DNA from: Plasmodiophora brassicae
Taxonomy: Eukaryota
Length of the DNA: 64,000 nucleotides
Direction: 5' to 3'
Assembly: GCA_036867785.1 (NCBI GenBank)
Contig: CP145409.1
Location: 930,001 to 994,000, forward strand
Shown here: piece by piece, positions 1 through 64,000 of the stretch
How positions within the stretch are numbered: position 1 is the first letter of the stretch
Layout of the letters: every line of letters begins with the position of its first letter
The notes under the pieces: model-generated
Database searches by the model: none
Told to the model about the DNA's origin: nothing
The model's input: only the letters and a program-made list of their open reading frames with translations
Made by a program: the position numbers and the translations under genes

Positions 1-43
1 CCATGGGAGGTGCAATTGCATGTGTGTATATGTATGCAACGGT

Positions 44-801
44 TCAGAGGTCCCTGGTCTCATCGTCCAGTTCGGCTAGGGCGAAGGTGGTCGTGTCGCG
101 TTCGACGTTCACGCTGCGCCTGTTGGCGTTCGGCCTGGTCGGCAGGTAGGCGGCGCTGCCAAAGTTGACGGGCGTCCGGGACCCGGACCCGAGCGTCAGG
201 TTGTTCGCCGTGTTCAGGCTACGCGGCAGGTACGAGTCGAAGTTGCCGGACGACATGGTGAACCCGGGGTAGGCGGCGTTGAACTGGTACTCGGTGCCGA
301 TCGCCGCCGCCGGCTGCTCGGCGATCTGCAGCTGGGGCATCGGCCCCTGGACCTGGTGCTTGATGTCCCAGGCGGCCTCGATGTGGTCCTCGTGCGCCCT
401 GCTGCGATACCGAAGCAGGCGGCGCAGGGGTGACGGCACCCACCGGAAATGGTACATGACGCCGACGACGAGAATGACGAGGCCGCCGACGACGACGATC
501 ACGATGACCGTGCGGGTGATCGTGGGCACGTCGGCGGCCGCCCCCGACTCCAGCGGCGCCAGGCGGCGCGTCGTGGAGCGACACGACCCGGCCTGGTACG
601 ACGAGGTCGGCGAGCATTTCGCGACCGTGATGACCGTGAATTGCATCGCCGACGCCGACGACGTCAGGGCGCCGGCGCGCAGGCGCGTGTTCAGGGCGCT
701 GTTCGGGTCGGGAGCCTGCCGGGCGAGCGCCGACACGACGGCCGCGATCGGCGTGTCGCCCGGCGACGTGGGCGGCAGGATCCAGAACGACGCGTTCACG
801 T

Positions 802-839
<38 letters not shown>

Positions 840-3019
840 AGCGTCACGTGGACGATGCGAGCGCTGTCCAGGATCGGGATGCTCGGGCAGAACGCTGCGA
901 TGACGTCCCGCGCGACGATCTCGTCGGCGTCCTCCGGCAGGTCGGCCGCGGTCACCGACAGCGACATGCTGACGTCGACGGCGTCGACAACGACCGGAGC
1001 GCCGCTGCGCGTCGACGTCATCGTCGTCGGGGCCCTGGTCGTCGGCAACAAATGCTGCGGTGCGCTCCTTGTCGACGCTCGTCGCTGCGTCGACGGGCGC
1101 CGCGATGTCGGGTTTCGGTTACCGGTCGCCCGCCGTGAGGAGCGATTCGCTGATGGAACCGACGTTCGTCTGACGGCGGTGGCCTTCGACGCTGACGCCT
1201 GCCTCGTCGTGGGTGCAACGCTCGACGGGTGTCGGGCTGAAGGACGTCGCGTTGTCGGACGACGCGACGCCGGTTGGCGCCGCGTGGTAGGACCTCGTGA
1301 GGTTGGCTTCCGCGTCGGTCGCCTCGTTGTCGTCGACTTCCCTGGGCGCCGTGTGCCCGTCGACGACAGCCTCGTTGCCAGGCGCCTGGACGATGGGCGC
1401 CGCGTTGAGTGACGACGTGGCGTGGCGGTCGACCGTCGGCTGGTCGTCGGGAGCGCTGCGGTCGGGTGTCTCGTCGTCGGACGACGGCGTGTTGATGGGC
1501 GCCTCGAGGACGGGCGCTTCGTGGTCGCGTGCCGGGTCGCTGTGGATCGACGCTTTGTCGGTGGACGTCCCGTTGTCGGCCCCTTCGACGATGGGCGCCT
1601 GGTTGTCCGATGCCCCGTCGATCGACGTCTCGACGACGACGGCGGCTTCTTCGCGGAAGGCCGTCTGGTTGTCGAACGGCCCGTCGTGGGCGTCCTGGTC
1701 GACCGACGCTTCGTCGTCGGCCGTCGCGTTGTTGAGCGATGCGTTGTGGGCCTCCTCGTTGACGAACGTCGTGTTGACTGTCGCCTCGTCGTGGGCCTCC
1801 TACCAGTTGTCTTGTGCCTCGTCGAGGGCAGCCTCGTTGTCTGTGGCCGTGTCGTCCGACGATGGGTGGTCGTCGGTCGCCTGGTCGAGTGGTGTCGTGT
1901 CGACGGTCGCCTCGTCGATGGCTTCCTAGTTGTCGGCCGCCTCGTCGTGCCTGACCGTGTCGTCCGCCTCCTTGTCGACGAGCGACGTGCTGTTGGCACC
2001 CTGGTTGTCGGGCGACGTGTCGACGGGCGCCTCGATGTTGCCGACCGTGTCGACGGGCGACGCGTTGTTGGCCTCCTGGTCGACGGGTGTCGCGTAGTCG
2101 ATCGTCGTCGTGTTGACGGTCGCCTCGTCGTCGGCCTTCTAGTTGTCCGTCGTCTCGTCGTTGGCTTCCTGGTTGTGGGTCGTCGCGTCGTTGGCTTTCT
2201 GGTGGTGGGTCGCCTCGACGTCGGTTCCCTCGTTGTCGGTCGACGTGTGGTTGGCCTTCTGGTGGTGGGGCGCCGTGTGCTTGGCTTTCTCGTTGTGGGA
2301 TGTCGCGTCGTTGGCTTTCTAGTGGTGGGACGCCGTGTGGTTGGTTTCCTGGTTGTCGGTCGTCGCGTCGTTGGCTTCCTGGTTGTGGGCCGTCGTGTCG
2401 TTGGCTTCCTGGTTGTCGGTCGTCGTGTCGTTGGCTTCCTGGTTGTGGGTCGTCGTGTTGTTGGCTTCCTGGTTGTGGGTCGTCGTGTTGTTGGCTTCCT
2501 GGTTGTGGGTCGTCGTGTGGTTGGCTTCCTGGTGGTCGGTCGTCGTGTTGTTGGCTTCCTGGTTGTCGGTCGTCGTGTCGTTGGCTTCCTGGTGGTCGGT
2601 CGTCGTGTCGTTGGCTTCCTGGTGGTCGGTCGTCGTGTCGTTGGCTTCCTGGTTGTCGGTCGCTGTGTGGTTGGTTTCCTGGTGGTCGGTCGCCGTGTGG
2701 TTGGTTTCCTGGTTGTCGGTCGTCGTGTCGTTGGTTTCCTGGTGGTCGGTCGTCGTGTCGTTGGCTTCCTGGTTGTCGGTCGTCGAGTCGTTGGCTTCCT
2801 GGTTGTGGGACGTCGCGTCGACGGACGCACAGTTATGGGCCTTTGTGTCGTTGGACGCCTCGTCGTAGGGCTCCGGGTTGTTGGACGCCTTGTGGAGTGG
2901 TGTCTGGTTGACGGGCGACGCGTCGTCAAGCGCAACGTCGTCGTCCCGGCAGCGCCGTCCATGACGGCATACAAGATTATCAGCATTGCCACCAGGGCGA
3001 ACGTTCTATGGTGTCCCAT
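44..3019 (-). CDS. Type I membrane mucin-like protein with Thr/Arg/Lys/Pro repeats (~991 aa)
   Basis: Intronless ORF. Likely start MGHHRTFALVAMLIILYAVMDGAAG (signal peptide, ATG 3019), then long TTRRP/TTRKP repeats, a globular juxtamembrane domain, TM TVIVIVVVGGLVILVVGVMY and a cytosolic tail. Confidence 0.8.
804..839. repeat. (GAC)n microsatellite encoding poly-Ser in the mucin-like gene
   Basis: Direct gacgacgac run. Confidence 0.9.
2140..2820. repeat. Coding tandem repeat, 30-bp unit (ttggcttcctggttgtcggtcgtcgtgtcg-like) encoding TTRRPTTRKP
   Basis: Over 20 consecutive units, with variation mostly at synonymous positions for the minus-strand frame. Confidence 0.95.
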
Positions 3020-3322
3020 CCTCGCAGCGGGTGCCCCCGGGCGATGGCGCTGACCTCCCATCCAACAAGATTCTGCCCACTTGACCGATCGTACCATCGG
3101 ATCGCTACGTAAGCCATTACATACAGTTGTCAACGAACCTCGCTGTAAACCGGAGATCACGCGCGCGACACAGAACAACGATCGTATTCCAATTCGCGTA
3201 CATATCATCCCGAAGTACACCAATGCGGTATTCAACGTGTTCGAAGTGGCTGCCCTTCCCGATGTCCCCACATGAGCAATGGGGCTGGCAGACAGCCCGA
3301 GAGCGCGCGAGGCTCGCACAAA

Positions 3323-4408
3323 ATGGCGTCAGAGATCCCCGCCCACGTTTTGCCGGTGGCGTCGCTGCCTGAGGCGACGTTTTTGCGTCATTTCGAGGGA
3401 CGGTCGTTCGCGATGGAGTTCAGGGCGTCAGCGGAGGGGTCGGTCGCCCCGCGGGTCGGCATGCGATCGGTGGCGGACGGGCCGGGTCCGTCCATGAGCT
3501 ACAAAGGCGGACTGCATCCCGTCGATGAGCTCCAGCAACGGGTACCCTGGGTGATCGGTGCGGTCGTCGTGGATCTAACGGTCGACGTAGATGGTGCGCG
3601 ATGATATCAACGGGCGCATCCAGCGAATCCGTCACATGCACGGCAACGGGGCAGCACTGATCGCGCAAATGGAGCTCGCGGTTGTTTCTCAGGTGGAATT
3701 CGAACGGGTTTACAAGTCGGCGCCTGTGTCTGACCTCGCTTGAGCAGGCCCAACGACTGCCAGGCCTTCGTTCCAGCAACATTGGCCTGGAAACGCTGTT
3801 GAACACAGGCGCATCGCTAGACGTGACCGACTATCTCAACGACCCCGACTACAGCGAATGCCCCCGGGACTCGCGTGCCATCATGGAGCGGCGTCTCGGA
3901 CTTCTGTAATCGTGCACGTTCTCCTCCTGGTCGACCCGGCCGAGACTAGAAATACATGCAGACTTGTTGAACTGTGCTACGAGTCTCTGACACGACAGAC
4001 GAGGAAACTGTCGCTCGTCTCGGGATTCGCGGCGCGTGCCGCGGCCGGCGCAATCTGCGGCGCAGATTTCACAGCAACAGGCGGCGGTCCAGGATGGAAG
4101 TGTAAGGCTGCTCGATGGCGAATTGGGGATGCCGGGGTGTAAACGACGTCCTTGATGTAGATTACCGAAGCGCGGCGCGCTGCTGACGGATGCGGAAGCG
4201 CTGCAGTCGCTGCGGGACTGTGCGCGCATCGTGAACGGCAACCGTGACCTGAGCAAGCTGTTCAACGTGCAGGGCAGCTTGTGGATCACGAAAGAGATTG
4301 ATAGTTTCTGTCGTACAACGCCATGTGCGTCGCAGTCGACTGAAGACATCGCAGCGTTTCTAAGTCGTCTCGAAACAGCGATCCCAGGCAAACCATTTTC
4401 CGAGTAAG
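3323..4408 (+). CDS. Hypothetical spliced protein
   Basis: MASEIPAHVLP start followed by coding-like segments separated by GT-AG stretches, ending ...TAIPGKPFSE*. No family recognised. Confidence 0.4.
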
Positions 4409-4580
4409 AGCGCCGCGGGCATCCAATAGCGTTTATGTGGAAGCTGACTAGGCCCGCTGTGTTCTTTATAGCAAAGAAAAGGTTCAGCTGGTCAACCTGC
4501 GTCCCGCATCGCTCGTCGAAGTTCACACGATCATTGATAATAGTGAAGAGCGATTCACGGAAGACGATATCTTGCAACTA

Positions 4581-5064
4581 CTAGACGTTATAGAAGAGAC
4601 TCTGCCAATAAACGAGAGCCGTTAGAGATCCGAACGTTCTCCTCTGCACCCGTCTCTCCTTTCTCGTACCTTCGTGATTGATCGTAAATGCAGGGGAAGA
4701 CGACGACGACGCAGATAGGATTTCGGCGCCAGGCAGAGGTTCCGCGCGATGGGCATTCAGCGCCGCCAGGGTTTCCGCAAGGCGATCGCGAATATCGTTC
4801 AACGCTGGTCGCACCGTGTCGGACAGGTATGCGCTGAGCTGAATGAAATTCCTGGCGCGTAACGACTCGTCCCGCCCTCGGCCATGATCGCCTATCATCC
4901 GACAGTCACCATGACAGGCCACACGCAACACGACTGCACGGCTTACTCGCCAAAGCACCGGCGACGTCCTGCGCCGTCGCTGGCTGCAGGCGCTCCAAGT
5001 CGGCAAAGATGTCACTGGTGGACAGATCGGCAGACGACGGCGTCGCGCCACCCGACGCGGCCAT
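4581..5064 (-). CDS. Hypothetical protein (spliced)
   Basis: MAASGGATPSSADLST exon plus helical exon RARNFIQLSAYLSDTVRPALNDIRDRLAE. The 3' end is uncertain. Confidence 0.3.
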
Positions 5065-5263
5065 TGCGCACTGCTTGGCGCTTCTATTCGGAAAACTAAT
5101 ACCGCTCCCGCCCTGCCTCTGCAGAGACGAGGAGGACGTATAGCCAGCAATGCAGTAAATGGGCAACGGAACGAAATGGTTTGGCATTAGGACGAGCAGC
5201 CACGGGGTGACACTTGAGCTATTTATTGGCCATCTTGGAGGGGATGTGTTGCCTGACTGACAG

Positions 5264-6094
5264 TCAGAACTCCTTCTGCTTCTTGAGGCGGTGCTCACGA
5301 TCCTCCTCGATCGAGAGGCGCACGCCGCCACCACGGGGCAGGGTGACCCACGGCTCCTCGCCCTTACCGATGACGAAGACGTTGTCGATACGCGTAGCGA
5401 ACGTGTGTCCCTTTCGGTCACGGACGCGGACAATGTCGAAGGCGGCATCGTGACGGTCGCGGCCAACGATCGTGCCGATACGGCCACAGTTGTTACCAGC
5501 GGTGATCATCGCCAGCTGGCCGAGGTCGAACTTGATGAAATCGACGACGTTGCCGGTCGTAAGGTCGACCTTGACGGTGTCGTTTACGCGAATGACAGGG
5601 TCCGGGTACCGGATCGTTCGGCCATCGTGCGTAACAATGAATGGAACCGCGGCGAGCTGGCCGAAGTGGTTCGGGTTGCGGCCGACGCTGGTCTTGTTGC
5701 CCTTGGAGAGCTTCTTGACGCGGCACAGCTTGTAGTTAGCCTCGCTCTCCTTGATCTTCTGCAGAAGGAAGCGACCTTTGGTGTCGTACAGAATGCGGAA
5801 GTTCTCGTTGGTCTTCTCAATCGTGACGACGTCCATGAAACCAGCCGGGAAGTTGACATCCGTGCGGACCTTGGTGTCGATCTTGATCGAGCGGTTCATG
5901 ACGATAACCATGCACTCGCGACGCGTAAGCGCATACTTCAGGCGGTTGCGCAGAAGGATAACGAGCGGGATCGACTCTCGCAGCTTATGCGGACCCGGCG
6001 ATGGGCGGGGCGCGAAGATGCCGCCCAGCTTGCTGAGCATCCATTTGCGAGGGGCATTGAGCCGCTTCAAGTGTTTCTTCGGTCCACGCGCCAT
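5264..6094 (-). CDS. RPS4: 40S ribosomal protein S4 (eS4)
   Basis: [15 protein letters not shown]...[25 protein letters not shown]. Intronless, 276 aa. Confidence 0.98.
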
Positions 6095-6805
6095 TGTGGA
6101 TCAACACCTCCTAGCAAGGGTAATGTCCAAGCGTGCCGCAGCGACTCCGCGGACCCCGTGGCGGAGTTCATCTATATACGTGCGTGCCCTAATAATGCTG
6201 CAGATGGGTTCCTGTAGATCTCGTGCGAGTTACTCCCTGAACCGCGTTGGCTGTCACGTGTTTGGTATGATTTCGCAGCAAGACTAACGGTACGTGCTAA
6301 AAACTAGTCAAGTACTCCTGTTTTACTCGAAGGTGTGAGGCTTGGATTTGATGTTCCGCGGTCCACATGCGATCGAGTTACAAGAGTCCATGCCCCATGG
6401 CCCATGGAGAATAGTACACGCGTAAAAAATGAGAGTGTTAATTTCACTTCAGACTTGCTTCCATGCGGAGCAGGCCTGCCCCTTTCCGATCCCATCGATG
6501 CCACCGGCACCCTAGTAGATCATTACACATGATTACCCGTATGCGAACCAGTGCTGGGAGTGACTGACGATAGAATCGTAGCGCCTGGAACTTATGCTCT
6601 GACTACATCTTGAAGTCTGGAGACGGCGCAGATGAGCATACGTATGCACACAGCACAACGACACACCGCAAAATGAACATGGCGCACGGCAGGAGTCGAA
6701 ACCGGCTGTCCTGTGCGATTGGCAGCGCAGGTCCCGACCAGTATACCGTGGCTGTGTGAGAGCGCGGCGCATTTTGTGTCTCCGTGAAGTCCGGAAGCAT
6801 TCGCC

Positions 6806-7295
6806 ATGGAAGAGGCTGGCTACAATACGGACAGCAATGACGATATCGACGATCGTATTCTGCCTGACCAGCTCATCTTCAATGAGGGCGCCGTTGCTGA
6901 ACGGAAGTACGACCGCATGTGACGAACGAGGGACCCCTACCACTCATGACGTTTCCAGGACCCTGTACGACAAACTCACGCCCGAGCAGCGCCTGCGTTT
7001 TGAGGCACTGTCTCGATGCAGATTAGCGCCGCTCCACATTCGAATGGCAATGCAGTCTGCTTTGCGGACCAGCCGGAAACCGCCTGAAACCGCCGTCATC
7101 GTCATGAACAGCATGTGCAAAGTGTTCGTCGCCGACCTGGTCCGCCGGTCGGTTATCGTCCAACAGGACTGGGGCCAAACGGGCCCTCTTCGTCCCGTCC
7201 ACATCCGCGAGGCTATTCGGCGGTCGCGACGCCAATCCCACGACCCCGGTTCGTCACCTGCCGCGTCGCAGCGTCGCGAACTGTTCAGACGATAG
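6806..7295 (+). CDS. TAF11: TFIID subunit 11 (histone fold)
   Basis: Exon 1 MEEAGYNTDS..., intron 6919-6958, then LTPEQRLRFEALSR...MCKVFVADLV...GPLRPVHIREAIRR, typical of TAF11. Confidence 0.85.
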
Positions 7296-7408
7296 ATTAA
7301 GATGTCGTCCTGAGGCGACTGATCAGCCGGAGTCATTGACCTAAACTGGTACATAGAGTAAAAAACATGCATATTCATACAATTGTTCGCCCGGTGGCCG
7401 TTGCTCAA

Positions 7409-8568
7409 ATGGTTCCGCGCGCGTACGTGCTGGCGATTGGGCTCGCGCTGACGTTGTCCATCGGTGCGTCCGAAGCCACGGTGAACCTCGTCGTTAACAC
7501 GTGGGCGTTCACGGCGGCTACGGATGCTGCCTGGCGGGTGATGATGAAAGACGGTGCACGCGCCGTTGATGTCGTCGAAGCCGGCTGTGCGACCTGCGAG
7601 GAAGAGCAGTGTGGCGGGACGGTCGGATGGGGCGGTAGCCCGGACGAGAACGGCGAAACCACGCTAGACGCTATGATTATGGATGGGACAACCATGAATG
7701 CTGGGTCAGTTGCCGCCCTTCGTCAGGTTGGCAACGCGGTTGCTGTTGCACGTGCGATTATGGAAGGGACAGAACATACGACGCTCTGTGGCAGTCAAGC
7801 AACCGATTTCGCGTCGACGGCGCTGGGGATGACTCCAAGGGACATATCGAGCGCGCGTTCCAGAGCCGCCCATGACGAATGGAAGGCGAATAACTGCCAG
7901 CCGAACTTCTGGGCCAAGTCTGGCCAGATCCGACCTGATAGCACGCTGCACTGTGGACCGTACAAGTTTGGGAGGTCGAATGGTCAGGCGACGAGGGAAC
8001 CGGTGACCACCAGCCACGATACCATCTCGATGGTTGCCATCGCCGATGGCAACGTCGCATCGGCAACGTCGACAAATGGGGCGACATTCAAAATCGCTGG
8101 GCGTGTTGGGGATGGCCCCATCATTGGATCTGTATGGGCTTGGGGGAGAGGTCCAATCGTTTTGATCCTGAGGGAACGTTTCGCAGGGCAGCTATGCAGA
8201 TACTCGTGTTGGCGGGTGTGGAAGCACAGGCGATGGCGACATCATGATGAGGTTCCTACCGTGCTATCAAGCGGTTGAGAACATGCGCTTAGGTGTGTAA
8301 TCTGATACCCGAATTGTGCTTTGGCTTACCAACGCCTATGTCAGGAATGTCGCCTACCGAAGCAGCGCGAGACGCGATTAACCGTATTGCCGACGTCTTT
8401 CCACACTTCAATGGTGCCGTTATCGCTGTTAACGTTGATGGGATGCATGGCGCAGCAACCCATGGATTTGATCCGTTCCCGTATTCGTTCCGCTTCGCTA
8501 ACGAATCACAGTCGAGCATTGCCTACGTTCATCCGCATCGAGGACGCCGCCCTGTTGCAACGAAATAG
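7409..8568 (+). CDS. AGA: Aspartylglucosaminidase (Ntn hydrolase)
   Basis: Signal peptide, [38 protein letters not shown], autocleavage site [14 protein letters not shown]. Two introns. Confidence 0.95.
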
Positions 8569-8606
8569 AGGCCTCTTTAGTAGGACAGCCTGCGTGCTTG
8601 CCGACG

Positions 8607-10420
8607 TCAGATCATTTCGAAGTAGCGCTTCCTCTCCCAATCAGTGACCGTCTTGTTGAACGTCTCGAATTCGCTTTGATAGAATCTGGCGTAATGCTCG
8701 ACGACATCGTCTCCAAATGCCTCGCGCGCGAATTCTGATGACTCGAAAGCAGATACCGCTGCCGGCAGCGTCTTGGCAACTTCTGGTATCTGCCGAGCTT
8801 CGTAGATATTGCCATTAAAGCAAGGTGGTGGTTCAAGCTTCTGTTTGATGCCTTCCAGTCCTGACGCTAACGATGCCGCGAAGACGAGGTACGGATTGAC
8901 GTCAGCCCCTTCAAACGTAATCAGCATCATGGCTAGTGGAGCTAGGTGCAGACGGACCTGGGATCCGACACTCAATCCGCAAGCTCTTTCCCTTACCAAC
9001 TGCACGATATCCTGCAGTGCGGTTGTCGTATGACCCTGAACATCACGATCGACGCGTTAGCGGAGGACAAAGCTGGGCCCTAAACCAGGACTACAAGCGA
9101 GGCGTGTTGGTGCCCAAGACGACGATTGAAACCTCTTGTAGGAGTTCACGGTTGGCGCATAAAACGGCATGCAATCTGGAGTGAACTTTAACCAGCCTGA
9201 GCAGCACGATCAGAGACGGTGCTAATATCAAAAGAAACGGTCGACCTGCGAGAAACCAGCGGAACTCATCAGAGCACTTGACTCCGTCGAAATCCTGATC
9301 ACCGACGAACGCGTTGGCCGTGTTGCCATCCGCGTCCTGATGCCATAGGCTGAGATGGACATGGCACCCACTGCCAGTCGCGTCTGTGAACGGCTTTGCC
9401 ATGAAAGTGACGCTACACGTCTTGGCATCGGCTACCTCTTTGAGGCACTGCTTGTAGACGACGTGGCGATCCGACATACAGAGAGGCTCTGCATACTTCA
9501 CGTTCAGTTCGTGCTGTCCAATGCCAGCTTCGCCTTTCGAATTCTCGACGGGAATTCCCGACAACCTAAGTGACTTTTCGTTCGTTTCAAAGGTTACATT
9601 CAGGATGGGTTGTTTGATACCGGAGATGCTTTCTGAATTCAGCAGTGAGGTCCTCTTCACGGGCCGTTTGCAGCAAATGATAATCTTCTACATGGTTGGA
9701 AACCGGGATGATTGCTTCCTGGTCGAAACCAGATTTGTGAGCGTGATCGTACGATGTACGGTACTGGTAGTATTCCAACTCTAGGTGTTAACACGTAGTA
9801 AATCTGAGTTGCCCCTCCATGATCCGCTTTCGCGTACCTGTTGCAGCAAGGACATTGTACCCGCTCTTGTCGGCACGGTCCAGCTGTCGACGAAGCATCG
9901 AGCGAGGTGCGTATTGCACTAAATCGTGAGGGTCTTTGTTATAGTGGACATCACAAAGGACGAGGGCCGCCTCCTCCATCCACGAAGCGATTCGAAGTGA
10001 CGACAAGTCGGGCACCAAATGCATGTCCCCATATCCTATTGGCATCTTATTACGATGCTAACGAACGTGCTGAAAACGTGCTATACCTTTCTCCCAGTTA
10101 GCAAATTTGAATCCGGGAATGGGCGCCATATTCATGTCACACGCCAGCAAGTAATCGCAGCAGTGCGTACCATTGTCCAGGCAATCATGCATGAAGAATT
10201 CAGCGTCGAATCGCTTACCCATCATCCGCCCATAGATATCGGTAAACCCGACAACAACGCTGGACACCGACCCATCTGTACCCACGCATTAGCGCCATCC
10301 ATTGCACGAACCTACCACCCCCGTACTCTGCACCATCGACCTCAACTCGTCAACGTTCAGATGCCCTAACGTTGCCTTGCTGGCCAGTCGGCGAATCCCT
10401 CTTCTCCATAGCGGTATCAT
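8607..10420 (-). CDS. Glutamine synthetase-like gamma-glutamyl ligase (GlnA4/PuuA-type)
   Basis: Spliced exons FTDIYGRMMGKR, GYGDMHLVPDL, GEAGIGQHELN, TFMAKP..GSGCHVHLSLW, DNRTAGYR, GADVNPYL, VTDWERKRYFE. Confidence 0.9.
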
Positions 10421-11060
10421 GACTCAGAGAATGCGCCGCCACACCCGACAGACAAAAAGATGCCCGGCGCCCACCATCACGTGGCCCCGTCATTTCCCGA
10501 CGTTGAATTCCGAATTCGGCACCCAAAACGAACCCCGTCGCGTGGGGCCGACAGGCGAGGAGAGCAAGTGCCCGGGTAGCCCGGTTCGGACACGGTGGCA
10601 GCTCAGTGGACAGCGGCACATCTGTTCTCCCGCTTCGGCTGCTCCTCCTACTGCTGCAAGTTTGGCGGGTCGTTTAGCTGTCGGGAAATTATGACCATGG
10701 GTATACCGTTTCGCTTTCCGCATCATGAGCGACGAACGCCGTTGGTTGGTGCACTTGGTCTTCAACCCGGGCTGTCATCGGGGCTCAGGTCTGAACTGAC
10801 TCCGGGATGAACGCGCTTCCAGGTTTGCCAGAGAACATCTTGTCGTGTCGGTAATTGCTGATCGGGTACAGGGACTGGAGCCCGGGTTCGTTCAACGCCG
10901 GCGTGATCGGTATGTTCAACACGGTGTGCCAATCTGTGATAGGTCGATTTCGGATGATAGGATGTTGGGTTATCCTGCACATGCTTGGAAGATCGATCTC
11001 GGGTACGGGGGCGATCTTGAGCAGAATCGTGGTTAGGTGGGTGGCAGCGGAGCCGCTGTG

Positions 11061-11999
11061 ATGGAGGACCCGCAGCGCCTAATTGCTGACTGGATCCCAC
11101 CCGACCTGAAGCCTCCCGTCTGGGTCGACCGAAAGGCCTATTCAGCGTGCAGGTCGTGCGGGCAGACGTTCCATGGCAAACCATTCCACTGCCGGTTGTG
11201 CGGCGAGATGTTCGATGACAAGTGCACGGCGAAGTACCACGTCCCTGACCCGTTCAAAGTCAAGAACAAACCTGGCCCGTGCCGGGTTTGCTTCGGCTGC
11301 CGTAATCTGTGCATGGCGTACCGCGACCACCGGACCGGGATGAACCTGACTGACGCCAGAAAGCCCATGTTCCGATGCAACATCGTCGATGGCATTCGGC
11401 ATATATATCCGCCGGCCGGCTGGCAGACAGCGGACGTTGACGGCGAAATGTGCAAGACATGTTGTCGAACCGGAGTGAAGCGTCATCACTGCCTTGTCTG
11501 TGGCGAGCTGTCCTGCGGCGACTGCTCATCGAAAATGGATGTCCCGCGGGCGTTCAACCTGAAGCAGAAATCAGGCCCGCAACGGGTTTGCAATGAGTGC
11601 CGGTTTCTAATCGTCGAGGGCGCTGTTCTCTGCGAATTCGCGTCTCAGGGCCAGTTCCTGCCCTTTCAGAAGGTGTTCACTCCGAGAACGCCCCAGAGCC
11701 AAAAGGCTTCTCCGCCGACCTCACTGGCTCAACCTACAGTACCCGAAACCGCCATCATTCTTCGTGTGGAGTGGGCAGACGGGGATGGATTTGTCACCAA
11801 CTTGAAAGTTGGCGAGTTATGGGATTTAGACATCATCAACAAGGTCTTATGCGACCAGTGCGTGCTTGAACGGGAGTTCGTCTACCTGTGCAAGGGCAGG
11901 CCTGTGGCGCGCGAGCACTGGACTGCATTCATAGCAAGGGACCTTAGGCCCACACTGTATATTCGCCGCGCTTCCTTCACCATTAGATATGTGCAATAA
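11061..11999 (+). CDS. Tandem FYVE-like zinc finger protein
   Basis: Two Cys clusters: CRSC..HCRLCG..C..RVCFGC and CKTC..KRHHCLVCG..CGDC..RVCNEC. The 3' end may continue in a further exon. Confidence 0.75.
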   Translation: MEDPQRLIADWIPPDLKPPVWVDRKAYSACRSCGQTFHGKPFHCRLCGEMFDDKCTAKYHVPDPFKVKNKPGPCRVCFGCRNLCMAYRDHRTGMNLTDARKPMFRCNIVDGIRHIYPPAGWQTADVDGEMCKTCCRTGVKRHHCLVCGELSCGDCSSKMDVPRAFNLKQKSGPQRVCNECRFLIVEGAVLCEFASQGQFLPFQKVFTPRTPQSQKASPPTSLAQPTVPETAIILRVEWADGDGFVTNLKVGELWDLDIINKVLCDQCVLEREFVYLCKGRPVAREHWTAFIARDLRPTLYIRRASFTIRYVQ

Positions 12000-12284
12000 A
12001 CTATTCATCAGCACGCTACGTATCAGGCTGAATCCAACGCGTATAGGATCAAATAAACCACGCATTGGGACGTTGCATTCCTGGAGCTGACGACCCAGAA
12101 AGGTGGCTACATCGGTACGCCATGTTTACGTCCCCCACTTTCCGTTGCTGCCCTCGGTTCTACAGACGTCGTACTTGGCCTATAGACATTCGACATCATG
12201 TCGTCACCGTCACCAGCAATCGCAGCACGCTCAGACTTGTCACAATAGACGCGTTTACTACTAGCCATGATGTGAGGCGTAAGT

Positions 12285-13105
12285 TTAGTAGTAGAACGCC
12301 ATCTGCTCCTCCTTTTTCACGAAGCCGAGCTTGTTGTAGAAAGGCACATTGTGGGCGGCACAGTCGAGAATAATCTTGTAACATCCAGCTTCGCCTGCCC
12401 ATGTTTTCAGCTGGTCGACGACTCGTAAACCGAGATTCCTCCCCCCTATCCACGCAAACTGGTTACGCAACGAAAGCACGCTGAGGTTCATGTGCACGTA
12501 CGATAGGTCGAATTCACAACAACGTCTTCGACATGGCCAACCTTGCCGCAACCATGTACAAACTTCTTCTCTATCAGCAGCGTGGCTGATGCGATCACCA
12601 GGTTCATGGCAGGATCAATGATAACCGCAATCTTACACGGGCAACGCTGAGGGCCACGAGACGTATCGATGGGCGAACCGAGCTACCTTGTACGTATGGG
12701 GCATTTTCTTGAGCTCATTGAACCGCTCGAGAAATTGCTGCATCCCGAACAGTCAACTTGGTGCAACTTGGGACAAATTAACCAGATCGGACAAACCTGT
12801 TCAGTGATATCACCTGCTGTCGTCAACTGCCGATCGTGAGAACTTCAACAGACGAACTTGCGACGTTCGCCAAGCATACCTGCCCTAGAAGTTTGATAAA
12901 TCCACGGTGGTAATCATCGGCTTGAAGTTCGCGAATGATCAGGTTGTCCCTCGGTTTCGGTCTACGCGACGCCACAGATCAGGGCCAGGACATCCCCGTC
13001 CCACGCCTGGCCAACGCACAGTTTGGCAGTCGCTCCGCCGCCTTCGTGTCTCGCCGCTGTTGCATGACAGAGGAGCTGGTCCACTCTGCCCTGCGTCGCC
13101 GTCAT
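12285..13105 (-). CDS. GNA1: Glucosamine-6-phosphate N-acetyltransferase
   Basis: Exons IRELQADDYHRGFIKLLGQ, ATLLIEKKFVHGCGK, GHVEDVVV, GCYKIILDC..NVPFYNKLGF. Confidence 0.92.
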
Positions 13106-13310
13106 CCTCCGGGCAGAATCTGCTAGTGCTCCCTATAAACTTCGCACTCGACGGTCGCCTGCCTTCAAAATAGCGCGACCCTCCGAATTCACACTGGAAG
13201 TGGAACACTCGCATCGTTTCGTTACGACCCGGCACCATTCAGTTGTTGTTCCAGAATGTACGCCCGAGCTGAGGCTCGGGACGGACGGCAGTGTCGGTTC
13301 TTTGCACAGT

Positions 13311-13810
13311 TTATAATTCGTCCTTGTCGGCCGGCGTGGCCCATTCATCAAACAGATGACGCCTTCGGGCGCGATTACGCGCAATGCTCGTCGCGCGGAA
13401 CGACGTCCGGGCACTCTGGGTGATGTTCGGCCAGTCCCCGATCGCAAACGACGATGGCGAAGACCTGCCGAATGCGTCGTGTACTGGATCCATAACAACG
13501 ACATGGAGCGTCTGTTGGCCGCCGACCAAATGCTCGCCTTCGATCACGATTGTCAAGAACGTGTTCATGTGATACAGCCCCATCTGTCGATGAGGACAGT
13601 TAGACCACGGCTCCGGCAGCGCCCTACGCATTGAACCTGGCAGTGCGAGTCGACGACAGACGCGAGCTGAAGGTCATCGAAGCTTCCGTACAGGGACTGT
13701 TGGCGAAGGTGTGCCAGGAAGTTCAACGCGGTTGAATTGACATCAGCACTGCATGCCCGAGATCCTACAATCATCACAGCGCTAACGATTGCGGCGGCAA
13801 GTAACGCCAT
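13311..13810 (-). CDS. Small ER-lumenal protein (signal peptide plus C-terminal KDEL)
   Basis: MALLAAAIVSAVMIVGSRAC signal, one intron, ends ...PADKDEL*. Confidence 0.7.
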
Positions 13811-14586
13811 CGTTCGCGTTGCATAAGTGTGCCAAGTCCGGAGTCCCAAATTTCCCCAACCCGAGCCGGAGTTACCTAAGTCCAGCAACCCAAGTCGTCC
13901 TGTAGGCAGGTAGTGACACCTCCATCGTTACAGTCGTCCAGGAACGAACTATCCCGTTGAGTCAGTAAAGTGGACCAGTGTGCCTTGTGTCGTGAGTCAC
14001 GGTAGTTCACTGTGGGCCAGGCCTGGATGTGCAAGTCTGTCTGGGACTCTGTTATCCACTAGTCATTGGGGACCACATCTTGCGACGCTACCATTATGCC
14101 CTGCAACGACCATCCCAGCGCGAATAACGGCATGTTCGTTACAGTAGGGTCCCATAACCCATGGTCGCTCGCCCGCTGGAAGCGCGGCGAATTTCAATAT
14201 CTGGCGACGGCAATCGCCAATCATCCCAGATCGTCCAACTCCATACACAACAAGAACGGCGACAAGGGCAGCAAACGACGACAAAACCTGTAGAACATTT
14301 CCAATATATCATCATCACGCTTGGGAAGAAGAGCTCGTTGCCGATTGGTATGTAGTCGATAACCTGGACGTCGGACAATTCAGCGCGGGACGACTTTTGG
14401 GAGCGAGGAGCGCTCGCGGGATCCTCGGGTCCACGCCTTCGCTAATCGTGTCTTCGTAGGGCCACGGCCGGAAACACATGCCTAACACGGGCACGCGTGC
14501 AAAGCGCCCGGCATCCCAGTCACGTGATGGTTCCGATCGGGTTCTGCGTGTGCGCCCAAAGCTCGGGGATGGTTCGAAACCGGACA

Positions 14587-17108
14587 TGCGGCGCCAGCGC
14601 CAATCTCTATCAGGTGCGATACGGTCTCTGATGCGCCGCCCGTTCGGTTCACCTCCAATCGGGTCTTGCTGGTAGGCGCCGCGAAACTGTGTCGCCCGCT
14701 TGACGAGATCAAGGCCTACTGCAAGGAGAGTGGCCTGACCGTGGTCGTGATTGGGGCTGGGCTTGCTGGCGTTGCTGCAGCTCGCGAGCTTAACGGTTTC
14801 GATGCGAACGTGATCGTTCTTGAAGCACGCGATCGTGTCGGCGGCCGCGTATGGACGGATCGCCAGTTTGGTACGAGAGGTCGCGGCGTCGATTTAGGCG
14901 GTGCATGGATTCATGGCTGCGATGGCAACCCTATCACGTCTATGTGCATTAACTTTGGGATCGACCTGTCACCTACCGACGAACCTGAAGTGAGCGACTT
15001 GCGGGCTCAGCTGCCTCTCAAACGGATGCCGATATTCGATTGGAATGGCGCGCCAGTCGCTAAACACGTTGACCAGAACATCGAGGTCTTGTTTAACGAC
15101 ACTCTAACGGAGCTAACGCACGAGGCTGTCAAGTTGAAGGCAAAGGTAGCGAGGCTGTCTGTCGTATTTTACCCTGATATATGGCAACTGACCTGCCGGA
15201 TACAGGGTGGCGATCTCGCTGACCAGTCGCTCGGCAGCGCACTTGATGAGAGAATGGAGAAGCTCCGGTTGAGCGACCTTGAATCACGGGTGTGGAAATG
15301 GCACTGTTCTAACCTGGAGGTTTGGCCTTCGTGGAAAACGTGCCGTTGGAGTCGATTTTGATCTGTGATGTAGTATGCGAACGCGACCGACCTTTCCAAC
15401 TTGTCAATGTTGCATTGGTTCGAGGCAAGTTTGCAAGTCGTGGGGAGTTTTTCTTAACCCCGCTGAACGTCCGTTTACAGGACGATTCGTACTCATTCCC
15501 GGGTCGGCACTGCCTCTTGAAGCAAGGTTATCAGGCACTTGTCGAGAAAATGGCAAGCGGACTGGACGTTCGCCTGAACCAAACAGTTTCAAGGATCAAC
15601 TATCAGGGCTCCCGTGTGAAAGTCATGTGTGACTCGGGCATGTCGGTCGAAGCCGGTACGCTCCTTTCTGTAGTCGCCGATATGACCAGCCGCTGACGCT
15701 CGGCAGATATGTGCATCGTCACGGTGCCCCTGGGGGTGCTCAAGTCTCGTCGGATTCGGTTCATCCCTGAACTGCCTAGGAGGAAGCTCTGCGTAATCGA
15801 TAAGCTTGGGTTTGGCCTGCTGAACAAGGTTATCCTGCATGGCATACGCCGTCAACCGTGATTTTAAGGCATACGATGTAGGTGGTGTTGCAGTTCAAGT
15901 CAGTGAAGTTCTGGACCGCCGATTCCATCAATTGCGGATACGCGTCGAAGGACGCTGGCAAATTTTATATATTCGTGAACGTCGAAGGCGCAACTGGTAC
16001 TCCGACGCTGGTGACGTTGGTATCGGGTTCTTGTGCTGCCGCTTACGAACAGTGTTCCGATGATGAAATTCAATCCCAGGTACTTGAAGGTTGGTTCTTA
16101 CAATGACGACCTCACTGATAGGGGGTGGTGTTTGACATTCGTATTGTGTAGTACTGAGATCAATGTTTGGTCATGGTGTTCCAGACCCACTTCGATGTGT
16201 CTGCACCCGTTGGTCGCAGGACCCGTTCGCCTTTGGGTCCTATACGTATTTGCCTGTTGATGGCGACCCAAACGACATCGATTTGCTTGCGGTATCCGTT
16301 GCCGATGGGCGTCTTCGGTTCGCTGGGGAAGCGACGTCTCCACATTACCTTGCCAGGTATACCACCTGACTACGGTTCATACTACTTGACCACGCTGATC
16401 ACACGGTTCTGTTCATCAGTTGCCACGGCGCGTTTCTCAGCGGCATTCGAGAGGCTCGCGCTCTCCTTGATCACGTTGCTCGATTTAAGGCTCGACTTAT
16501 TCCTTGTCGAGCAACAATCGTGCAAGATGCTGGCGCGAACGCTCCCAAGCGCATCCAGTGCAGTCTGTGTGGCGATCCTGCTGATGCGTTCCCTGATATG
16601 TTAGGCGGTGTCCCGATGATTGGACCGTTCGCCGCTGGAGCCTATATGCATCGAAACTGTGCGCTATACTCGCCTGAGGTGTACCACTCACCAGGCGGGG
16701 AGTGGTACAACCTCGAGCAATGTCTCGCAAGATCCTTGTCCGTTCGATGCTATTCATGCAGGCGTGCGGGCGCTTCAATCGGCTGTCACATGTCGACGTG
16801 TCCAAGAAGCTATCACGTCAAGTGTGCCTGGGGCACCAGATGGGACTTCCATCGCCCTGACGAAGGCGTCTTCTTCTTCTGTCCTGATCATCGAGATCCG
16901 AACGTTCGCAGAGGTCTGGGACCGTTCACTAGAATCGACTGCCAATGCCCGCGCTACAGACAACGATGCCCAGACTGCTCGGCCTGCATCGACAACCACT
17001 GCCAATGCGTCAGCCGGGAAGTCACCCGAGCTTTCATTCGTGTTGAAGACCTCTCTGGTAGACACGACAAGGACGGCCGATCCCGTCGTGCCACGTTGTA
17101 GTACTTAG
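14587..17108 (+). CDS. LSD1/KDM1-like flavin amine oxidase with C-terminal extended PHD finger
   Basis: VIGAGLAG, LEARDRVGGR, DLGGAWIHG, WHCSNLE/YANA, LGFGLLNK, RWSQDPFAFGSY, FAGEAT, HGAFLSGIREA, running in-frame into CSLC...HRNCALYSPEV...CYSCRRAGASIGC...YHVKC...CPDH. Confidence 0.85.
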
Positions 17109-17329
17109 TCGAAAGCCCCCACTAACGAGAAATTATAGCTCGCGTCGTATCGTATAATGTGGCAAGCGCGATGCAACCCAAGCGAATGACTTAGCGCCAG
17201 AGATATACTGTCATGACATAAACATACGTATTGAACCGAAGCCCGCCCTGAAACGAGCACTATGTAGGTACCGCCTGTGTCCAATCCGTCAGTTGCTGTC
17301 TCATTCGGATCCGGACTGCGTCGACGGTT

Positions 17330-20300
17330 ATGCCCAACGTCGCTGTTGCGGCCGTCATTGTCTTGACGGTTGCGAGCGCCGTGCAAGGGATCTACGAACA
17401 CGAGGTTGGCGAGAATGACTGGTGGGCAGTAGAGATGACGAAGGCGTGAATAGTACCGGGTTGATTCCTTTGCGGGTAGGTATCGCCCAGGGATCGGGCG
17501 TGTTCGGCATGTCCATCTTGGAGATGATTTGGTTATCGTAGCGACCCATAGTGGTGTGCTTGCTGGTTTAGATGTGCATACTGGTGATATCCGCTGGCGT
17601 CAGGTTGGATGTGTGTGATGTTTCAGTTGGGTGCGTCGATCGACAGTTGTCCTGTAGGTCCTAGCGGATGGGAACGATATTTCCGGAATGTACTGCGATG
17701 GAACGTTGGTCTACACAGTGGTAACAGGGCCTAGTATTGACGGGCAACCCATGATGGGTATCTGGAACGCGGCCAATGGGGTCGTCCACAACATTACTGG
17801 GGCGTTTCGCACTGGCTTGCCTGCACGCATTGGGCAACCGCCCAAATCGGACCACTTCGATATCGTCGTCACAAGCTCACTAGTGGCAGCAGCGAATTCC
17901 ACCCATGTAGTAGCGTTCAATTCCGGTACGTGCACTCGCTCGTGCTGTATTGCCTATTGAACTGACGAAAGACTCTCTTCAGGGACAGCGCTTCCAGTTT
18001 ACGTGTATGCTTCTGGCGGCAATATCCGTGGGATTTCAGGACGTGGCCGAAGCGTGGACCTCGTCGATATCGTGGTCGAGGATACACAACGTCGTGCTGT
18101 CTTTTTCGATGCTCTGGACAGCTCTGGAACGCGTATTAAGCGAAAAGAACATCCAATTGCACATCAATCGTAATAACCTTTTTACCATCCATTGACGTTA
18201 ATACCTGCTAACTGTATCGGTAGGTCTGTTGTCGGCATTTCAGGAAGTCGAGCTGTCATCCTGAGCGGTGCCAAATTAACAGTCGCTACAATGGGTCTCG
18301 ATACGGTCACGGTGCCAAAGGAATTCGGAACGGGCACCCGAATCGTTCGAATCGGTAATAGTGAAGTGGCTGTGACGTCCCACAACGACGTTTATATCAT
18401 CTCGTTTCCCGAGCGTCCTGATTCCACCGAATCTACTGTTCGGCATGTCTCAATGCCTGCTGGAAGTCTGGCACAATTGGCGTCGGGCACAGTGCATGCG
18501 TATCAGGCAAAGGACACGGTAGAAGCGTGATCTCGTGAGTTGTTCTCGCCCAAATAATGTGTCGCGTCAGATAACCTTGAGCTCGTCGACAACAAAGTTC
18601 TCCGTTGATTTCCGTTCAAGCGACCATGGGGCCATTGACACCCTCGTCTGTAAACCCTTCTTGTGTGCAGTGACAAGCAAGGATTTCGCCCTATCCTTGA
18701 TTCGATTAGGTTTCCGCTCATGGTTCACATGGATTTCACATGTCTTACGCGTTTCGACAGGTGGCAAGTCTTCCGTTCTTTGGACCCGTGAGAATGCTTT
18801 GTCTGTACCACTTCAGGCCGAACTAATTGACTATCCTTTGGAGGCTCGGTGTGTATATGTCGATGCACTGCGATGCCGAACGCGTTTCTTACTGTGGATG
18901 CAAAGGGCTTACGCGTATTCGGACGGCGCGCATGATGAGTTTCCTCGCCTGTTCCCGGACCGTCTCCTCTTGCAGTTGGAGACTGCGAAATCGTTTGCCA
19001 GTCACTCTCTGGATATTCTTCAAGGGTTGGTGTGATGTGCAAAACACACAACGGAGTGGGTGTAAGAATCAGTGGCAGGTTCTATCAGGCGCTGTTGCTT
19101 CCTACTCGCACGGCGCTTCAGCTGGATAAGAAAGCTTTCAATATGCGGAAGATCATCGTGGTTTTGTCAGACGTCAAGGTCTATGCGATATGCAGCGAAA
19201 CATCATCCACTCTTTGGTCCATCTACATTGGTGAAGAACTCGGGAAAAGACATGGCATTTTCCTTGTGAAACCGATCACGAGCGTTGCTGCTATTGAACC
19301 TCCTGAGCTTGTCATCGCTATTGGCAGGAGCACGATCCACGTGGATCCACGCTCTGGCACTGTGTCAGTTAGGCGATCGTGGGCAGGTGATGTCGTCCAT
19401 GTTGCGATGTTTCCAAGGGCTGTGCACCGGTCGCTTCTCGTTCTTTCATATTTTGACGGTATTGTGCATTGAATACGTATATGCTTGCGGTTTCTAAACA
19501 ATCGTTGCTTGCAGGAACGGCCGATGTGTATCCTTCGGAAGCGAAACCGATTCTGGCCAACATGTTCCCTTACGGCCTACAATTCAACTTTGCCAACGTG
19601 TCCTCAAATTCCATTCAAGGCTTTGTGATCAGCACGACAGAGGACCGCCTGTCTTCATCTGTCCGATGGAGTTATGTCTTTCCGAAGGAGTCGCTGCTCG
19701 TTGACATGGCATCATCGCTCCCTGATGAACCTGTGGCTGACCCTGCAGTTGAGATTCCAGTTAACCTGCCCGCTCCTTCCGACCAGCAACAGAAACGGGT
19801 TGTTTTCAAGTATATCCATCGCGGTATCCTTGCCGCTGTGACAGTGTCGCCTTCAACAGGGTGTGTTCCTCGTTGGTTTCGTTGCTTCGTTTCTTGACCT
19901 ATTGTTTACATTTGTAGTATCCTTGCTGTGGTGATAATCGACGGCGTTACGGGCGCCACGCTCTATCACAATGAGCATGCTGGCTGTGGGTTGCGTCCAT
20001 CTGCCGTCCGCGTAGCAGTACTGGAGCATTCCGTCGTTTATACATTCTTCAGCGCGAAAGAGATGCAGTACCAAATTGCTGTCGTCGATATTTACCACAA
20101 TGGTATCCGCACGAATTCCCAGCTATCCCTTCATAATCTGAACTCGGTTGCAGATGTCGTCCTGTCTCAGTCGTACCTCTACCCGGCAGCGATTTGTTCA
20201 ATTGGCGTGACCAGGACTCGATATGGCGTTGCAGGCAAACAGGTACGGCTTCGTGCTGGGGTGGCGCTCTGCCAGGCTAATTGGTGTTCCAGATAATTGT

Positions 20301-20694
20301 TGGCCTTTGCTCTGGTCAAGTTACGATGATTGACAGGTCCTTTCTGGACCCGCGGCGCCCCCCAGGCCCATCTCCCATCGCCACGGCTTTACATATTCGT
20401 CCCTATTCTCCGATGATCGGCATCCAACCCCTTGAAGTTCTGTCATTCAACACCAGTATCGCCAGGCTCGCTGCCCTGTACTCGGCACCGACTGACCTGG
20501 AATCGGCCTCAATCGTTCTCGCTGTTGGCCTTGACCTGTTCTTAACCAAGGTCCACCCATCTCGTCCTTTCGACCTGCTCAATGCTGACTTCAACCTGCC
20601 ATTCCTGATCGCGACTGTCACTGGCGTCTTTATCGCAATTATGATCTCCAGTCGCGCTGCCAAAGCATCTCAGCTTCGAGCTAAGTGGGCTTAG
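17330..20694 (+). CDS. EMC1: ER membrane protein complex subunit 1
   Basis: Signal plus IYEHEVGENDW at the N-terminus. C-terminal LESASIVLAVGLDLFLTKVHPSRPFDLLNADFN, TM, ...LRAKWA. Many introns. Confidence 0.9.
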
Positions 20695-20819
20695 GTGTCC
20701 AGCCTGTTCAACGCTCGACCTTCAAGTGCTGATTCATACTCATTTCGTATAAAGCGTGAGACCGCTCGCTCCAGTCTGATGCAGCGCACACGTTAGCATG
20801 GCATTCATGGGCTGTCTTT

Positions 20820-21527
20820 TTAGTCGGTCTCCTGTTGCGCCTGATGTTGTCTGTCGCGGCTCTCATCTGCGGGCAACCTCTGTACACAGTGGATCCCTGA
20901 TTCGACAGGGTACACGGTTGCCACACGGGCGACGGCGGCCCTGTATGCTCGACAACAACTTTTGAAAAGGCCGGCGTTGCTGACTTTCTTCCTTGGCTCG
21001 ATGTCGAAGAGTTCCTCTTCCGAGTAGATTGTGGAGGTACCGGTGAAAGGACTGCCGTGGATGTGGTTCATGTGACCATGGAACTCAGTGCCCCGGCAAG
21101 GTGGCGGAAGTGGCGTGCCCGGGTTAAGCGCTACTACAAGAGTGTGGAGGAAACTGGCATTGTGAACATGGACTGCATAGGCAGGACTGATGGAATGTAC
21201 CGCAAGGGTCTTCTGCCAGCAGTACTGCAAGGACTGCCGTGAGGGAAGCATCTTTAAGCGCGGGCAGACAAGGCTGTCTTTCCAGAATTACGCTCAGTGA
21301 GACGCAAGGCCAGAACCGCAAGCGCACGCGCGACATGTGTGACGACGTACCTGGCAAGCGCAAAGCTCGTCGCTCATGTGATCGGTCCAGGTAAGCGGCA
21401 AGCCGTACCCATCGACGCAGGCCAAAGACCCCCACAACACATTCATTGTATGTATGTATCCCGGATGAAGACGATGAACATCACAGTTCGAGTGACGCTC
21501 GTCTAAAAAACGTGCAACTTGGGTCAT
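20820..21527 (-). CDS. Possible small hypothetical protein
   Basis: Coding-like minus-strand ORF segments between EMC1 and the acyltransferase. Gene structure unresolved. Confidence 0.25.
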
Positions 21528-21573
21528 TTTTCAATGCAGAATTCAGGGTTCCGAAATTACTCGGTTTTCGACG

Positions 21574-24520
21574 ATGGGTAGCGAAGCCGCCTTCGTCGAC
21601 GTGACAAGGGTGGGCGTCGGCAACGGGCGCCTGGGTGCGACCTCGGCTGATCTCCAATGGGTCCTCTCCTCCGTGGTCGGGTCGGGATCACGCAGTGGCC
21701 TCTGATTCCCCTGCATCAGACGGCAACGCTTGGCGTTCAGACACGATTGGACCTGACGCCCGCGCAGCTGGAGCAAAGAGTTCTTAATTCTGCACGCGTC
21801 AAAGCCACCGTGACACGCATCGTTTCAGAGGGAATCATGAACGAACGGTGTGACGCATAGTGATGTGGCCTTGGCCGGCGCAATGCTCATTGGTTGCGGC
21901 AGAGCTTGTAGAGAGTGTACTCGCCAAGTGCTCAATGAGATGGCTGCGACTGTCAAACCCGCTCTTCTATATCCACTAGGTTTAGGTGCGCGTCAACTTC
22001 TACGTCAGTCCAGTTCACTGGTATTGCCTATTACGACACACTCATTATCCGCACCGCCTATTAGGCAATCTGTATCGGGGTGGCATTAATGTGAACAAGG
22101 ACGGTATTGAACGCGTTAGTTCCGTACGATTTTGATGGGCAAGGCGGTCGCTGCTGACGCTTGTCAACAGATCAAGACAGCTTTGAAGTCTGGCCCCGTC
22201 ATCCTCCTTCCAACCCATCGTTCGCACATGGACTACGTTCGTCTTTGGATCCCCTATGTTATCTCGTGGTTTATAGCTCACTTTACGCAATATGCACAGA
22301 TAGCCATTCAGTTTGCAGCGGTCGCCAACCAGCTACCAGTTCCATTTGTAATTGCTGGTATCTGGCGTCTGTCTCTCGAGCAATTTGCTTTCGTGACAAT
22401 GGTTGCCAAGGTGACAACCTGAACTTCCCCATTATTGGGAGGATTTTGAAGAGTGCTGGTGCTGTTTTCATCCGTCGCCGATTCGGGTCTGATCAGATCT
22501 ACTGGGCGGTTTTTACCGAATACCTGTCCCTGCTCCTGCAGTCCGGCTGCATGCTGGAATGCTTTATTGAAGGCGGGCGCAGCAGGTCAGGGAAGTCCAT
22601 TGCGCCCAAGTCAGGTTTCCTTGAGGTCCTGCCCGTGACTGTGCTTCAAAACGGTTGCTGAATGCCATTGACGATAGGTTATCGCGCAATTAGTGTTAGA
22701 AGGCGTCGTTCCAGACGTAACCTTGGTGCCGATTGGCATTTCATACGATCGCATGGTAGTACAAGTAGTGGATATCTTTGTACTTGTTGACCCGCAGTAT
22801 GCAGGTTGAGGGGAAATCATTCGTGCGGGAGCTGCTTGGGAACAGCAAGGAGAAGGAGTCTCTGTTCGGGTTTCTTCGTGCAGCGAAAGAGGTCGTCAAA
22901 CTTCATCTGGGTTCCATTGATGTACGCGCTGCTTCACAAGTTGACTCAAACATGCGACTGTTAACGCCTTTGTTGCGCTCTAGTTAGCAATCAGCGACAA
23001 GTTTATCAGCCTGCGTTCGTACTTGGGCATGTGCAAGCATCAACTCTCAGGACCGTCTGCGAAACGTAGCAGGGCCCTAACGTTGGCCACGCTGTCATAC
23101 ACGGCCCTATACGAAGCTGACGTTGCTACAGTGGTCACAGTATGTTTCTTTGTATCCTGGCAATACTCCGACTTGCCGTTGCTCAGGTGTTACCCCACAG
23201 GCCTCTTCGCTTGTCGCTTCTGTTCTGCTGACAAGCCGCACTCGTGGCATTCAAAGAACTGTCTCGAACCTGCATCAACGTGTCTCGCGACCGAAGCTTC
23301 TAACGGTGTTTGTCCAGGTCGTCATTGATCGAGTCACTCAGCTCGTAGAAGACCTGAAAAGGCGCGGGGCACGTCTGTCCCACCTACTTCAGACGGAACC
23401 GATTGCGTTGGTTGTCGATGGTGCCATTGCAATGTTTGGAAGGCTCGTCACCTTGCGCAATGGTGTTATCTCCGGGTTGGTGCGCTCATGATAGCATCAC
23501 CCTACAGAGGGCAGCTGACCGACGAATAATCAGATACTGGTTCGCTGAATCGTTGGAATTGGGCATATACCGCAACGCCGTTATCCATTGGTGGGTTGCA
23601 GAGGCGTGTGTTGCCGTTGCCCTTGTTGCAGATCATAGGCATCGGAACCTTGATGTGAGCCGAAATGTCAACTCTCGGTACCCATGTACAAACTAAACGT
23701 TACGTTACAGTTTGGTGGGAAGCAGCAATCCCATGGCGTGTCCAGAAGTGGGCTCCTCGAGAGGGTCCGTTTCGTTAGCCAACTGATGAAAACCGAGTTT
23801 GTGTTCAAGCCGACGTTTAACATTGAAGAAAACTTCCGCGACGTCACCGCCTCCTTGATTGCAAAGTCATCGCCTGATTATCACCCTTTGGCTCCTTATC
23901 GTTGACAGGCTGCTCTTTGTAGGAGGTTCCTTGGAGAAAACAGTGACGGTTCGCTGTGCGTCGACGAAAGAGGGATCAAATACTTTTCGTTTCTCTGCAT
24001 GCTTATCTGGCCGCTTATCGACACGTACTGGTCCTGTTGCATGACGTTGATGAAGCTACCGAAGGGTGCCATTATTGACGCCAGCGCCTTGACTGCGAAG
24101 GCTAGCGTCGAAGCCGAACAGTTCTTCTACAAGGGTATACCTCATAGTCGGCGCGGTGAACCTTGCCTTTTAAAGTTGGTCGCCTGCTTAGGTGAGGTGG
24201 CGTTCTACGAAAGCGTCTCTACAGACTGCGTTCGCCAAGCGTTCAAGTGGTTCGAGGTCAAGAAGATTCTGCTAGCGCAACCAGTTATCGAGGTCCAGTA
24301 GCGTGCTATCATCGACACCCGTGTTGTTTACTTGGCTCCCTAGGAAAACAAAGCTTCGAAAGCATCCCAACTACTGCGTCTGGGGCCTGAATACGAACCG
24401 CCAGGAGGGAAAGGCAGCTGCAACGAACGTTTGAAACAGCTGGCGGACACGATCGCAGAGTATCGTGCCGATGCCCCTCAAACACAGAGACGCCCGTTCT
24501 CGTTGGCATCCCGCATGTGA
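21574..24520 (+). CDS. GNPAT: Glycerone-phosphate/glycerol-3-phosphate O-acyltransferase (PlsB/DHAPAT family), likely peroxisomal
   Basis: Blocks PTHRSHMDY, GAVFIRR, FIEGGRSRSGK, LVPIGISYDR. The last exon ends ...FSLASRM*. Confidence 0.8.
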
Positions 24521-24548
24521 CAAGCATATTCCCACGCTGTACTTCGGT

Positions 24549-25568
24549 CTATTTATCAATACGATCTCGTTCGAGCTTCGCTTTCCGATGGTTGTTGATA
24601 GCATTAATCTCAGTCGGCATGTCGGGAACAGGCGTTAGCACATAGGTGTCGATTTGGGGTGACAGTTGCACCAGAAACATTGCCTAGTCACAACTCCATT
24701 ATCGTGCACCGAAGTCTTACACAATATGCGCTCCCACCTCGACTTCGATATCGTAAACACGTTCGAGTATGTCCTTGTATAGATTCAGCTGAATCGAGTA
24801 CCTGCCGAGGTGTAAGTAAGGCATACGAATATCACAGTCTCGTCACGTATACTTTGAGTATGATGTATCGGGAACTTTCGAGATGGGCTGGAACGCACGC
24901 TTGCCATAGGATGGCGCGTCGGGAGATAGCGCCTTGGTCGTGCGCTTCCAGTCGTACATAATGACCGAGTTCGTCGCCGCCCCAGGCATAATACAGTCCA
25001 CGGTTCCAGCAATGAGAAGCTCTGGCTGACAGTATCGGGCAAGTTGAATGGATAGCCGGCAACCGTTCGTAGACTAGGCACGTACATCGACAATGCGGGT
25101 TTCTGCGAGAACCGGATCTTGGAATGGGCCAGCGTTATTGACGAACTCGGCGAACTGGTTCCTCGTCTGCTCATCAATCCCGTCGAACGCGTTGTCATCG
25201 CCGTTCCAGTACCGTTCGATGGCGGCATGCAGCGAGGTCCCTGAAGTGGCGGCACGTAGGCCCTTGGAGCTCCACAGGGCCTTGATCGCATGGCGCTCCA
25301 GACCGTAGTACTTGGAGGACGGGTCCTTCTGCCAGCGATCGAAGTACGAATCCAGGACAGCATCGGCGTCGAACTTTGGGAAGTACGACGCCACGTGCGT
25401 CGTCACGGACGTGCACAGGCGTCCCTGCCAGGAATACGAATGCTTCCTGGCGCGGAACTCGATCTGCTCATGACGGCTGCGCAGCCGACCGGCCCACTCC
25501 GCACAGGGCGCCGCTGTTCTCCCGGCGACCTTGTTCGCCACTGCCGTCGCTACCCTGTTTGCCGCCAT
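24549..25568 (-). CDS. PD-(D/E)XK (Cas4/RecB-like) nuclease
   Basis: SVTT, SKYYG, GTSLHAAIE, E-TRI, IAGTVDC, YDWKRT, QLNLYKDILE across short introns. Confidence 0.8.
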
Positions 25569-25718
25569 CGTCGCCCAGCGTAGCAGGCGGCAGGCCCGAC
25601 ACGCGCCGCCCACCCCGTTCGATCTGCGGGGTCCGCTACCGCTATCGCTGTTGCCAGACGTGGACGACGTCGCATCAGTTGGCTGTCGCAAACGGGTGTT
25701 GTAGAACCGTAGTGAGCG

Positions 25719-26681
25719 TCAGTGTGCCGACAGCGTTGACGCGTTATCGAGATCGGAGTTAATCCCGAGGTTGTACAGGGACAGGCGGGTATGCAGCCTG
25801 GCCATCGTGAGCTCAGCCCGGTCGACGGTGTCCCAGCTTGCATGGCTTTCGACACTGCGTTTGTCGAATTGTTCGGCCTGGATCGCACTCGCAGGGCTCT
25901 GGTCGCTCGTGGCAGACTGGTAGTCAGTCGTATCGCTCGCCAACGTATCTGACTGGAGTTCGAGAGTGGGGCCGCCAGTCGAGATAATGCTGGTCAGGGC
26001 GACATCGGCATGGCAACTTTCGTCAGCCAATCGCGCTGCTGGAGCACTGACGTCTGCATTCCCTGTCGACTCGGATTCGACAATTGGATACGGCATGTTA
26101 GGACCCCATTCGCGGTGGTCAAACATCCAACTGGAGGCCGTCGTTGGCGAAAGCTGGTCATCACCATTGGGGTCGCAGCCAACGAACTCAGGAGCATCCG
26201 AACAGACGGACAGTGAACAGGCGCTGGAATCGCTGGCAGCGGCGCAGTTTGAGCAATTGCTGACCGTAGAATAGAGCGACGAGTGCCGATAGCGATGAAT
26301 AAATGAATCGAGGTCATATCCGTCGCCATTGGACTCCGAAGTTCCACTTCGGTCGACCAATTCCCGATCAGAGTCCGACTCCGGCTCGCCGTCGACGTAG
26401 TAACGGGGATGCTGCTGGGCGTCACCGGTGGGTTCTCGTGGAGACACAGGGGAATAGGGTTGTACGGCAGGAGCCGTGCGTTGCCCAAATTTCAGGTGGA
26501 GTTTCTTGAACCATTTCCGTTTCGGTGCTGCGGTGTTGGTCGAACGTTCACCGCGGCGGCACAGCAGATGTCGCGACGCGGCAGCCTTCAGCGATTCGAG
26601 CCAGGTGCCGACTCCGGCATCGACCAGAAGCAGCAGAAACGAAACGACGACAACCGCCCGAACCACAGCGAAGCGATGCAT
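25719..26681 (-). CDS. Secreted Ser/Asp-rich hypothetical protein (320 aa)
   Basis: MHRFAVVRAVVVVSFLLLLVDAG signal peptide, basic KRKWFKK patch, low-complexity body. Intronless. Confidence 0.6.
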   Translation of the reverse strand: MHRFAVVRAVVVVSFLLLLVDAGVGTWLESLKAAASRHLLCRRGERSTNTAAPKRKWFKKLHLKFGQRTAPAVQPYSPVSPREPTGDAQQHPRYYVDGEPESDSDRELVDRSGTSESNGDGYDLDSFIHRYRHSSLYSTVSNCSNCAAASDSSACSLSVCSDAPEFVGCDPNGDDQLSPTTASSWMFDHREWGPNMPYPIVESESTGNADVSAPAARLADESCHADVALTSIISTGGPTLELQSDTLASDTTDYQSATSDQSPASAIQAEQFDKRSVESHASWDTVDRAELTMARLHTRLSLYNLGINSDLDNASTLSAH

Positions 26682-27140
26682 GCGGTGGACGTCTGAGAGT
26701 GTTAAACGGACGGCCACTGGGCAATGCGCAATGGCCACTGGGCAATGGGCAATGGGGAACTTGTGGGGTGGTTCGGCAACGGACGCGCGTATTACGTAGG
26801 AAGGCGTTTGGCTGGCAAAACATGGCTCGGCAGCGCTGTGCAGCCGCCGAATTCCGGTTTTGGCAGGGGCTCCTCCTGATCGGCCATGGACCTCACGGCG
26901 CTCACCAAACAAGACCTGCGTCAGGCCTGTACGCCAGGTTCGATATGAAAGTGCCGATGATGTACTATGCACAAAATGATACTGTGCACAATAGGCATTT
27001 CAGTTGCGCTACCTCGTCACGATGAACCTGCCGGACACGAGTTAATATTAGTATTACTTTGTGCAGTCGTCGCCGATCGGCAAGCGAGGCGATGCTTCTA
27101 GACGTCGGCTGCGTCCAGCCCAATCATCGTGCGATTCCGC

Positions 27141-27146
27141 AAAAAA
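27141..27146 (-). terminator. Pol III terminator (T6) of tRNA-Asn
   Basis: aaaaaa on the plus strand, a few bases past the tRNA 3' end. Confidence 0.8.
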
Positions 27147-27149
27147 TCA

Positions 27150-27223
27150 CGTCCGAGCCCGGGCTCGAACCGGGAACCTCACGATTAACAGTCGTACGCG
27201 CTGACCAGTTGCGCCACTCAGAC
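27150..27223 (-). tRNA. trnN: tRNA-Asn(GTT)
   Basis: Reverse complement GTCTGAGTGGCGCAACTGGTCAGCGCGTACGACT-GTT-AATCGTGAGGTTCCCGGTTCGAGCCCGGGCTCGGACG folds as a cloverleaf with A and B boxes. Confidence 0.97.
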
Positions 27224-27585
27224 ATCTTCCGGTTTTCAATGCCCTGTGTGTCCGATTGATCCCAGATCTGCTACACATTGACAGAGACAGCTGCTACCTA
27301 CCTTACGTATTGCGTCGCCAGCACCAAATGAAACTCCTGCGGTGAATTTGCGCCACACGCGAAGTGCGCGTCTTCGGTTGATTTTCCGATCCGGTGCCCC
27401 GAAACCCGATCCGCCGAGGTCAGTTCGGTCGTTACGGTTACCAATTGCGAGTCTTCATGTCAGCGCCCATGCGCACGCTGGAGGATGTCACGTTCCTGTT
27501 GGAGTTCAGGATAATAACTGTTCGGGACTTCACGGGCAACAAGGCGGCTCCTGTTATCGAGCCAAGCTGGAAGGTTTGTGACACA

Positions 27586-28256
27586 GGTCTGGGAGAAAGT
27601 TAGCGGGTGGATCCAAGGCGAGGCCGTATTCGACGAGGACCGCTACGTGAGCTGGTTGGAAACGGCCGGCGTCCGTCGAGGACCTTGACAAGTACGTCCT
27701 GCTACGCGACGAGAAGCAGAAGAGAACATTCTATCCCGAATCTCACCGAACAGAAGACGCCAAGCAGTGCGCGAGATCGCGTCTGGCATCTGAATGTGCA
27801 CAGATATTCCATGTCTGTCAGTTCGCGCGGAGCTGTATCGGCGACTGAAGCACCGGTGCCTCGAAGCCGAGCAAGATCGCGCGGGCGCGGCAGCTACCGC
27901 TGTAGTGGCGGCGCGGGCGCGGACGCTGCAGCAGCTCCACCCGGAGGCGTTCAAGGTCAACTGGTCTCAATGGGCGATGTGGATAGAGTCCATGCCCCTT
28001 CACGTTCGAGACGGTAAATCTCGGACATGGAATATCTGTGCACATTCAGATGCCAGACGCGATCTCGCGCACTGCTTGGCGTCTTCTGTTCGGTGAGATG
28101 CGGGATAGAATGTTCTCTTCTGCTTCTCGTCGCGTAGCAGGACGTACTTGTCAAGGTCCTCGACGTCGGACGCCGGCCGTTTCCAACCAGCTCACGTAGC
28201 GGTCCTCGTCGAATACGGCCTCGCCTTGGATCCACCCGCTAACTTTCTCCCAGACC
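27586..28256. repeat. Near-perfect inverted repeat A/A': arms 27586-27815 and 28024-28256
   Basis: ggtctgggagaaagttagcgggtggatcc... is the reverse complement of ...ggatccacccgctaactttctcccagacc. Opposite-strand ORFs 27607(+) and 28235(-) translate almost identically. Confidence 0.95.
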
Positions 28257-28578
28257 ACCCCCACAACTAAGTCAACTGTTCCGCATGGCGCCGATTGATT
28301 CCTCAGCTGCTGTCATGGCGAATCTCAAGACCGCCTTCCGCGCCAACGTGGAGCTGGGTGACCTACGGTAGGTGTGGCGGTGGAGGCTCCCGAGATTTGC
28401 CGTCTCGAACGTGAAGGGGCATGGATCCTATCCACATTGCCCATTGAAACCAGTTGACCTCGAACGCCTTGAACTCCGGGTGGAGCTGCTGCAGCGTTCG
28501 CGCCCGCGCCGCCACTACAGCGGTAGCTGCCGCGCCCGCGCGATCTTGCTCGGCTTCGAGAAGCCGGTGCTGAAGTCG
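27842..28578. repeat. Inverted repeat B/B': 27842-28024 and 28390-28578
   Basis: Both encode LEAEQDRAGAAATAVVAARARTLQQLHPE..VNW.QWAMWI.SMPLHVRDGKSR, on opposite strands. Confidence 0.92.
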
Positions 28579-29322
28579 TCTAGGCTCTTGTTTACATGCT
28601 CGTGGAGCGCCTGGATGAGTCTGAGGCGACACAAATATTGGGACGCTCCTCCGGTGTAAGGAAGTGCAACCCGCCGTCTCGGTATTCCTTGTCAGCGCAT
28701 GCCATTTCACCCGGTCTCAGGAGAGGTACCAAAGTTTCGCGAGCCAATTTGATGTCGGGCCACGGTCCAGCAGGAACGCCACCCGCAATGTGTACGATAC
28801 GCGACGTACCCAGAGCGAGAGCGACTTGGTATCGTAACCCTGCATGTTTAAGCTTATGCGAGACGATCGTCTTGATAACCACCCAGGACCAGTAGCGGAA
28901 GGTCTTCTCAGTCACACTGAAGACGCGGCATCCGACCTCCGGGACTTCTCGCATAAGCCTAAACGTGCAGGTTACGGTACCAAGTCGCTCTCGCTCTGGG
29001 TACGTCTGCTGGACCGTGGCCCGGCATCAAACTGGCTCGCGAAACCTTGGTACCTCTCCTTAGACGACCGTGACGGCGGGTTGCACTGCCTTACACCGGA
29101 GGAGCGTCCCAATAATCAACGCGAACGTTGCCAGAATCGTCAGATCAGACTCATCCAGGCGCGCCACGAGCACGTAAACAAGAGCCTCAGCATGCTCGGG
29201 AAGATGTTCGGGGTAACAGCCAGCTGCATCGGCTTGCGTCTGTTGCGTGTGCTATGCTAACGCAGCTGAACTTAATCGAAGAACCATTGATCGACACCCG
29301 CGTCTTGCTATGTCGCGGTTAG
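28579..29322. mobile_element. Degenerate DDE_Tnp_4 (PIF/Harbinger-ISL2EU-like) transposase relics in inverted orientation (minus 28579-28870; plus 29003-29322)
   Basis: SHKLKHAGLRYQVALALGTSRIVHIAGGVPAGPWPDIKLAR...ADKEYR, ARHEHVNK, CAMLTQLNLIEEPL. Deletions and frameshifts present. Confidence 0.75.
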
Positions 29323-30602
29323 TATCCAAGGTCATTATATACTTCCCGCGTATGCCGAAAAGTGTGGAACAACGAAAACCCGTTGCATCGAACGTCCAGA
29401 TACATCGTTAGAATAGAAAATTGTACATTTCCCGCAGCTTCCTGTATTAACATAAATTATTTACAAAGGTCAACGCCAGTCGGCCTATCGAGCGTGCTTG
29501 GTGTCTGGCAGTACGTGTCTTCCGATCAGTTTCACTTCCGTTTGACGGCTATTACACATGCTTACCTGTGGTAGTATCAGGCCCACCTTGTTCACCATCA
29601 ACAGCCGTGTTATCATCGTCCACATCAGCGTCAATATACGAGATGTCCCGCTCGCTGTACCACTGAAACGATGGCAGCCGCTCCACTAGCTTGACCTTTC
29701 GCATAAGCGCCTTCGCCTTCTGATCGCATTCCATCTCATTCCGCTGCCATTGCTTCCAGATCGCTTCGTTCGAGCACGGTATGTCGTATTCCACTGATTC
29801 CTTGTGGGCGCGAAGCCTCTTCGCCCATCTGGCGCCTCGCCGCATTACCCGACGGTGATGTGCGCGCCTCACAAAATGCGGTGCTTGGTCACCCTTCCTT
29901 CTCACCTTCGTCTTCCTATATTGTCCTGTTCACCTTTGTGTCATACGCGGCTCATCCCGGTCTCGTCAAGAAAAATCTCCAGTTCTCAATCATCTTTTAT
30001 TCTTTCATTCTCAGTTGCCTGTTTCGCATCATGTATACGATCGAGGTGGTCACCGCCCCGCTATCCACGGTAGATTGTTTCGACAGAGATGTCATGATTG
30101 ACCTCGCTCGCACATGGCAGGCGTTCATGATTGCAGTTGAGAAATCATCGCGTGACACGTTTATCGGGTGCAACTGGGCCCTATCGTCCGTTATCCGGCT
30201 CAAATCGGGCACCCAGCCTGTTACGGCCAGGTCTCGTCCTCTGCCTCCTCTAATTTGGCTTCGTGATTCCTAACCATTCATCTTACCGGGATTCGTCGTC
30301 TTCCGCCTTCGACAGTCAGGCGAAGGATACACGTTGTGCGTTTCGGGCCGTTGCGGAGATCTCAGGCAACCTGACGTGATGCGATTTCCATCTCTTACCT
30401 GCCTGCCTTTGGGACGTATTTGATTGGTTCTTCCATCACTTCAACCACCGACCGATCATTTTAACCCCATGAAGATGATGGGTCCGGAACCGCGAAGCAA
30501 CACGGACAAGGTCTTGTACTCGGACAGCACTCAAGGCTGGAACCAAATATTATGGGTGTATTGGCCACGTAGTTACATTGGTGGCTAGAGGTCGCCGTAC
30601 GT

Positions 30603-32573
30603 TTAGTCGACTTCTTCGACAACAGGTCCACGGCCACCTGCCGACCCGGGCATCGATCCGGTCGGGCCACACCGCCCGTTGCCGCTGTTGCCAGCGTGCT
30701 GCTTGGCGAGGATCCCGTTGCAGAACTGCTCCATCTCGCGCTGCTTGGCTTGCAACTCTTCAACACTGGCCGTTTCGCCGTGCTGGTCGAGCCAGGCGGT
30801 CGCCTCGCGCACCGCCCCGTCGAGCTGGTCACGATCCACCTGCGCTATGGACTCGCCTTGTTCAGCGATCATGTTGCGGATGCTGTAGACGTAATTCTCG
30901 GCGTGGTTCTTCGCCTCGACACGCGCCCTGTGGGCGTCGTCGTCAGCCTTGTACTTCTCGGCCTCCCGAACCATCTTCTCGATGTCGGCGTTGGACAGGC
31001 GCGACTTATCGTTGGTGATGGTGATCTTGTGCGACTTGCCGGTCGACTTGTCCTCGGCGCTGACATTCAGGATGCCGTTGGCGTCGAGGTCGAACGTGAC
31101 CTCGATCTGGGGCACACCACGTGGCTTCGGCGGGATGCCCGTCAGCTGGAACTTGCCCAGCAGGTTGTTGTCCCTCGTCCGCGATCGCTCTCCTTCGAAG
31201 ACCTGAATGTCGACCGCGGGCTGATTGTCGGCGTACGTCGAGAAGGTCTGCGTCTTCTTGCACGGGACGGTGGTGTTCCTCGGGATCAGCGTCGTCATGA
31301 CGCCGCCGGCCGTCTCAATGCCCAGCGACAGCGGCGCCACGTCCAGCAGGAGCAGGTCGTTCGCCTGACCCGTTGCCGTTCCCGTCAGGATGGCCGCCTG
31401 GACAGCCGCCCCGAATGCCACCGCCTCGTCCGGGTTGATCGACTGGCACAAGGTCTTCCCGCCAAAGTACGACGACAGCATGGCCTGGATCTTGGGGATC
31501 CGCGTCGACCCGCCGACCAGGACCACCTCGTCGACCTGCGACTTGCTGATGCCCGAGTCCTTCAGCACCTGGTCCACCGGGCCCAGGCACTTGTCGAACA
31601 GGTCCTGGCACAGCGCCTCGAATCGCGCCCGAGTGATCGTCGAGCTGAAGTCGGCCCCGTCGTGCAACGAATCGACTTCGATCGTGGCCTGCGTCGACGA
31701 CGACAGGGCGCGTTTCGCCTTCTCACATTGCGTTCGCAGGCGACGAAGAGCGCGCTGGTTGCCGGTCAGGTCGGCGCCGCGGTTCTTGCGTTTGAATTCG
31801 TCCACGAAGTGCTGCACGAGGCGGTCGTCGAAGTCCTCGCCGCCCAGGTGCGTGTTGCCGGCCGTGGCCTTCACTTCGAAGACGCCGCCGTCCATCGTCA
31901 GCAACGACACGTCGAACGTGCCGCCGCCCAGGTCGAAGATCAGGACGTTGTGCTCGCCGGTCTGGCGGGACCCGGGGTTGCCCTTGTCCAGGCCGTAGGC
32001 GATGGCCGCTGCCGTCGGCTCGTTGATGATACGGAGGACGTTGAGGCCAGCAATGCGGCCGGCGTCCTTCGTGGCCTGCCGCTGAGCGTCGTTGAAGTAG
32101 GCCGGGCAGGTGATGACAGCATCGGTGACGGGTTGGCCCAGGTACGCCTCTGCCGTCTCCTTCATCTTGGTCAGGACCATCGACGAGATCTCCTCCGGCT
32201 TGAACAGCTTCGTCTGGCCCTGGTGCTCGACCTTGATGACTGGGCGCCCAGCATCGCCTTCGACAACGGCGAACGGCCACAGCTTGCGATCCGACTGAAC
32301 GGTCGGGTCGGCGAACTTGCGACCGATCAGACGCTTGGCATCGAAGATCGTGTTGGTCGGGTTCCGAGCCGCCTGGTTCTTGGCGGCGTCGCCGATCAGG
32401 CGTTCGGTGTCAGTGAACGCCACCCAGGACGGCGTTGTGCGGTTGCCTTGGTCGTTGGCGATGATCTCAACGCTCCCGTTCTTCCAGACGCCAACACAGG
32501 AATACGTCGTTCCCAGGTCGATACCGATAGCAACCTTGTTGCTGTTGTTGCTGTTGCTCTTATTGTTCGTCAT
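30603..32573 (-). CDS. HSP70: Cytosolic Hsp70, intronless
   Basis: [33 protein letters not shown]-terminal GPVVEEVD. Confidence 0.99.
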
Positions 32574-32653
32574 GACGTTTCTTACGTGTGCACTTGCTGC
32601 AGTGTGATTTCCTCAATGGCGTGAGGGGTCTCGCGGCTCTCGTTTGTGTACCC

Positions 32654-32760
32654 TTCGGAATATTCCCAAGAACATTCTTCCGAATGTTCGCGCGACGATA
32701 GGAACATTCTTTGAATACGAACGTCACGCGGAGGGCTAAATAATCAAGAACATTCGGAAC
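32654..32760 (-). promoter_or_regulatory. Heat-shock element cluster upstream of HSP70
   Basis: Five GAAnnTTC units (GAAtaTTC, GAAcaTTC x3, GAAtgTTC) 80-190 bp upstream of the ATG. Confidence 0.75.
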
Positions 32761-33074
32761 GAAGCACTGCAGCAAGCCCGTGCACGCACGCGGGCACCAG
32801 CACGCTCCAAGTCACACACGAGCAACTAAGACTGAAGAGCAACATAGAAGGATTTCGGTCAGTTACACCTATTGGTAGGAACTGATTGACCTCCGCGATC
32901 TGACTCTATACAAGCTATCCGGCCGAGCCGCCTTCAAGCATGCCGAATTAGCCAACCGCATTCGGATGTGATGTCCCGGCACCGGTACATAAAGTCCATG
33001 TGGACTCTACTGGACGGAGAGCGCGACGGAGTCCGTGGCACATGCCACGGAGTCCGTGCGGATTGCCTCGTGAC

Positions 33075-33170
33075 GTTCTTCTGGCTTTGGCAAGCGACCA
33101 GTGTCCGCAGCAATGGTGTCGGGTTCTTCTGGCTTTGGAAAGCGACCAGTGTCCTCACCAATGGTGTCGG
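33075..33170 (+). repeat. 48-bp tandem duplication spanning the RPF1 start
   Basis: gttcttctggctttggcaagcgaccagtgtccgcagcaatggtgtcgg is followed by a near-identical copy. Confidence 0.9.
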
Positions 33171-34072
33171 CTCCGGCCGGGGAGGTCGTCATGATTCGCA
33201 ACAAGATAAAGCGAAACGAAGTATACCAACGTATGAAGGCCGAGCGGAAGAAACAGGCGTCGAAGGAGCGTCGTGAGCGACAGAAGCAGCATGTCAAGCT
33301 AGGTGATGCGGCGCCGCCCAAGGCGGTTCCCAAGACGCAGGAGTCGACTCGTGAACGTGATGAGACTATGGTCGATCCAGCCGATAAGGAAGTCATTGCC
33401 GATCAAGAGATGGACGAATTCGCGTTGTACTTCAATGCGTCCGTCAAGCCGAAGATTGCTATCACGACCTGCAGGAAGCCATCCGGGCGCATGTTCGACT
33501 TCATCAGCGACCTGTTGAGGGCGGTTCCGAAATCCTCGTTCTACGAGCGTCGCAACTTCGAGATCAAGCAGATCACAAGCGAGGCCGTTGAGAAGGGCTT
33601 CACTGATATCATCATTATTAACGAAGACCGCAAGGAACTGAATGGCCTCGTCCTGATCCACCTGCCCGATGGGCCTACCGCCCATTTTAAGCTTACGAAC
33701 GTCAGGTTGAGCTCGGAGATCGCCGGCCATGGAGTCATGACCGGCCATGACCCGGAGGTCGTCCTGAACAACTTCAACACGAGACTCGGGACGCGTATCG
33801 GACGTATGTTCGCGGCGCTGTTCGATCAGCGACCTGAGTTCACAGGGCGGCGCGCTGTAACGTTCCACAACCAGCGCGATTTCATCTTCTTCCGTCAGCA
33901 TCGGTACATTTTCGACGACGCCGGCAAGATCGTCAACCTGCAGGAGCTCGGGCCGCAGTTCACCCTGAAACTGAAAAGCCTCCAGGCGGGCACGTTCGAT
34001 TCGGTGAACGGCGAATACGAGTGGAAGCACCGACAAGAGATGGACACGAGCCGCAGACGCTTCTTCTTGTAG
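33113..34072 (+). CDS. RPF1: Ribosome production factor 1 (Brix domain)
   Basis: IRNKIKRNEVY, HLPDGPTAHFKL, PEVVLNNFNTRLG, TFHNQRDFIFFRQHRY, LQELGPQFTLKL, SRRRFFL. Confidence 0.95.
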   Translation: MVSGSSGFGKRPVSSPMVSAPAGEVVMIRNKIKRNEVYQRMKAERKKQASKERRERQKQHVKLGDAAPPKAVPKTQESTRERDETMVDPADKEVIADQEMDEFALYFNASVKPKIAITTCRKPSGRMFDFISDLLRAVPKSSFYERRNFEIKQITSEAVEKGFTDIIIINEDRKELNGLVLIHLPDGPTAHFKLTNVRLSSEIAGHGVMTGHDPEVVLNNFNTRLGTRIGRMFAALFDQRPEFTGRRAVTFHNQRDFIFFRQHRYIFDDAGKIVNLQELGPQFTLKLKSLQAGTFDSVNGEYEWKHRQEMDTSRRRFFL

Positions 34073-34151
34073 TTTTTCATACGGTACCTCGAATACAACG
34101 TACATTATTGAGGTGCAGGCGAACGTGTCACCGAGAGCTAGTTGCGGCCAC

Positions 34152-34669
34152 CTAATCAAAGGCGCCGTCTTCGGCGACCGACAGCATACAGGCCACGTCT
34201 GCGTGGCCGTTCTCGACAGCGATATCAGCGGCCTTCCTGCCGTTGATGTCCCTAATGGCGATGTCGGCGCCGAACAGGACGAGCATCCGCGCCGTATCCA
34301 TGTGCCCGAAGCTGCTGGCGATATGCAGCGCCGTGCAGAGCGTATCGCTGTCCTGGCAGTTGATAATGGCGCCCTTGCGAACCAAGACCTGCGTTGTCAC
34401 CACGTCGTTGCGGGCCGCCGCCTGCACAAACGCTCAGCGTCCGTCCAGCGGTTGCACCCACACAGGCAACCGACTTGAAACAGTGCAATCTCGCGACTCG
34501 CTTCGAGATCCAGCCAGGGGCCGTCGTCTACGTCCGCATCGCTGCTCGGCCCATCTTCTTCCCAGTTGGTGCCCGGCTCCCCGTTTCGTCGTTTCCGCTT
34601 GTGCCCCTCCAGCTGCTCCTCAGATAGCGTCTTTCTGGGGGCGACGGCGGCGAGCACCCTCTCGAACAT
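34152..34669 (-). CDS. Small ankyrin-repeat protein
   Basis: Exon 1 with KRKRR. Exon 2 TALHIASSFGHMDTARMLVLFGAD, GRKAADIAVENGH. Confidence 0.75.
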
Positions 34670-34793
34670 GTTGCAAAGGCCAGCGCTAATGACGTACGTG
34701 GTCCCCGAGATCGCGTATACTAATATCAATGGGTACCTCCTGCGCGCTTCCTTCGCTATCTGTCTCGAACTTGGGCACCTGGTTTATCGCGAC

Positions 34794-37512
34794 TTATATC
34801 GTGGGCATGGCTTGGTATCCGAAACCGGCATGCTCCTGGCGGCGTTGTCGACGGCGAAGGTACCCGAACGTAGCGGTGCCAAGACACCCGGCCGCGAATG
34901 ATACCAGCGCGATTGTCCACGGGTGGTCGGCTCCGAGAGACGGCGTCACCTGGCGACGCTCGGGCGCCGATTCTGTCGGGGATCCGACGAAGTGCAACGA
35001 GACCCGCTGGTCGCCGACCGTGATCGTGTACGTGCCGTCCTGCAGCGATGGCGTCGCTTTGTCGCGCTCGTAGAACTCGAAATCGGATGCGCCCAGTGTG
35101 AACCGCACGACGACGCTGGACCCGGCCGTTACGAACGGTTTGGCGAAGCGTTTGAGCAGGCGGGCCTCAGGGCTGACGCGACGGTACCCTGGCGTCAGGT
35201 ACAGCAGGACGGCCTCTTTGCCGTCCCGTTTGCCGACATTGTGGAGATCGACCGTGACATCAACGACCGTGTCCGGCGAGATCGTCGGGGCCGACAGGCG
35301 CAGGCCCCGATACTGGAACGTCGTGTACGACAGGCCGTGACCGAACGCGAACAGCGGCGAGTACGTGTCGTTGCTGGAGAACGCGTGCCAGTACGGCGTG
35401 TTCAGGTCGCCGGAATGCGATGGGTACGTGATCGGCAGGCGCCCCGATGGGTTCACCTTGCCCAGCAGCACCTACACGATTCAGACTTTGACACCGGGTG
35501 TTAGCATTGGCAATCCGGGTACCTCAGCGATTGCTTGGCCGCCCTTGGGGCCGGGCAGGTACGCGTGCACGATGCCGGCGGCGAGGTCGGCGACGTCCCG
35601 GAGCAGGCGAGGGCGTCCGACGGTCAGGACGAGGACAACGGGGATGCCCGTCTGGTGCAGGTCGCGAACCAGCTGAAGCTGATGAGAGTCTAGGCTGACG
35701 TCGAAGATGTTGCCCGGCTTTTCAGCGTAGACGGGCTCGCTGAGACACACGACGATGACGTTGGCGCCGGCCGCCGCTTGCACTGTCTGTGCCCGCTGCT
35801 CCTCGTTGCATTCGTCGATCGTGCACCCGTCGTAGTAGGCCAGGACGTTGGTGTCGGGGATCAGACCGTGCAATGCGGATCGAATCGTTTGCCCTCCATA
35901 GAGTTCGTCGTCGGATGGGGCTCCCTGCCACTGCATCGTCCACCCGCCACACAGGAGACGAAGCGAATCGGAAGACGGCCCAGTGACGAAGATACGGTTA
36001 GGAGCATCCGGTGATAAAGGCAGTAGGTCAGCCTGGTTCTTCAGGAGCGTGATGGATTCCCGCGCCAGGTCTAACGCTACGCTCCAGTCAGCGTTGGACC
36101 CCACGCTGGCGATCTGGGCGCCATCGGTGGTCGGCATCGGGGCAGACAGGAGACCGAGGTTCTTCTTCAGCTGGAGCGCCCGACCGCAGCTCAACGCGAT
36201 GCGGTCGTGGTCGATGTCGCCTGCCTTGACCAAATCGAACAGGTCGACCGAGAAGTTGAAATCGGTGGCGACCATCGACATGTCGATGGACGTCTGCGAC
36301 ATGGCCATTTGGGTGGCGTCCCGTTTCGAAGCGGCGACATGGTGCCACTCGTGCAGGTTGTAGATCTCGCTGTAGTCTGTCACGAGCATGCCCTTGAATC
36401 CGAGCTCGTCACGAAGCAACGTGTTCAGGTAGAACGATGACGCAGCGACCGGCTCCCCGTTAATCTATGGGACACGCCCCTTCAGCACGTACGTTTAGAA
36501 GTCGGCAGGGCGGACACACGTCGGCATAGGTTTCCATCACAGTGGCACCTCCAGCATCGATGGCGGCACGGAACGAAGGGAGGAAGTACTGGCGCAGGAT
36601 TCTATCCCCACGGTCAGAACGACGAAGAAGGAGCGGTATGGTAAGCGCCTACCTGTCTGGGATCCAAGCTTGCGTACGATCCAATCCCGAACGCGGATTC
36701 GAGTACCCGACAAAGTGCTTCAGGGAGGCGGCCACATGGACAGGCGACTTGAGGTCGGCCGTCGTGGAGCCTTGCATGCCGAGGATGGCGGAACGACCCA
36801 TTTCTGCCGCCTGCACACGTGTTACCATCTGTGCCACCGAACCATGCGGGACCCGTACCAAGTACGGGTCTTCCCCGAAGGTCTCATAGACGCGGGGCCA
36901 TTGCTTCTGCAGTGCGATGTCGAGGATCGGCGAGAACGCCCACGGGATGCCACACGTTCGCGTATCTTTGGCACTGGGTCCACCACCGACGCGTTACTCA
37001 TTATCCGCATGCATGTCGGTAGCCGCCGCTGACCTTATGGCATACGCCGACTGGACCAGATCGATGTTGAACGACGCCGCACAGCCGATCTGCTGCGGGA
37101 ACAGTGTGGCCTTGTGCACGAAGTTGGCGCCATGGACGCTGTCCAGCCCGTACAGGATCGGGATACCCGGCCCGTTGGACAGCGCCACGGTTTGGATGTC
37201 ACTGATCAGCGCTCGCCATTGTGCCAGCGTGAACGTCCCGTTGGACAGGGCGACAGGAGAGTTGAGCAGCGACCCCACGCCATACTTGGTGATGGCATCG
37301 GCCAGCGCCTTCCTGTTCAGTTGGCCGTCCGCGTTCATGAACACGGCGACATCGAGCTGGGTCATCTGCCCGATCTGGTACTTCAAGGGCAGCGCCAGCG
37401 TCAGGTCGCGAACGTCGGCATCCAGCGCATGCCAGTCGTCGGCCGGCGCCCCGCCGGCCAGCAGCGTGAACCGTACCGCCGCCACCAGGCATACGACGGC
37501 CGGCGCCTTCAT
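34794..37512 (-). CDS. Glycoside hydrolase family 3 beta-glucosidase, secreted with C-terminal TM anchor
   Basis: Signal MKAPAVVCL, IGQMTQ, YGLDSVHG, ETFGEDPY, KHFVGY, LGFKGMLVTDY, NPSGRLPITYP, FGHGLSYTTF, FnIII domain, TM. Confidence 0.93.
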
Positions 37513-37876
37513 CGGAGCCGCGGCGTCTGTGTTGCTCCCCTGGATATATGGGACTGCCAGTGCCACAGGACTGTACCGAAGTCGTGCAACGTATCAGTCA
37601 GCGGGTCGCGCGCCCTGCAACCGCCTTCTGGAACGAAATCTCGGCGACGGCGGTTTGGTTTGGTTTAGTACCGGTGTTCCGCATGTGTCATCCGCGGGGG
37701 GCACCCGGACCGGTTCACAGTTCGCATCACATATTCCCGACATCCCCATGCTCGCAGCCAGCCTGTTTCCCGCAAACAGGCCGCATCTCCCAGATTTCGT
37801 GGAAAGCATTCCAGACCCCCAGGGTCCTGCGCGCCAGCTCTTTACCAGGTTGCAGGAGGCCGCCCGCAATAATATC

Positions 37877-37897
37877 GAGAGAGAGAGAGAGAGAGAG
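37877..37897. repeat. (GA)n microsatellite in the divergent GH3/ERO1 intergenic region
   Basis: Direct gagagaga run. Confidence 0.85.
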
Positions 37898-38214
37898 CCT
37901 TCGGCGCGCTGCAGGTCAGGTTTGCGAATAGAGGCGAACGGTGTCTTGGTGTCGACAGCCGCGATTCTCCATAATATGATCGTGGACGATGAACGAAGCG
38001 ATTTTGATGATCGCAAACCCTGCAGCACGCGCCTGCTGGCGATGATGGCGCTGGCTGGACGTTCGGGGCGCCCTGGCCCTGCCTGGGGCGGGTCGAACAC
38101 GCGAAAACGTCTACAAATAGGCGCGCGGCGTCCCGGCGTCGGCAAGGGCGATTTTGGCCCTCGGGCTCGACAGGTGCCGCCAGGGTGGGGTAGTACACGT
38201 GTCATTGTCACGTA

Positions 38215-39864
38215 ATGCGTCGCCGTGCGCTGCTGGTGATTGTCGCTGCCGCTGTCGTCGCCGTTACGCCTACGAAGGTATGCGGGTGCAGGAGTGGTGC
38301 GTCGTGTCGTTGCGTTGCTGACCGGTCCGGCGAAGATCGATGACTGCTGCTGCGAGATGGAGACGGTCGACCTGGCGAACCAGGACCAGCTGCACGCCAC
38401 GTTGCAGCGGTTGCGGGAGACGCGATTCTTCCGCATCTTCCAGGTCAACCTCGACAATGAATGCCAGTTCTGGCAGGGGTACTCCATGTGCCACAGCCCT
38501 GGGTGCAGTGTGTGCGAGTGTGAAGATGACGACGTAGGTATCCCGTCACCATTGCTGACAGGGCCTCTCGTTTACGGTCTGCCGACAACAGATACCACCT
38601 CTGTGGAAGGCCGGGACGGAACTGGACACAGGTCTACCGTCCTTCAGGCACTGGACCGAGAAAGATGACAGCTGGATTGTCCAAGACACGGGAAACAGTG
38701 AGCATGTTGCTGGGGTATTGGCAGCCGGTTCTCATCTTCGATCAGTGACTTTCATTGACCTTCAAAGAAACCCTGAAGGGTATACCGGATACACCGGAGA
38801 GAGCGCTCGGAAAGTCTGGGCTGCCATGTATGGCGAGAACTGTTTCCAAGGTACCCGGCAGTCTCAGTTTTCGCCGGTCGCCACCCTCACAATGGATTGA
38901 CAGAGGATATGTCGAGCATGTGTTACGAAAAGAGAGTTTTCTACCGACTTCTCAGTGGCATGCAAGCCTGCATCGCTGCTCACGTATCGTTTAATCACCC
39001 TTTGGGAGAAGGACTGGAATGGGGGCCTGAACCTCGTGTGTAAGTCTACTCTAACCTGGCTCGATCGCAGCTAATGTTCTTGATCGGGGGTAGGTTCGAT
39101 CGTATGCTGGGGAATCATCCGAATCGAATTCAGAATATGTATTTCACATACGTCTTCCTGCTTCGTGCAGTCAACAAGGTGTCTCCACACCTTCTGAACT
39201 ACGATTTTCATACTGGGAACAACGACGCCGAAGACCAACGAGTTGACGCCCTTCTTCGTGCTCTGTACGAGACAGCGACTGTTCGTGCGTGAATCTCCTC
39301 ACGCTTCCATGTTAGGCTAGCGTCCCCAATGATTCAGCAATGTTCTCCTGAACATAGTTTCGACGAGCGGATTATGTTCCAGGACCTTGCAATGGTTTGG
39401 CGCGTGTATGTGGGTCTTGTTCGACAAATTTATCGGAAACTGTCAGGGGTCGATAAAGACGCAACTCAAGAACCACTTCCGTAACCTGAGCCTGATCTTA
39501 GACTGCGTCCAGTGCGATAAGTGCAAGGTTCATGGAAAGGTTCGTTGGTAGACTAGGATCTGTTACTTCGAGCGCCGCTTTACCTTCTTTTTAGTTGCAA
39601 GTGCTCGGCCTGGGAACAGCCCTGAAGATCCTGTTCAACAATCCCCAAAAGCTGACGCGTAATGAGATCATTGCTCTCATCAACACGCTCGGCAAGTTCT
39701 CACATGGGCTGTGGATCGTCAACGAGATGCAACACTTGGCGAAGCTGTCGTGGACTAGAGTCGCTATCGTTGTGGGCGTATGCACTTTAGCGTTTTGGTC
39801 GGCTTGCTGCCTGTTCATACGGCTATGGATTGTCCGACACCGAATGAAAGCGAAAACAGATTAG
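38215..39864 (+). CDS. ERO1: ER oxidoreductin 1
   Basis: Signal, DDCCC, FFRIFQVNLDNECQFW, CSVCEC, DLQRNPEGYTGY, DCVQCDKCKVHGK, LGLGTALKILF, LTRNEIIALINTL. Confidence 0.95.
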
Positions 39865-40039
39865 AACCTCTACCGCTACTCCATTTCTGCACCACCGTGT
39901 ACAAATGCATAGATCGATGTACTAAAGAAATATTTAAGCAGCCGCTATGATGACATCAGGTGTGACCCGCCACGCGAACGCGTTGAGCGCTACCGTTCCG
40001 TCGTGGAGTACCCGTCTTCCCCTAACAGAACAGTATTGA

Positions 40040-42196
40040 TTACTGAAATGCATTGTGGTATCGAAACGGGAAACAACATACCGTAGCAGACGACGGTTTT
40101 GCAGCATTCACATCAACGTTTTCAGTACCATCATTCGCGGAGCCACCAATCCGGCACCTACGAGCACTGCCAAACGTTGTCGACAGGACGTTGGTAATCC
40201 GTTGTGCGCAGGTCCTGCGGCGAGGCGCGGCATTCTTTCCTGGCTTCATACATGACCGACGTGGTACTGCTCCAGGACGGGGTTCGTGGCGATGATTCTG
40301 GATATCAAGGAGGTCATTGCCGCAGTCATCGTTCCAGGATAGTTTCTTCGTTGCCAGCGATGTTGCTGAACTCGATGAGGCGGGTTCGGCAGGAGAAGGT
40401 CCAGCGCTCAGCCCAGCTCTGCCTGTTGAAGGCGCAGCAGTGCCTCTGGATCGCATGCGCTCCAGCTGAGCGCGCACCCTTAGCAAACGTTCACGCTTCT
40501 GGTCAAGCATATTGAGGACAGAGGTAGATGACCGCGCTGGAGACAGGTCACGAACGTTCGCAGCAGCAGCAGCACCGTCGTGATCGGCATTGAACTCGAT
40601 GTCGGCTAGCCGTTGCGAGAACCGCTCTCGCAGCATCTGGACCCGATCATCGCCTGATTTAGGTAGAGACCCGAGCTTGGCCAGCACTACACGGCGGCGA
40701 TCGTTGATTTCAGATTCGCGTTTCAAGCGCCGCAGGTTCCTTCGTGACCGGTGTCTCCTCCAGCAGGACTGAATTGTTTCCGCGCTCAGCGTCCACTTGG
40801 CGATGAGGTTGCGCACGAGTTGTCCTCGGCGACGGGATTGCAAGATGGTTGCCGCCCAATGCTGACGCGAGCGGTGCGCCTGCAGAGCGGCAGCGACTGT
40901 CGAACGGAAAGCATTGCGAAGGCGGCGGCGACGAAACACTGCCTGCAATTTCAGAACGGCCCGAGCACGCGCTCGATGGATTTCCAGTGCTGCCCGGACA
41001 ACGCGTCGGAACGCATCGATGCGCTGACGACGTCGTATGCGCTTCTGCATCAGCCTTGTCGCATTAAGAATGCGTTGCCGGTGATGACCAAGAGCATCCA
41101 GGGCTAGGGATTGAAATCTCTGGCGCCGACGGCGACTTCTAAAGCGCTTCTGTAGAACGGTTGCTGCGGCGTGTTGACGACGCCTGTACTCTTCGAGTGC
41201 CGCCAGAACGGAGGATCTGAAGGCTGTCCGTGAGCGACGAACCCGAAACCACCGCAGTATAACAAGAGCAGCGTTCAGCACACGTTCATGCTGCTGCTGC
41301 TGCTGCAACCTTCGTCGACGACGATACATTCGCTGAATTGTAGTAGCAGCAACGCATGCGCGACGATGCGCAACCAGTACAGACTCAACAACAGCTCTGA
41401 ACGACCGGAGTTGTCTACAGCGCCGATATCGTCGCTGTACGATCAATGCTGCCTGCGACACACGACACCGATAGGCGTTCAATGCACTGGCAACAAGGCA
41501 TCGAAATTTTTGGCGAACGACGTGTGCACGATAGCACCTTTGAATCGTAACAGCCGATTGCCACAGTTGATTCCGGTGACGGCGGAGCACAGAGAGAGCC
41601 GTGTGTCTGAAAGCATGAAGCAGCCGGCGACGACGGACGGAACGTTGCACAACGAGAGCGGCCTCGTTGAGCTGCCGATGATGATTGGCCAATACGGAAT
41701 CAGCAGCCCAATGGAAACGGGCTATTATGCGACGACGTCGAAAGAGGCGTTGCATTGCGATAACGGCATGCTGTAGCTGCAGATGACGTCGTACGTAAAT
41801 GGACACCATCCAACACGACACAATGGTGTTCGCTGCAAGGGCGACTCGGTGACGATGGACGGCGCGAATCGAATAACATGCCGATTGAAGAACGCGTGTC
41901 GAGCGAGTCAATCGACGAAAGCGACGCCAAGCACGTTGTATGCAGTGCGCGGCAGAATGCCGTCTCGCAAGGCACCTTTCAATCTCCGAATGGACCCCAA
42001 GCTCCTGCTCGGTGACCACATCACCGATGAACACGCAATCAGCGCTGCTGCGCTCGTCATCGACGTCAACCTCGTCGGTATCGGTCGACGACCAATAGCC
42101 GTCGAACCGGACCTTGAGACGCGCCGCCCCGTCAATCCCCGGGCAGAACTCGGGCTCGGCGGCATCGAACCCGACGACGGCTGCTTGGACGGGCAT
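40040..42196 (-). CDS. Multi-IQ-motif protein
   Basis: 718-aa ORF with about 14 A..IQR.(F/Y/W)R motifs. Confidence 0.75.
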   Translation of the reverse strand: MPVQAAVVGFDAAEPEFCPGIDGAARLKVRFDGYWSSTDTDEVDVDDERSSADCVFIGDVVTEQELGVHSEIERCLARRHSAAHCIQRAWRRFRRLTRSTRVLQSACYSIRAVHRHRVALAANTIVSCWMVSIYVRRHLQLQHAVIAMQRLFRRRRIIARFHWAADSVLANHHRQLNEAALVVQRSVRRRRLLHAFRHTALSVLRRHRNQLWQSAVTIQRCYRAHVVRQKFRCLVASALNAYRCRVSQAALIVQRRYRRCRQLRSFRAVVESVLVAHRRACVAATTIQRMYRRRRRLQQQQQHERVLNAALVILRWFRVRRSRTAFRSSVLAALEEYRRRQHAAATVLQKRFRSRRRRQRFQSLALDALGHHRQRILNATRLMQKRIRRRQRIDAFRRVVRAALEIHRARARAVLKLQAVFRRRRLRNAFRSTVAAALQAHRSRQHWAATILQSRRRGQLVRNLIAKWTLSAETIQSCWRRHRSRRNLRRLKRESEINDRRRVVLAKLGSLPKSGDDRVQMLRERFSQRLADIEFNADHDGAAAAANVRDLSPARSSTSVLNMLDQKRERLLRVRAQLERMRSRGTAAPSTGRAGLSAGPSPAEPASSSSATSLATKKLSWNDDCGNDLLDIQNHRHEPRPGAVPRRSCMKPGKNAAPRRRTCAQRITNVLSTTFGSARRCRIGGSANDGTENVDVNAAKPSSATVCCFPFRYHNAFQ

Positions 42197-42399
42197 GCCC
42201 CGACGCGATCGCGCCCCACCCGGATACAGTGTGACACCCCGCCCCGCCAGTCGCGCGCCAATTTGAATCCCGCCACCGCAGTCCCCAATCTTTTTTTTTG
42301 CGGGTGGAGCTGTGTGGCAGACCGACGGAACCAGTCACACGCAGCAGCCAGCAGCTGTGGGCCACCCACCCACTACTACTGGCAGCTGCAAACGACGAA

Positions 42400-42996
42400 T
42401 GTTCCCAAGACGCCCATCGAATTCCAGGACATCGCCGTCTGCGATGCCGCATCCGGTACCGACTACCTGGCCGCCAAAGGATTTGTTTACCTGGAGACGG
42501 CCGTGCGCGCCCAACGTGTCGCCATCATCGGGACACATTTCCAAGCGGGCAAAGGCGAACGCGAGCGGCGCGTTCGCCAGCAGCAAATGCAGCAACTGAG
42601 GGCGTTCATCGACCGTCGTGTGTCTCCCATGATCGACGTCGTTATCCTGGCGGGCGACCTGAACGTCGACTTCGGCTCCGACGAGTACGACGACGTGCTG
42701 TCGATGTTACGGGCGGAAGCGCCCGCGGTCTGTCGAACCAAGGGTGGAAATCCTGGGACCCGTCCACGAACACGTTCCTGCAATCAAGGGTCCCCAATGC
42801 GTCACCGACACATGTCGACTACGTTCTCGTCCTGGAAGGGAACGGGAACGCTGTTCGGCATGCGGTCCGGAGCAGGACAGTTCGGGTCCTGGCCAATGCC
42901 GATGGCACGCCCTTCGACCTATCCGACCACCACGCCGTCCTGGGGACGGTCACTACGACGTCCCGGAGACAGTCGACCCGGCGTCGCACGGCCTGA
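42400..42996 (+). pseudogene. Truncated, frameshifted EEP-family phosphodiesterase (neutral sphingomyelinase-like)
   Basis: DYLAAKG, IGTHFQA, AGDLNV lie in one frame and VDYVL, LSDHHAV in another (shift near 42730). N-terminal motifs not seen. Confidence 0.6.
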
Positions 42997-43082
42997 CAGG
43001 GTAATCAGTCACAATATAAACGCGCGATTGCCCCAGCGAACCGTCTGACGGTGTACCGATCGATTGGGAGTCCTAGTCGTCC

Positions 43083-44167
43083 ATGTCGGTCGACGTGGGC
43101 AGGCGTCTGCGACCGCGTGTGCCCCTGTTCCTGGTCGATAAACACGTCGACCACGCGACGGACGCCATCTGCGATCGAGGTGCCAGTCCAGCACAACGAT
43201 CGTAGGCGCGGCATAGGCCCATCGTCACTTTGCCAGCCTAACCAGGAACGCTATCACCTAGGGACGCGGTACGGGACCTCGTGGAGCGCCAATGGGGTGG
43301 TGGCGCCCCCCTTCCCGCTCACAGACAGCGCGCTCTTCTGCGGCTGTTCGAGAGACTCGTCCAGTTCTGTCACGACATGCAGTATCGCCCCGAACAGATC
43401 AGCACATCGTGTGCCATCCTGATCGAAACCATCACGTTCGCATGCGGTAGTACCCCCATGGCCACGCCGTCGTCCTTGTCCCGCGTGACACATTCCAGCA
43501 GGGGCCGATCTTCCCGATCCAGAACGCGTGGTGGACCACTTCAGGGCGATGCTGATCCGACACAGCGTTCGTCGTTCGCCTCGCAGCATCGCCGTCTTTT
43601 CGTTGGTCGACGTCAAATCACTGATGTCGTTCTTCCTGGATCGCGTCTTTCGTTTCCTGCACTTGTACCAGTACGTTCTGGGGCGCACGCGTCACCTCCA
43701 TCTGCAAACGGAACGGGCGTTGGCTCCAACCCCGACCGTCTACCCGCCTTTGTCATCAGCGACGCTTGTGCCCGCTGATCAACCGAACGCCAAGTCAGAG
43801 CAGGAACCGGCCACGAATGGGGCGGCGTCGAATGGGACGCAGGCTGCCGGCGAGTCGCAGCACGCGCCTGATGAGCAACCGTCCACAGTGGGCGGTCCAC
43901 CACCGCTGACAGACGACGAGATTAACATGAGTGCGTCGGATGGGATGCCTGAATCGGTACCGGTGCTGACGTTCCCGTGTGAAAGTCATGTCGGATCCGG
44001 AGGCGAAGGCGGCGTTGCAGGCGTTGCTGGACCCGCGCCTCGCCGCTCTGCAGAAGCGACTGGACGACCAGCTCGACGCGATGGACAGACAGTTCCAGCT
44101 GGAAGCCGACCGCATCACGTCGGCGTCGCTGGCCGTGCGTGACCCCCCGGCCATCCAGCAAGGATGA
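43083..44167 (+). CDS. CFAP119: Flagellar central-pair C1a-32/CCDC189-like protein
   Basis: FRAMLIRHSVRRSPRSIAVFSLVDVKSLMSFFLDRVFRFLHLYQYVL matches the family pattern HSV.RPP.S...F...Y.Y. Spliced. Confidence 0.7.
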
Positions 44168-44226
44168 CGGGTACCTCATGTATGCTGGTAACTGTATTCA
44201 CTTCGTGCTGGGGAGCCCACGTTTGG

Positions 44227-47200
44227 CTATGGCTCCTCTGAGAAGCTGAAGCTGCTCAATGAATCCTCACGGTCGCTGTGTTCTGGGACGGTTATGGGCT
44301 TCGTTGACGGCAGAGCGCCCGAGTGCCAGATCGGCCCCTGGCGTCTGGAAGCGGGGCCCGCCGCTCGCTGCTGCTGACCTTGCCGCTTGGGACCGGATGG
44401 CTGGCGTTGGATCGCCCGCTGTGCCGGCCGGTTCTGTGGCTCCACGTCCGCTGTCGTTTGGCTGGTGGGTACCTGAGGGTGCTGCCTCGGTGCGGACGAC
44501 TGGCGTTGGATCGGGCCTTGCGTTCCACTCATCGATCGGCTGGGTGGGCCCGCCTCGGTCGCCGTCTGCCTCGATAGCTCCTGGTGCCGGCTGCCATCGT
44601 CCGAGAACGACGCCTGCCCGTGTTTCTTCGTCGTCTCGCGGTCGTCGTCAACGATGTCCCACGATGCGAACATGACGTAGATGATGAGGATGGCGGCGGT
44701 TAGTGATGCGAACAGGCTCATGTAGACCCAGTGCGGCAAGCCACTTGACGAGCCTGTCGCATGCGACGCTCAGCGATAGCGACGTTAAGACGGCAAGCAA
44801 CACAGCAAGTACCATCTTGGCCGACGGACAGGATCAGCGGTGAGGACATGATCAGGAAGAAGGCGACAATGCCGAGAAGGATCGGATTGTGGATCGGCTC
44901 GGTGCAGCGATCGCCAACACGGCCGATGGACCCGAGCGACGTAGAGCCAACCCGAGCGTGGTCCGCCTGGTACGTTTCTGATACGCCTTTAGTCCAATGC
45001 ATGACGTTCGCCAATGATGAATCGATCGTACCTGAGAAGGTGGACACGTTGCTGACCGACATCTCTGGGTGATACCGGTCTTCGAACTCGAGGTCCTCGT
45101 CGTCCCAGCTCCGGTTCAGTCGGATGCGATACCCGATCAGCCGCTCGGGCAAACGCGTCGTGAACCTGCCCGCGTCTGCAGAGGTGTCAGCACCATGCCT
45201 AACGGGTCGGGAACAGAAGGCGGGTACTTTTCGGGTGCGACATCGACGACAACGTCTGGACAGAGTGGCCCGACGACGAGCTGATGCTGATATCGATGGT
45301 GCTCTCGTCAGACTTCTTCGGTTCATCACGACCCCTGAACAAGATGATCAGCACACCACATTGCAGCAGCACGTGACACGATCCGTACATCACTGCGAGA
45401 AGGACCCCAGTCAGGACAACGTTCGCCGACATCCCGATCCAGCCCGCAGGCACATAGGACGATGGGGACACTGCAGGCAGCAGGAAATGGCATACTAGCG
45501 TCACTCCCACCCCACCGATCATCCCTTCGGCACGGTCAGCATGGCGGGATTGCCCCCTCCCTGAGCGGATGTCGTACCGATAGCGATAGGCATCGCTGTT
45601 GCGAACCGGCAGTAGAGGCCGAGGATGAAGGCGGGCATGACCTGCAGTACGACCGCGTTCTGTAGCGAAACCATGGCCGTGACGTCCAGGCTGCCATAGT
45701 TGCCCAGTAGGACACCGAAGACGGTGAAGCTGACGCTGCACAGCATGGCGATGAGGCGGCTAACGGTGTTGCTGCGCGGGGCGGAACGTGAATCCGACCC
45801 AGCCAGCGGCCGGTAGATGTCGACGGTGACGACTGTGGCGACACCCTGCACGACGCTCCCCCCGATTGACATGACGCAACCGACAGCAGCGACGAAGACC
45901 ATGGACCCCAAGAAGTACGGGCCACCGCCTTGCTGCATGGCGAGGCGAATCGAGTACGCCAGGACATCCTGAACGTGCTGAACGTTCGCGTACTCGCCAG
46001 AGATCGTCGGCGCCGCCGTTAACTGGGGCAGGAGTGCCTGGCTGCAGATGACCAGCAAGACACCGGCTGGTACGGCGAAGAACGGCAACAGCGTTTGGAA
46101 CACCAGCGCCAGGCGATACGGTTTCACCGCCCGTACAGACGTCACACGCGTCATGTAATGGGGGTACTGCATTGGAGACAGATTAGCGACAGCACAGAGC
46201 GACTGGGCGGAGCCATTCGCCTACAAAAGTGAATGCAATCCATGGGACGCTCCATAGGATCCAGTTCCCTCGTATCGTTGGCGATGGTACTGCCACGATG
46301 CCAGTGTTGCCCACTTCGTACATGTATCGGGTGATGGCGGAAACCCCATCTACAACACCACAATGAATACCCACGACAAATTGGCAACCGAAGACAACGT
46401 ACAAAAGACGGAGGATTGGATTATCAGCATGAACATGAACGCCAGAAGAAGGGCGGCCGCATGAACGATATCGGTAACGGTGACAGTCGTCAGGTCTCCC
46501 ATTGCCTCTAGCACAAGGACAATACAGGCAATGAAGATCGCGCCTGGAACAGGTAAGCCAAATGCAATCGCAAATGAAGGACGACGCGCGAGCCTCACCC
46601 CAAAGCCGCGGGATGGTGCCCTGCGATATGATTTCCATCACGACACCAATGGCTCCGTACTGGAGGGCCAGGAAACCAACCATTGGGACGACCATGACAG
46701 CGCTGGAAACAACACGCATCAACCTAACGATGACGGTCAGCGATCAATACGAATACAGCAGCAGAATACGCCTGACGAGGATCGGTAACGATCGTTGAGG
46801 AAATCAACCGGGGATTCATATCGGCGGATCTGCCATTGTGGTCAGCGTTGTTGGCAGGCCCTCCTACTCATCCATCCATTCGGGGTACCTTGCTTAGCCT
46901 TAGGAGGCGCGGCGTCACCAGCAGGCTGCCCAAGACGGCAAACAAGAACGCTGGTATCCACTTGAATGCAGCGAAACTGTGCAAGTTCGTGACAGCTTCA
47001 GTATGGACGACAAGTCGAATCTAGGCGATTGATACTCTTCAGTGTAGGCGTCGACCGGTACGCCATAGATGAAGAACCCGCCTTGCGAGGCCATCATCAA
47101 CGTCGCAGTTAGGACAAGCGACGATGACGTCCCAGATGCGAGGTAATCACTGAGAGACGACGCCCTGTGCTGCGAATCATCCTGTTTGTGCCGACGGCGC

Positions 47201-47358
47201 GTAAACCAGTCTCGTATAGCGGCTAGGAATACCGCTATTGGCCAGATGTCAGCGAACCCAAGGATAAACAAGCTCTGGTAGATCGTACCCAGCAAATAGA
47301 AACCGAAGATGGCCCAGACACCGGCACCGAGGCCGGGGTTATTCAAATTGAGCACCAT
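44227..47358 (-). CDS. Sodium:solute symporter family protein with C-terminal extension
   Basis: Many TM exons: DYLASG, SQGGFFIYGVPVDAY, FLALQYGAIG, TVTVTDIVH, VVTVDIYRPL, LQVMPAFILGLY. Confidence 0.75.
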
Positions 47359-47484
47359 AAGGTGGTCTTTCGCAGAGGTTTAGGTGTACCAAGGGGCCCT
47401 TGGGTTGGTTAAATTACGAGTGAAAACCGTCGCCAATGTCAGAACACGTTGACCCTGGGATGACTCAGCTGGGAAGTCAAACAT

Positions 47485-50361
47485 TCACGTGTGACTCATC
47501 GATGGTCCAGGGATCGAGTCAGGAATATGGGTTGTATTGCCAGCTTCCAGCACAATATTATCGTAGAACAGGCCCCGCCGCCTGGACACATTGCCCGATG
47601 GCAATATCATGAAGAAGGCGTTCCAACTGGTCGACATTGAGCGACAACAGAGGATCGTCCCAAGACCCCCCAGCACGGTTAACTGCGTCAGCCGCTGCTT
47701 TAACATTTAACCCAGGCAGCGAGACTCGGTACGCTCCAAGCAACCTTCAGAACATTGTTACTCATTTGACTAGTAGTAACGCTAACAGCTGTGCAACCGA
47801 CCTCATGATATTCTTTGGCATACCCAGTTCTCCGACGAGGTCGCTTGTGAAACGCTTTGAGCAGCTAGATAGAACCATGACATTTGCGGGCAAGTTAACA
47901 AGACTGTTGTGCAGGATCATCGTCAAACAAGCACACTCAAGAGCGAAAACAGCGTCAACAACCATGCAATGAGGACTTGGCGGAGACTGGGGGACGCCGC
48001 GTACCAGAACGTGTCCACCGTTGGGATTACGACGAGGCTTGGGTTTGTCGCCGTGGATTGCAATGACGCCATTTTAAACACGTCGACAAGAGCTGCTTCG
48101 AGAGAAAGACCCGACTTATGCAAAAGCGGTAGTTCAATGACGACTGGGACAACGCGTTGGTCTAGGCTATGCAGCACAGCAGAGACAACGTGCTGTTGGC
48201 CAGAGCCGGCTGGACCGTCTACTAGAACGCGTCCCCAGCATGATGGTGATACCTGGATCGGCTGTTACGTAAGGCGGGCAGAAATACGTGCGAGCATACC
48301 CAATTTGGTCGAAATTCTGCGCACAAAGCTCGCATGATATCTTCCACAGATTCTTGCAGATGCCCTTTCAAAAACGGCGGAAGCGCTTGCTTCATCGCCA
48401 GGGTCGCCGGAACCGATGACGCTGGGTTAACCCGAATCAGTGCGAATTCAAAGTCGCTGATGTCCACATTCACGCTATTGATTCCTTCAGGAGACTGTAG
48501 AGATTCCATTCCGACACGCCGGACCGCAGAAAGAATTGCCTTTCTCGGTAGTCAGCGTCCACAGCCTAGCTATTCGTATAACAACGTACCTCGACACACA
48601 GAGATCGCATATGCGCCCCAGAGTATCCTGTACAGCGCGGAGCAAGAGACTCGGCTGACGCGGCAGGCAGGTCTGGCAAGAACTGAAGCAGCATAGCCTG
48701 TCTAGATGCAATGTCTGGCAAACCGACGAATAGCTCGCGATCAAACCGACCAGGACGTCGCTGAACAAAGTAAGTCGTCTAGCATTTCCATACTGCGTCT
48801 CAAACGTTACCAAGGCAGGGTCAATGGAGTCAATGCGGTTCGTTGCACCAAGGACGAACACGTTGCCTAAGACATCAACCTGGACCCTGAATTAATCGTA
48901 CTGCCCATGCAGAAATGGAAGCGTCACTTGCACCGTCCATCAGGGAAAGAAGCGTGCAGACAATCGAGGAATGAACTTGGTTCTGTTTGGGAGAGCGGGC
49001 TGGGGCCAGACCGTCAAGTTCGTCGAAGAATATGACGCTGGGCGCCCGGGCCTTCGCCTAACAAGGCGTCAGTGCGCATTGGTCGTAAATGTGCAAATAC
49101 TGCACCTGAGCAAACAGCTCCCGAAGGTTGCGTTCAGATTCCCCAAAGTATTTGCTCATGATATCAGCACCCTTTCGTGAAAAGAATGTGATTCTTCTAC
49201 CGGCAACTTCGGAACAAGCGTCACACAGAGCACGAGCAAGCCTGGGACACAATTAAGAGAGATGGCTGCCTGTGCCTAATCATACTCGTACAGCGTTTTC
49301 CCGGTGCCTGGTGGTCCGTAAAGAAGCATACCGCGAGGCGGCCGGATACCCATCTTGGAAAGAAGTTCAGGGTACAACAATGGGAGCACAACTGATTCCT
49401 TTAGGGAGGCAATTGCGTCGTCAAGACCAACAACGTCCTCCCAGGCAACCTTGGGAGGAGACAAGTGCTCCTCGCGGTCGTGCGCTTGCTCATCTGCCAA
49501 CGTCTTGCGCCTTGCGATAACCATTTGGTATAGTTCAGTGGCTGATGCCGTCTGGATGCTGCCGGGATCACAGTCTGCAATATGACGCGTATGTGACAGA
49601 TGCCATTATGGTCGCGTACACAGAAAGGCGAACCTTCAAAACTCTCACGAAAGAACTCCATGGCATAACATTCGCCACACTGGACAGAAAAATCCTTATG
49701 GTTGATACGACACATGGACTCCTGCGCGCACTCTAGATGGAAGGACCTTCTGCACTTTGAGTTCAAGCAGCCAATTGATGCGCCTGGATCGGAAGGTATC
49801 GGTTAGACACCAATTGAGGCAACGTCAAGGGACGCCCTTACTGACCCGATTTCCTGCAGTAGTCACAAAACAGACATCGGCTTCGCTGAATCTCAAGTGG
49901 GACATTCAGCATACGCAGCGAGACGGGATCGACAAAGACTTGGGGTGACCAGATCGCACAAATACGATGGGCCCACTTTAGCTGTGATGAGACGATATCA
50001 CCCGTCAGCAACACGACCTCGCACTGTCCACAACGCGACACACCTGAAACTTGGTCCGATCACCCCGATCCGGCCCAACCTGGACACGGTATGGTCCGAT
50101 GAAGTCTGATCCGAAGTTCAGCAGCAGACACACTCATCACCATCATAGTTCCGTACCATTGCGATCATCGGGCAAGGCACCAGCGGCGATGGCTTCCCCC
50201 GTTTTCTTACAGAACGAGCAGAGCCGCCCACGCTCATCGTCCAGCACCTCGTCTTCCGCACGAGCGGTTTCCGTCTGGCGCCTGGCGGCGCGCTCCAGAA
50301 CAATTCGAGGTATCCGAATAAGGATGGGAAGATCATCGCAATCGTCATCTCGATCCGTCAT
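47485..50361 (-). CDS. ATAD2/Yta7-like AAA+ ATPase with N-terminal extended PHD finger
   Basis: [20 protein letters not shown], then [57 protein letters not shown]. Confidence 0.85.
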
Positions 50362-50462
50362 CGACGACGACCACGGAGTTGTATTCGGCTGCACCGACAG
50401 TCGAGACAGCACGTCGTACGTACCTAGCCAGATCCGAAATGCCGCCAATGTACTCCCACTTT

Positions 50463-51060
50463 TCAAACGTTCGACTCTGCGATTGGTGGATACACTGGTG
50501 GACTGGAAATCGAGGAGTCCTCGTAGTTGTGACCAACGGAACCGTTTGTAGTCGTTAACGTCCTGCAAAGTTCGTGTGCGGCCAAAGCAGGCACTCCCTG
50601 CGTTTGGATCAGCTCGAATCCAGGTGCCCATCGGGTGTGTACGTCGTGGCTTAGCAGCATGCAACCTCGCAATGCGTTGCCGATAGGGCACGCCTATCGG
50701 CAGCTATCACTTCTGCGACGTGGCCGGTCACGATTACGACCTACCTCCATGGGCTAAACGGTCGACTTGGACCTGAGCGTCCCGTCTTGGAGGCAGACCT
50801 CGTAGTTGCCAAAGTTCAGGCCGGCGTTGACGCATACGGTATATACTCAGCAACTGCCGTGCGGTGTGCTGCGTCCACTGGACTCGGATCCGCGAAATAG
50901 AACGTTACGCCGTTGTCGACGTCGACCAAGACCACGCAACCGGACAGCTTGCCGAACGCTAACTGGAACACGCCGTCGAACACCTCGTCGTACGACGCGC
51001 CCAACGACTGCAACGACATATGCGCCCAAACGACTGCAACGCTGTACGCACGCTATGACA
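50463..51060 (-). pseudogene. Decayed YbjN-like paralog
   Basis: LQSLGASY..FQLAFG..AVAEYI / VNAGLNFGNYEVCLQDGTLRSK / LRGCMLLSHDVHTRWAPGFELIQ parallels the gene at 56136-56728. Has a frameshift and an in-frame TAG. Confidence 0.75.
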
Positions 51061-51225
51061 GACCGGACGTAGAAGCTATATGTATTACATTCTATGCGAT
51101 CGACATTCTCCGATCGCAGTCTAGGTCGTCCAAATACAGATTTGGGGTTCGGGGTACCTACCCTTTGCCGAGAGACGACTGCACCAGGGGCATGGCCGCA
51201 TTGGGTCACACTCACACAGTGCGGA

Positions 51226-52633
51226 ATGGTGGGGACGCGTGGCGGAGTGCGCGAGCAGCGGCCAATGTACGCTGGCCTGGAGATCGAGTCGGACGACGCC
51301 GACAGCGGTACAGAGGAGCAACGCGACGAGGTCGTCAGCGACTTTCCCGACATACGCGCGGAGCTGTCGCGCCCGTTCGACAGTACCGAGTGGCAGACCA
51401 AGTTCCGCGTGCGTGGCCTGCTGAATCAGGTTCGATCATGCGCACTTGTTGAAATGCCTCCTCGTGATAATGGGTGTGCGCAACAGCGAAATAATTGTTT
51501 CCTGAACGCGTGCCTGCAAGCGCTGCTGGCTTGCAATAACTTTCGGGCATTCCTTCGCAGGCTTTCGCAGGTCATCCCATACCTGGACGTTGTGACGACT
51601 CCAGTCTGCCTCGCGTTGCATTTATTATTTCAGGAGGTATCCCTGACGTAACCTATTGTTCTCCGTTGTTTCCTGACCATTACGCATACAGTGGGGGTCG
51701 AAGGACACCGGCCTATATGACGCAGAGTTTCCAGGATTGTCGCAGAAGCAAACAGGACGGCGACGTTCCGGGAAGAAGAAGGCTGAAACTGCACAGCCTT
51801 CACTGCCCCTCTCGGCTGGCGTCGTACAGTCGCCCATCTATCCGACCTCATTCGAAGAAACCATCAACCGCTTCTCTCAGAATTGCCTTGGGCGTCATGA
51901 GGATGCTCATGAGTTCTTGAGCTTTCTTATCGACGAAGCGCACGAGGAACTTGTCAAGCTCGGCAGCGAAATGCGCTCGGGGCCTGACTCGCTAGCTGAG
52001 ACCATTTCCGAGCTGGGATTCACTGCTGTTGTCTCCTCGAAACGTGGAAGGCGTCCCGTCGTTGTCGATATGCAGGATTCCCTAATATCGCGTGTCTTTG
52101 GGGGCAAACTGCGTGTCTCGCTGTCGAAGCAACGCGAAACGCACCAAGTCGTCCCATTCTTCTCCCTTGCCCTGCCAATTGACGCCCACCGAATATCCAC
52201 CGTCAATGAAGCTCTGGCTGCTTTCTCGGCTCGTAGCTACATTCGTGGCGTTCGGCAAGGTGACCGAGAAGTGAACGCCTTCCAAATATCGCGTATCCAA
52301 CACCTTCCTCCTGTGCTAGCGTTGCAGTTGAAACGATTCGCCTACGATGCGGGTTCCGCTATCAAGATCGATCGGCACATCGGGTTTGAAGAAACTCTCC
52401 AACTGCCTGACGTATGTCTCGTTCCAGCACTGCAATCAGCACCTCGCACGTATCATCTGCGTTGCATTGTCGTGCACGTTGGGAAGGAGCATTCACATGG
52501 GCACTACACGGCGTCGGTTCGTGATGACAAAGGTGGGTGGCTTTCTATCGACGACGACCGTATCAGTCAGACCGATTGGAAGACCGTTCGCAAGCAACAA
52601 GCCTACATGCTATTATACGAACTTAAGTGCTAG
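51226..52633 (+). CDS. Ubiquitin-specific protease (C19, USP10/Ubp3-like)
   Basis: RGLLNQ/RNNCFLNACLQAL, HEDAHEFL, LQLKRF, HVGKEHSHGHY, IDDDRI, AYMLLY. Confidence 0.9.
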
Positions 52634-52718
52634 AACCTATTATGGACTCCTATAAAGTTCCATTAAAACTCACCTAGACCCTGGGGTTTTATTTAAAACC
52701 GACCAGGTACTATGATAG

Positions 52719-54183
52719 TCAGACGTCGCTGCAAGAGATCACTTTGCGCTGCCTCGCTTGCTGGGCGCGGCGTTGTGCCCAGTACAATGGAAATCCAAGT
52801 AAACTGACCATAACCGCAAGCTGCATGGTGTTCCAGGCCTGCATCCGTCGGCCAAAGGCATCGAAGAGCACGCCGTGTGCAGAGAACACGGCCGACGCAA
52901 TCAGAAACAGGATGCCACCAATCGTCCCGAAGAACTTAAAGCCGAAATCGAACCCGATGACAAAGAAGAATAACGAGAACGAGCAGTTTCGCGCAACAGT
53001 ATACAACGCGAAAGCGGCAGGTAGAAGTGCCGGGTTCAAAGGCGACATCAGAATTAAGCCACTGAAGGCAATGCACAACACCTGGGACACGGTAGCAGCG
53101 ACCACAACACCATAACGGTCGGCAATCATCCCGAATATTGGATTGGCAAACCTGCAATGTTCATAAAAGAATCAGCTAACTTTAAGCACGGTGATCATTG
53201 CTGTTCTTACAGTCCAAGAGAGAGGATCAACTGGCCAACATCCAGTGCACGGTCGACAGAGGACACGTCTTGCATAGGCCCGAGAGCGTACATTACTTGT
53301 TCTTTCATAATCACTGGGTAGGAATTCAGGAAGAAAACAAGAACGGGAAGAAACACGCATAAGGCAGCGAAACTTGACGTGTAGAGCTGAGATAACAACG
53401 TGCCACGGCCAGAAAACGCTTTTGTTCCAGAGCCAATCCTGAAGCGCATGGCGGTGCTTTCACTCTTCACGCTCCCCTGGGCACCAGGTTGATTAAGGGA
53501 CACCGCCGGCCACACCAAGAGAGAGCTCATAGCGAGAATGACCAGGAACGCACCGAACACACCGGCAACTGCCGAAAGCGGGACCCCAGTGCCTATAACA
53601 TGCTTAAACACCAAGAAGACCAGGAAGGATACCTGGAAAGCAGCGCATTGCAGGGACACGATAAGAGCACTGTGCCCAGGAAATAGGGCACTGAGATGAA
53701 TTACAGAGACTTGGGCGCCAGGTCCTCCTAAACCGATCAGGACAACAGCTGGATATACACAGAGAGTAGCAGACGTCGACAGCGACAAGAAAAACATGCC
53801 CAGCGCAGCTGTAAGCAGCGACATGAAAGACGTTAACCTTGGACCTAAGCACAGCGGACCGTCATTATTCGTTCCGCAAAGTCAAATGATTTAGGAGTGC
53901 TCACCGAATCGGTCCAGTGCGATACCCATGACGAATTGAGACAGAGTGCCTGCAGTGACACCAACGGTTCCCAGACCGACCAGGTCCATAGATGAAAACT
54001 CGGCCATGTCCTGAAGGATCGCACGCAACGACGCAATCCCGAACATCTAAACTCGCCCGATGACTCAGAGTCCATGGCAACCGAGTACGTCTTAAATCCT
54101 ACCGCACCACCGGATGCGGCGATCTGCACCCATGACAAGGCGACCAGCGGGACACGCCACTTGCACATGTTCTTCACCGCCAT
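52719..54183 (-). CDS. MFS transporter (SLC43/LAT3-like)
   Basis: TM exons: LIGLGGPG..HLSALFPGHSALIVSL..AFQVS, GMIADRYG, FGFKFFGTIGG. Confidence 0.75.
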
Positions 54184-54368
54184 CGAGGCGATTGGTGTGG
54201 ACGACAACTCGACGCGGGGCGCGTCGCGGCATTGCGCAGTTTCGTGTCGTCAGCTAAACATAGAACCGCACCCAACCAACCCCGCGGCGGCGGCAATGGC
54301 CCGCGGGCATCAACTGCGCAGTCTGCAGTCTCTGCAGTGCGGTAGCGTTCGCGACGTGGCACCCGGTC

Positions 54369-55492
54369 ATGTCGCCGCTGCAGGCTGAGCAGCAGCGCTC
54401 GAAGAAACGCCTACGGCATCGCAGCAGCAGCAGCGACATGGAGCACGAGTACTTCGGCATGTACTCCAACATTGACATCCATGAGGTATGCTGCAGTCCG
54501 AGCGACCTGCCGGGCGCTCGATGACACGTTGTTAGGAAATGCTGCTCGACACGAGCCGGACGGAGGCGTACCGGAATGCGATTCTGTCCAGGAAGGACCT
54601 GTTTGATGGGGCGACGGTGCTTGATGTCGGTTGTGGTATGACCTGTATTCTGACGTTATTCGCGTTGGAGGCGGGCGCCGCCCACGTCTACAGTGTGGAC
54701 GCGGCCGACGTAATGGATACGTGCGCTGCTGTTCTGCAAGCGAACAACGTGTCCGGTCGTGTGACCTTGATTCACTCCAGGATCGAGGACATTGAAGAGC
54801 TTGCGGATGGTGTCCCCAAGGTCGACATCATCGTATCGGAGTGGATGGGCTATGCCCTCCTGTTCGAATCCATGGTCGAGTCGGTCCTGCTGGCGCGTGA
54901 TCGTTTCCTCCGTCCCGGTGGGCACATGTTCCCCTGCTCAGCACGTATCTTTATGGCACCTTTCACGAACGACGACTTCCTTGATAAGAACGTCCGTGTC
55001 TGGCAGGAGCCGATGTACGGCCAGGACCTGTCGGCGTTAACGAGCCACGCCCTGCAACGGCACATCGCCATGCCGCAAATTGTCAACATGTCTGATGAGA
55101 ACATCATCGGGGGCGCGTGCGTGATCAGGACAATCGATCTCGGCACCGAGCCAGCGAACCCGGAGACGCTTATGCACCTCTCCGCCGACCTGCGAATGCC
55201 CTGCATCGCTCATGCCAGCCTGCATGGCGTTTGCGCCTGGTTCGACGTGACGTTTCCAGGCGGGATCGTCCTCAGCACGTCGCCATCGGCGGAGCCGACC
55301 CACTGGGCGCAGACGGCGTTCTTCTTCGACGCCAACGGCGTTGATGTCGACCAGGACGATGTGCTGACCGGCAAGGTCGACGTGCAACCCGCGCCTGACT
55401 CGCACCGCCTGCTCCGGTTCGATTTCGCCGTCCGCCTCATGAGGAACAAGGCGCCGTCATTGGCCATAGACAAAACATACATCCTTTGCTGA
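54369..55492 (+). CDS. Protein arginine N-methyltransferase (type I-like)
   Basis: YFGMYSNIDIHE/EMLLD..RTEAY, VLDVGCG, VDIIVSEWMGYALLFE, LSTSP..PTHWAQ. Confidence 0.92.
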
Positions 55493-55557
55493 TGATCCGT
55501 CCTTAATCGCGTTGTGGGTAGTACAGTGTCAGCGATCCCTATGCTGGGCAGTGCTCG

Positions 55558-56102
55558 ATGGGATGCTGCCACAGCGCCGCTGCCGTCCAGCCAGTAAACG
55601 GGGCCGTCGAGATCGACAACCTCGCCGAGATTCCGGATGATGCTGCCGACACCAACAGCACCGTGTCCGGGTCGGAAGAGGATGCACGCCTGACCGGGCC
55701 GCCCGATATCGAACCCGGCGACGCTGTCACTCCAGTCGAGATTGCACCGGAGAACAACGACATCAAAGGTCGGCCGCCCATCGTCTGCCTAGGCCGCCCC
55801 ACTGATCGCATGGACTGCAGACCTGTTCGAGAGGTACAAGGTGGCACCCGTCCAACCAGCGTCAGCGGTTGTGCAACCGAGTGAAAGGGCCTGGAGGACA
55901 ACACTGGACGACGACGCCGGCATCGAGAGCGACGACAACGACAATGGGTCTTCGCCGGTACGCTTCGTGCGATTCAGTTCGCCAATCGGCTAACCCGTCG
56001 CGCGCCTCCAGATCGGGTTCCTGCACTTGTCGACAGCGTTAGTGGAGCAGCAACAGCAGCAGCAGGTGTCCGGCGAGGACGCCGTATCGACACCCTCTTA
56101 AT
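55558..56102 (+). CDS. Small acidic protein with MGCC N-terminal acylation motif
   Basis: MGCCHSAAAVQP start and acidic low-complexity body. The 3' exons are uncertain. Confidence 0.5.
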
Positions 56103-56135
56103 AAGCGACCCGTCGCGGTTTAGTGTACGAGCGGA

Positions 56136-56728
56136 TCAGTAGGCGCGGTCCATGCCGCGAATCACGTCACGAAGCGCCTGCAATTCGGCGACGTTGGGCT
56201 GGGAGCTGATCGTTGCCCCCGTCGTCAACGGCAGCATCGCCGTCTTGCACGTGCGGTAGGCGTCGTCGGGCGACGTGCCCTGTTGCACCAACGCGAACCC
56301 GGGCACCCAACGCGGGTACACGTCTTGTGCCAGCGTTAGGCACGATTTCAATGGAGCGGCGATGTCGCTGGCCTGTTCGAACCGCATCACAACGATGTAC
56401 ATTGCACGCGAGCAGGAGTGACCTGAGCCGCCTGAACCGACATCTTGAATCGGATCTGGCCGTCAGCGAAGTTGAACTCGAAGTTGCCAAAGTTTAGGGC
56501 GAAGTTCACCCGGATGATGTACTCAGCCATGGCCTTCCGATGCGAGACGTCGACCTTATTCTGGTGGACGACGTAGAAGACGACGCCCTGATCCCGTACC
56601 CGGATCAGGCAGGACGGCAGGCCACCCAGTGCGAACCGGAACAGCGACTCGTTCGGCTCGGTGTACGACACACCAAGCGACTGCAGGACTGCACGAACGC
56701 TGTCCTGCTTCAGGCGCTCGTGCGACAT
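56136..56728 (-). CDS. YbjN-domain (CesT/T3SS-chaperone fold) protein, copy 2
   Basis: HRKAMAEYIIRVNFALNFGNFEFNFADGQIRFK, intron ~56373-56422, then exon ..VYPRWVPGFALVQQGTSPDDA. Confidence 0.75.
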
Positions 56729-56798
56729 CGTTCACCGACTGTCGTCACACCCAGGGAGAGGCCACTCCCTCTACCGGTACCTGCCTGCATTGAATGTA

Positions 56799-57215
56799 TT
56801 AGGCGAGGGCACGAAGCTTCGGCACGACGTCTTGGAACGATTCCAGGCACGCCTTCATGTGGTGTGTGAAGATCGGCTTGATGTCGGCCATGTCGTAGTA
56901 GAACGCGGACGCCTTGAAGCGGATCTCGCCGTCGCTGAAGTCGAGCTCGAAGTTGCCGGTGGACAGGGCCCAATTGTTTCGGACGAGCATCTCGGCGACG
57001 GGCAGACGCGCCATCTCGGGCAGCAGAAACAGGGCCACGTTCCGGATCAGCAACAGGCACCGGTCGGTCCACTCGATGACGACCTTCTGCTCTATGGCCA
57101 GGTTCGTGATCACGAACGTGATCCGGTCCGACGTGATGACGCCCGTCGAATAGTCCAACTTGAGATCGTCCAGCACCGACAGGATCTGCGACCGGTAGTC
57201 GACGCCGGTTGTCAT
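56799..57215 (-). CDS. YbjN-domain protein, copy 1 (138 aa, intronless)
   Basis: RLPVAEMLVRNNWALSTGNFELDFSDGEIRFKAS matches the YbjN pattern R..V.E.L.R.N....GNFE.D..DGE.R. Confidence 0.8.
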   Translation of the reverse strand: MTTGVDYRSQILSVLDDLKLDYSTGVITSDRITFVITNLAIEQKVVIEWTDRCLLLIRNVALFLLPEMARLPVAEMLVRNNWALSTGNFELDFSDGEIRFKASAFYYDMADIKPIFTHHMKACLESFQDVVPKLRALA

Positions 57216-57324
57216 GCCAGACCTGCCACTTCGCCAACAACGAACAGAAGCGCAGCTGTTGCCAACCAGTCACTGATCCCACGGTCGCGAGGCCTCTTTC
57301 TCGTCGGTCGTGCTGCGACGAACG

Positions 57325-58296
57325 ATGAGCAGCAGCTGCGACCCTTGGGGCACCAACCATGGCATCTTGGCGTTGTCGTCGAGCAGCGACAACGAGGGTG
57401 CCACCGTACGGCCCCGGCGTCGCAAGACGTTACGCCCATCGAGGAAGTCGTCGTCCTCGTCGCGGTTCGAGCCGGTGCCACCTGCCGGCAGCGCCGAAGG
57501 TCGCCGGCCAACGGTGATCAGCCGGGACCCCAGCCTGCGAAGCCTGCAGGCCGCCCTGCACCTTAGCGAACGCGAGCGCCTGAGCCAGATGGATCGCATC
57601 GAGCGGTTCCAGACAGCGCTGGTAGCGCTCCAGGAGCAATCGCTGGACTTCGTAAGTCTAGCAACGGTCGCCTTGCTGACAGGGTCGTGATGCTTGTTCC
57701 CGCAGATGGAGAGGACCCTGGACCGGATCGAAGACCTGCAGCGGGATCGCGCCGACCTCTGCGCATTGCTTGCCCGGTACGAGAGCGAACAGAACGACCT
57801 GGTGCACCGGCTCCAGGACGGGACCCGGCAGTGGTACGATCGCGATCAGGAGGGCGCCGTTCAGGCGCCCGCCCTTATCCTGCATCGGCATCATCGGCGG
57901 GCGACCATGATCATCGACCCGAAACGGATGTCGTACCGGGAGTTGAGACGGATACGCGACGATTTATGCAACGCGTTCTCGGTCGGCCTGCAATGGCGAC
58001 AACCCGACCGCGACGAACGCCAACGGTTCCGGGCCGCCATCGCTGAGGGCCTGCGGCACCGTCGTCGAGAACGTCGACCATCATCAGCGCCGGTGGAGCA
58101 ACGCCAACCCGATTCGAGGATGGCGGCGCTGGATGAGCGGTGCATGGATGCGTTACGGCTGCCGGTATGCGCACCGGGTCGGGTGCGGTCCGCACCGGAT
58201 GGCCACGTACGCGACCACGTTGGCGAGTCCCTGCTCCATAAGATGCAGATGATACATGTCGGGTCGATGACGAGGACGTTCCAGAGGCGGTCGTAG
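57325..58296 (+). CDS. Hypothetical coiled-coil protein
   Basis: Two coding exons joined by a gtaagt...cag intron (~57652-57705). Confidence 0.55.
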
Positions 58297-58310
58297 AGCA
58301 TAACTTATGT

Positions 58311-59171
58311 TTATACATCGGGTATATCGGGTGCAGTGATGATTGGTTTGAGCTCATTGGTTCGGGACGACACCTTGGGGGTTGCACGCGACCAGTGAAG
58401 GTAGAGCATGTCGAGCAACAGGACGCCACAGCTGGAGGCCAGCAGAGGGACGAGCTCGCGGTGCAGGCCATGCTTTTCGATCATGAGTGTGTGCTGGACG
58501 ACGAGGGCGGCGTTGGAGAAGCATGTGACGACGATCATGCGCACCGGGCCTTCAGCGCCGTCGTCGACGACGATCCCAGACGCTTTCGTGCTGTACGCGT
58601 GCATGACGTTCGGTATACGTGATGCGATCAGCAGAACGCAGGCAATGACGAGGATGATGGTGCCCAACATGACGCGTCCGCTGGGAATGACCACGACGTC
58701 ATGGGGAGTTGCAACTCCAAGAAGTGACCGGGATGATCCGCTGAGGAAATCAGCAGTGCGGTGGAACGTTCCAGACGTGAGTGGCAATGTGGAAACCAGG
58801 GTGACCGCGGCTAGTTGGATCGCTGAACGAGTCTGCTTCCGTGATATCGGCGAGTAGACGTGCGATGCAGTCCGACGGCGCCCATAGAGAACGTATTGAG
58901 CAAACAAGATGATGCTCTTGATGCAGAGCGTCAAGCAGATAACGCGATGCGTCAGCGGAGCATTGACGAGAACGGCGCCGATGAACAGCATGGCGTCGGC
59001 CAGCGACCACAGCATCAGGAAGGCTCCGTTCAGCGACGTCGACTTGGACCGCCAGTTGGACACGATGGGCGGGACAGCAGCGTAGATGGCCAGGGCGAAA
59101 CTTGCCCAACCGAGCCCGGATATGACGACCTCACCCGGCCCTTCCGTCCCATACGTATGTGCTCTCTCCAT
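58311..59171 (-). CDS. PQ-loop family 7TM transporter (Ypq/PQLC2-like), divergent
   Basis: LGWASFAL..AAVPPIVSNWRSKS..LNGAFLMLWSLAD..IGAVL, second repeat SRIPNV, ..LLDMLYL. Confidence 0.75.
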   Translation of the reverse strand: MERAHTYGTEGPGEVVISGLGWASFALAIYAAVPPIVSNWRSKSTSLNGAFLMLWSLADAMLFIGAVLVNAPLTHRVICLTLCIKSIILFAQYVLYGRRRTASHVYSPISRKQTRSAIQLAAVTLVSTLPLTSGTFHRTADFLSGSSRSLLGVATPHDVVVIPSGRVMLGTIILVIACVLLIASRIPNVMHAYSTKASGIVVDDGAEGPVRMIVVTCFSNAALVVQHTLMIEKHGLHRELVPLLASSCGVLLLDMLYLHWSRATPKVSSRTNELKPIITAPDIPDV

Positions 59172-59620
59172 GCCGTCTGTCGTGCACAGCAACGAGACAG
59201 CAATGGGCTAACGCGTGCGGCGCGTAGCCTGTGTGACCAGCGCGCAATTGTCCCTTGCGACTATAAATAGATGGACTTCAAGGCTCCCGCCAACCGACTG
59301 CCAGCAACGACGTTCGATCCCGCGTCGTCTTCGACCGATTCAGTTCCCGCACCATCGATGCCTTCGCTTGCAACCCGTTTGTACCTGAAGTGCGAGCTGA
59401 CGACCGGCTCCCCGGGAAGCACGCCACGTCTCCAGCACCTGCGCAACGTTCTCTCACACCACGCTGCCCATCCTGACCCCGCGTTAAACGTTCTAGAAAG
59501 AATCGCGTGGCGGCTGCGTGCCGAAAGAGTCGGCAGTCGGCAATCGGGGGGCGCCACACGGGCCGACTGTTGCACGGGGGACTGTTACCAGCGACGGCGG
59601 AGAGTTGCGGACTGCGCGAC

Positions 59621-60787
59621 ATGTCGCCGCCTGGAGCAGGGCGTTGCCAGGAGTGGCTTGCCAGGAAGAACCGCTGCTGTGGTCAGGCGGTCGTGGCTGG
59701 CGGCGGCGACCGGTGCGTGTTTCATGCGCCGTCCGTAGGCGATGGTGCGGGCCGCGTTCAATGCGGGCCGTGCAGGACGTGGATGTCGGCGGAGTCCTTC
59801 CGGCGACACTCACGCGGGCACTGCCCGTTCATGAAAGTCGAACAGAAGATCAGGTCGGGTGGGGTTCCGGATTCACTGTCGGTCGTTTACTTAACAACGC
59901 GGGACAGATGTCAACCATATTATCAGGAAAACTGCAACTGTGCAGTGCGATCGTGTGGTGCTGAAACCGATGCGGCACCTTCCGACGGTGTTAGCGATGA
60001 ACGTCTGCTGGAGATCTATCAAGCTGTCGTTGACCCGGATGACGACGTCGAGTCGAAGGATTACTTCGAGTTAGGCGAAGGGGCGATAACGCCATCGGTC
60101 AAACACGGTGCACAGCATCGTGCGATTCTGTCCCACGTCGGAACGGAACCGTTCGCCTCCGTCGTCGAGATGGGCGCCGGCAAGGCGGATTTACTCGAAG
60201 CGATCCTGTCCAGTCGGCAACGCGGATCTCGCGACGCAATCTCTGGTGTTGCTATAGATATGTCGACGTTCCATCACTCGGCCGATCCCAGACTGAGACG
60301 GCTGTGCCAGTACAGACGAGTCACGATCAATCTGCGGGATCTTGCCCTGAAAGCGATAAACCTGCCAACACCGGCGTGTGCCGTCAGCAAGCATCTCTGT
60401 GGCGTTGGTCTCGATTTCGCGTTCAGAGCAATCGTTAACGCCGGAAGTGGCATCGTGGCACTCCTGGCCATGGCTCCATGCTGTTACCACAAGTGTACCT
60501 GGCGGGAGTTGACTGGGCGTGACCTCCTTGAAGATCACGGTGTCAAGCCGCACGAGTTCGCCGAGATATGCCGCCGAGCATCATGGTCCACTCAGCTCGA
60601 TGCCGACGTTATGGACGAACGCAAGTTCAACGTCGGTCGATCCTGCAAACGTATCATTGACGCATGTCGGTTGTCGTACTTGAGAAGGAACGGGTTCCCT
60701 GACGCCCGCCTCGTGGCCTATGTGGACTCACGTATCACCACCGAGAACATGCTCATCATTGCGAAGCGCTCGCCCATCTCGAAGTAA
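59621..60787 (+). CDS. TRM13: tRNA:m4X 2'-O-methyltransferase
   Basis: RCQEWLARKNRCC..CVFH zinc finger, EMGAGKA, SKHLCGVGLD, APCCYHKC, YVDSRITTENMLII. Confidence 0.9.
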   Translation: MSPPGAGRCQEWLARKNRCCGQAVVAGGGDRCVFHAPSVGDGAGRVQCGPCRTWMSAESFRRHSRGHCPFMKVEQKIRSGGVPDSLSVVYLTTRDRCQPYYQENCNCAVRSCGAETDAAPSDGVSDERLLEIYQAVVDPDDDVESKDYFELGEGAITPSVKHGAQHRAILSHVGTEPFASVVEMGAGKADLLEAILSSRQRGSRDAISGVAIDMSTFHHSADPRLRRLCQYRRVTINLRDLALKAINLPTPACAVSKHLCGVGLDFAFRAIVNAGSGIVALLAMAPCCYHKCTWRELTGRDLLEDHGVKPHEFAEICRRASWSTQLDADVMDERKFNVGRSCKRIIDACRLSYLRRNGFPDARLVAYVDSRITTENMLIIAKRSPISK

Positions 60788-60947
60788 ATGGACATACGTT
60801 ATGCCATCGGGTCATCATCTCGTTGTTTGCCTTAGCCGTGATTAATGTCGGCATTAGTGCTATCGGCCGGAACCTCCCAGCAACAGTTACCGTCAGGCTG
60901 GCAGCATCGATATCGAGCGGCAATATCTATTCGGCCTGCAATAGGCG

Positions 60948-62171
60948 ATGGTGAAGCCGACGTTATACAGCGGGTTGCTTCGACAGGATAGCCAGTCTGG
61001 CCCGCTGGTGGACACGGATGCGGGACCTGTGACCCCGGATCTCGTCTCTGTGGTGGCCGCTGATGATATTGCAGCGGCAACGGCCCTGGTCCAGTCAGGC
61101 GGCGTTGACAACGACACCCTTGATGAGGCCCTGGGAGTTGCCTGCGCCCAGGGATCACTTCCGCTAATCGAGCTGTTGATCAGGGCCGGGGCAGACCCGG
61201 GCGGTTCCAATCAAGAACCATTGCTTCTCGCTGCCGGGCGCGGTCACCTGGACGTCGTCGATCGCCTCCTGCGACTGCCAAACGTAACTCCATCGACGAA
61301 TGACTGGTTGCCTTTGCAACGTGCTACCTGCCGAGGTCACCTCCGGGTCATCGACCGTCTCCTCCAGGCTTACACGGAAGGTCGACCTGATCAGCTGATT
61401 GCCGACCTGCGGCTACTACGACTAGCGGCGTCTGCCGGCCATCGGGACACTGTCCAGTATTTCCTGCCGCGTGCTGGTGACGTGCATGTTCGTGAGGCTC
61501 TCACCATTGCGGCATCTTCTGGTCATGTTGCCATCGTGGAGATGCTGACGTCGAATGCCTCTGGGAAGGTGCTCGGGGAGGCCTTGGCAGCTGCTGCCCA
61601 ATGCGGGCATGCCAAAGTGGTCAAGTTCCTGCTGGACGTTGCCGACCCAACCTGGAGTCGGCAGTACGCGCTACGGTGGGCGTCCGGCGAAGGCCATCGC
61701 GACATCGTCGAGCTTCTGTTGGCGGATCCTCGGGTCGATCCATCCGCTGACGATAACCATTGCCTTCGATGGGCTGTCAGACGACGGCAGCTGTGGCCGG
61801 TTCAACGTCTCTGCAGTGACGATCGCGTGCTGCGGTCTATTAAGTCGTCAGGAGGTGTCCGTGCATTCTGCAACCGGCTTGCGTCGACGGAGGAAACGGA
61901 GCTGATTCTGTCGACATGGGACAACCTTCGGGAATCGAGGTCACGCGCTCTTCGCACGGCGATGGTGTTGAACGTGTCAAAGGTCCCCGTTGCAGAGTTG
62001 GTCACCATCATGCTCTTCGCGGATGACTTTGCGGGCACGTCGGACAGAGTCAAGCTCGCCGATCTGTGCAGAACATTACGACGCGTTCGGCAGGCGCGGC
62101 CGCCATCGCCGACAGCAACGGCACAGCTTATAGCTGGACCAACCACGAGTGGTCAAAGCATAACTAACTGA
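60948..62171 (+). CDS. Ankyrin-repeat protein
   Basis: Repeated A...GH..VV..LL motifs and DPRVDPSADDN. Confidence 0.85.
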   Translation: MVKPTLYSGLLRQDSQSGPLVDTDAGPVTPDLVSVVAADDIAAATALVQSGGVDNDTLDEALGVACAQGSLPLIELLIRAGADPGGSNQEPLLLAAGRGHLDVVDRLLRLPNVTPSTNDWLPLQRATCRGHLRVIDRLLQAYTEGRPDQLIADLRLLRLAASAGHRDTVQYFLPRAGDVHVREALTIAASSGHVAIVEMLTSNASGKVLGEALAAAAQCGHAKVVKFLLDVADPTWSRQYALRWASGEGHRDIVELLLADPRVDPSADDNHCLRWAVRRRQLWPVQRLCSDDRVLRSIKSSGGVRAFCNRLASTEETELILSTWDNLRESRSRALRTAMVLNVSKVPVAELVTIMLFADDFAGTSDRVKLADLCRTLRRVRQARPPSPTATAQLIAGPTTSGQSITN

Positions 62172-62412
62172 TACAAACTCCCCAAACCCCTCACCCCATG
62201 CCGGTGATCAGCTCTTTCGTACGTCCAACCACGTCGGCGCTAGTGCCATTAGCAACCCAGCCAGTAGGCGCCCTGTTCCTCGCTGGCTTGCCGGGATAGT
62301 ATCAAAACCGGCGGAGTGGGTCGTTCGTGGCTGATTGATGGGCGGGCGCAGATGGGCTGCGACTACGGGGTTTATCGTGTCGCGGAAAGCGTGACGGTTC
62401 CGATTCGAGCGA

Positions 62413-63752
62413 ATGGTCTCGATCGTCATTGTTATTGGGCAGTCGGCGACGATCCTGGCCGGCGTCTGTGCAGCCATCGCCACGGTCCTAACGTTTAGCC
62501 AGGTCAGAGATCATATCCGGTTCAATCAGAGGCTGGACCTGCGCAAGCATGTCAATCGAATCCTGCTTATGTGCCCGGGTAAGGGCACGCCCGTGTCAGC
62601 AAGAACGTTCACTGTTGACGGCAGCTCGTTGTGATATTTCCTTAGTCTATGCTTGGACGTCGTTTCTTTCAACGGTTCTAGGTGGTTCTATATATTGGGA
62701 CACTGCTCGCGACTGCTATGTAATATCGATGACGTCGTTTGCATTTGCGTTTGCTCCTGACGATTGTTACAGGAAGCTTTCGTAATATATTCATTCTTCA
62801 AGTTCATGTCCTCCGTCCTACAAGGAGAATCGGCCATGATTGTAACACTTCGATCCAAGCCACAGCAGGAACACTTCTTTCCTTTCTCAGTAGGCGTGAT
62901 TGGGTATGCGGTCAACCCGTTTCTGACTGTCGTTGCGTCAGTTGCTTCCGCGCTGGAAGATGGGCAAACCATTTTATTACAAAGTCCAATGGGGCATTCT
63001 GCAGTATGTCGCCGTCAAACCAATGATGGCTGTTGTCGCGTTGTTCCTTGGCGCGTTGGGGGTCTATCATGAGGGCGCCGTCGCTTTCAACGCCGGGTAT
63101 TTCTACGTCACCTTCGTAGTCAACGCCAGCCAAATTTGGGTATTTCGCTCACTGCCTACATGAGGGTAATGCCAACTGACGTATCGTAGGCGATGTACTG
63201 CCTGATTATAATGTACCTCGCTTTCAGGTCAGATCTGTCCCATGTCCGCCCCGTGCCGAAAATGCTGTGCATCAAGGGTCTCATCTTCTTCACGTTCTGG
63301 CAAAGCGTTTCGATCGCGCTATTTGTTAGCTGGGGATTCCTCATCGGCAGCCACGATGAAATCGCGCGTCTCGAGGACCTTGTCGTGTGCGTCGAAATGG
63401 TCGCGTTCGCAATTGCACACAGATACGCCTTCCCATCGTCCGACTTTTCAGACGGGTCTTCCGTCGACGGGCCCCACATCACAACACCTATGTTCAGGTC
63501 GCTTCTGACGGCTGCGGACGTTAGCGACGGTTTGTCAACGGCTCGCGATCGTTGCACACACACATAGGGCTGAACCCGGTCGCAGTTATCGAAGACCTTC
63601 GGCAAGGAATCGTCCCAGTCAGTGGCCGGGTCACTCCCGACGAAACCGTCATGATCACAACGTCGGCAACGACGTTCATCGCCCACGACCCCTACAGACC
63701 GCCGTCGTCCCGTTCCGCGTCCGTCAACCGCTCCTCAGGCGCCAGTGTGTAA
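62413..63752 (+). CDS. TMEM184: TMEM184/OST-alpha family membrane protein
   Basis: RILLMCP/VYA, ARDCY/EAFVIYSFF, GILQYVAVKP, AMYCL, KMLCIKGLIFFTFWQ, CVEMVAFAIAHRYAF. Confidence 0.9.
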
Positions 63753-64000
63753 ATCTGAACTTTGTGGCAAACTTGTATTGCGGACAGTCTCCTCGGCACA
63801 GTGCAGTTTCGCGTCAGAGCACGGTGCCAGCCGTCGTGCAGTGCGGCCAGATGCGCCCGTGGCGTAGAGATGCAGTTCTCAAGTCGGGCGGGGCACTGGT
63901 GCTGCAGGTCGGCGATGTCGGGAGCGTCATCGGCGACGGGAGACGTCGTGGCGAAGGATGTGCCTGCGCAGGCCGACGTGGGTGGGGGCGATCCCGTGCA

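Follow-up and report, generated by a model that had tools for sequence, protein, structure and literature searches.

The window, a 64,000-nucleotide stretch of a Plasmodiophora brassicae contig, contains on its minus strand two neighbouring genes, here termed A and B, that by profile homology are divergent members of the YbjN family of proteins (PF10722). Both genes are transcribed, one of them is interrupted by an intron that is removed from the RNA, both types are retained in relatives, and the pair are long-standing residents of the genome and not a fresh bacterial import. Based on the data presented herein, we put forward a reading that we consider reasonably probable as a whole, in which A and B are separately transcribed paralogues that encode small cytosolic proteins, their duplication is an old one within a eukaryote-resident branch of the family, and the proteins would function as dimeric, client-binding holders or adaptors.

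Gene A (56799..57215, minus strand) is an intronless coding sequence of 138 aa ending in a TAA stop codon, and it encodes a divergent YbjN-fold protein of what we term the A type. Gene B (56136-56728, minus strand) starts with the ATG at 56728 and gives a product of 180 aa once an intron of 50 nt is removed. The first exon of B (56423..56728, minus strand, 102 codons) holds the YbjN domain from helix a1 through strand b5, the intron (56373..56422, minus strand) has GT..AG borders, and the second exon (56136..56372, minus strand, 78 codons plus the stop) holds helix a3 followed by two further short helices and by a variable linker that leads to a conserved C-terminal motif. The first open reading frame of B enters the GT at 56422, the AG lies at 56374-56373, and the reading frame resumes there in another phase; joining 56728..56423 to 56372..56136 gives 180 codons that are in frame and free of stops. 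The spacer between the two genes (56729..56798, minus strand) measures exactly 70 nt from the stop of A to the start of B, in agreement with the initial annotation, which had described two co-oriented genes about 70 bp apart. The reading frames of A and B differ (offset 1), and the codons that precede the ATG of B in its own frame read AGT CGG TGA ACG, so that an in-frame TGA lies two codons upstream, which was the reason given at the outset for disfavouring a fused gene. The translations of A and B exon 1 share 31% identity over 95 aa (BLASTP, E 1e-12), which bears out the idea of a duplicated and strongly diverged pair, and on this comparison the two are genuine paralogues and separate genes.

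All or part of the stretch is found in 20 public runs from 11 studies, and four of these (X1, X4, X5, and X15) were compared. The RNA nature of the runs is a guessed label, and the reading that follows draws solely on contigs that skip introns. Contigs of X1, X4, and X5, which come from three studies, omit exactly the 50 nt of the B intron, and the same contigs omit a 54-nt GT..AG intron (57652..57705) of the divergent neighbouring gene. X15, a DNA-like run of near-identical sequence, does neither, its contigs continuing straight across the B intron. For gene A the run contigs are colinear with the genome and show no intron. We read the intron-less contigs as spliced RNA, which means that A and B are both transcribed and that the B intron is used. 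The contrast first drawn between an intronless A and a B with a spliceosomal intron is upheld, and expression of the pair is seen in spliced, RNA-type contigs of three studies. It should be noted that a retro-copy would give the same intron-less contig pattern. Contigs of X4 and X5 end at both sides of the spacer, at 56782/56785 on the A side and 56733/56744 on the B side, and this is a weak hint of separate A and B mRNAs. One X1 contig spans the spacer and is colinear with the genome, and no splice joint between A and B occurs in the four runs compared. The adjoining stretch 55800-56135 has no X1, X4, or X5 contig coverage.

The assignment to the YbjN family comes from profiles, the single sequences being too divergent to reach the Pfam cut-off. 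Scanned alone, gene A does not match PF10722 and exon 1 of B reaches 14.6 bits (E 0.039; cut-off 22), the orthologues of A and B range from no match up to 22.0 bits, and a Paratrimastix relative (P0135) reaches 28.9 bits. A profile of eight rows, consisting of A, B, and their close relatives, was searched among 1.84 billion representatives and found 3172 proteins at E<=1e-3, of which 487 also pass E<=1e-10, and PF10722 lies above its cut-off in 38 of the 46 top matches that were scanned. With a control profile of 86 relatives, from which all A-type, B-type, and Preaxostyla rows had been removed, the scores are 78.4 bits for A and 100.9 bits for spliced B, and none of 100 shuffled controls exceeds 2.3 bits; these scores carry a degree of circularity, as the 86 rows were themselves picked as matches of the first profile, that is, by their similarity to A/B. 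The spliced 180-aa product of B matches the family profile over residues 1-148, and feature matches in the ESM Atlas fall into YbjN clusters in 29 of 30 cases. No meaningful match was obtained in NCBIfam, nothing significant in the PDB when it was searched by sequence and with two profiles, and none to the CesT-type Pfam families at E<=1. Taken at the level of profiles, where the homology is significant, A and B are divergent members of the YbjN family, as they had first been annotated.

Structural models agree with this assignment. The AlphaFold2 model of A, built from a 98-row alignment, has a mean pLDDT of 96.4 and the topology a-b-b-b-a-b-b-a, and Foldseek matches it best to DR1245, to the Synechococcus protein 2plg, to several type III chaperones, and to E. 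coli YbjN and AmyR. The fold of B is taken from a spliced orthologue, P0157, that shares 65% of its residues with B over 147 columns; its model has a core pLDDT of >90 and the same topology, extended at the C-terminus by two short helices and a disordered tail, and it matches Spa15, YbjN, and AmyR. Models and Foldseek matches thus concur with the YbjN/type III chaperone fold that had been claimed for the pair, and A and B share the fold of the class I type III chaperones. The two proteins differ at their C-termini. The chain of A stops directly after a3, and the two short C-terminal helices of the family are absent. In B, a3 and the extra helices are encoded by exon 2, which means that the intron splits the domain and that splicing restores it. 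Behind the variable linker of B is a conserved C-terminal motif that is common to the B of the window, L012, and P0009 and is seen in B-type orthologues only; one may speculate that it serves as a docking peptide. Inspection of the N-termini of A and B revealed neither a signal peptide nor a membrane segment and the models are compact and globular, so that both proteins are probably cytosolic.

The region in which A and B are most alike is also the most conserved part of the family. The motif R..(V/M)AE...R.N..L..GNFE.(D/N)F.DG(E/Q)IRFK, on which the pair had first been recognized, is present in both, at residues 70-101 of A (56913..57008, minus strand) and residues 64-95 of B (56444..56539, minus strand), and it spans helix a2 together with the b4-b5 hairpin. 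Across the 98 aligned rows N81 and G87 do not vary, and E75, R79, N88, F89, E90, D92, D95, G96, and R99 are conserved in at least 90% of them. All 11 of these positions are kept in A, and 10 of the 11 in B, which has N for D92. By this alignment the motif is not peculiar to the pair and is a general signature of the YbjN family. In the published work drawn on here (PMC5398634, PMC13466201, and PMC9503650, covering the AmyR structure paper and a review of YbjN), the AmyR paper places the dimer interface in the most conserved region of the family, namely a2 and the loop that follows. As the shared motif maps to this interface region, A and B share the family signature and, with it, a likely dimerization surface.

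Both types of gene are found together in other genomes. The close relatives comprise three A-type proteins at 64-75% identity and three B-type proteins at 66-71%. P0002 and P0008 come from a 1420-bp contig and P0003 and P0006 from a 2704-bp contig, with the same source within each pair, from which we infer that the members of each pair are adjacent on one contig. On a metagenome contig of 21 kb, one orthologue each of A (L001) and B (L012) lie 7.3 kb apart on opposite strands, which indicates that adjacency is not required. Overall, the A type and the B type are both kept in all four genomes visible (the window and three that are eukaryote-like) and are adjacent in three of the four. Conserved synteny around L001 was considered and rejected, its neighbours looking, from their open reading frames, like MORN-type repeat and IQ-motif proteins, unlike those of the window. 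More distant rows are P0011, P0014, and P0070 for the A type and P0009, P0136, P0010, and P0158 for the B type.

The B-type orthologues differ in the position of their introns. An intron site after the residues QAAQ is common to the B of the window, P0007, P0008, and P0006; P0007 is annotated as spliced at the intron point of the window, and in P0008 translation runs on through an in-frame insert of 54 nt at that point. L012, P0010, and P0158 break directly after GNFE, L012 being continuous across the intron site of the window, and in P0009 neither site is interrupted. The database record of P0007 is that of a partial sugar-beet protein, on a 508-bp contig.

Among the best 150 of the 3172 matches, the closest named relatives are a protein of Paratrimastix pyriformis (KAJ4459503.1, P0135), recorded as a 'YbjN domain-containing protein', and a Trimastix marina entry in EukProt (P0080). 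Paratrimastix is filed under Preaxostyla, Metamonada, and Trimastix also belongs to the Preaxostyla. A Deltaproteobacteria MAG supplies the third informative name among the 30 matches for which names were sought. Further eukaryotic members of the YbjN family may exist beyond the best 150 of the 3172 matches.

In a FastTree analysis of 187 domain rows, the A, B, and Preaxostyla rows fall into one starred set of 54 rows. For IQ-TREE, 74 rows were used, consisting of the 54-row set minus its partial rows plus 26 rows from other clades. The A clade is supported at 100/100 on a stem that is very long (2.08 changes per column), and the B clade has a support of 100/99. A branch with a support of 95/59, which is not starred, separates A, B, three Preaxostyla-type rows, and L013 from the 57 other rows. 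Seven named bacterial loci were included (L015, L016, L018-L021, and L017, which is titled only 'uncultured bacterium'); five are among the 57 rows and two among 21 rows that group with Enterocloster. The L015 genome is flagged as unpublished, and no result rests on L015 alone. A topology with A and B as an exclusive clade is worse by 16.2 log-likelihood units and is not rejected (p-AU 0.189). The Preaxostyla rows side clearly with neither the A type nor the B type (71/35). That the long A/B branches group with the eukaryotic rows could in part be due to long-branch attraction, and because of these long branches, and of rows that are mostly of unassigned origin, we keep our reading of the tree cautious. 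Within these limits, a single branch on the eukaryotic side that underwent an old duplication fits the sequence data, and a recent import from bacteria receives no support from them.

The initial annotation had proposed that the pair was horizontally acquired, and this is supported in part. The family is overwhelmingly bacterial, with bacterial members spread over many phyla. A recent import is another matter: the neighbouring genes are eukaryotic, both types occur in three other genomes with differing introns, there are Preaxostyla relatives, and the 95/59 branch places A and B with them. Against the bacterial loci, the highest identity is 41-61%, confined to 31-72 aligned residues, and the marks of a recent transfer, namely nesting within one bacterial clade, close bacterial relatives, and a lack of eukaryotic features, were not found. 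As for the setting, the window has a G+C content of 57%, and the genes within about 8 kb of the pair, which encode a UCH-type ubiquitin hydrolase, a PRMT-type arginine methyltransferase, TRM13, an ankyrin-repeat protein, and a PQ-loop protein, are of eukaryotic type. GC3 is 0.90 in A and 0.82 in B compared with 0.57-0.77 in the neighbouring genes. No secretion-system or effector genes are present within this distance of about 8 kb.

Solved members of the YbjN family are DR1245 of Deinococcus (4h5b), T110839 of Synechococcus (2plg), YbjN of E. coli (6vu7), and AmyR of Erwinia (5fr7). The A and B proteins resemble them in their significant profile homology and in the same conserved a2 and b4-b5 region, and B also keeps the C-terminal helices, which A lacks. 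They differ from them in being encoded by a eukaryote, in the intron of B, in single sequences that stay under the Pfam cut-off, in the linker and C-terminal motif of B, and in forming a conserved pair of an A type and a B type. The Preaxostyla proteins P0135 and P0080 are likewise eukaryotic and share one side of the 95/59 branch with A and B, although they are much more canonical, scoring 131.7 and 144.8 bits to the non-A/B profile where A and B reach 78.4 and 100.9 bits. The class I type III chaperones (CesT, SycE, SicP, and Spa15) have their fold in common with A and B, but the structural scores of A and B to them are below those to YbjN proteins, and A and B differ from them in being found in a eukaryote, in having no CesT-type Pfam match at E<=1, and in having no secretion system or effector gene nearby, this last being the ground on which we argue that A and B are not type III secretion chaperones. 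In the SycN-YscB heterodimer (1xkp), two different subunits of this fold make one working chaperone.

Chains with two YbjN stretches offer a further comparison. At least eight such proteins occur (8 of the 150 matches listed, which are the best 150 of 3172), these being P0012, P0013, P0015, P0020, P0023, P0043, P0092, and P0139. Like them, the A/B pair presents two diverged YbjN domains side by side; unlike them, A and B are encoded separately, each gene having its own start and stop codon. In the FastTree analysis, P0015 and P0139 have two domains that are each closest to the other, and in P0012, P0092, P0023, and P0043 each domain belongs to a different clade.

We now put forward a hypothetical course of events and a mechanism for the pair. 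A and B would belong to a small eukaryote-resident branch of a mostly bacterial family, in which the duplication that gave rise to the two types is old. B appears to have retained the canonical domain and to have added a eukaryote-type C-terminal tail, and A would have diverged rapidly, with loss of the two short helices at its end. From the analogy with the solved members of the family, which the AmyR paper describes as dimers, each protein most likely dimerizes via a2 and the b4-b5 hairpin. The dimer may then bind an extended stretch of a client protein, as a holder or an adaptor. For the type III chaperones of this fold, the same paper describes extended client peptides wrapped around the dimer, and DR1245 is reported to be a partner of DdrB. 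As to how the subunits would combine, we rate an A–B heterodimer at a little below an even chance and separate A and B homodimers slightly lower. A heterodimer is plausible because both types are kept together and often adjacent and because two-domain YbjN chains occur among the matches.

A more far-reaching version of this proposal, which we regard as unlikely, is that A and B form an obligate asymmetric heterodimer that amounts to a 'split' form of the fused two-domain YbjN proteins, with the C-terminal helix of B acting on its flexible linker as a docking or autoregulatory peptide. The pair would then represent a eukaryote-specific branch of plasmodiophorid-like Rhizaria and Preaxostyla, which either arose early in eukaryotes or moved between them, and would hold a specific unfolded client that is possibly tied to the life cycle of the parasite. 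The opposite arrangement, in which A and B are uncoupled, each forming its own homodimer with its own client (subfunctionalization), and in which their adjacency is a leftover of tandem duplication, is possible but on the improbable side. The AmyR paper describes homodimers for the solved YbjN proteins and for the majority of class I chaperones, the C-terminal parts of A and B differ, L001 and L012 are well separated and on opposite strands, and the X4 and X5 contigs end between the genes, if only as a weak hint. Such independence is harder to reconcile with the retention of both types in four of four genomes, adjacent in three, with the full interface motif in both A and B, and with the natural fusion of two YbjN domains in 8 of the 150 matches listed. 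The initial annotation had suggested a possible heterodimer that handles effectors or other clients. Plasmodiophorids parasitize the roots of beet and crucifers, and the sequence of the window occurs in runs under six organism codes, which would fit a parasite sequenced together with its hosts. An A/B pair that serves as a dedicated chaperone for the secreted effectors of such an intracellular parasite, as a counterpart of SycN-YscB-type heterodimers, is nevertheless highly improbable, and no evidence for it was found in the N-termini or in the surrounding genes. The named relatives come from Paratrimastix and Trimastix, which are free-living flagellates, the neighbours of the pair are genes of housekeeping type, A and B have no visible signal peptide or membrane segment, the top matches by structure and by sequence are YbjN proteins and not secretion chaperones, and the AmyR paper sees no link between YbjN and type III secretion.

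Two simpler explanations of the pair are already contradicted, and we give each of them next to no credence. A bacterial contaminant, or a very recent bacterial insertion, might be suspected from a mostly bacterial family and from GC3 values above those of the neighbours, but contigs of RNA type show the excision of a spliceosomal intron in three studies, and the same contigs extend into the adjoining spliced eukaryotic gene; the flanks are eukaryotic in type, the A- and B-type orthologues of relatives have intron positions that differ, and no closely similar bacterial sequence turned up, the nearest being the short partial identities given above. That A and B are instead a single gene, spliced or mis-annotated, for a two-domain protein finds a precedent in the two-domain chains (8 of the 150 matches listed) and an apparent link in the X1 contig that bridges the spacer. 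Against this, that contig is colinear with the genome and the four runs have no A–B joint, A ends in its own TAA, B lies in another frame with a TGA ahead of its ATG, and the orthologues are called as separate proteins.

In our preferred reading, that of two old paralogues with a probable role in holding clients, a eukaryotic lineage has long kept two diverged YbjN copies that gained introns and are both transcribed. According to the review, no other branch of the secretion-chaperone fold is as widespread in bacteria as YbjN, whose function is unsettled even there, and the A/B pair offers a simple two-protein system, free of operon context, in which to ask what this fold binds. The pair also provides a marker for a patchy gene family that is common to two distant eukaryotic groups. 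If the source is a plasmodiophorid plant parasite, A and B are candidates for lineage-specific biology, although nothing here ties them to infection. The 'undescribed system' of the initial annotation is an overstatement, as what has been found is a pair of divergent members of the known YbjN family. No publications on eukaryotic YbjN proteins appear among the literature matches listed, and the conserved pairing of an A type with a B type in a eukaryotic lineage, together with its link to the Preaxostyla sequences, may be newly documented.

A third, B-like copy lies 5 kb from the pair. This copy C (50463..51019, minus strand), a probable pseudogene, came to light when all six frames of the window were scanned with the family profile (E 1.5e-5 and 1.9e-4), and three pieces of it match B by BLASTP with E values of 2e-17, 8e-9, and 4e-12. 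When its DNA is aligned with that of B, a 2-nt insertion is seen to shift the frame inside helix a2, and a TAG stands in place of the CAG of B three codons before the intron position. Where B has its intron, copy C has a GT..AG stretch (50694..50744), and conserved positions are substituted. From this alignment, copy C looks like a decaying, DNA-level duplicate of B that was formed after the intron had been gained.

The intron sites used by gene B (56136-56728, - strand) and by its relatives are not the same. The B orthologue L012, which lies at 4977-5570 (+ strand) of the 21-kb metagenome contig that also carries an A orthologue, is interrupted by an intron directly behind GNFE and runs continuously across the site used by the window's B (56373-56422), and by appearance the B-type P0010 and P0158 follow the L012 pattern. 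The B-type P0009 has an intron at neither site. These differences indicate that intron gain or loss took place within the B lineage. The B orthologues L012 and P0009 conserve a C-terminal motif formed by the last 16 residues of B (56139-56186, - strand); the motif was not found in A-type proteins in a tail alignment, and the linker that precedes it in the B orthologues is variable and of low complexity. In a third, B-like YbjN copy (50463-51019, - strand), a 2-nt insertion shifts the frame, a TAG codon occurs prematurely, and a GT..AG stretch lies where B has its intron. This copy is probably a pseudogene produced by local DNA duplication.

Two YbjN domains are present in 8 of the best 150 of 3172 proteins matched by the family profile (P0012, P0013, P0015, P0020, P0023, P0043, P0092, and P0139). 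In the tree, the paired domains are mutually closest in some of these proteins and far apart in others, and this mixed placement indicates several origins of the YbjN fusions.

A and B (56136-57215) have third-position G+C values of 0.90 and 0.82, respectively, versus 0.57-0.77 across six neighboring ORFs, which may be the codon bias of well-expressed genes. In the RNA-type contigs of X1 and X4, public sequencing runs from two studies, the exact contig end is the last base of the B stop codon (56136), and 55800-56135 is not covered by contigs of X1, X4, or a further run, X5. The 3' untranslated region of the B transcript may be very short, or the contig ends may be an assembly artefact at a poly(A) tail. 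Upstream of A lies a divergently oriented gene (57325-58296, + strand) whose second exon has no match in Pfam and whose 54-nt intron (57652-57705) is spliced out in the contigs. Only ~110 nt (57216-57324) separate its ATG from the A start and contigs span both genes, suggesting a shared bidirectional promoter region.
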